DNA of 64,000 nucleotides from assembly GCA_965240325.2 (NCBI GenBank), contig OZ251249.1, positions 372,001 to 436,000 of the forward strand, read 5' to 3'. Shown here one piece after another: positions 1 to 64,000 of this stretch. The notes under the pieces are model-generated. The model saw only the letters and a program-made list of their open reading frames with translations. It made no database searches and was not told where the DNA came from. Positions within the stretch are counted from its first letter, which is position 1. The number at the start of each line of letters is the position of its first letter. Both the position numbers and the translations under genes were made by a program. Source of the stretch: Rebecca billardiae RCC1528. Its lineage: Eukaryota; Protista; Haptophyta.

Positions 1-796
1 CGTCGTCAGCGCCACCGTGGAGGCCGCCACGGCTCGTCTTGATCTTGCGCGCAGCAGCCGCCGACCGTGCCCCCGCTGAGGCGCCGACCGTCGTCTGTTC
101 CTTGGCCTTCGTGGTGCGGAGGAGCTTGCCGATGCCTCCCCCGATGACGTCCGCCAGCCGCCGCCTGCTTGCTCCACGGCAGGTGCAGTCAACACCTGGC
201 ATGAGGAGACTGGATGTTGATGCGGACGTCGGCACTGGCGGCCCCGGAGACGGCGACGCAGGCGGCGGGGCTGGCGAGGGCGGCGGGGCTGGCGAGGGCG
301 GCGGCGCAAGCGTTGGCTGGGCCGGTGGCGGGGACGGCGGCGGCGAGGGCGGGCAGGCTGGAACGAATGCGTCGAACTCGACCGGCTCGCCTGTGCCGGC
401 GACGGCTCCACTAGCCACACTTGAGCCGGTGGTGACGACGTAGACGGAATAGCCGTCAGATGCGATGCCGTCGGCCCCGCTGTCGGCGATGTTCCAGATG
501 TATGTCCCTGCAGCTGTGGTCACCGTCCAGGTCACGGTTCCAGATAGGCCGCTCAGATCACTCTCGGACGCCACCGCAATCCCCAAGGTACTTCCAGCTC
601 CGTTGCTTGGAGTCAGTGTCCACGTGTTCTCTGCGCCACTTTGAGCGTCAAGCGCGAGCGTGAGATTGATGGCGACCGTGTAATCGCATACTGCGCCGAG
701 GACCGGAGAGAGAAGCAAGAAGGGGAGCCCGCGAGCCAGGAAGCGCGTTGCCGCGTTCGGGGCAGCCACACGACGACCACGCCGGACGACCTGCAT
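1..796 (-). CDS. Secreted/cell-surface protein with Ser/Pro-rich linker and RRRL motif (3' end outside window; absent from ORF track)
   Basis: Hand translation from ATG 796: MQVVRRGGRRVAAPNAATRFLARGLPFLLLSPVLGA (signal-like), then a beta-rich segment (VCDYTVAINLTLALD...GTYIWNIADSGADG), CPPSPPPSPPPAQP...PPPSPAPPPSPAPPP and ASRRRLAD. The frame is open to position 1. Confidence 0.65.
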   Translation of the reverse strand, partial: MQVVRRGRRVAAPNAATRFLARGLPFLLLSPVLGAVCDYTVAINLTLALDAQSGAENTWTLTPSNGAGSTLGIAVASESDLSGLSGTVTWTVTTAAGTYIWNIADSGADGIASDGYSVYVVTTGSSVASGAVAGTGEPVEFDAFVPACPPSPPPSPPPAQPTLAPPPSPAPPPSPAPPPASPSPGPPVPTSASTSSLLMPGVDCTCRGASRRRLADVIGGGIGKLLRTTKAKEQTTVGASAGARSAAAARKIKTSRGGLHGGADD

Positions 797-919
797 TCCA
801 CGCAGCGGCGGGAGCGGGGCAGCACGCGGAGTCGACACTCGACCAACCACCAACCTCGCGGCGACGACGAGCTGACGACGACTGTGCTCGACGCCGATAA
901 CCGCCGTGATTCGAATATA

Positions 920-1709
920 GGGACCCACAAATTTAGTTGCCGGCTGCAGCAGGCACGACTTTGTCTCAGCCCGCACGCCCGCTACGCGCCGACCCGGGCA
1001 GAGCCCATCCGCCCGCGCATGCACCAGGCCCAGCCGCGTCAGTACATACCCACCCGGCCGCGGCACCCGCGCTCTGTGCGCCACGGTGTCGATGCGCCCG
1101 GCAGTCGGTGCGCATGCACGAGCCAGCCGGCGGGCAGCTACGGGCTGGTTTTCGGCGTGGAGCGCGGTCGTGTGAGCTGCATTAATTCAGCTGACCCCCG
1201 GCTTTTGTGCATTCGGGAGTCGTGCTGCTACGGTGGGCGTGCCACGCGCCAACTCGACGCTGGCAAAATTAGGCGACGAAAGTGCACGCGCAGCCACACG
1301 CAGCCCATATTGATGCTCTCGGAGCAGGCTCGGGCATGCACTCGATCGGCTCTGGCTGACGGCAGCGCCAAGCTGGCGGCGCGGCGCGAGGGTGCATGCG
1401 TGGCGTGGGCGGAGCTACGTCGCACACGCACCGCGCGGCGCGCGGCTCAGCGCACGGAGGCTGCCGACAGCCGGCGGCACGCAGGCAGGTCTGCTCGCCG
1501 CCAGTCGAGCTCGCCGGCCGCCGGGTACCAAACGTCAACCCAGGATGCACAGCCACGCCTATTTGTGAGGACTCGAGCAATCGGGTCCGGGCGCACCTCA
1601 TGTGCACGGCAGTGGAGTGGGCCAAGTACGCCCCTGGTATGGTGGCGCGCCGCTGCTTTGCTGCGCTGATATGGCGAACAATGTCGGGAGGCTTAAACTT
1701 GTGAGGGAC
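920..1709. repeat. Left 790-bp terminal direct repeat (MITE-like module with its own imperfect TIRs, TA on both sides)
   Basis: Reads the same as 6127-6916 (offset 5207; paired shadow ORFs translate identically). Starts TA|GGGACCCACAAATTTA and ends TAAACTTGTGAGGGAC|TA. Confidence 0.95.
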
Positions 1710-1717
1710 TAAGTGAG

Positions 1718-4229
1718 CAGCCTCGGCTGAGGCCGTGAGCTGCCGTAGGCTGATCTGACCCGACAAAAGTCGGCGCGCGAGCGCGCGCGCGCGCGGCGCG
1801 GCACCGCCCCGCTGGCACGTGGGCTCGGTGTGCCTGGGCCGCGCCGAGTGCCCCGCACCCCGATCTCGCCCAGCTAGCTCGTCCTCGCCGCGCTCTGAGG
1901 CCCCCGTAGCAGTCGTAGCTGCTCGCCGCCGCCGCAGATCGTGAAGACCAGCTGCTGTCAGCTGCTCGCTCTGAGCCGGGACATGGGGCCGCGTGGAGGA
2001 GACGCCGTGCGGCCGGGCGCGCGCGTGCGCGTCGAGCGGCATCCGGGCGCACTGCTCACGTGTCGGCGCGCCCGCCCGGCGCGCGCATCATCGCTCAGTC
2101 GCGCCGCTCTGCTGAGCTAGCCGCCGCTGGTCGCAGCCGTCGGCTGAGGCCGTGAGCTGCCGTAGGCTGATCTGACCCGACAAAAGTCGGCGCGAGCGCG
2201 CGCGCGCGCGCGGCGCCGCGCCGCCCCGCTGGCACGTGGGCTCGGTGTGCCCGGGCCACGCAGAGCACCCCGCACCCGGATCTCGCCCAGCTAGCTCGTC
2301 CTCGCCGCGCTCTGAGGCCCCCGTAGCAGTCGTAGCTGCTCGCCGCCGCCGCAGATCGTGAAGACCAGCTGCTGTCAGCTGCTCGCTCTGAGCCGGGACA
2401 TGGGGCCGCGTGGAGGAGGCGCCGTGCGGCCGGGCGCGCGCGTGCGCGTCGAGCGGCCCCTGGGCGCACTGCTCACGCGTCGGCGCGCCCGCCCGGCGCG
2501 CGCATCATCGCTCAGTCGCGCCGCTCTGCTGAGCTAGCCGCCGCTGGTCGCAGCCGTCGGCTGAGGCCGTGAGCTGCCGTAGGCTGATCTGACCCGACAA
2601 AAGTCGGCGCGAGCGCGCGCGCGCGCGCGGCGCCGCGCCGCCCCGCTGGCACGTGGGCTCGGTGTGCCCGGGCCAGGCAGAGCACCCCGCACCCGGATCT
2701 CGCCCAGCTAGCTCGTCCTCGCCGCGCTCTGAGGCCCCCGTAGCAGTCGTAGCTGCTCGCCGCCGCCGCAGATCGTGAAGACCAGCTGCTGTCAGCTGCT
2801 CGCTCTGAGCCGGGACATGGGGCCGCGTGGAGGAGGCGCCGTGCGGCCGGGCGCGCGCGTGCGCGTCGAGCGGCCCCTGGGCGCACTGCTCACGCGTCGG
2901 CGCGCCCGCCCGGCGCGCGCATCATCGCTCAGTCGCGCCGCTCTGCTGAGCTAGCCGCCGCTGGTCGCAGCCGTCGGCTGAGGCCGTGAGCTGCCGTCAG
3001 CTGATCTGACCCGACAAAAGTCGGCGCGCGAGCGCGCGCGCGCGGCGCGCCGCGCCACCTCGCTGGCACGTGGGCTCGGTGCGCCTGGGCCGCGCCGAGC
3101 ACCCCGCACCCGGATCTCGCCCAGCTAGCTCGTCCTCGCCGCGCTCTGAGGCCCCCGTAGCAGTCGTAGCTGCTCGCCGCCGCCGCAGATCGTGAAGACC
3201 AGCTGCTGTCAGCTGCTCGCTCTGAGCCGGGACATGGGGCCGCGTGGAGGAGGCGCCGTGCGGCCGGGCGCGCGCGTGCGCGTCGAGCGGCCCCTGGGCG
3301 CACTGCTCACGCGTCGGCGCGCCCGCCCGGCGCGCGCATCATCGCTCAGTCGCGCCGCTCTGCTGAGCTAGCCGCCGCTGGTCGCAGCCGTCGGCTGAGG
3401 CCGTGAGCTGCCGTCAGCTGATCTGACCCGACAAAAGTCGGCGCGCGAGCGCGCGCGCGCGGCGCGCCGCGCCACCTCGCTGGCACGTGGGCTCGGTGCG
3501 CCTGGGCCGCGCAGAGCACCCCGCACCCGGATCTCGCCCAGCTAGCTCGTCCTCGCCGCGCTCTGAGGCCCCCGTAGCAGTCGTAGCTGCTCGCCGCCGC
3601 CGCAGATCGTGAAGACCAGCTGCTGTCAGCTGCTCGCTCTGAGCCGGGACATGGGGCCGCGTGGAGGAGACGCCGTGCGGCCGGGCGCGCGCGTGCGCGT
3701 CGAGCGGCATCCGGGCGCACTGCTCACGTGTCGGCGCGCCCGCCCGGCGCGCGCATCATCGCTCAGTCGCGCCGCTCTGCTGAGCTAGCCGCCGCTGGTC
3801 GCAGCCGTCGGCTGAGGCCGTGAGCTGCCGTAAGAGCTGATCTGACCCGACAAAAGTCGGCGCGCGAGCGCGCGCGCGCGGCGCGCCGCGCCACCTCGCT
3901 GGCACGTGGGCTCGGTGCGCCTGGGCCGCGCCGAGCGTCCCGCACCCCGATCGCGCCCAGCCCGCGCGTCCTCGCCGCGCTCTGAGGCCCCCGTAGCAGT
4001 CGTAGCTGCTCGCCGCCGCCGCAGATCGTGAAGACCAGTTGCTGTCAGCTGCTCGCTCTGAGCCGGGACATGGGGCCGCGTGGAGGAGGCGCCGTGCGGC
4101 CGGGCGCGCGCGCGCGCGTCGAGCGGCCCCGGGGCGCACTGCTCACGCGTCGGCGTGCCCGCCCGGCGCGCACATCATCGCTCAGTCGCGCCGCTCTGCT
4201 GAGCTAGCCGCCGCTCGTCGCAGCCGTCG
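1718..4229. repeat. Tandem array of six ~417-bp units inside the transposon
   Basis: Landmarks recur at a 417-bp period (shadow ORF starts 2052, 2469, 2886, 3303, 3720, 4139). Units differ by only a few substitutions and small indels. No unique spacers. Confidence 0.95.
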
Positions 4230-4347
4230 TGAGACGTGACGTTAGACGTAGAGTAAGCTATAGCCTATAGGCTGATATGATATGACTCGAGATCTACTAT
4301 ACTGAGCAGCTAATAAACTATATACCATCATTGTCCGACACTGCTCT

Positions 4348-5649
4348 TCAGCGCACGCGCTGCTCACCCTTGGTCTCGACGCAGTCCTGCAGCCGACGCC
4401 GATAGGATTTGAACAGCGCCTGGATGAACTTCTTGTCGTTCCGTACCTCCTCGAACTTAGCCTTCACCACCTCCTCGAACTCCTTGAAGGTTGGCCGCTG
4501 CTTGCTCGGGTTGTCGGTGCACCACTTGTGCTTCCATGCGTTGAGAAGCTGCTCCACGCGCGCCCAGACATGCTCAATGAGCGACAAGTCGGCGCTGTTC
4601 GGCGGCCAGCTACGGCCCGGCTGACCCTCGGTGGACTTGGGGCCAAGGTGTCCCTCGGGGCCAAACCGCTCGTCGAGCCATTGGCGCACAGCCAGCGCCG
4701 TGTGGGGTGAGGCACTGTCCTGCTGGAAGATCATCTGTCTGATGAAGTCGCCGAAGAGCGCCTGGGCCTCCTTGTCCAGGAAAGGCAGCACGTCGTTCAG
4801 GTACTCCTTCCAGCACACGCCACGGCACTGCTTGCCGCGACCATTCTCATGCGTGCGGCCGTGAGTGCCCGTGGCAAAATAGAGCGGCGTGATGCCGCGA
4901 GAGCAGGCGCCGGCGTAGCCATGGATCACGCAGTCACCTGCCTGGACCTGGTTCAGCTTGCGCTTGGGCTCGTCACGCAGCGTCCACGACATCACCGTGC
5001 TCCGGTTCGTGACGTCGAACTTGAAGTACTTCGAGTCGGTGAAGAACAGCCTGTCAACCATCGCCTTGACTCTCTGCAGCCACCGTGCGAACGCCACCCG
5101 CTTCTTCGCCTGCTGAGCCGTGATCTGCTTCCTCACCTTGAGCGGCTCCCAATCCATCTTCTTCCGCGCCGCGCGGCGTAGCGTCTCGTCGGAGACGTCG
5201 AGCGCGGACGCATCGAGCGATCCAGCACCGACGGCGCGGCACGCAGCCTTCCGCACACTCTGACCAGCCGGCCCGGCGCTGAGCTCGGACGTAAGCGCCG
5301 CCTGCGCCTCGGCACTGAGGCGTGGGCGTGGACCGCGCTTCGGCTTCCCGTCAGCATCAATGTGCCAGCCCTCCGTGTGCCAGTCCATGAACCACTTCTT
5401 CATCGTCTTCTCGGTGACCTCGGCCGACCGCGCCGCCCTCTGGAAAGCTGAGGCCAACGGAGAGCCTTCATTGAGGCACAGCACGCACGCGCCGATCGCA
5501 TGGTGAAACCTCTCCTCAGGGCCCAGGGCCTTCGGGTTGTAATCCAGAGCAATACACTCCCGCGATACCCGCCTGTTCGGAGCGTAGCCGACGCGGTGGG
5601 CGCCTTTGCGCCCGCGCCGATCTTTGGGCGCGGTCGGCGCGCGGCCCAT
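4348..5649 (-). CDS. IS630/Tc1/mariner-superfamily DDE transposase, 433 aa, intronless
   Basis: HTH (AARSAEVTEKTMKKW), GPRPRL linker, second HTH (VSDETLRRAARKK). Catalytic motifs LFFTDSKYF, IFQQDSASPH and WPPNSADLSLIEHVW match Tc1 FxDE / QQDNAPxH / WPxxSPDLNPIExxW. Confidence 0.93.
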   Translation of the reverse strand: MGRAPTAPKDRRGRKGAHRVGYAPNRRVSRECIALDYNPKALGPEERFHHAIGACVLCLNEGSPLASAFQRAARSAEVTEKTMKKWFMDWHTEGWHIDADGKPKRGPRPRLSAEAQAALTSELSAGPAGQSVRKAACRAVGAGSLDASALDVSDETLRRAARKKMDWEPLKVRKQITAQQAKKRVAFARWLQRVKAMVDRLFFTDSKYFKFDVTNRSTVMSWTLRDEPKRKLNQVQAGDCVIHGYAGACSRGITPLYFATGTHGRTHENGRGKQCRGVCWKEYLNDVLPFLDKEAQALFGDFIRQMIFQQDSASPHTALAVRQWLDERFGPEGHLGPKSTEGQPGRSWPPNSADLSLIEHVWARVEQLLNAWKHKWCTDNPSKQRPTFKEFEEVVKAKFEEVRNDKKFIQALFKSYRRRLQDCVETKGEQRVR

Positions 5650-6126
5650 CAGCCGCCGCCGGCTGCTTGGCCACCAAAGATGACTGCACGTTACGTCCCG
5701 AGCCGCCCAAAGTTGATCTTACAGCTGACGAAGCGGTGTGGCCTCTATTCGAACTCGTTCCGTCCATGGCGAGCGCCCCAGCGACGCAGCCGCCGCGTGC
5801 GCTGGGGCCGCACGCCCTCGCGGATGTGCGCTGGGCACGAGCTCGGCGCCACGGGTTGAGCTCGTCGAGCTATGACAAGCGGCGTGGCGCAAGTCCAACC
5901 CAGTGGAGGCCCCAACTGCCGGCCCCGCCGCCGCGCGGGAGCGTCCGATTAACCTCAGCTGCTCTGCGCAAGATGTGGGCTCCTGTGCCCCACCAACTCG
6001 CCGGAGGCGGACGACGCGCTGGGATCGCTGCACGGCGGGAATATCCCCGACCCATGTGGACCGACGCCGGCCTCGCTCGCCGTCGCCCTCGCCCTCGTTC
6101 CGACTTTTCTACTACCTGCTCACTTA

Positions 6127-6916
6127 GGGACCCACAAATTTAGTTGCCGGCTGCAGCAGGCACGACTTTGTCTCAGCCCGCACGCCCGCTACGCGCCGAC
6201 CCGGGCAGAGCCCATCCGCCCGCGCATGCACCAGGCCCAGCCGCGTCAGTACATACCCACCCGGCCGCGGCACCCGCGCTCTGTGCGCCACGGTGTCGAT
6301 GCGCCCGGCAGTCGGTGCGCATGCACGAGCCAGCCGGCGGGCAGCTACGGGCTGGTTTTCGGCGTGGAGCGCGGTCGTGTGAGCTGCATTAATTCAGCTG
6401 ACCCCCGGCTTTTGTGCATTCGGGAGTCGTGCTGCTACGGTGGGCGTGCCACGCGCCAACTCGACGCTGGCAAAATTAGGCGACGAAAGTGCACGCGCAG
6501 CCACACGCAGCCCATATTGATGCTCTCGGAGCAGGCTCGGGCATGCACTCGATCGGCTCTGGCTGACGGCAGCGCCAAGCTGGCGGCGCGGCGCGAGGGT
6601 GCATGCGTGGCGTGGGCGGAGCTACGTCGCACACGCACCGCGCGGCGCGCGGCTCAGCGCACGGAGGCTGCCGACAGCCGGCGGCACGCAGGCAGGTCTG
6701 CTCGCCGCCAGTCGAGCTCGCCGGCCGCCGGGTACCAAACGTCAACCCAGGATGCACAGCCACGCCTATTTGTGAGGACTCGAGCAATCGGGTCCGGGCG
6801 CACCTCATGTGCACGGCAGTGGAGTGGGCCAAGTACGCCCCTGGTATGGTGGCGCGCCGCTGCTTTGCTGCGCTGATATGGCGAACAATGTCGGGAGGCT
6901 TAAACTTGTGAGGGAC
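6127..6916. repeat. Right 790-bp terminal direct repeat
   Basis: Second copy of 920-1709. Preceded by CTGCTCACT-TA and followed by TATA. Confidence 0.95.
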
Positions 6917-8732
6917 TATAGGCGCCCAGGTCCGGAACGAAACGCCTGTAGCGCTACTACCGTAGTGTATTTATTCCCTGAACTTGAACCATCATAGGCC
7001 ATCATGGGGGTATTACAAAACTCTAATCACACGCCTGTCAACCAAGTGTGCAAGTTAAATAATAGATGAATGAGTGACTTGCTTGCAAGCGCGCGGGAGC
7101 AAGGGCCGTACCTTGGCGGCAGGTTGAAGACGAAGACTAGTTGGAGCAAAGGAATAAGGAATAAACTGTGCCCTGGCGGGCGCCGGGGGGGTCGGCGGGC
7201 CGTGCCAGTGCTGTCGCAATGTATCCTTTGCGGGTTCGCGTCTTTCCACATTCGCTCGTGGCCGTGGGTGACGGACAGTCGAGTGCAAGGACCAGTGACA
7301 CGTGAAGTTGGCTCCCCGACGTGATGTACACACGTTTTACTCGGTCTGTCGCGGGCTCTTAGAGTATTGTATGCGCATCAGCGAGGCCCACACCCACGAG
7401 GGAATGTGCAGCACGCGGGGCGGGGCGGGTAGCCCGTTGCTCCGCGCGAGCGCGGGTACGCGCTGTATGTGCCGCATGTCGACCGCGATGGCGTAATCGA
7501 GCGCCTCGCCGCCGACGAAGCCGCCAGAGTAGATCATGTGCATGTCCTCCTGCCGCCAGCCGAGCCCGAGAGCGGTCGTCGCGAGGATGCTTGCCGGTGT
7601 CCGCTCCAGGCATGATGGGCTCGGCGCAGGTCGCGTTGACGTCGTACACGGCCGCCACGCTGAGCACGAGCGCGTTGACGTTCACGCGGTCGTCGCTCTT
7701 CGCATCTTCGACAGGTCTGGCGCTCGCGTGCTCGGCGGCACGAGGAGCTGTTGGTTGTGCGCGCGCGCGCGCACAGCGACAGCGTGTGCCACTCGCGATC
7801 GAGAGTGGGCAAGCGCTGCTCACGCGAGCACACGAATCGCAGCGCATCCGTCACCGGCGTGACGACTTCCGCCTCGTCCCGCAGCGCCTGCGCCATGGAC
7901 GAGGCCATGGCGCGGCGATGTTGCATGCTCGACGTTTCATCTCTCTGCGGATGGCATCACGGGCTTTTCTGTGTCGCGCTGCGGCGAGGGTCGCCAACTC
8001 GCGATGACGCGGTTGCTGCCACGGCGACAGACCCGGGAGGTGCGTCCGCTGCGCGTCGTACGCCGTTGGCGCTGCGCTTCCGTCGCATTGGTCACCGTCG
8101 ACGCCATGCAGGCCGGACGTGGGCTTCGGCTGAGGGACCGGACCGCGAGCAATGACTGAGTCCGGTGCGCGGATTCCGGCGATCGAGTTCAGAAGGCCGC
8201 GCCAAATCTTGCGTCGCGTGCGATGGCGCTTCCCGCCCGCGAGACGCCTCGTGATGAGGGCTTTCTCGCACCGAGCCCGACGCGCGACGGTGGATCGCGC
8301 GAGGCGGTCATCGTGCGCAGCGCATGATGCTATGGCCGGTGCGAGCTTTCGACGTGCACGTCGGGCGAGGATCGCCCCAGGTCTCACGATCGTGTCGACG
8401 CGCCGAGCGTACCGCTCCAAACGCGTCGATTTAGCCCCCGTTCGACCTGCACGCGAGACGACGAGGGCAGCAATCGCGAATCGGGCGAAAACTCGTCTAG
8501 GGAATCCTCGCGCGATGTCCGCGCCGGCGTTGGATTTGGCGCGCGCGGCCCACGCGCTCCGCGCCATCCGCTAACTCTTTTTCGGCCGAGCGTCCCCAGT
8601 GGGAGCTGCGAGGGCGCCCGGTAGTGAGCGAAGCGATTTTCTTTTCTTGGCGAGGCGATTTTCTTTTTTCTTTTTCTTTTTCTTATCTTTTTCCCGGGCA
8701 CTACAAGGGGCGGACCTACGGCCCGCCATATA

Positions 8733-9540
8733 CAGGGGTCTCAACAATTAGCTGTATCTCTGTTTGTGCCGCTGGACAGGCATGTGAGCACTTGATTGCC
8801 TGGCTAGATGTGGTCTAGCACAGCCCACTCCCTGGCCATTCTGACGAGTGGGTGGCTGCTTGGCCAGCTCTCCATGCTGGGCTGTGGTGCCATCCAGAGT
8901 GCGCATGTGCAGCAGCCCAGGTGGGTGCAGCGAGGGGTGCGGCAGGCAGCAGTGGGTGGTCAGCTTGAAAATCCATGCAGGCCAGCCACCAGCAGCTAGG
9001 CTGCAAGTGCAGAGCTCTTGGCTGCACCAGCCCCACTCCAGCCCCCTCAAGTCGGGTGGCTGGCCACCCTCTGGGTGTGTCAGCGGGTGCTGCTGCTGGC
9101 CTCCCAGTGCAGGGGAGCTGACCCGACAGGTCCTTGCGCAGGTGGGGGTGCGGGATTGGGCACTGTGCCACTGCAGCTGCATCCCATGAGCTCCCCCCCA
9201 TGTGGCATGCAGCCCTCCCTAGGGGGCAGTACCAGATCCACTGCCAAGCACAATTTAGGATGACCTGGTCTGTGTGGGCACACTGCCCGCGACCAGTCGG
9301 ACGACAAGCCTGCGGCAGGACTTCTGGCCAGCTGCGACAGGCTGTACCGGCCTAATTATGCAGCCGTGTGACCTGCTGGTGTGCCCAACTCCAGCCCACG
9401 CGCGCTGGGGCTGACGCGCTGCGGGTCGAAACCGTCGTGCACGGGCCGTGGGGGCCGCCTGGATCAGCCCAGGGGAGCAGGGTGAGCAGTGGCGTGCAGC
9501 TCAGTCAGAATGATGTGACGTTTAATTGTTGAGACCCCTG
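8733..9540. mobile_element. Non-autonomous Tc1/mariner-type MITE (808 bp)
   Basis: Perfect 18-bp TIR CAGGGGTCTCAACAATTA (8733-8750 / 9523-9540). TA target duplication at 8731-8732 and 9541-9542. No credible ORF. Confidence 0.92.
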
Positions 9541-9832
9541 TATGGTCCTTTGGTTGGAGTTCGTTCGGTGCCGCTGGCACTCCCGCGCCAGGCGGTCGCA
9601 TAGCGGGCCAGTAGGGCGGCTCACGAGTTCGTATAGCAGTCATCAGCATCATCAGCATAGGTAGCAGACTGATCAGTATGCCCGGGTGACGAGCTTGCCA
9701 GTACTCAGTACAGACGGTAGACGGTAGTACGTACCGGGCGCTGCGCAGTGCCGCTGCCAGTGCGCAGCCGCCGTCCGCCGGCCGCGTCCGCCGCGCCCGA
9801 TTCGGGCGATTGTCAGCTTCTGCTGCGGACCC

Positions 9833-22036
<12,204 letters not shown>

Positions 22037-22646
22037 GGTGCGTGCGGGGGAGTTGGCACGGCCTTTGCGAGGGGGGCGGCCAGACCCGTTGCCGCTCGGC
22101 GTCGGGATCTCACGGAGCCACGGGCCGAAACTGCTTATGGGCGGTGATGAGCAAGTCATCAAGCGAGCCTGACACCGTACTGGACTGTACATGAAGGACA
22201 TAACAGCAAGGTCCTATCTGGAGCGCGGGAGGGCGCACGTCATCCGACGCGCGCGGGTCATCGGGTAAGCTCGTCTTGCACATTTCCGCCGCTTCTGGCT
22301 GGGACCGTTGAGACTACTTCCGGGTATTGGTCCATCGGCAATCTTGTCGCTGATTTGGTAACGAGATACGGCGCGGGCAGCGCGAGATTGTATGCCTTTG
22401 ATGAATACTCACCTGTGCTGGTAATACCCACTCTCGCCAAGCAGCTCGATGACCATTGTACAATAACGTCAATCGAATCGTCAACACAGTTTCCTGTCGA
22501 CGATGCTTTGTACAGTGTTGGTTGGCGGCAGTCTCAGTTTTCTCACAGCCACGTGGCCGTGGGCACTGGGCAGTCCGCAGTGGGGCGAGGACGATGGGCG
22601 CTGGCGCGCCGCGAGGCGGCCGCTGCCCTCGTCCAGGCCTCGCAGG

Positions 22647-22814
22647 CGGACGGCTGAATCTGCTGAATAATGAATCGGCCACGACGGCTTCCGCCGATTC
22701 GGATTCACTCCGACCGCGGCGCCTACTCAGATATCGTCTACCACATCCGCGAGCGACGGCTTCATCAGGGCGGTGACAGTTGGCGTCAATCTCAGCCTGA
22801 GGTGTGTGCATCTC
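22647..22814 (+). repeat. Degenerate dispersed repeat, copy 1
   Basis: CGGACGGCTGAA...AGCGACGGCTTCAT(CA)GGGCGGTGACAGTTGGCG...AATCTC(A)GCCTG is shared with 26672-26774. Confidence 0.7.
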
Positions 22815-23385
22815 TTACTCTTAGGAGTATGAATCAGTAGTACAGGGGGGGCATAGGACATGTGTCGAGTCTAAAACGCCCGAAGCTCCGGACGCCCAAG
22901 GTGCGGCGCAGGCGGCGGCTCGGCGGGGTGCGCGCGCGTTGGCGGGCACGGCGTGGTCGGACACGGGCGCGGAGAGGGGAACGTGGAGTGCAGTTACACC
23001 CACGGGGCCGCCGGCAAGCGCGCCGGAGAGCGAGCGGGTGCACCCGCCCAAATGCCCGCCCTCCAACTGTCGCACAAAATCTCACACGCATGGCCGCTAC
23101 AGCCTTCCGCGGCCTGCACGGGCGCCGCCGTCGCCGGCTGCATTCCGCGCGCAGGTGATGAGATGACGTCGCGCCCGGACGACAGATACGCCCTCAGGGC
23201 GTGCACGACCACGCCGAGGCGCCCGGCGGCGACGACTCGGCGTCTACGGCCCTCCAGGTGCCGCACAATGCCTGGCACGGCTCAGTCGTTGACGGATGGC
23301 GGCCATGCTGATCAAGACTCAAGAGACGACGGGTGACGGGTCTCGATACTCTCCTGCGAATCCGCTGCAGATTTCTGCATGCAGC

Positions 23386-24735
23386 ATGGCGCCCCTGCTC
23401 GCTGCGCGCGCAGCCGCTGGCTGCTTGGTGTGGGCAGCGGCGCTGCTGCGCACGGCGGACACGGCGTCGCCCCCGCTCGACCATGCCACGCCCACTGCGA
23501 CGAGTGCGCAGCACATGGGAGTGCGCGCCGCGCGATGCGCCGAGCATGCCCCGATCGAGCCGCTGTTGTGCGGCGCCGTCGCCTTCCGGCACCTCCCCAA
23601 GACGGGGGGCTCGACGATGCGCAGGGGCTTCTCGGGGATGGCCGCGTGCGGGAATGCATCGTGGACCTATGTGCGCGGCATGCGGGGCGCCACCATCACG
23701 CAAACGATCTCCCGTAGCGCCGCGCCCCGGCGCAAAGCGAACAAGAGCGTCACGCGGAGCACCTGGCGGAGCATTGCGTGGCCGGTGCAGGTGAGCGCGC
23801 GCCTCAAGGAGCTGCGTCTCGATCGGATCGCGCCGTCCAACTGCACGGCGGGGGGCGGCGGCACGGGCCTGATCCCGCGCATGGTCGTCGAGAGCCACGA
23901 CGAATTCGGCGCGTGGACCACCTACCTGCGCGCGCTGCCGGCCGCGCGCGCCGCGTGGCCACGCTGCCGCTTTGTGACGGTGTCGATCGTGCGCGAGCCG
24001 CTCGCCCACGCGGTCTCGGAGTGGGCGTACTTCCAAGGCGCCCGTCGGAAATTCCCTCGCTTCGCGGACTTCCTCGCGCACATCAGCGCCGAGGGCAGGC
24101 GCAGGCGCACGCAGGCGATGTACCTCTTCCCCGAGCTGCTGGGCGGCACGCTGGGCGCGGTCCGGGCGCGGGTGGAGGCGGAGCTGTCGACCGGCACGCT
24201 GCTCCTCGGCGTCTTCGAGCAGTTCGCGCCGTCGGTGCTCGCGCTCGCGCACGAGCTCGGCGTGCCGTGGGCGTGGCCGGTGCTCGAGCGGAGCCCGGCG
24301 AACGCCGGAGCGCAGACCGCCGAGCACAAGCAGCGCGCATATGCCGAGCTCCGCGCCAACTCCACGCTCCGCGCCGCCGCTGACGCGCTGCTTGGGGTGG
24401 ACCGCTGGCTGCACACGCGCGCGCGCGCGGCCCTCGAGACGATGCTCGCGCGGCGCGTGCGCGTCGGCGTGCGTGGCGCGCGGCGCCCCGCCGCGGCGCG
24501 CTGTCAGTCCGGCTGGGCCGGCCGCACGGTGCGACAGATCGCCGCCGAGCTGAGCGGCGTGCTCGACGGTGTCAAGCGGCGGCGGCGTCTGGGGGCGGAG
24601 CTGCGGCAGAGGCATTCCGCAGTCGAGTACGTGCGCGCGCACCACGCCGACATGTGCGAGGGGCAGGATCCGCCTGCATGCGCGGCGGTCGCCCCCAACG
24701 TGGAGCAGCTTCCTTCAGGCGTGCGATGGCCTTAG
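23386..24735 (+). CDS. Secreted/Golgi sulfotransferase (Sulfotransfer_2-like)
   Basis: 5'-PAPS-binding motif AFRHLPKTGGSTMR, 3'-phosphate motif SIVREPLAHAVSEWAY, hydrophobic N-terminus. Alternative start at 23296. Intronless. Confidence 0.8.
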   Translation: MAPLLAARAAAGCLVWAAALLRTADTASPPLDHATPTATSAQHMGVRAARCAEHAPIEPLLCGAVAFRHLPKTGGSTMRRGFSGMAACGNASWTYVRGMRGATITQTISRSAAPRRKANKSVTRSTWRSIAWPVQVSARLKELRLDRIAPSNCTAGGGGTGLIPRMVVESHDEFGAWTTYLRALPAARAAWPRCRFVTVSIVREPLAHAVSEWAYFQGARRKFPRFADFLAHISAEGRRRRTQAMYLFPELLGGTLGAVRARVEAELSTGTLLLGVFEQFAPSVLALAHELGVPWAWPVLERSPANAGAQTAEHKQRAYAELRANSTLRAAADALLGVDRWLHTRARAALETMLARRVRVGVRGARRPAAARCQSGWAGRTVRQIAAELSGVLDGVKRRRRLGAELRQRHSAVEYVRAHHADMCEGQDPPACAAVAPNVEQLPSGVRWP

Positions 24736-24946
24736 CCCGCCGTGCGCCGTCTGCTGATGGCCTTAGCCCGTCTGCTCTCAATCACGCACACGCGCTCGTA
24801 CGGCGACGCCGACCGGCGAGTGCAACGCCCCCCTGTCCCGGACGTTGCACTCGCGCCTTGGACGCGATGGGACGGCCATTCACGCCCGCCATGGCTTCCC
24901 TTCCGTAGTGGGAAACTTCATCTGGCCCCCCCTGTAGTGGTTCAGC

Positions 24947-26578
24947 ATGGCGGCCCGAGCGCGTGTCGCCGCGGGCCTCATCCTGTGGCTGTCGGCGGCC
25001 GCGAGGGCGTCGGCACCCGGGCCCGACGGCCAGCCCACCGCCCCGCCCGAGTCCGAGTGCCGTGCGGCGCGCGCCGCCTTCGAGCGGCCGGCGGTGCGCG
25101 CGGACATGGACGCGCTCGTGCGCGCGGTCGAGCGCGACCAGAGCACGAAGACGTGGGACTGCGACTACGTCGTGCACAACCACACGCTGTACCGCCGCGG
25201 CTCGTGCGCGACGAGCTACGGCACGCGGTACTCCGAGATGCACCTGCACACCGCCAACCTGCTCGCCATGCTCTGGTACTCCAAGCCGGGCACGGTGCCC
25301 GACGCCATTTTCCGCGTCAAGTACAAGGCGTGCAACCCCGTCAAGGAGCGGCACAAGGACCTGAGCTGGTGCGCGGTGCCGAGCGGCGCGGCGCAGCCGA
25401 AGGCGCAGCGGCACGGCCGCGCCGTCGACCGGCTCGCGCCGCTGCCCGACGCCGTCGCCGTCCCCGCGTACCACGAGGCGCCGTGCACGCTAGACATCAA
25501 CCGGCTCTACTCGTTCACGCTGCTCTCCGCGCTGCTCAAGCCGGCGGGCGCGGCGGGGACGGCGGGCGGCCCCGCGCTGCTCACGCCGGCGGGCGCGGCA
25601 GGGACGGCGGGCGGCCCCGCGCTGCTCAAACCGGCGGGCACGGTGGGCGGCGGCGGCGGCGGCGGCGGCGGCGCGAGCGGCGGCGGCGCGCCGGGCGGGG
25701 CGCACGCCGATGGGCCGAGCGAGGAGCTTGCGCGTGTGCGCCCGCCGCCGCCCTGGTCCTCGCGCAAGGGCGCGCTCGTGTGGCGCGGCGCCTCCACCGG
25801 CCGCCGGGTCAGCTACGCGTCCGCGAGCGAGGAGTACCCCCGCATGAACGCGCGGCTGCGGATCGCGCTGCTCTCGGCGCGCCACCCGGCGGAGGTCGAC
25901 GCTGCGCTCGTGCTCACCAAGCGCAACATGCCGAGCGCAGAGGTGCGCGACGCGCTGATCGCCGCGTCCGGCGGCCGGATCGGCGTGCCGCTCGTCGATC
26001 CGAACGACAAGGCGAACAAGACCAGCGCGCACTTCCTCTCCGACCGCGGTCAGGCCGGCTTCAAGTACATCATCGACCTCGACGGCGACGGCTGCTCCGG
26101 GCGCTTCTCCAAGATGTTCACCTATGGCTCGGTGGTGCTCAAGACGTGGACCCACGGCGTGCCCTACCTCAACGACGTGCTTCAGCCGTGGGAGCACTTC
26201 GTGCCGATCAAGCAGGACCTGTCCGACCTGCTCGACGCCGTGCGCTGGCTGCAGCGGAACGACGACGCGGCGCGCGAGATCGCGCGGCGCGGCGCAGCGC
26301 TGGTGCTGCGTGAGGCGTCGCCGCGGTGCGTCGCCCAGTCCTGGCGCGAGCTCGCCGCGCAGTACGCCAGCCGCGCCACCCGGCCCGTCCGGCTGCTGCG
26401 CGGCGACAAGCGCGTGCCGACGCCGCCGCCCGGCCGCGGCACGCCCGCCGCGCCGCTGCTGTTCCGCGCCGACTTTCACGACCAGAAGCGGCGCTCGGTG
26501 CACGTCATCTGCCACGCGCCCACAGCCGCCGCGTGGGCGGAGGCGACGGGCGGTGTCCACGCCGCGATCGCTGGCTGA
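24947..26578 (+). CDS. Glycosyltransferase family 90 (CAP10/POGLUT/KDELC-like)
   Basis: Signal peptide; WSSRKGALVWRGASTG, FKYIIDLDGDGCSGRF, GSVVLK, LQPWEHFVPIKQDLSDL, AREIARRG. Contains a 45-bp (15-aa) internal tandem repeat. Confidence 0.9.
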   Translation: MAARARVAAGLILWLSAAARASAPGPDGQPTAPPESECRAARAAFERPAVRADMDALVRAVERDQSTKTWDCDYVVHNHTLYRRGSCATSYGTRYSEMHLHTANLLAMLWYSKPGTVPDAIFRVKYKACNPVKERHKDLSWCAVPSGAAQPKAQRHGRAVDRLAPLPDAVAVPAYHEAPCTLDINRLYSFTLLSALLKPAGAAGTAGGPALLTPAGAAGTAGGPALLKPAGTVGGGGGGGGGASGGGAPGGAHADGPSEELARVRPPPPWSSRKGALVWRGASTGRRVSYASASEEYPRMNARLRIALLSARHPAEVDAALVLTKRNMPSAEVRDALIAASGGRIGVPLVDPNDKANKTSAHFLSDRGQAGFKYIIDLDGDGCSGRFSKMFTYGSVVLKTWTHGVPYLNDVLQPWEHFVPIKQDLSDLLDAVRWLQRNDDAAREIARRGAALVLREASPRCVAQSWRELAAQYASRATRPVRLLRGDKRVPTPPPGRGTPAAPLLFRADFHDQKRRSVHVICHAPTAAAWAEATGGVHAAIAG

Positions 26579-26671
26579 TCGATGACGATTCCTGCCGCCG
26601 ATGAACGCCGGCGTCATCGAGCCATCCCTCTCTGACTGACGCCGATGAGAGTGACGAGGCTGAAGTGACGC

Positions 26672-26774
26672 CGGACGGCTGAACGAATCAATTCCGACGG
26701 CACTACCATCAGCGACGGCTTCATGGGCGGTGACAGTTGGCGGGCGGTAATCTCGCCTGGGCTGTGCGCGTCTC
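26672..26774 (+). repeat. Degenerate dispersed repeat, copy 2
   Basis: Direct-orientation homologue of 22647-22814. Confidence 0.7.
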
Positions 26775-26910
26775 AGATCCGTATTCTTAAATAAATACAG
26801 TTATTTATTTGTTTTAACGTGCGTAAGGCTCACGGTGGCAGGTTGCCGCGCCATCCTTCATCGCACGCAGCTAGTAGTAAATTGCGCTGGTAAATTGCGC
26901 TGTACTTTCA

Positions 26911-28231
26911 GGCCCTTTCTCTCGAACGCCAGGCAATCCTGAAACCAAAACTGAAACCAAAAAGTGGGTTTCGGCTTGTATCTCCACATGTGCCGAAACG
27001 GAGATTTTCTGCGCCGGAAAACGAAGGGAAAAACGAGCCGGGCTTGGGAGGGCTTCAGTTTTCGCTTCGTTTCCCGAATCCAAAAAATCTCCTGCCCAAG
27101 ATCGACCGTTCGACCTGCCACCTCGCCGCCCGCGGCGCCGGGGCGCTCTCGCCGTGCGCTCCGGCGGTTGTCGGGTCGGACTGCGGTGGCGGCGCGGGGC
27201 TCGAGCCGTTGCAGAGTCGCTTTGCACTCCTCTCTGTGTTGCTCGCCTTCCTCCTCCTCGCCTTCTCCGCGCCTTGACGCAGCGCGCGCGCACGCGCCGC
27301 CGTGCAGCGGTGCACGCACGGCAGCGCAAGGGATTGCGCGCCGCGCGTGGCACGCGACGGGTCCGACTCGGGGCTGGAGCCACAGCGGGGCACGCAAACG
27401 CACGCTACGTCGTCTCGAGCCTGTGGGCCTGAACACCAGCGCGCGCTATGCTGATGCACATTCCAAACTGTTCCGTGATCTGGCAGCATCACTCACCGGT
27501 GTGGCGTGCGCGAGAAGCTTGAACAACGAAACTTGAGTGCGCAGACGCGATCGATGCGGAGGCTGTCATGTTTGTGAGGGCGTCTCTAGTGGTGCCCATA
27601 AAGTAGTTGCTGGGCAGCGCCGTGTACGTGGCTGGCATCGTGTCTTGCCCACATAATCATCCCGACGCATGGCGGGGTCTGGTCAGGCCGCGCCTGCGGT
27701 GACAAAAAGACCTGTGAGCCTTTAGCGCATGGCAAGCAGACCGACACGCACGCTCGAGGCGGCGTAGCGTGCGTTTGCGATGGCTTTGCGTGCCCCCGCA
27801 GTGGCTCCAGCCCCGAGTCGGACCCGTCGCGCGCCACGCGCGCGGCGCGCAATCCCTTGCGGTGCCACGCGTGCACGGCGGCGCGTGCGCGCGCGCTGCG
27901 TCAAGGCGCGGAGAAGGCGAGGACGAGGAAGGCGCGCAACACAGAGAGGGGTGCACAGCGACTCTGCCATGCCTGGAGCCCCGCGCCGCCACCGCACTCC
28001 GACCCTCGGAGGGCACGCGCAGTTGGCGGCATTCGGCCGCACCCGTGACCCAGCACTCGGGCAGCAGTATGATGCAAGCCTGCGGAAGTTGCTGATTGGT
28101 TGCTCGGACAATCTCGGCTTTTGTGATTTCCAGCTTGCGCAGGCGTCGAGAGAAAGGCCGCAGAGTCCCCAAAACCACTTTTGGTTTCAGGTTTTGGTTT
28201 CAGGATTGCCTGGCGTTCGAGAGAAAGGGCC
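26911..28231. mobile_element. PIF/Harbinger-like non-autonomous foldback element (1321 bp)
   Basis: TIRs of ~55-60 bp starting GGCCCTTTCTCTCGAACGCCAGGCAATCCTGAAACCAAAAC. 3-bp TSD TCA at 26908-26910 and 28232-28234. A second internal inverted repeat of ~240 bp (27180-27420 / 27752-28000). Confidence 0.85.
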
Positions 28232-28297
28232 TCATTGTATTCTGGCTTTTGGGGGGAACAAAGTAGCGCTCTGGAGCAAGAGTGCCTGCTAATAACG

Positions 28298-29389
28298 ATG
28301 GCGGGTCAGCGCTCGCCGCCGCTCGCCACCGTCGTGCTGCTGGTGGCGAGCAGCAGCATCAGCTCGCTTGCCAGCTCGCAGCTGGACACGGGCGCGCTCG
28401 CGGTGGCGTGCAGTCGACTCTGGCGCCGCAAGGAGGACGAATGGGTGCAGCGCGTGCGCGCGCGCCAGGCGCTCTTCCGCAACAGCTCGCGCCGCAAGTG
28501 GGTCTTGGATCCGGAGCTCGACCCGCGTCCGAACGCGACGGTGCTCTGGGGGCTGGTGGCGGCGCGCGACCGCCCGGGCGCGCGCGCGTCCGCGCGCGCG
28601 ATGCGCAGCCTGTTCGACGCGTTCGAGCCCGACTGGGCCTGTGACAGCGAGGAGCGCGTCGGCGGGCGCGCAGCGCCGTTCAGGCGGTACGAGGCCTTCG
28701 GCGACGGGCCCAAGTTCATGTGCGGCCTGGAGGTGCTGCGCGCGGCGGAGCGGTGCCTCACGTACAGCGTCGGCTCGAAGAACCAGTACCAGTTCGAGCG
28801 CGCCGTCAAGCTGCTCACCGGCTGCGAGATCCACACCTTCGACCCGACCCTCCGCACCGGCTTTGGCGGCGGCGCGTATGCCGCCTTCCATCCTGTCGCG
28901 CTGGGCAGGCCGCAGCCGCGGGCGGCGCGGGCGTGGATGCGGTCGGCGCGCTCGCTGCCCGGGCTGATGCGCGAGCTTGGGCACGAGGGCCGGCGGCTCG
29001 ACGTGCTCAAGGTCGACTGCGAGGGCTGCGAGTACTCGGGCGTCTTCGAGGAGCTCTTCGGCGAGATGCAATCTGGCAAGCTGGACGTGGGCCAGATCTT
29101 ACTCGAGATGCACGTCAAGACGGCGGGCGACAGCTCGCCGCCCAGGCTGACGTTCGACGGGCTCGTCGGCTGGTTCGACGCGGCGGCCGCCGCGGGGTTC
29201 CGCATGTTCCACAAGGAGCGCAACGGCTGGGGCTGCTCGGGCTGGAAGTGCGTCGAGTTTGCCTTCATCAGCCGGCGCGCCGCGTGCGAGGCGTTCGTCA
29301 GCACGCACTGCCCGGACGCGGGGCTGTTGCCGGCAGCCGTCTGCGGCCCCGCCCCGAGCGACGTGCGCGGGCCGATCACGTACGCGTAG
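28298..29389 (+). CDS. Secreted methyltransferase-domain protein (Methyltransf_22 / METTL24-like)
   Basis: GDGPKFMCGL, CLTYSVGS, CEIHTFDPT, LDVLKVDCEGCEY, QILLEMH, FHKERN, CVEFAF; hydrophobic N-terminus. Confidence 0.88.
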   Translation: MAGQRSPPLATVVLLVASSSISSLASSQLDTGALAVACSRLWRRKEDEWVQRVRARQALFRNSSRRKWVLDPELDPRPNATVLWGLVAARDRPGARASARAMRSLFDAFEPDWACDSEERVGGRAAPFRRYEAFGDGPKFMCGLEVLRAAERCLTYSVGSKNQYQFERAVKLLTGCEIHTFDPTLRTGFGGGAYAAFHPVALGRPQPRAARAWMRSARSLPGLMRELGHEGRRLDVLKVDCEGCEYSGVFEELFGEMQSGKLDVGQILLEMHVKTAGDSSPPRLTFDGLVGWFDAAAAAGFRMFHKERNGWGCSGWKCVEFAFISRRAACEAFVSTHCPDAGLLPAAVCGPAPSDVRGPITYA

Positions 29390-29558
29390 CGACTGGCGCT
29401 TGGCAGTTGGCTGCCATCCCCGCGTCGAGTGCCGTCCCGGCACGACGATATATAATAACCGTGCTGACTGACGATGGTGTCCGGGTGCGGTCTGGCGGAC
29501 TCTGCCACATGGCGGAGACGGTCGGAGACCGGCATGCGCGGGCGGGCACTAGCTAGCG

Positions 29559-29583
29559 CTATATACTATATATATATATAACA

Positions 29584-29616
<33 letters not shown>
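29559..29616. repeat. Imperfect (TA)n microsatellite
   Basis: Visible TA run in an otherwise very GC-rich context. Confidence 0.9.
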
Positions 29617-29622
29617 ATCGTC

Positions 29623-30066
29623 AAGATGGGGCGGGACACGTGGCGCGCGCGCCTCAGCGCGCCCTCGCGCCCCGCCGCCGAGCGCGCGCTGCTCGGCACC
29701 ATGCGGCGCGAGCTGGGCATGCGCTGCCTGCGTGGCCAGGCCAAGATGCTCATCGCCCGCGCGCGCATGGCGCACGTGTGCCCGGGGGCACGCGCCCGCG
29801 GGGGCGCTGCATACGACGACTACTTCGAGACGACGGCTGACGACGCGTGCCCGGCGTGGCACCGCGACCACCGCGGTGGCGCGCGCGCGTCGACGCCAGA
29901 CGGTGCGTCGAGCTTCCGCTCGGCGATGGAGTGATGGGCGACTACGAGGGGGGGGGGACGACGGCGAGGAGCGCTGATCCTGGTGTTTGTCTCTGCTGCT
30001 CGATCTGCTGCTACAGCTTGCTGACTTTGACGCCTGCCCGTTGCATACCACGTCGTCGTTAATATA
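29623..30066 (+). mobile_element. Probable 5'-truncated non-LTR retrotransposon insertion with 17-bp TSD
   Basis: ATATATATATAATCGTC is duplicated at 29606-29622 and 30067-30083. The ORF fragment MRRELGMRCLRGQAKMLIAR resembles the terminal RxxLSxxxQRGNA-type helix of RLE-bearing non-LTR elements. Confidence 0.55.
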
Positions 30067-30337
30067 ATATATATATAATCGTCGTCATCTGAATCATCGT
30101 CGATCTTCTAAATACTAGTTCCGATCTATCGGCGTCGTCGGCCGGGATACGACTGGCGCGGCGGCGCGGTTCCGATTAGTCCCGTGTGTCATCACCTAGT
30201 ACAGCAATAGTGCGCTGTCATCACTCTGAATCACGCGCATCAGCGTACTACTGTCCTGGCTGATGATGCCGTGACAATGAATCAAAGTGCTGTGACTCTC
30301 GGGCGGTGCCGGCGGGGCCGCAGGGGAGCGTGCCCGG

Positions 30338-31438
30338 CTACTCGGAGACCACGAGGATCTGGCCCTCGGGGTAGGTGTGCATATCTGACGGGCGCCAGCC
30401 ACCGTGCAGCAGCAGGCGGCGCGGCTCGTCACCACGGCTGCGCAGCGGCGTGAGCGTCGCGGCCACGCGCGGCCCCGGTGCCTCGGCTGATGTCTGCACG
30501 GCCGAGTCGTCACTCAGCTCGTCCGGGCAGAGGCGCGTCCAGTGCGCCTCGCCGCCGCCGCCCAGCTTGAGCGCCCACGCCTCCGCGCGCGCAACGAGCC
30601 CCTTGCCCCCCTCGTACTCGCCGCGCATCTCCGCGCCGCCGAAGAGCACCAGTGAGCGGCCGTCGACCGCCGCCGCGCAAGCAGAGCCGAGCGCCGGGGG
30701 GCGCGCGCCGCCGGCGCGCACGTGGAGCTTGCTCCAGCGCCAGACCTTGCCGTCGCACTCGAGGGCCCACGCGTCGTTGGCGAACCCCGTCGACGTGTCC
30801 TTGTCGCCCCCGCCGTACACCACGAGCGTCGGCCCGTCGAGCACGGCGGCCGCGTGCATGCCGACGCGCTCCGGGCCAGCCCCCTCTGTGCGCTGCTTGC
30901 GCAGCTCGCCGCGCTTCGAGTCGTACACGAGGACGTGGTCGTCGCAGCGGTAGGAGTGGAGGACGGCGGTGGTCTTGTCGAGCGCGCACGTCACGTGCCG
31001 GGAGACTGGGCCGCCAGGCAGGCTGCCCACGCGCCGCCACGCCGGCTTGCCGCCGGCCACGCTGAGCGCCCACGCGTCGTCGAGAAACGTGCCGCCCGAG
31101 CCCTTGGCCCCTGGATCCCAGCCGCCGCACACGAGGAGCTCGCCACCGACGGCGACGGCGGTGGTGTACATCCGCTCGCGCGGCCGCGTGCCGTCCTCCT
31201 CCGACCCCTTGCCCTGCAGCTCCTCCCAGCCCGCGCCCTCTGTGAAACGCCAGAGGGCGTTCGTCACGGCGCGCGCCGGGTCCAGGCCGCCAAAGACGTA
31301 CACAGCGTCGCCGATGCGTGCAGCGCCGGCGCCAGAGACGGGCGGGCCTTTCGTGAGCTTCGAGGAGGGAGCGAGCCAGCGCGCGCTCGGCGGCACGAAA
31401 GCGGTGGCGCACACGACGAGCGCGGCCGGCGTCATCAC
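30338..31438 (-). CDS. Kelch-repeat beta-propeller protein, probably plastid-targeted
   Basis: Repeated GG/W blades (VYVFGG...LW, LLVCGG...DAW, LVVYGG...DAW, LVLFGG...EAW, LLLHGG). N-terminus LVVCATA-FVPPS fits a signal peptide plus Phe transit motif. Confidence 0.88.
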   Translation of the reverse strand: MMTPAALVVCATAFVPPSARWLAPSSKLTKGPPVSGAGAARIGDAVYVFGGLDPARAVTNALWRFTEGAGWEELQGKGSEEDGTRPRERMYTTAVAVGGELLVCGGWDPGAKGSGGTFLDDAWALSVAGGKPAWRRVGSLPGGPVSRHVTCALDKTTAVLHSYRCDDHVLVYDSKRGELRKQRTEGAGPERVGMHAAAVLDGPTLVVYGGGDKDTSTGFANDAWALECDGKVWRWSKLHVRAGGARPPALGSACAAAVDGRSLVLFGGAEMRGEYEGGKGLVARAEAWALKLGGGGEAHWTRLCPDELSDDSAVQTSAEAPGPRVAATLTPLRSRGDEPRRLLLHGGWRPSDMHTYPEGQILVVSE

Positions 31439-32864
31439 GGGAACGCCGGGGTTGGGACCGATGGCCGTTTGATGGCCGCGGGTGCACGGCTGGCCGCTGG
31501 ACGAGTTGAGAGTGGACGGGCGCGAAGCCGGCCTCCGGTTTTCTGATCAATTCGTGAGTGCATGACTTCACGCTGGACCGACGATTTGCTGCATTGCCGC
31601 GATTTCGTCGGGCTTGCTTCGCACGATCGTTTTCAGGCGCAGCCGTGCAGGGGAGTAGGGGACCTTTCCCGTCATTCAGACGCTGGCTGGGAGGCTCACA
31701 GCATTGTTTGGTGCCATCCTCAGGTTAGACCACCTCGCACGCATACACGCCAGCCCATGTGCGCGCAGTCAAGGTGACTTTGGAGGCGCTGAGCACCCAC
31801 CGCTGTCCTCATGACCGTCCGCATCGGCCGATGGCAACCAGCCTGTGGCAGCGCCGGCGTGCTGGCTGAGGTGCAAGCGTGCAGCGCCGGGGGGCGGCGA
31901 GGCCAGGATCGGCGCCGCCATCCCGGGTGCTCGCACGTGGGGTGCCGGCAGCGTGTTCCAGCCGAGCGCACTGCCGCTCAAAGCGGCCGCACGTGCTTGC
32001 CCTACCTACCGACTAATGCGTGCATAACCGCTACCCCTACATGATGCATGAATGTCAAACGCACTGGCGGTGTTCAATCTGCCCGCGTGCTCGGGCTGAG
32101 CGGATGCATTGCACACCAGCGCGCTCCCAGTCGATCCCCAAGATGCCCGCGGGCCACCTGCTGAATGACTCGCTCCAGACGAAGTGGGCCTTGCGCTGAC
32201 TGGCGGATTCCTAAATCCTGATGCGCATTCACTCACACAATCCAGACGGCTCGGGCGGGCGGCATCGCAGGAAGCCGGACGCAGATGCGGACCGATGCGC
32301 AAAATGCAGCACAGTCTATCTACGCTAACGCTGCCCGCATGCTGCAGCCCACGAATGCCAGTGGGACGGTGGGCTGTCAGACTCCGACCGAGGCGGCGAC
32401 GAAGGCTAGCTGCAAGCGAGCGTCGCTGAGGCGAGATGCGCCTGGCGCAGCACCTCGTGGCCGCCATTCTACAGAATCCCCGGCTCGAAATCGTCTCGCG
32501 TCGCTCTATTACAACTAAATCGTCGTCTGCTATCATTCATCAGACCTGTACTTCCTTTCGGTCACACCTGTATGATGACTGATTAGATGGCTGATTAACC
32601 ACGTGGCGCGAGCGGCAAACCACCTGGCCAATCGGAGGACGCATCGGCCTTCTTCGTAGCTATTCACTGTGATTCGGCGAACTGCCGTGATTATTAATTG
32701 AGCGCGCCTGGGCAGGCCCAGCGCATCTGTCGCTCAACCAACACCTTGCTGTTGCGCGGGTGGGCCCGCCGGATCGCTGCTCAGTCCTCCGCGTGCGTGG
32801 CACGCCGCTTGGTGCCCGTGCGCCGCGTGCCGCTACTCTGAGACCGCCCCCGCCACGGCGCGCC

Positions 32865-34151
32865 ATGTCTGAGTCCGTCAGCCTCAAGCAGCACGTGCAG
32901 CTGCCGCCCGGCGAGCGCGTGCACCCGCTGGTCTCGCTCGTGCGCGGCAACTTCACGTTCATCTGGGCCGTGTCGACGATCTACGGGCTGGTCTTCCTCG
33001 CGCGGCTGGGCTTCCCGCGCGTGATCGTGGACACGCCGACGATGCAGGTGCACATCCCGTTCGCCACGCTCTTCTTCGTGTGCTGCGCGTGGAACCTCTT
33101 CCACACGCCCAGCCACGGGCCCGTGTACAGGCGCGTGCACAAGGTCCTCGGCTGGACGGCCATGGTGTGCGGCTTCTTCTCCGTGCTCACGGGGTACATC
33201 TACTTCCTGCAGGGTTCGAGCACCCTGAGCCTCTCCATGCAGGTCCTCATGATGACGATCGGCTTCATCCAGCTGGCGCTGCAAGCACTCGGGATCTAGT
33301 GCGCGCGCGGCTCCGCGCGCCCCCCCCCCTTCCCGCGCACGACTAGATCCCGAGTGCGCGGATCAGTGTGGAGCAGTGCGTGGCTGGGCAACCCTATGCA
33401 CCTCAAGCTCGCCAGCCAGTGGCGCCGAGCTGTCGCCGCTGTGGGCATCACTTTGCTCTGCTCTCGCGCACCGCCGTGCTCTGATCCGCTCCCCCCCTCC
33501 CCCCCTGTTGTGCTGTGCGCGCGCGCTCGCACCTGGCCGCGCGCCCCGTTGACTGCACACACGCTGCTGCCCGTGCGCAGCTACATCCGTGTGAACAAGT
33601 GGGTGCACCTGCACATGTCGATGATGACGTACCTCTTCTACACGTCAGGGGTGCTCATCGCCATCAACGTAAGCGCACTGCCTCGGAAGCAGCGCACTCT
33701 CAATATGCCAGCGCCCCTGCCGCTGCGTGACTCTGACCGACCCCCTTCTTGCGTTCTCACTGCAAGCCATCATCACCACACTCGCGGCAACCCACTTACT
33801 GGCGCCCGCCCGACCTCTCGCGCCGCGCCGTGTGCCGGGCGGTTGCGTGCTGCGCGTGCGCCGACACGCCCACAGTGGATTCCGAAGATGCTCACAGGCT
33901 CGCTGCTGAAGGGCTCGATGCAGACCAACTGGACGTTCATCGCGATGATCAGCGCGCTCTACCTCGGCCGCTGGGCCATCGACCACGCCAAGAAGCACAT
34001 GGATCTGCGGAACGCCAAGCAGCTCGTCGACGCTGGCAGCGCTGGCGCGCTAGCCGTGCCCATCGACAGTGTCATGGAGACGGGCGGGCACGCCACCACA
34101 CTGCCTCGGCCCCCGTCGATGGACGACGTGACACGTCATGAACAGCAATGA
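32865..34151 (+). CDS. Multi-pass membrane protein with His-containing helices (DUF2306/cytochrome-b-like), 3 exons
   Basis: Exons 32865-33298, 33581-33668 and 33876-34151 join in frame through GT-AG introns. About 6-7 TM segments; HIPF, RRVHKVLGW, HLHMSMM. Confidence 0.7.
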
Positions 34152-34744
34152 GCTGCCAGGACGCGTAGCGGGCGGCCTGGCTGGACGAGTGCTGCGCCAG
34201 CAGAGGCACGAGCTAGGTGGCTGGCATGAAGCATCCGCAACTGCCGCCACCCGGACGCAGAGTTGAAGTGCGGCGCGGGCAGTCTCTGGCCCGCTTCGGG
34301 TGGGCACTAGGGCTGACTGAGCCGGCGGCCCGTCGTAAAAGGCCCCGGGGCCGCCCGATCGACGGGTCATCGTCCGATCATCGCGGTCGTCATGCATATG
34401 CGGATATGACGATTAATTAATGTATATATATATATATTATAATAACATTATTCGATCTAATAATTCTTCCTGACAGTAGACGTAGTCGACAGCCATAATA
34501 ATAAGCAGCTACTATAGCTAGATAGCACAGTCAATACGCGTATCGTACTGCTGAATCGGTGTGATACGCTGTGATTACTCGGCCTCGTCGTCCGTCACGA
34601 TTCACACTCACAGCGAGTCACTCTACGGCCGACGTACAGCGGTACCGTCCGAAGCCTACAGGCTACAGACGGACTGAGTGGCCAGTGGGCACTGGACACT
34701 ACTTGGGAAGTCGTCTATATGACTAGTCACTGTCAGGCATGCTC

Positions 34745-34863
34745 AGAGCTGCCGCTTGTTCGGTACCTGAGCATCAGCGAGCCCTGCAGCGCAAGTCCGC
34801 CGGTACGCAGACTTCTGCGCCTGTCGCCGAACATGAGCTTCATCAGCGCGAGAACACGCGCTC
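34745..34863 (-). pseudogene. Frameshifted relic of a hAT-type transposase C-terminus
   Basis: Reads ERVFS/LMKLMFGD...LQGSLMLRY/NKRQL* with two small frameshifts. Resembles the hAT dimerisation-domain ERxFS motif. Confidence 0.45.
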
Positions 34864-37800
34864 GATATTCGGCTCCAGACGTCTGGAAGCCCCAGATATT
34901 GCCGTTTATTTGAACAATATTGTCTCGCAGAATCGCGCTGGCAATATTGCAAAAAATATTTCAAATATCTTGCCAGGGCCAAGTCTCAGCCTCAGCTGAC
35001 CGAATGATCAATCATGATGGCGGCGGCCGGGCGCGGGGCGCCGCGGCCGCCCCTCGGAGGTCTGCGGCGGGCTCGGCGGCGCTCGAGATCGCCGTCCGAG
35101 TCGGTGGCGGCGGCCCCCAGTGTGTGCCTGAGGCGGTACAACCCAGCAGCTGCTATGTGCCATGTAGACGACGACTTGGTTCCACTACCACATGCCCCAC
35201 GGACGCCACGAGGTCCACGACGGAGTCGCCGACGGCATGCTTCACTTTTCGGACTACCCGCGGGCTCTCAGTGACTAGTCTCAGCGCGCGCGGCGCGGAG
35301 TCAGAGTCACTGCAGCGGGTGAGCCATGCGAGTCGGGCCAACTCAGCAACTGCATCAAGCCATCATGCATTCTAGATATCACATGCATCGATCATGCAAT
35401 AATAATAGACCACCTCAGGAACGCGCGGACGATCATCATCATGCTCACTAGGCTTCCGCGCCAGCCCCAGTCAGCAGCTGCAGCTGCCGTCGACCACTTT
35501 CGGACCGCATGCGCGGCTATGAGCTTATCAGTACTAGCTATTATATTAACGACGTGGCCCGATATATATAAGTACTCTTATAATATAAGTACCTCGTACT
35601 GATAAGCGGTTTGGTCCACGGCGATCGCTCGCGGCGAGCCCTTGTGGTCGGGCGTCGTGCGGCCTTGACGCTGGGGCGTGCAGGGGCGGGCGTGGGCACC
35701 ATCCGGCGCCATCATTGCCGGCCGAGCGTGGTTTTTGGCGCGCTCAGAAGCGGTACTGACGCGGAGCTGTCGCCCACGATGGCGTGCACGAATGAAAACC
35801 GAGCGGATTTCGCTGCATGCTGCTGTGATCCAGCCCTGCCGAAGGTAGGAGCCGCCCTGTGAACGCGCAGAGCCGTCAGCGACCCCGATGTGAGCGTGTG
35901 CACGCGTGTATTGCACCCGCGGCGACCGTACTTATGGACGTTATAAGTAAATGTGCGCGCGCGCGCGCGCGACGCCACCACACCGGGTGACGTCGGGTTG
36001 GGAAGAGGTCCATGCGACCTTCCTGGGTCCATTTGCGACGACGCAAGCATTCGTAGCTTCATGTGAGCATCATTCTAGCGCGTCTGCAGGAGTAAACGCT
36101 ATCAGTACCGCGTACTGATTGTACTGATAAGGAGCTCATCGTGGTCGCATGCTCTCAGCACACAGCAGCAGCAGCTGCTGCGGCCTGGTAGGCCATTCGA
36201 GTCGGGCCGGTGGCATCATACATTCCAGACATGACGTGCGTGTAGCAGCCAACCTCATGGGCGGGTAAGCTTGCTCACTAGGCGACTGTCGATGTGCGCT
36301 CCGGACCCTGCACCATCCGGCGTCCGCCGTCGACGTCACCGACCGGGTGAACTTTCGGACCGCGGGGCACGGGCCAGCACGCGCACGCGCTGCCTCCGCC
36401 TCCTTCTGCGCGGTTCGCGCGGCCTTCGGCTGGCTGAATTCCCGCAACGATAACGAATCATTCTGGCCATTGAGCCGCATGTTGCCCGGCTTTGGCGCGG
36501 CGACCTCTACGGCAGGCACAGACAGGAAGGATACCGAGCTCAGCCGCGTCGAACCTCACTCACCGCCTCAGCCTAGCGCACGTCAACAAGTTCGGCCTCG
36601 TGCTGCTAACGCAGGCGCGCGAGCTTGGCGGCCTGGCGTGCCTGCCGACTACTGCTTGACAAGCTCAAAGTTGGCGTGGAAGGCTGGAGCAATCTTCCAG
36701 CGCCTCCCCGCCGGCGTGGCTGTGAACACACTGACACTCAACTTAGATGATGCGAGCGCGCCGGAGGGCTCGTTGTCGACTTGTCGTCGGCCGAGCACGC
36801 AGCTGCGCGCCCCAGCACCACCGCATGGCAGCCGCCTTCTGCGCAACTACCGCGCACTACATCTCGCAGGTCTCCGCCTTCGCCCCAACCGAGTTTGGCT
36901 TGAAGCCCTTAGCCGCCTTCATCTAGGCGCTTCGCTGGGCCTGGGGTGCACAACGTAAGCGAGGGCATATAATGATCAGCGCAGCGCCTGAGCTGCGAGC
37001 GGTCGAGGAGGATGCCAGCAGGCACCACGACCCTATTGGTGACGTATACTGACGGGCACGTCACCCCACGCTACTCTGCCGCGGCGCGCCCGCCACACCC
37101 GCCGATGAGCGAGCCACTGTCGCCATCACCCGGTCCGAAAAACGAAGAGCAGTGACCTCCCTGCTCCGATGACGACACTCCCGCTCAGGCTATTTGGCGC
37201 GGCTCGGAATCTTACTTGCCCCATTAATGGACCATTACTCGGAATAATACAGGACCGCGCTGGCAGTGGTGTGGGTTGAGCGGTGGCCGGTGGTAATTAG
37301 TGGAAAGATGCCGCGCGATGTATTAACAGTTCACTTATCATAATGAACTTCAATTATACTACCGAAGTTCACAACGCACGGGTTGATGATGGCGGTATAT
37401 TTGATGAGGGTGCTACATATGAGAACGTCATTCCATTCATTCCATTGATTGCCTGCCGGCCAATCACCATCTTCCGAGGCCATCCGTCGAAAGGCAAGTG
37501 CTCGCGACTTGCTTTCGATACCAATTCTATGATTGATTAATATTGAAAGACACAGGCACGTGAAGTATTATGGGGTGTAGTATTCCTGCTCAATTAAGCC
37601 GGTATTTTGACGCGTGGGCGAGGGTTCTCCAATATTGACAATTACTACCTCGCGCGGTCTTTCGAGCCAATAAAAACTCGTCAGGTGTTGATTCTCGATC
37701 TCGAGAGCTCCAAGAGCCCCCCTGATGAACAGTGACTTCTCGCGCATACACGTATGGCCCGCGCGGTGGGGCCCCGCCCATCAGCACTCGGCGCCGACGC

Positions 37801-39711
37801 CGAGGTGCACCACAGGCCGACTTTGCCCGAGATCGTGATGCCTCACAGCCCGGAGCCATCGTCCCGCTTCGCCGTCGATCGCGGCACGCCGGGCGGCGGC
37901 TCCTCGTCTTCCTCCTGCTCCTCCGGCGATGCGAGCGCAGCCGCGATCGACCAAGAGGGGATTGGCGGCGCGGTCACAGGCGCGGAGCAGGGCACGAGCC
38001 GACGGCTCCGCCGGCGCTCGAGTACGTCTCCCGAATACCACCCTCATCAGCCCCTACCGGACGAGGTTCTGCACCTCTTCTCGCGCGTGATCACGATGGG
38101 GGCGCCGCCTGTTCCCGAACTCGCCGCAAGAGCGGCATCAATGCCTGTGAGCGTGCCCTCTCGCGGGAGGGCCCCGCGCGCGGCAGCACCGCCCGCGCTC
38201 GTCCCGAGCATATTCGACAGCGAGTCTTCCGACGACTCGACGCTTGACGACGACGCTCTCGCGTGGCGTGTGCTCCCCGCGCCCACGGGCATCTTCAACG
38301 ACGAATCTTCGGACGAAGAGGAGCTGGATGAGGATGACGCGTGGCGCGTGCTCAGCCAGGCCAACATGTGCAGCGGCGTCGCGGAGCTGCTTGCCGGCGA
38401 TCGTGCACTCCCGGCAGCACGGCATTCGCCACGGAGTCGCCCTCAGTCCGTGCCGCCGGCCCCTGCTGCTCCGCTGGAGGCGCTCATCCCACCGTTGCTG
38501 CGGTCACTTCCACCCATTCCGCTCGGCGCATCATCTGCAGCCCCGCTGTCTGCTGGTTCATTGGCTGTCCCGCCGCCGCTGATGTCGTCGTCGTCGTCGG
38601 GGCGGCGCCCGAGCAGCACCCCGAAGGCACGGCCGCACGGGTGCTGACCGAGCCGCGCGCAATATGTACCGTACGCGGCCTGCATGGCGTCGGCAACTCA
38701 ACCGGGTCACTCCGTGACCCGGGCGGGTACTCTCGGTAGCGGCGCCCCGCGGCGTCTGGTCAGCGAGTCGGTAGTCGGTACTGACTATACGTTACTATCG
38801 ATCATCACTATATCAGCATCCGTTCATGCGCGGTGACTAGTGGTGAATCTATCCGCGTCACTGATCGGTCAGCCCAGCCCGCGGCCGGGCGGCCGGCGCC
38901 GGCTCACTTCGGATTAAGTGGCCGTCGCGGACGACACTGTCACTGGTCTGCTAAGTCCGACGGTCATCATCACAGTAATATCAGCAGCAGTCGTATCCGC
39001 AGCATTCAGTCCGGGCGCGGTCAATTATCAGATGCGCTGATAATATATATTATTATGATGTGGCGGCGCATCGTTCTTGCGGCACCGAGTGAACCGCGCC
39101 GCCGCGGAGCTGTGACGCGGCAGCACGTGAGCTGCTGCGCTGGTCCGAGCTGCGGGACGAGACTCAGATGTGATGGCCGGACGAGCGACGACGCGGCTGC
39201 GGTCAGCGGTGCGGCGCTGCAGGCGGGCGGAGGCGCTGACAGCAGCAACCTCACCGAGCACGCGCGCGGTGAGCAGCGGGGACTCTTCGTACTGCGGCCC
39301 GTGAGAGTGCCTGAGAAGAGTAGTAGTCGGACCCGCCGCCGGTGTCCGATGGCAGCCTCAGGCTCAGGGGCACCTGCTGTGTGCCCCGGGTGCCGCTCAC
39401 CCGCCGCGGTCTGAACTCTGAAGCCGCGGAACGACACGTCCATCCAGCACTGTTGGCCGCGACGCGCGACGCTGCGGCGGCCGGTGGCGCCGCCGCGATC
39501 CGTATCGCCGATTGATATATCGAGGACTATCGTCGTCGACTCGCCGCGCCCGGGCGGGCCGTAGAGTGACGCTGATCAGGCTGAGAAATAACTAGGCTCG
39601 TCCGCCGCCCGCGTGCCGGTGCGCGCCGCGGCGGAGGCGCGTGCCTGGCTGGCACGCGGTAACGGACGGGAGAGACCCGCACCTGGCACCTACCGGGCTA
39701 CCGTCCTGTAC

Positions 39712-40840
39712 CAAGGGCGGTAAGGGCTGTCAACTCCCAGTGGCGGCGGTGGCAGAGGTTGGTCGCCGCTTCGTCGCTGCGCGGCCTCGCTCCAGCGACT
39801 AACTCTCGTGGGCGCCCGCCCTGGGGGGCGAGTGGGGCGCGCACGGCGCGAGCTCCTGTGGCCGTGTACGCGCGCGCGGAGGCGGCGCGCGTGGCTGGGC
39901 AGGTGCTAAGGAGTGTATGTCGCCCTCCCACGCCGCGCGCCTTGCTCGAAGCCGCTTTCGCCGCGCCTCAGGCCAGCGCGCACGCGTTCGCCGCCTCCAG
40001 AGCCAGCCTCGGGCAATCGGCAGCCGCCCGCGCATGTGTGATGCGCGGTCTGGTCGGCGCGAGTCGGTCGGGGCCATCGGGCGAGGCTCGCATACTATAG
40101 ACGCGCGCCATGCTGCCTCGCGCCGCCGCGCGTGGGTTGTCATGGGTCGACACGCAAGCATCTTAGGTCTGACACGAACTGCAGCACGAATGCGAAAATG
40201 CTCATGTTTGGACGCTCATGGAGACGCTGGAGAGCACAATAGACGCGCGCAGGCGATGAAGAGCGGGGCAATGCACTCATAGGACGCCGTACACGCGCCC
40301 AATGCGGCCGCCTATCACGCGCATGTGCGCTCACTGTCACGTATTCGAGCTCATTTCTGCTTGTCGTGCATTCATCGATCAGCTTCCTTCAACAGCTTCA
40401 CGGGATGGGACCGGGCCCATGCGCGGCGGCGCGAGGCAGCATGGCGCGCGTCTATAGTATGCGAGCCTCGCCCGATGGCCCCGACCGACTCGCGCCGACC
40501 AGACCGCGCACCACACATGCGCGGGCGGCTGCCGATTGCCCGAGGCTGGCTCTGGAGGCGGCGCACGCGTGCGCGCTGGCCCGAGGCGCGGCGACAGCGG
40601 CGGCGAGCAAGGCGCGCGGCGTGGGAGGGCGACATGCACTCCCTAGCACCTGCCCAGCCGCGCGCGCCGCCTCCGCGCGCGCGTACACGGCCGCAGGAGC
40701 TCGCGCCGTGCGCGCCCCACTCGCCCCCCAGGGCGGGCGCCCACGAGAGTTAGTCGCTGGAGCGAGGCCGCGCAGCGACGAAGCGGCGACCAACCTCTGC
40801 CACCGCCGCCACTGGGAGTTGACAGCCCTTACCGCCCTTG
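39712..40840. mobile_element. P-superfamily (Galileo-like) non-autonomous foldback element (1129 bp)
   Basis: 425-bp inverted arms (39712-40136 / 40416-40840) starting CAAGGGCGGTAAGGGC. 7-bp TSD CCTGTAC at 39705-39711 and 40841-40847. Confidence 0.85.
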
Positions 40841-41002
40841 CCTGTACTCTGGACCCGCGTGCCTCCCGGGTCGTCCGGCTGTATCCGGACTCAGCTCACT
40901 GCGGCGCTAGCTGCCTGGCGCAGACCGTATCGCCGATGCTCGGCGGTGTCACAGTCGCACGCGGGCCAGCCGCCGGTGCCTTGGCCGACGCCGCCGCCTC
41001 GC

Positions 41003-47128
<6,126 letters not shown>

Positions 47129-47393
47129 CGTGCGGCGGCGCGAACGCGCGGGGCGAGAGGGCGGCGGTGCTGGCGAACACGGGCGCACCGCTCGCGGAAC
47201 CGGACACTTCGGCGTGGCCATGGAATTACCCACATAAGGGAGTCGTCCTGTGCGTTCCATAGGACGGAGTGGTGAATGTTACCCGCACATACAAGCAGTC
47301 CGAATAAAGGGCGTGCAGCCCGGACTGGCGAGCGGCCTGCATCAACGCCATCACCGCCCGCTGGCGGCGCGGCCTGGCGAGCGCGCGGGCCGG

Positions 47394-48083
47394 ATGGAGC
47401 AGGGCGGCGGCGGCGGCGAGGAGGAGCGCCCGCCCGCGCCGCTCGACGCGGAGGGCCGGCAGTGCCGCCTCTTCACCGCCATCGTGCTCCTCCTCGTCGC
47501 CATCCTCGTCGCCTCCGACGCGCACGCCGCCGGCGCCGCGCGCGGCGGCTCGCTCGCACTCGCCGACCCGCTGCGCGCGCGCGCGGGCGAGGAGGAGGGC
47601 GCGGAGGAGCGGTGCGAGCCGAACAGCCTGGACTGGCTGCTCGGCTCGGGCCCGTGCGCGCGGACCAGCCCGCCCGCCGCGGAGGACGCCGCGACGCCCG
47701 AAGGCCGGCGGCGAGGCGCGCGCAACGCCACGCCGCCGCGCGCCGGCGGCGCCGACGGCGCGCCCGCCGACGCGGCCGCGCGGCACGCCGATGGCGAGCG
47801 CGGCGGCGAGCGCGAGCCGGGCGGTGCGGCGCAGGGCTCCGCCCAGCCCAGCGCCGACGACGACGCCCACCTCGACGACCCCGCCCTCGGCCAGGCCGCC
47901 GCGGCCGAGCTCGCCGCACGCTCGGACGAGGAGATCGCGGCAGCGGCCGCGGCCGCGATGGCCGGCGCGGCGGCGGAGGCGGCGGCGTGGGGTGCGGGCG
48001 GGGAGGGCGCGCGCGGCGGGAGGGGCGCGGGGCTCGCGGCCTCGCGCGCGCGCCCGCTCGGAGCACACGCCGCCGGCGAGAGC

Positions 48084-48181
<98 letters not shown>

Positions 48182-51100
48182 CGCGCGCGCGCGCGCGGGG
48201 CCCCGCCGCTCGGCGCTCGGCGCGGAGGCGCGGCGTGAGCTGCGCCCGCCGAGCGTGTCGGAGCTGCTCTCCGGCCTGCTCGGCGCGCTCACCGAGGGCG
48301 TGCTCGACCTGCTCGCGTGGCTCCTCGGCGCCTCGCCCGAGCGGCGCGCGCGCGCGCGCGCGCTCGCCGATGCGCGGCGGCGGCAGGCGCGCGCATTGGC
48401 GGCGCGCGGCGGCGGCGCGGGCGGCGGCGCCGCCATGGGCGGCGGCGGGGAGGAGGGCGGGCCGGCCGGCCCGGGTGGCGGGGCGCCGCGCCGAAGCGCG
48501 CTCAAGCTGCCGCTCGCGCAGCGCCGCGCACAGCACCGCGCCAAGCGCCTCGCCGCGGCCGCGGCCGCGGCCGCTGCGGACGCGGACGCGGCCGCGGCCG
48601 CGGCTGAGCTGGCCGCGGGCGCGCGCGGCCCTTACGACCGGCTGCGCCGCGCGGCGGCGTTTGGCATGGCGGCGGCGTGGGCGGACGGCGGTGGGCCGGC
48701 GTCGGCGGCGGAGCAGGCCCGCGCGCCGCCGCCCCGCCGCGCGCCCTCCGCCGCGCACGCCGAGCGGCGCGCCGCCGTGGCCGAAGCGTTTTTGCATGCG
48801 TGGGACAGTTATGCCCGTTACGCTTTTGGGTGCGACGAGCTGCAGCCGGTGCGGAAGGAGTGCCGCGGCGCGGGGTTCGGGATGGGCGTGACGCTGGTGG
48901 ACGCGCTGGACACGCTGCTGCTCGTCGAGGGCGGCGGCGCGGGGCGCGGCTATGCGCGCGAGCCCGCCGCGCCACGCGACAGCGAGCGTGCCGCCGCCGA
49001 CGCCGCCGCCGACGCCGCCGCCGACGCCGCCGCCGACGCCGCCGCCGGCACCGCCGCCGTGGGGCCGCGGTACGCGCGCGCGCGCGCGTGGGTGGAGTCG
49101 AGCCTCCGCTTCGACTCGCAGGAGGACATCTCCGTCTTCGAGACGACGATCCGCGTGCTCGGTGCGCGCACACCGCGCGCACCGCCTGCGCGCGCGCCGG
49201 GGCTGCGCCGCCACCCGCCGCGCGCGCGCTTGCTGTTTTTTTTTTAATCCGCTCGCACGTATTCTTCTTCCCATGCCCGGGAGGAGGAGCCGAAGCATGC
49301 CGCATGCGGGGTACAGAACAGGACACGCGCGCGCCCGCGCGCTCACCGCCGCCCGCGGCGGCCCCGCGCGGCGGCGCGCACACACACACCTGTCGACGAC
49401 GACGACGCGCGCACGCGCGCGCCCCGCGCGCGCAGGCGGTCTGCTGGGCGCCTTCGAGTTGAGCCGAGGGCGGGGCGGCGCGGACGTGGGCGCGGGCGAC
49501 GGGGTGCTCCTCGAGCGCGCGTCCGCGCTCGGCGGCGCCCTCCTCCCCGCCTTCGCCTCCGCCACAGGCCTCCCCTACGGCACCGTCTCGCTCCGCACGG
49601 GCGCCGCGCACAACCCGGCGTGGGCGGGCGGCGCGTCGACCTCGGCCGAGGTCGCGACGCTGCAGCTGGAGTTTGGCGCGCTCGCGCGGCACGCGCGGGA
49701 GCCGCGGTTCGCCGAGGCCGCCGACCGCGTGATCGAGCACCTCGCCACGATGGAGCGCCCGCCCGGACTCCCGCCCGGACTCTACCCGCTCTTCATCCAC
49801 CCGGACACGGGCAAGTTCACCACGACAGGACTGACGCTCGGCGCGCGCGCCGACTCGCTGTATGAGTATTTGCTCAAGTCGTGGCTGCTGCGCGCGCCCG
49901 CGGGGGGCGAGGCGGCGGGGACCGCGCTGCGGCTGTACCTCGCCTCCGTGCGCGGGCTCTCCGCCCACCTCCTCCGCACCTCCGCCGCGGGGCGCGTCTA
50001 CTTCGGCCAGTGGGACTACCAGACCCACACCTTCAAGGAGGAGATGGTACGCGAATAAAATGAATTTCCTATTTTCTTTGCTGCGCGCGCGCAGCAGCCA
50101 CGGGGAGGCGAAGGCATCGTTGCGCGCGCGCGCACATCAGCGACGGGGAATCAAGGCGGGGAGGAAAGGGCAAGGGGGGCGGAAAAAGGGGGTTGTTGTT
50201 GTTTTTGTGGTGCTTCCGAGCGTCCTCCCTGCGAGCGGGTGTGCGTGCCGGGCGAGTGCGCGCGTGCGCGGGGCGTGCGCGTCGCGTTGGGCCGAGCGGC
50301 GGCGCGCGGCGCGCTGCGTGCGGGCAGGGCGGGCGGCGGGCGCGCCGCGCCGCGCGCTCGGCCGCCGCATCAGAGGCACGGCCGCTGGCTGAGCGCCGCC
50401 GCCGCCGTCACCGCGCTGCCGCGCGCCGCGCCCGCCGCGCGCAGGACGCGGTGGCGTGCTTCGCGCCGGGCATGCTCGCGCTCGGCGGCGTCGCGCTCGC
50501 CGACCGCGCGCAACTGGACCTGGCCGAATCGCTCATGACGAGTTGTCACGCGATGGCGGCCAACACCGCCACGGGGCTGGCGCCAGAGATCGCCTACTTT
50601 GGCGGCGATGGGGCGGGGGCGCCCAAGTCGGGCGCGGCGCACTACCTGCTGCGCCCCGAGATCTTCGAGTCGCTCTTCGTGCTGTGGAGGTGCGCGCGCC
50701 GCGCGCCGCGCGCCGCGCGCCGCCGCCGTCTCACCGGCGCGCGCCCTCGCCGCGCGCGCGCGCGCCGCCCCGGCGCCGCGCGCCGCCCGCCGGTGGCCGC
50801 GGCGGCGGGGCCGGCGCAGGCTGACCAAGCGAGAGCGGTATCGCGAGTGGGGCTGGCAGCTCTTCCAGAGCCTCGAGGCGCGCTGCCGCCTCGCCGGCGG
50901 CGGGTACAGCGGCGTCGAGAGCGTGAGCGGCAACGGCGGCGGCGCCGCCTCCGCGCGCGCGCCGCAGCCGCCGCCCGGCGCGGCCGCCGGCGGCGCGGCC
51001 GCGTGGGAGGTGAGAGTGTCGCACGACGGCAGGATGGAGTCCTTCTTCCTCGCGGAGACGCTCAAGTACCTGTACCTGCTCTTCGACGACGACGAGACGC

Positions 51101-51192
51101 TGCCGCTGCACGAGTGGGTCTTCACCACGGAGGCGCACCCGCTGCGCGTCTTCCCCGCGGCGGCGGCGGCGGCAGCAGCGCCGCCGCCCTGA
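47394..51192 (+). CDS. Class I alpha-1,2-mannosidase (GH47), type II membrane protein, 4 exons
   Basis: Exons 47394-49161, 49436-50046, 50445-50689, 50820-51192. [82 protein letters not shown]. Confidence 0.93.
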
Positions 51193-51473
51193 CTGGCCTG
51201 ACTCCACGCGACGCAGCGGCTGCGTCCGGCCGCGGCGGCAGCGGCACGGCGGTCCGGTCCGGAATACGGCGGAGCTCGGGCTGAGGCGGCGGCCGGTCAG
51301 CATCAGCGGACGCCTCCGTCCCCACCCAGCCGGCGCTGCCGACCAGGCGTTAGATGAATGATTCCAGTAGTTGACTCCATTGATCAGACTATCGGCGCAT
51401 ACGCCGTTGTCAAAGGTGCGCGTGACCGTTGGTCGCCTGGTTGGCACTGGTTCGGCGAGCGGCCAGTGATGCC

Positions 51474-51497
51474 GATTGGATCAAAGGACCTTTGATG
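51474..51497. promoter_or_regulatory. Candidate promoter element: CCAAT box abutting the ATCAAAGG-W-CCTTTGAT palindrome (copy 1)
   Basis: 24/24 reverse-complement match to 62418-62441. Lies 70 bp upstream of the ALMT-like ATG. Confidence 0.5.
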
Positions 51498-51566
51498 TCC
51501 TGCTTTGATGCTCGTCCGTTGATTGGACGACGTTGCGGCTTGGCGACTGCCGAGCGAGCGCAAGCG

Positions 51567-52934
51567 ATGGCATCCGGCGCGACGACGAGCGCCGACGCGC
51601 GGCGAGGAGCCCACGCGGCGCGGTTGCGCGTGCCGCCGGACTGGCGGAAGCGCGTGTACTACGCGAAGATGGGCGCGGCCACCGCCATCGCCACCGGCCT
51701 CGCGCTGCACCCGCCGTTCCAGGCCCTTGTCGGCGGCAGCGGCGCGTGGGCGGTCGTCACGGTGACGGCGATCGCGACGCAGGGGCCGTCGCTCGGCGGG
51801 ATCATGTCGCGCGGCGTGAACCGCGCGACGGGCACGGTGCTCGGCGCGCTGGTCGCCCTCCCCTTCAACCTCGCCGCGGCGCAGCTGCCCGCCGCCGCCG
51901 CCACCGCGCTCCTCCTCGCCGCCGCCCTCCTAGTCTCAGGCGCAGCGTACGCGCTCACCGCGCGCGCGCGCCGCAGCGCGTGGGGCGCGCAGTACGAGTA
52001 CGGCGTGACGCTCTTCGTGCTTTCGTTCGCCATGCTGCTCGTCGAGAACCTCTCCTCCCCCTACCGCTCGCTCCACCGCTCGCTCGCCATCTTCATCGGC
52101 ATCGGGATCAGCATGGCCGCCGCGCTGCCATGGCCACACCTCGCCGCCGATGAGCTGGATGTCGCGCTGGCGCGCACGCTGCGCGACGTGGGCGCGCTGC
52201 TGCGCGCGGTGGCGCGCGAGTCTGCGGCGACGGACGCCGCCGCCGAGGCGCACCACCAGATGGACGCGTGGCTCGGGCAGCCGGGCGGGTCGGGCGTGCG
52301 CGCGCAGGCGGCCGCCGCCGCCGCCCCCGCCGCCGCGCCGCCGGCCGCAAACGACGGCGCCGCGGGCGCGAAGCGCGCCGACGGCGCCGATGCGGGCGCG
52401 CTGCCGGGGGGCGCCCCGGGGGCGTCGGTGTCCGAGATCCTCGCGCGACTCGCCGCCGCGCGCGGCTCGTGCGCCAAGCTCGCTGCCGCGAGCCACTGGG
52501 AGCCGCCACGTGTCTGGTACCGCAGTGGGCGCGGGTGCGCGTGGCGGCGCGGCGGCGGCGGCGGCGCGCGCGGCGGCGGCGCGGGCGGCGGCGCGGGCGG
52601 CGGCGACGACGGCAGCGGCCGCGGCGGCGTGGGCGCGGCGCCCATCGCGCCGGCGTCGGCGCCGATCCCTCGACCGCGCGTCGTGGTCGTCCAGCCCGCC
52701 GAGCCCGCCGAGCCCCCCGCCATCCCCGCCGCCTCCGCCGCAGCCGCCGCAGCCGCAGCCGCAGCCGCAGCAGCCGCAGCCGCAGCCGCAGCAGGCGCAC
52801 TCGTGCCCATGCCCCCGTCCGTATCTCGCTCGATCTCGGCGGCCACCTCCGCCGCGGGCAGCGCGGACACGGGCGTGAGCAAGCTGAGCAGCATGAGCGT
52901 GGGCTCGTGGGTCCAGCGCACGCTGCCGCCGGCC

Positions 52935-52977
<43 letters not shown>

Positions 52978-53882
52978 AGGGCGCGCCTGTCCTGGAGCTG
53001 CGCGTGCCCACAGACGCGCCCGGACTCTACATGGCGCTCGGGCGCGCGCTCGGCGAGCTGGTGCACCGCGCGGCGGCGCTGAGCGCGCTGCGCGCGAGCG
53101 CGCAGCCGTGCGCGGCGCAGGCGGCGTGCGCGCCCGCGCTGTGCGCGCTGGCAGCCGCGCTGGAGAACGCGCTCGGCCTGACAGCCGACGCACTTGCCGC
53201 CATCCCAGCCGCGCTGTGCGCGCGCCGCCGCGCGCCGCCCCGCGCGCACGGCGGCGGCTCACAGCAGCGCACGGCCGCGCGCGCGGCGCCGCGCGGCGCG
53301 GATGCGGACGCGGACGCGGACGCGGACGCGCGCGGCGCGCGGCGGAGCGCGCACGGCGCGGTGCGGCAGGCGAGCGCCGAGCTGCGGTACGCGCTCGCGA
53401 GCGCGGCGTCGCGCGCTCGCCTTGAGCCCGGCGTGCACGCCGAGCAGGCGGCGACGGTGCGCGCGCTCGCCCTCGGGCTGCAGCTGGATGAGTTGGCGAC
53501 GGCGCAGTGGCCGGCGGTCGCGGAGGCGGCGGAGGTGCTCAGCGGCGCGCTGGGCGCGATGGCGGCGGGCGAGCGCGCGGAGCGCGCGATCGAGCGCGCG
53601 CGCGCCTCCGCGGACGCGATGGTCGGGTCTACGTATCGTGCGGCGGCGGCTGAGCGCTACGGGCACGGGCACACGCCACCGCGCGCGCCGGGCGCCGAGC
53701 ACGGCCGCGCGGCTCCGGCCTCGCCGCTCGACGGCGCCGGTCCGTCCGGCCCAGCCGAGGCGCCGCCGGCGCTGCGCGTGACGCACGCGCGCCGGCCGAG
53801 CGCGCCTGCTGTGCTCGGCAGCCCCGCTGGGCAGCACGCTCCGCCACGGCCGGTCGCGGCGATGCGCCGCGTGCGCGACTGA
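51567..53882 (+). CDS. ALMT / FUSC-family transporter (aluminium-activated malate transporter-like TM domain)
   Basis: WAVVTV...SLGGIMSRGVNRATGTVLGA, YEYGVTLFVLSF, RSLAIFIGI...PWP. Ala-rich cytosolic C-terminus. Confidence 0.85.
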
Positions 53883-54350
53883 GCCACTCGGATTCAGTGC
53901 CACCGGCACCTGTGACCTGCGCGCGCACTCTGACAGTGTCAACACCGGCTGCCTCGAGTCACGCCGCGCGGGCCTCAGTCCGGTGACCGCGCCGGCCGGC
54001 CGGCCCGCGACTACTCGCCGCGGCCGGCGCGCGGGGGCCGAGGTGGCGCCGGACGGACAGTCTTGGCTATCGTCACGTTCTCAGCAGCAGTGCCGTGAAT
54101 CGGCCGTCGCCAGACTACAACGGCGTGCGGCCGACGCTCGGAACGGGACACTTGCTCCGACGGGAACCAGCGCCACCTCCGCCCGCCGCCATCGGCAGCG
54201 ACGATGGCGTCGCGGGACCCCCGGAGTGCTTCCCGGACCGATCGATCTCTTTTGTTGATGAGCGCCTTGCCCCGCCCGACGCACCCGCTCACCTTTGCGG
54301 CGGCGGCCCTCGCGCACGGCCCTGCACAAGCCCCGCGCGCGCGCGTGGCG

Positions 54351-57300
54351 ATGGCGCCGTCGGGCTCGGACGGGCGGCGCGGGGAGGACATGCGCGCGCT
54401 GGGCACGCTGTGCAGCGTCATGCTCTGCTGCCTCCTCCTCGTCTCCGGACTCGTCGCGCTCGCCGCCGTCGTCGTGTACGAGGACCTGAACGGCACGCTG
54501 CCGTGGCCGACGCGCGAGAGCGCGCCGCCGGCCGCGGAGCCGACGGCGGCGGCGGATCGGATGGGCGCGCTGACCGCGGCGCTGCTCCCCACCGCGCGCA
54601 TCGAGCTCGGCTCGCGCCTCGCCGCCAAGCTCGCCCCCTTCGCCGCCGAGGCGATGGGCGCGGCCGCGCGCGGCCCGCTCGCGACGCACCCTGTGCAGGG
54701 CGGTGACGAGTTCACGTTCGAGCGGAACTGGGCGCCGTTCGCGCGCGGCGCGCGGTACGCGTTCCGCGCGTCGCTCGCCGGCGCGACCGTCGCGCGCGCC
54801 ACCGCGTCCTTCGTCCCCGACGCGCCCGGCGGCTCGGCCGGGCTGACGGTACTGATGTCCGAGATGACAATCTCGTACGAGCGCGGAACCTTCTTGGCGT
54901 ACAACGAGAGCGACGGCGCGGTGGAGATGGGCGAGCAGGGCGCGCTGTCGTTCTACGAGCACGGCGCCGAGGCGAGCCTCACGCTCCCGCTCCGCGCCAA
55001 CCCCGACGGCACCCTCGCCGTCGGCGCGCCCTCGTGCGTTCTCGCCGCGTTCCGGCACGGCGCGCCCGAGCCGCTCGCCGGCTGGCGCACCGGCGACGGC
55101 CTCGGCGGGCTGGACACGGCGGAGTTCTTCGCGGAGCGGTGGCCGGTGTTCGTGCGCGCGTTCGCGGAGCACTACGTCTCGCGCGTCGCGCCCTCGCTCT
55201 GCGCCGCGCTCGGCGCCTCGCTCCCGCAGGCGGTGTCGGCCCTTCTGCAAGAATTCTCGCCGCCCGCGCTGCCGCTGCCACATGCTGTGATGGACGCGCG
55301 GCTGTCGGCGCCCGTGCGCGTGGCGGAGGGCGGCGCGCTGGTGCTCGAGATGCCGGGCGAGGCGCGGCCGGTGCACGCGCACGCCGACGCCGTCCCCTTC
55401 GCCCCCGCCGAGGAGGCCTTCGCCCCCGTCCCGGCCGCCTCGCTTGCGCTCGCCGCCGCGGCCGACGCGGCGGGCGTGCCGCGGCCCGCGGGCGCAGACG
55501 CGCCTCTCAACGCGAGTGACGTGCGCGTGCTGCTGTGCGAGGACGCGGTGGCGTCGATGGTGGCGGCGGCGCTCGTGCCCGACGCCGAGGCCGGGCGCAT
55601 CGTCGCGCAGCACCCCTCGCCCCGCCTCACCACCACGCGCCTCAAGCGGCTCAGCGCGCTCGGTGCGCGCGCGCCGGCCGCGCGCACCGAGCGCGCCGGC
55701 CGCGCGCCGGCCGCGCGCGGCGCGCAGCCCGCGCGCCGCGTGCCCCCCCCACCCCCCCCCCGTCGCGTGGCGCGCGGTATGCGGCGCGCGGCGCGTGAGC
55801 TCACCCCCGCCGTCGCGCGCGTGCGCGCCCCCGCGCCCCCGCGCAGGCATCCCCGCCGTCGCCGACGACGGCGCGACCGCCATGCCCGACGCGGACGGCT
55901 ACGGCCAGCGCGCGCCCGACGGCCGCGCAGACGCAGACGCGTATGCGGACGCAGCGACGCTCTACCCCGAGTTCCCGGTGGGCCTCGCGCTGACGTTCAC
56001 GGGGCAGGCGAGCGCGCGCTTCGACGGCGCGGCGGGGGCGGTGCTCGCGCAGCTCGGCGCGGTCGTCGAGCTCCAGGTCGCGGGTGCGCGCGCGCGCCGG
56101 GCGGCGCCGCCGCGCCACTGCCGCGCGCGCGCACCGCCGCAGCCATGGCCCGACACCACCGCAGCACAGCGCTGCTGCTGCTTCGCGCGGCGCTCTCGCG
56201 CGCGCGGGCGCGTGGGCCGCCGCGCTGTGCGCCGAGCGCCGCGCGCGCGGCGGCCGCCCGCTGTCCGCCTCGAGAGAGAATCGCGCGAGAAGCGCCCACG
56301 CACCGTGCGCCGCCCGGAGCGCAGCGCAACGACCTGCTGCCCCGCCGCCCCGCCGCCCCGCCGCCCCGCCGCCCCGCCGCCCCGCCGCCCCGCCGCCCCC
56401 GCTCGCGCGCGTGCCGCGCGGCTGTTGCGCGCCGCGCGCGCAGACGTGCGGTTGCCCGACGGGCACTGCCTGCCGGCCGCGCGTGCCGCGTACTGGTCGC
56501 TGCTTGGCGTGGGCTGCGCTCTCGTGCTCTGCACACTGCTCGTCACGCTGTGCTGCGCAAAGGCGTGCGAGCCGATCTCGGCGGAGGAGATTGAGGCGGT
56601 CTCGCCGGGGAAGGGGCGGCGGCCGGGCGCGAGGGTGGGCGGTGCGGCGGCGGCGGCGGGCGCGCGGGACGCGCCCGCCGCCGAGCCCACGCCGACCGAG
56701 CGCGTGCGCGCCGCCAAGCGCCGCGCGGCCTTTGTCCTCGTTGCACTCGGCGTCGCGCTCGCCGGCGGCGCCGCCACCGCCCTCGTGACGTGCGTGCCGC
56801 GCAAGGGGCGCGCCGTGTTCACAGTCGCGACGATGCCGGCCGTGGTGGAGGTGAGCGCGGCGCCGCTGGTGCGCGACTTGACGAGACTCGGCGCGGACGT
56901 GCGCTCCGTCGCGGTGCGGCTGGGCGCGGGCGGCGAAAGCGGCGTCAGCACCAGCGGAGGCGAAGGCGGCGGCGGCAACGGCACGGCCGCGCGCCGCCGG
57001 CGGTTGGGCGGCGACGGCGCCGCCGCCGACGCGACGACGGCCGAGTTCGACGCCCTGCTCGGGCCGAGCGTCGAGCGGCTCGCCGCGTCGGTGCACGCGG
57101 AGCTGAGCGGCTGGGCGGCGCAGGGGTGGGAGCCGCCGCTCACCTCCTTCTACCCGCTCTTCGTTGGCGTGCGAGAGTCGGCGGTCACGGTGGCGGATGG
57201 GGTGTGCGCCCCCGCGCCGCGCCGCGCGGGGAGCGCGTGCGCGCGGGCGTGCGCGGGCGTCCGTGGCGCGGGCGCGCTCACGCGCGCACGGCCGGTGCCC

Positions 57301-57494
57301 TCCCCCGCCCTGCCGCCGCGCGCGGCCCGCCCGCCGCGCGCCCCGCCCCCGCGCCCCGCCTGCGCCCATCGGCCGCCGCCCCCGCGCGCACAACCGACCG
57401 CGCGCGCGCACGCACGCACGCGCGCACGCAGGTCTTGGCCTACACGGCGCGTGCGGGCGTGGTGGACAGGCTCACCCTGCGCGCCACAGGCTGA
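54351..57494 (+). CDS. Membrane-anchored BPI/LBP/CETP (TULIP)-like lipid-binding protein, 4 exons
   Basis: Exons 54351-55662, 55847-56083, 56444-57201 and 57432-57494 are in frame. N-terminal TM; Cys pair (APSC...PSLC); MDARLSAPVRVAEGGALVLEMPGE...PF and VRVLLCEDAVASM resemble BPI central and C-terminal motifs. Family assignment is by eye. Confidence 0.6.
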
Positions 57495-58256
57495 TGCGCC
57501 CGAGCGGGCGGGTGGGCCGGGTGGCGGGCGGGCAGGCGGACTCTGTGACTGGCGGTTGGCAGCAGCCTTGCTTGCAGTGGGGACGGCTGCGGCCGCCTGC
57601 CCCTGGGACGAGCGGCGGACGGCGGCAGTGCCGCCCCGCGATGCCCAGCGGAGAGCCGGCCGCTTCAAGCCAGCCCCGCTGCAAGTCTGACTCACCCGGG
57701 CGGCGATGAGCCACGAGGCCGCCGGAGCGCGGCCGCCGCCCTGCAGGCCTGCTGGCACCACCGAGTGCTGCCGCGGCTTCAGGGCGCAGATGACGACGTC
57801 ACGACGTGCGCGACGGAAGGTCCGAACCGTTGCGGTGGTGTGGTCTGAGTGTGGTGCCGCACTCGCCGATATCGTCGGCGGACGATCTGCTGGGGTCATC
57901 AGTGAGTCGTGACGCATATGCTGCTGCGCACTACATGCATACCGCTACGTATAGTACTACGTACTACGACAGTGCAGCAACGCCGGCATTTTCCGTGCAG
58001 CATAATATATGATGACGCTCATCGTCCGGACGGTCCTAGCTACTTGAGACACCGAACCGGTCTGGCGCGGGCCGGGCAGTGGCCACTTCGGCGCGCCCGA
58101 GCGGCCGGACGGGACGACTTTGAATGGCAGCGCGGCCGCCGCCGCCAGCCGAGCATCACGACGGGCAGATGGTGCACGCCCTCGCTGCGCGCGTGGCAGC
58201 GAGCCCCTTCGGCGCGGCCCGGCTCCCACCGCGCTCCTTGGCGATCGAGCGCTCGC

Positions 58257-59859
58257 TCACGCCGCCTGCGCAGCCGCCGCGCCCGGCGGCAGCGCCACGC
58301 CGCGCGCCGCCAGCTCGGCCGCGCGCTCCTTGGCGAACGCGGCGAGGAAGAACTCGGCGGCCTTGTACGAGGAGCGGACGAGCGGGCCGGACGCGACGTA
58401 CTTGAAGCCCATCGCCATCCCCTCCTTCTGCCAGTACTCGTACTCCTCCGGCGGGAGCATGCTGCGGGGACCACACGCGCGCGCGCGCGAGGGCGGCCGA
58501 GGCGCGCGGCGGCGCGTGTAACAGACATCCCCGCAGTGGCGCGTGTAACAGACATCCCCGCAGTGCGCGTGTAACAGACATCCCCGCAGTGCGCGTGTAA
58601 CAGACATCCCCGCAGTGGCGCGTGTAACAGACATCCCCGCAGTGGCGCGTGTAACAGACATCCCCGCAGTGGCGCGTGTAACAGACAGCCCCGCAGTGCG
58701 CGTGGGTCCGGCGCGGACGCCGGCACACGCACGCACACCGCAGCACCCCCCCGCGCGCGCGCACCGCGCCACTTTCATGTGCCGCTTCGACGGCTGCAGG
58801 TACTGCCCGAGCGTGCAGATCTCGACGCCCGCGTCCAGCAGGTCCTGCATCGCCTGCCGCACCTCCGCCTCGCCCTCGCCCACGCCGAGCATGATCGACG
58901 ACTTGGTCACCAGGCCGGGCGTGGCGGCGCGCGCGTGCTCGAGGACGCGGAGGGACTGCCGGTACCCCGCACGCCGGTCGCGCACGCTCGCCTGAGGGGC
59001 GGGAGGCGCGGCGCGGCGCGCACGCGCGCAGCGGCGGGTGAGCGCGCGCGGCGGCGTGCGCCGCGCACACGCCTCCGCGCACAGGCGATCGCGCGCGCGC
59101 ACAAGCGCACACGAGCGCGCGCCGGCGCCGACGGCGCGCCGCACCCACCTGCAGCCGCTCGACCGTCTCGATGTTGTGCGCGAAGACGTTGAGGCCCGCG
59201 CCCGCGACCATCTCCACCAGCTTCTCGTCCCCCGAGAAGTCCGGCGAGAGGCACTCGAGCATCAGCGACGGCTTCTTCTCCTTGATGGCGCCGATCACGG
59301 CGGCGAGATGAGATGCGCCCGCGTCGGCCACGTCGTCGCGGTCGACGGAGGTGATGACGACGTAGTCGATGTCCCACGAGGCGACGGCCTCGGCGGTGTT
59401 GATCGGCTCCATCGGGTCGAGCGCCGCGGGCGCGCGGCTCGTCTTCACGTTGCAGAAGCGGCAGCCGCGCGTGCACGTGTCGCCCATCACCATGATTGTG
59501 GCGGTGGCTGTCCCCTCCTTGCCGCCGCCCCAGCACTCGCCGATGTTGGGGCAGCGCGCCTCCTCGCACACGGTGGCGAGCTTGAGCGAGCGCATCTGCT
59601 TCTTCAGCCGGTTGTAGTTCTCCCCCGTCGGCCGCTGCACCTTGAGCCACTCCGGCTTGCGCGCGCGCACCGGCCGCGCGCGCGTGCCACTGCCGCCGCC
59701 GTCGCCGCCGCCCGGCGGGGCGGGCGTGGGGGGCGGCGGGACGCCGCCGCGCACAAAGTCGTCGAGCGACGGGCCCGCCTCGAGCGCGCTCGACATCGCC
59801 GCCTGGCGCGTCGCCGCCGCCGAGCTGAGCGCGCGCCGGCCGGCTCGGCTGATGAGCAT
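58257..59859 (-). CDS. LIAS: Lipoyl synthase (radical SAM), mitochondrial type, 3 exons
   Basis: [12 protein letters not shown] (CX4CX5C), CTRGCRFC (CX3CX2C), [42 protein letters not shown]. Arg/Ser/Ala-rich presequence. Confidence 0.96.
58512..58703. repeat. Minisatellite, 7 x 26-27 bp (GCGCGTGTAACAGACATCCCCGCAGT[G]), in LIAS intron 2
   Basis: Near-perfect head-to-tail copies with no spacers. Confidence 0.95.
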
Positions 59860-60318
59860 GGCGCGCGGCATCAGCACGACCCCACGTCCGCACCGCAAGA
59901 TGCGCTCTGCAAGTCGCGGCCATGAAAATCCGGGCGCGGCGCGCGTTCTTGATCACCGGCCGGGTCGAAGTCTCGCGTCGCCGCCAAAAAGGCGTCCAGC
60001 GCTTGTCCAGCGCCGGCCCGCTGAGCCGGTGCCAGTGCCGGTAACGCAAATGCAGTCGACTGATGGCTGAATGGCGGGCGTATGCTCCGCCAACCCTAGC
60101 AGTATCATAGTGTGCATGCTTCACGCACCACCAGCTGCACCCTGACTACTGCAACCCACAATCGTGCAGCTGTCCGTAGGCGCAGCCGGCGCGAGCCCAC
60201 GGGCCAGGTACTCAGTAGCCTCAGCCGCGGGTGACGGTCCCCCGGACGGACGGCCGGTCGAAAGCGGCCAGGTCCGACCCCGGCGCGGCATCCGAGCAGC
60301 AAGCACGGCCGCTGCTCG

Positions 60319-61142
60319 TCATCTGCTGTAGCTCGCCTGCGAAAGCCCCGGAGACGCGGGAGCCGCTTCCGGCTCCGTCAAAGGCCCGCCGCCGGACCCG
60401 CTGTCGCTGGCACTCGCCGCCAGGCTGACAGTGACGTCATCATGGCTCCCGTCGTGACGCCGCGGCATCGATGGCGCCGGGTGCCGCCGCACGGCACCGT
60501 GCTCGACCCTGCGCGGCGAAGGCGGGCGCCATCGCGTGGCGGGGCGCGCGTACCGGTCAGCGCGCGCGCGCTCACGGGCCGTCGCCGCGCCGCACGCCGC
60601 ACCAGGCGGTGGGCGGGGTGTGAGCGCGCGCGCGCGCGCGCAGCCACGCACAAAAAGCAGATGAGGTCGTCGTTGCCCCCGATGACCGCGAGGTCGAGCG
60701 GCGTGCGGCCCTCGGCGTCCGAGTCGTTCACGCAGCCCGTCAGCATTGCCGCGAGCAGCGTCGGCACGCACTGCCCGCCCGGACTCAGCGCGGCGCGGTG
60801 CAGCGCGTGCAGCCCGAGCGTATCTCGGCGCTCGAGATCGGCGCCCGCGTCGATCAGCACGGCGAGGACGGCGATGCTGTCGCACTCGGCGGCGACGTGC
60901 GCCGGCGTGACGCCGGAGCGGTCGGGCGCGCATATTTCCACGCCCGCCTCGCACAGCCGCGCCGCCGCACGCCCGGCGTCGAGCGTCGCGACGGCGGCCA
61001 GCTTGTGCAGAGCGCCGCGGCCGTGCTTGTCGAGCACGTTAAGGTGCATGCCGCTGCCGAGCGCCACGTCGATGGCCTCGTAGTTGGGGGCGGCGCAAGC
61101 GGCGAGGAACGCGTGCTCGAAGACCGACTTGGCGGGCCGCAT
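60319..61142 (-). CDS. Small ankyrin-repeat protein, 2 exons
   Basis: DKHGRGALH, DRSGVTPAHVAA, DTLGLHALHRAA, DAEGRTPLDLA. An intron joins ICFL to VEHGA. Confidence 0.8.
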
Positions 61143-61574
61143 CGGCTGCGCCGCCGCGCCGCTGGCCTGGCGGCTCAAGCGTCCGAATGCGCGCGGCGCG
61201 CCTTTGCGCGAGCTCGAGTTCGAGCCGCGCGAGCTGCGAGCTGCGCGCCATCCGGGCGCGCACCGCCAGCCGGGCTCGTGCGCGCAAGCCTCCGCATGCA
61301 CACCGAGCGCGATCTCGCCCAGAGGTGGGTGGTTGGGGCCGGCATGGTGGCCCGTGTGCCGTGTGTCGCTCATCGTGTCGAGCGGGAAGTCCGTCCGTCG
61401 TGATGTTGTCTGGTGAGGGCGGGAAGACTTGGGTAAAAGGCGAGGTGGTTGTAGGATTTATCTGCTGATGAATTTTTCGATGCTCGTGGGACGGGGAGTT
61501 TGGAAGATCCAAGCTGATGAGCTCGACTTTCATTCATCAACTGATGGACTCCATGACTAGCGGCCGTGTGGAAC

Positions 61575-61611
61575 CAAGGGGCTTACAAAATACCACTTTG
61601 TAAGCCCCTTG
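61575..61611. mobile_element. 37-bp micro-element of P/Galileo type
   Basis: 15-bp perfect TIR CAAGGGGCTTACAAA, 7-bp spacer, and 7-bp TSD GTGGAAC at 61568-61574 and 61612-61618. Confidence 0.75.
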
Positions 61612-61670
61612 GTGGAACTGTGGGTAAAGCGGTTTATGAATGACACTTTCGGGTGCCGCAGGGCAAGGGA

Positions 61671-61958
61671 TGACTAGTAGAATCAGGCTTCATTACAATG
61701 TTGATGACAATCCCTCATCAGTGTGGGGGTTGGGGGGTTGTAATCAACCATTTGATCGTGCGTGGTTGCCGAACCCCACAGTATTATTAACCTCCCTTGG
61801 GCAGGGCACCCGATCAGTGAGCCGCGCACCCAGAAGAAATAATAATACTGTGGGGTTCGGCAACCACGCACGATCAAATGGTTGATTACAACCCCCCAAC
61901 CCCCACACTGATGAGGGATTGTCATCAACATTGTAATGAAGCCTGATTCTACTAGTCA
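61671..61958. mobile_element. 288-bp hairpin MITE with perfect ~119-bp inverted arms
   Basis: Arms at 61671-61789 and 61840-61958, AT-rich relative to the host. The ends collapse to a palindromic empty site TGACTAGTCA, so the TSD is TA or CTAG (ambiguous). Confidence 0.8.
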
Positions 61959-62417
61959 ACACGAATTGGAATCAGGCAAGAGTTTCGGTTCCTGACGAGC
62001 CTTTTACCCGCATTACTGTAGTTCGTCGTTCCACAGAGCCTCTTGCCGGAAAATCTATCATCAGTTCATCACATGCCTACGGCTAGCTTTAGCCACATAA
62101 GACAAGGCTCAAGACTCCAGAGGCTACGAGTGTCAGCTGACGCGTGGCACAGCCCGTAGACTACCAGGGGTCTCCCTTTCATTCCTTTGCACTGACGCTT
62201 TATACGTGTTCCGCCGAGTGGGCACTGAGCACTCGCCCGGTCGCCGCGCGGCGCGTTTGTCGCGCGGCTCGCGGACCGGCGGGCACGGACCCGCGCCGCG
62301 CACTCCCGACTCCGATGTCCGCGGGCCAGCGGCGGCGCCAGGCCAGAGACATAGGACTGTTAGTCGGAGCGAACTTATTACTGTAGCAGGAGAGAGCAGA
62401 CGACGACAAAGCACGAG

Positions 62418-62441
62418 CATCAAAGGTCCTTTGATCCAATC
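62418..62441. promoter_or_regulatory. Candidate promoter element (copy 2)
   Basis: CATCAAAGGTCCTTTGATCCAATC, ~180 bp upstream of ATG 62620. Confidence 0.5.
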
Positions 62442-62619
62442 AGGGAGCCGCGCAGAAAGAGGCGGCGCAACGGTCGCGCACCTACAGTTTACTAAGAATA
62501 AGAGACGCACACAGCTCAGGCAGGCGAGTAGCTTGATGGCTACCAAACCTTCCGGCTGGCCGGACCGCACGCCCGCAACGTGAACGGTGATCACTGGAGC
62601 CGCCGGCTTCGGGGCCACG

Positions 62620-64000
62620 ATGGCGATGGGCGGCATGCGCGTCGTGATCGCCGTGCTGTGCGTGCTTGCTCTCGGCCGGATCGCCTCGGATGGACACGCC
62701 ATGCGTGCCCTGCGCGCACAGCCTGCTCCGGGCGCCGAGGCGTCCCTGACGTCGTCAGAGGATGTGGGGCAGCCGTGCACGCTCCGCGCGGGCCGCTTCG
62801 ACCTCGTCCCCCATCCGTATGCGGAAAGGTCCGAGGCCGAGGCGAGCGCGTCGCGCAACCTTGTGCTGCTCTTCCTCTCTTTCCCTGACGCCGCGCCGTC
62901 CGAGCAGCTCCTGCGCAAGGCGCGACCAGACGTGCTCGCTGGCCAACTCCGCACGCACCTGAGCTCGGCTGACGTCGTGCTGATCCACGAGACGCCCGCC
63001 AACTCGACGGCCGTCGAGACGCTCTACGGCTGCTCCGAGCGCGCCGATCGCCCGGGCGCCGGCGTGCGCATGCGCTGCGTGCGCGCGTCCGACCTGCTCC
63101 CTCCCTCGGCGATCGCGCCGCAGATGCGCCAGTCGTACACGCACCGGTTCGTGCTGTGGGAACACTACCTGCGCGCGCACGCGCACGAGTACGAGGCCGT
63201 GCTGGTGATCGACACGGACGCCGCGGTGCAGGCCGACCCGTTCGTCACGCCGACCTTCGGCGGCGTCATCACCTCGATCGAGAGCACCGCCACGTACATG
63301 GGCGACTGCACCGGGCACACGGAGGGCTGCGTCGACTGCGTGCGCGCGCTGGCGGACGCGGGCTGGTCCTCGGCCGACTGCGATGTCCTGGCTGACACGC
63401 CGATCGTCAACATGGGCGGGTTCTACGGGGCGGCACGGGCGGTGCTCGACCTGATCGAGCGCTTCGTCAACGTGACCGCCTTCTCGCGCCTCGAGCGCCG
63501 CGTCACCTGCTGGGAGCAGCCGCTCTTCGGCCTCGCGCTCTGGGAGGCCGCCGCGTTCGCCCCCCACCCGGTGCTGCTCTCGACCGCCGAGTTCGGCCCC
63601 TTCGTCTCGCTCGCGCGCTCGATGCACGTGCGCGTGGAAGAGGCGCAGGGGGAGGCGCCGGGGGGCGGCCTCGCGCCGCGCGTGCTCTCGCTCGCCTCCG
63701 ACGCGCCCCGTCCGTACGCGGTGCTACACCAGTGGGGGCGCGTGCGCGCCGTCAGCGCCATCGTCGAGGCGCAGGCGCGCGAAGTCGCGGCTGCGGGGCC
63801 GGCACGCATTCGCGCGGCGCGGCGCCGACTGGCGCAGCACGCGCCACGCGCTGGGCCGGTGCAGCCGTCCGGCCTGAACCGGCCGATGACGAACGACCTC
63901 GTCATCGGCCCGCAGTGGCCACAGCTGTGCTCGCGCCACTGCAAGCGCTCGATGCCTGGCTTCCGGCGGATGTTTGAGCGCATCCGCGCGCGGTGCGCGC
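62620..64000 (+). CDS. Secreted GT-A-fold glycosyltransferase-like protein (runs off the right edge; absent from ORF track)
   Basis: Hand translation: signal MRVVIAVLCVLALG, then HRFVLWEHYL, YEAVLVIDTDAAVQADPF (DxD), TPIVNMGGFYG, WEQPLF, YAVLHQWGR. Open to 64000. Confidence 0.7.
   Translation, partial: MAMGGMRVVIAVLCVLALGRIASDGHAMRALRAQPAPGAEASLTSSEDVGQPCTLRAGRFDLVPHPYAERSEAEASASRNLVLLFLSFPDAAPSEQLLRKARPDVLAGQLRTHLSSADVVLIHETPANSTAVETLYGCSERADRPGAGVRMRCVRASDLLPPSAIAPQMRQSYTHRFVLWEHYLRAHAHEYEAVLVIDTDAAVQADPFVTPTFGGVITSIESTATYMGDCTGHTEGCVDCVRALADAGWSSADCDVLADTPIVNMGGFYGAARAVLDLIERFVNVTAFSRLERRVTCWEQPLFGLALWEAAAFAPHPVLLSTAEFGPFVSLARSMHVRVEEAQGEAPGGGLAPRVLSLASDAPRPYAVLHQWGRVRAVSAIVEAQAREVAAAGPARIRAARRRLAQHAPRAGPVQPSGLNRPMTNDLVIGPQWPQLCSRHCKRSMPGFRRMFERIRARCA

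Follow-up and report, generated by a model that had tools for sequence, protein, structure and literature searches.

The window, the whole 64,000-nucleotide stretch of algal DNA analysed here, most probably contains a DNA transposon that belongs to the Tc1/mariner superfamily and has a composite-like LTDR-INT-LTDR layout: two non-coding long terminal direct repeats (LTDRs) bracket an internal region (INT) which carries the transposase gene and a satellite derived from INT's own end. We put the probability of this reading at roughly 0.8. A preliminary description had proposed a Tc1/mariner DNA transposon of LTR-like shape, in which two identical 790-bp direct repeats with imperfect inverted termini enclose a core with an array of six 417-bp units and an intact transposase as its only gene, and which lacks reverse transcriptase, gag and tyrosine recombinase. 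These points agree with what we found (Table 1), with the coding content borne out by Pfam and Rfam searches and the superfamily by profile matches and an invariant catalytic triad. Its portrayal of the transposase core as cargo was incomplete, and the satellite is not foreign content.

Organization of the element and its transposase

Table 1 Features of the element in the window.
Feature	Position	Strand	Remarks
Left outer TA	916..917	.	Best read as target-site duplication; under this reading the element itself ends in the TA at 918-919
Left LTDR (earlier "module")	918..1711	+	790-bp body 920-1709 between two TAs; non-coding
INT (earlier "core")	1712..6124	- (orientation of transposase gene)	4,413 bp; own 9-bp inverted termini 1712-1720 and 6116-6124
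Six-unit 417-bp array	1717..4229	.	6.0 copies, 97% matches
Tc1-like DDE transposase	4348..5649	-	Intact, 433 aa; triad D205, D311, E359; 47 residues between second D and E
Right LTDR	6125..6918	+	790-bp body 6127-6916; all 794 nt identical to left LTDR; shares private T at module position 647
Right outer TA	6919..6920	.	Putative second copy of the target-site duplication

Over 794 nt, bounding TAs included, the two direct repeats are identical at an offset of 5207. Between these TAs each repeat begins with GG and ends with AC, and its termini are imperfect 16-nt inverted repeats matching at 11/16 positions. A second TA, absent from the preliminary description, lies outside each outer TA, and the outer flanks therefore read TATA. 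None of the LTDR ORFs matched Pfam, and a six-frame comparison of the modules of the window family (F1) and of two relatives described below (F2 and F3) revealed no similarity and no ORF conserved across families. No Rfam family was matched in the window element. Taken alone, the 790-bp module has the properties of a MITE: it is short, non-coding, bounded by TIRs and flanked by TA, and independent copies with their own TATA flanks occur on C8, C13 and elsewhere. Besides independent mobility of the module, such solo LTDRs could also be the product of LTDR-LTDR recombination.

The inverted termini of INT, which had likewise been overlooked, each adjoin a TA and are unrelated in sequence to the LTDR termini. 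The satellite arose by tandem amplification of the ~417 bp at the left end of INT itself: every unit contains AAAAGTCGG, a motif also found in inverted orientation at 6100-6108, close to INT's opposite end. A genome search found the 417-bp unit confined to these elements, and the number of units varies between loci. INT is thus more than cargo, having its own TA-flanked termini and forming INT-TA-INT concatemers.

The transposase gene is the only domain-bearing ORF of INT. The other ORFs of the element had no match in Pfam, and hence no reverse transcriptase, gag, tyrosine recombinase, integrase or second domain-bearing protein was detected. As a single query, the 433-residue protein matched DDE_3 (PF13358) weakly, at 15.8 bits against a cutoff of 28.6, and a word-index search returned only the protein itself; exhaustive protein search returned 400 homologs. 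DDE_3 is present in 38/42 homologs. A profile made from the protein and 41 homologs matched, among solved structures, the catalytic domain of Sleeping Beauty (E 1e-40) and Mos1 (4.5e-16), and also the N-terminal DNA-binding domain of Tc3 (4e-7), the SETMAR DNA-binding domain and the paired domain. An N-terminal paired-like HTH domain is accordingly supported at the level of the profile, not from the single sequence; homologs carry HTH_Tnp_Tc3_2 or HTH_32. The three residues of the triad are invariant in the 42-sequence alignment, and the D-E spacing is 47, against 41-46 for the closest relatives and 32-39 for most of the other sequences.

Copies in the genome and divergent relatives

The genome encodes 23 intact transposase ORFs, which are 99-100% identical to one another. 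Further full copies at other sites together with solo 790-bp modules had been named in advance as the mark of a family, and transposase copies devoid of the 790-bp flanks as evidence against one. All 23 intact copies (23/23) lie within module-bracketed structures, at least 11 distinct sites have this layout, solo modules are present, and no transposase copy without the flanks was found. LTDR pairs occur on C33, C39, C35, C30, C10, C7, C3, C1 (several) and C17, with differing flanks. The family is real and young, and the transposon is probably still active as a cut-and-paste element.

Array maps, built from match coordinates and 1.5-kb flanks, also revealed higher-order forms: three copies of INT in series on C30, four on C7, an alternating (LTDR-INT)n array on C1, and a single LTDR-LTDR dimer at C1:2318315. 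One large array on C1 has an odd inverted arrangement with Ns. The right end of INT is followed only by TA and an LTDR or by TA and another INT, and its left end is preceded only by an LTDR and TA or by INT and TA. All inner joints consist of one TA, and at the six INT-TA-INT joints the sequence is a 20-bp perfect palindrome. A genome-wide search for solo-INT boundary patterns returned no INT end adjoining a TATA flank: the gene-bearing region never forms the outer boundary, and its inverted terminus measures only 9 bp (3-5 bp in F2 and F3). Insertion at new sites appears to proceed only via the outermost LTDR termini, that is, the left end of the left LTDR and the right end of the right LTDR. 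When the flanks of the insertions were compared with all the DNA retrieved in search of an empty site, only short unrelated repeats turned up; the right flank of the C3 copy was rejected as a candidate, as it shows no clean insertion into a repeat.

The two LTDRs of one element resemble each other in their rare variants. In the window copy both LTDRs carry the private variant T647, and in the C17 copy both carry G2T; against these two shared SNPs stands a singleton, C145T, in L029. As the preliminary description had anticipated for a copying process, module identity is higher within than between copies in the two informative elements. F2 LTDR pairs have rare score classes in common, and an F3 pair on one metagenomic scaffold differs at 4 positions. 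This gives a thin indication of concerted LTDRs within an element. Over 1,895 bp the INT subfamilies are separated by 8 substitutions and 2 indels, yet their LTDRs are identical.

At least four divergent transposase lineages have kept the LTDR-INT-LTDR grammar. Three relatives of the window family, at 29-37% amino acid identity, have modules of 792-808 bp: F2, in the same genome, and F3 and F4, in metagenomes. F2 (37% identity) has an 808-bp LTDR, a 415-bp satellite and many non-autonomous arrays. F3 and F4 (30% and 29% global identity, 33% local) have LTDRs of 792 and 793 bp and single-TA joints, and the outer flank of F3 is TATA. The pairs F1+F2 and F3+F4 are well supported. At the DNA level the modules of F1 and F2 are alike only at their termini and align globally with a weak score, in the reverse orientation; their satellite units show no similarity. 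Farther out, the relatives are ordinary single-TIR elements of ~1.3 kb: when metagenomes were scanned with an F1-F4 plus P0003 alignment, the informative contigs held canonical single-TIR relatives. The contigs of P0003, P0050, P0056 and P0006 had no module or were too short.

Target site, movement and alternative explanations

The outer flank is TATA at 13/13 F1 sites with both flanks, and at 12 of these 13 it is exactly TATA on both sides. Assuming uniform use of eligible sites and a background of ~100 kb, the likelihood of the pattern of TA runs is 0.34-0.37 for a TA target, 1-2e-4 for duplication of TATA and <1e-10 for a TATATA target. These values favour a TA target with TA-terminated modules that would overlap by that TA, and disfavour both a putative 4-bp TATA duplication and a target of TATATA with TA duplicated.

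We propose that the DD47E transposase would cut the TA-terminated module ends with a 2-nt stagger, the cut typical of Tc1/Tc3-type enzymes. Such a cut would leave each module ending in TA, so that neighbours overlap by one TA, and the use of a chromosomal TA as insertion site would generate the TATA flanks. Excision of an inner module followed by seamless resealing to a single TA could create the INT-INT and LTDR-LTDR joints, while unequal crossover between LTDRs would yield multimers and solos. Excision and resealing with unequal crossover, or re-integration of an LTDR+INT circle, may prevent the two LTDRs of one element from diverging. The transposase may bind the LTDR termini or the INT termini, two sets that are unrelated in sequence. 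No head-to-head or tail-to-tail LTDR joints were found in the genome, where a control search for the head-to-tail joint LTDR-TA-LTDR found exactly one; palindromic TA ends should permit head-to-head joints, and their absence suggests that free ligation of excised modules is infrequent. A circle of ~5.2 kb is plausible, as is the independent launch of each module as a MITE.

An alternative, which we consider unlikely, makes a circle the main vehicle: LTDR-LTDR recombination would release circular LTDR+INT, which inserts replicatively or beside a resident LTDR in the manner of an IS26 translocatable unit or a cointegrate, and both new LTDRs would derive from one. The authors of the KolobokP study considered the same circular route (PMC9587614), which we count in its favour. 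Identity of LTDRs across the INT subfamilies points the same way, as do the private variants common to both LTDRs of an element, although gene conversion or unequal crossover explains the shared variants equally well. The metagenomic contigs L076 and L077 self-close with a unit of exactly LTDR+INT, but (LTDR-INT)n arrays predict self-closing contigs just as well. Tc1/mariner enzymes, moreover, are cut-and-paste enzymes that cleave both strands, which speaks against this alternative. Similarly doubtful is a distinct form of mobility in which modules with 2-nt cohesive TA ends would excise seamlessly and circularize, and a reinserted LTDR+INT circle would regenerate both LTDRs from a single LTDR. 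A Tc1-type enzyme would thereby run a eukaryotic equivalent of the IS26 translocatable-unit/cointegrate pathway, in which the ~800-bp module length and the INT-end satellite would be functional.

The remaining explanations dispense with a composite-like LTDR-INT-LTDR transposon altogether. An ordinary autonomous Tc1-like core could have received a MITE in each flanking TA by chance, with the block then segmentally duplicated, and the core's own TA-flanked inverted termini and the lack of relation between LTDR and INT termini are what this predicts. However, the flanks of the copies are unrelated to one another, the outer boundary always consists of LTDR termini with TATA, no core lacks LTDR brackets, and the grammar recurs with ~800-bp modules in four transposase lineages at 29-37% identity. 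Two chance MITE insertions, which the preliminary description had itself put forward as the refuting alternative, are already contradicted, and we regard this origin as very improbable. We attach next to no credence to an assembly artefact, in which a collapsed or mis-joined repeat made the 794-nt duplication. The complete identity (100%) of the two repeat copies and the inverted C1 array could be taken as signs of one; against it, the structure is found at 11 or more loci with differing satellite numbers, a Logan contig obtained independently from run ERR14847149 crosses the INT-TA-LTDR joint, and metagenomic relatives have the same joints. Since three divergent relatives have this grammar, the layout is inherited, which tells against chance double insertion and artefact alike. 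Finally, long direct terminal repeats, identical repeat pairs and solo repeats would also suit a non-autonomous LTR-type retroelement with a captured transposase gene. This is just as remote and is already contradicted by the joints: reverse transcription yields neither INT-TA-INT nor LTDR-TA-LTDR forms, and the repeats end in inverted termini at TA joints, not in TG..CA. The flank, moreover, is always TATA and not a variable 4-6-bp duplication, and reverse transcriptase, integrase and gag domains are absent.

Comparison with known systems

The preliminary description was wrong in stating that it knew of no described family with this architecture: the KolobokP transposons of animals are LTDR-INT-LTDR elements, complete with solos and multimers, in another superfamily (Mob DNA 2022;13:24, PMC9587614). 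As in the algal element, their LTDRs have short inverted termini of their own, the transposase lies in INT and not in the flanking modules, LTDR length is constrained, and there are solo LTDRs and two kinds of multimer, (LTDR-INT)n-LTDR and LTDR-(INT)n-LTDR, the latter with only one target-like motif at each INT-INT joint. The algal element shares this architecture but falls outside the KolobokP lineage. It has a Tc1-like DD47E transposase and putative TA duplications, whereas KolobokP has a Kolobok DDD/E transposase and duplications of 3-5 bp. In KolobokP a His-Me finger (I-PpoI-like) homing endonuclease encoded downstream of the transposase is central to the multiplication model; in the algal element we found no second protein and no His-Me nuclease ORF. 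The hosts differ as well (animals, as against a GC-rich alga and metagenomes), and the INT-derived satellite is found only in the algal element. New relative to KolobokP are the Tc1/mariner superfamily, the algal host and the lack of a nuclease. Before 2022 no eukaryotic DNA transposon with long terminal direct repeats was known, and KolobokP was put forward as the sole case. Since the same grammar occurs in Tc1/mariner, which has been studied more than any other superfamily, without a homing endonuclease, the layout arose at least twice and cannot depend on the KolobokP nuclease. With 23/23 transposase genes intact, almost identical copies and a small algal host genome, the element offers a workable system for studying how two direct repeats persist under a cut-and-paste enzyme, whether movement passes through circles, and how transposon ends give rise to satellites.

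Canonical Tc1/mariner elements and Stowaway-like MITEs share with the algal element a homologous DDE transposase, TA at every boundary and short non-coding TIR-bounded derivatives. They have one TIR pair around the gene, whereas here the outer ends are direct repeats and the gene-bearing part, with inverted termini of 3-9 bp, never stands alone in the chromosome. The Bari1 heterochromatic cluster of Drosophila melanogaster is also Tc1-like and arranged head-to-tail, and its right-end/left-end joints lack 2 nt of one end (PMC4877112); the algal single-TA joints match these if modules end in TA. Bari1, however, is a canonical single-TIR element whose arrays make up one heterochromatic cluster; they have no second module or LTDR-bounded mobile unit and are not conserved across lineages.

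In overall shape, in solo repeats and in identical repeat pairs with private variants in common, the algal element resembles LTR retrotransposons and their solo LTRs, and pipelines that annotate repeats will probably classify elements of this kind wrongly, as LTR retrotransposons plus MITEs. It differs from them in its TA joints, inverted repeat termini and INT-INT concatemers and in having no reverse transcription machinery. In bacterial composite and pseudo-compound transposons (direct-repeat type, such as Tn9; the IS26 translocatable unit), two direct mobile modules likewise bracket a centre and the block moves as a whole, and a circle of one module and the central segment is a plausible intermediate. 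In those, the transposase gene lies in the flanking IS and the central segment is the cargo; in the algal element the centre encodes the enzyme and the LTDRs are non-coding, with neither a Pfam match nor a cross-family ORF. The bacterial structures are opportunistic assemblies, whereas the algal layout has been inherited over deep divergence.

Layout of the window element and its copies in the genome

The source genome comprises 72 Mb in 41 contigs, and the GC content of the window (C33:372001-436000) is 72%. A preliminary description proposed a Tc1/mariner element lying between two direct 790-bp repeats. On re-measurement of the repeat, body ends, array and open reading frame, all of its listed features are present, but it overlooked the 9-bp inverted repeats that INT (the core) has at its own termini, with a TA adjoining each, and the extra TA beyond each outer TA, which makes the chromosome read TATA on either side of the element. 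Each 794-nt repeat copy consists of a TA, a 790-bp body (the LTDR) and a TA, and the inverted repeat at the ends of the body is imperfect (11/16 positions match). Searches with the seven other open reading frames of the element returned no Pfam matches, and no Rfam family matched the element.

Features of the window element, its family (F1) and related families (F2-F4)
Feature	Location	Size or number	Remarks
Exact direct repeat	918-1711 and 6125-6918	794 nt	Offset 5207
F1 LTDR	920-1709	790 bp	
F1 INT	1712-6124	4,413 bp	Between two LTDRs; contains 417-bp satellite
Satellite array	1717-4229	6.0 copies x 417 bp	97% matches
Transposase ORF	4348-5649, minus strand	433 aa	Sole long ORF with a domain signal in INT
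LTDR-INT-LTDR	C33, C39, C35, C10, C1 (twice), C17		Satellite number varies among copies
LTDR-(INT)n-LTDR	C3, C30, C7	2, 3 and 4 INTs, respectively	
(LTDR-INT)n array	C1		Long, alternating
LTDR-TA-LTDR dimer	C1:2318315-2319896		
Solo LTDRs	C8, C13 and others		
F2 (P0002)	Same genome, C11		37% aa identity to F1
F2 LTDR	L068:1704-2511	808 bp	Termini 17/20
F2 INT			Starts AGTG...; transposase, then 415-bp satellite
F2 satellite	L064:2933-4314 and L070:391-1197 (reverse strand)	415 bp	
F2 satellite, non-autonomous copies		409 bp	
F3 (P0004) LTDR	Metagenome, L075:5408-6199	792 bp	INT 2,200 bp; aa identity to F1 33% local, 30% global
F4 (P0005) LTDR	Metagenome, L077:218-1010	793 bp	Self-closing 3,217-bp unit; aa identity to F1 33% local, 29% global

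The genome contains ~40 LTDR copies, most of them in same-strand pairs, and 23 copies of the unique part of INT. The transposase frame is open in all 23, which are 99-100% identical. F1 structures were derived from match coordinates and junctions, the array maps being partly inferred from coordinates. The family anticipated in the preliminary description exists: The same layout is found at different sites with flanks unrelated to one another, alongside solo LTDRs, and comparisons of these flanks returned no empty insertion site. All inner joints have a single TA and all outer flanks TATA. The INT-TA-INT joint, seen six times, is a perfect 20-bp palindrome. INT ends are bordered by an LTDR or another INT, never by chromosomal DNA, and a genome-wide search detected no INT end followed by TATA. 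Head-to-head and tail-to-tail LTDR joints were likewise absent from the genome, while the head-to-tail control was found once.

An assembly artefact is ruled out by the multiple loci, their unrelated flanks and an independent Logan contig from run ERR14847149 that spans the INT-TA-LTDR joint. A single chance nesting of elements is ruled out as well, as the layout recurs in unrelated surroundings and INT never borders the chromosome.

The two ends of the long alternating array (C1:2329005-2390503; L018, L023, L045, L049 and L050) carry the identical right-hand flank, inverted relative to each other, and Ns lie near the middle of the array. A genuine inverted duplication would explain this, as would a fold-back error of assembly. 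In a Logan contig from run ERR14847150 (L055:1887-2245), INT sequence following the satellite (window ~4242) continues through TAA into 359 bp of unrelated DNA, which looks like another element inserted into one INT copy. A 790-bp module on C35 (669272-669679 and 671367-671758) is split by ~1.7 kb with a 7-nt overlap at module positions 397-403, indicating that an element of another kind was inserted there. Module-like copies at C11:554068-554812 and C3:716219-716936 are 83-84% identical over positions ~5-688; they are older, and may stem from a previous wave or belong to a related family of modules.

The transposase, the satellite and the inheritance of the layout

As a single query, the 433-aa protein gave only a DDE_3 match below threshold, and a word-index protein search returned nothing other than itself. 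An exhaustive HMMER search found 400 homologs, and a profile of 42 of them matched the catalytic domain of Sleeping Beauty (1e-40), Mos1 (4.5e-16) and the DNA-binding domain of Tc3 (4e-7); PF13358 is present in 38 of the 42. Residues D205, D311 and E359 are invariant among the aligned homologs. The second D is separated from the E by 47 residues, the corresponding number being 41-46 for the four closest relatives and 32-39 for most others. The language-model neighbours of the protein are Tc1-like clusters. By these comparisons, the protein is a transposase of the Tc1 type whose D-E spacer is unusually long. Two more open Tc1-like frames (C29:738919-739698 and C20:1683511-1684290) share 33% identity with residues 174-428.

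The first satellite unit begins at the left INT terminus, units 2-6 repeat it from its sixth base onward, and past the last unit the sequence departs from the repeat and runs into the gene's 3' flank. The array is the terminal 417 bp of INT itself, tandemly amplified. The unit is confined to F1-type elements and was found nowhere else in the genome. Every unit contains AAAAGTCGG, one inverted copy of which lies 17-25 nt from the opposite INT end, and we regard the motif as a candidate site of protein binding. The F2 satellite has a near-equal period, but is unrelated in sequence and internal rather than terminal; F3 has no satellite array.

F2 resembles F1 in its TATA outer flanks and single-TA inner joints, and also occurs as dozens of non-autonomous arrays on C7, C11, C14, C15, C17 and other contigs. 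Likeness between F1 and F2 LTDR sequences is confined to the termini. A weak global score in the reverse orientation gives the LTDR an equal orientation with respect to the transposase gene in the two families. The F3 scaffold is ordered LTDR-INT-INT-LTDR-INT, with TATA at its left outer flank. A maximum-likelihood tree firmly pairs F1 with F2 (100/99) and F3 with F4 (99/95), and groups these pairs weakly (85/74) with other transposases of 40-47-residue D-E spacing. Farther metagenomic relatives are ordinary ~1.3-kb elements, flanked by TA and bounded by a single perfect TIR pair. Because F1-F4 all have the LTDR build and the distant relatives are single-TIR elements, this build is, as judged from the families compared, a derived, conserved trait of a Tc1-like sub-lineage.

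The modules of F1-F4 have no common sequence past a few terminal bases, and those of F1-F3 have no ORF in common, yet all four are 790-808 bp long, and this near-constancy points to a physical constraint on length. In three short metagenomic contigs from relatives farther removed (L088:279-1066, L093:131-919 and L084:36-789), a 750-785-bp TA-flanked TIR module lies directly upstream of the transposase ORF. These may represent further LTDR-type families, the contigs being too short for a second module.

TA junctions and shared variants of paired LTDRs

A single copy fits three readings of its TAs: a TA target with TA duplicated, where modules end in TA and neighbours overlap by it; a TATA duplication; or a TATATA target with TA duplicated. 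They differ in the expected frequency of insertion within longer (TA)n runs, for which we took the background from two samples, one covering 58 kb of the window and the other 41 kb of flanking sequence. Isolated sites make up 0.88-0.90 of eligible sites if the target is TA, 0.39-0.42 if TATA is duplicated and 0.04-0.10 if the target is TATATA. Among the 13 F1 sites for which both flanks are known, 12 are isolated. If eligible sites are used uniformly, the likelihood of this is ~0.35 for the TA target; it drops to 1-2e-4 for TATA duplication and to <1e-10 for a TATATA target, which disfavours both of these readings. This is an argument, though not a proof, for a TA target with modules that end in TA.

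Transposases of the Tc1/Tc3 type cut the 3' strand at the element end and the 5' strand 2 nt inside, and the TA-target reading fits such cleavage. Given these cuts, the TA overhangs of a TA-ended module would be complementary to each other. If an inner module were removed, the site would be resealed to a single TA, producing INT-TA-INT and LTDR-TA-LTDR joints, and insertion at a chromosomal TA would yield TATA. Joints lacking the first two nucleotides of one end occur in head-to-tail arrays of Bari1, a Tc1-like element of Drosophila (PMC4877112), and are a precedent for the single-TA joints. At window 4319-4324, INT subfamily A has TATATA and subfamily B TATA (L037, L038, L043), a difference that may have arisen by slippage in a microsatellite or may be a footprint.

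The two LTDRs of an element tend to share variants. Both window LTDRs have T at module position 647, where C is present in each of the 28 other full-length 790-bp copies in the comparison (L003-L029); G2T occurs in both LTDRs of the C17 copy and in the C13 solo; and F2 pairs have matching rare score classes (1440/1440 on C17, 1422/1422 on C14). A singleton, C145T, occurs in just one of the LTDRs of a C1 copy. Between INT subfamilies A and B there are 8 substitutions and 2 indels over 1,895 bp, yet their LTDRs show no fixed differences, with ~3 expected at the rate of INT. The common private variants and the lack of an A/B difference argue that LTDRs are copied or exchanged by some process. This could be unequal crossover within multimers, break-induced conversion once an LTDR has been excised, or the re-insertion of a circle consisting of LTDR+INT; the self-closing metagenomic contigs are compatible with circles and arrays alike.

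Comparison with known systems

A full-text literature search returned one described case of LTDR-INT-LTDR architecture, the animal transposon KolobokP, and no Tc1/mariner element with LTDRs; according to the KolobokP paper, from which we take the terms LTDR and INT, LTDRs are present in no other DNA transposon (PMC9587614). KolobokP likewise has TIR-bearing LTDRs of constrained length, solo LTDRs, multimers of both kinds and INT-INT joints with a single target-like motif (PMC9587614). It differs from the window element in superfamily, target-site duplication length and host, and encodes a His-Me nuclease, to which its authors ascribe a key role in multiplication (PMC9587614) and to which the window element has nothing comparable. 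By its enzyme, the window element is a Tc1/mariner-superfamily transposon, and it is structurally non-canonical because it departs from the single-TIR-pair plan. By analogy, it would work like KolobokP, as a composite-like element outside the KolobokP lineage.
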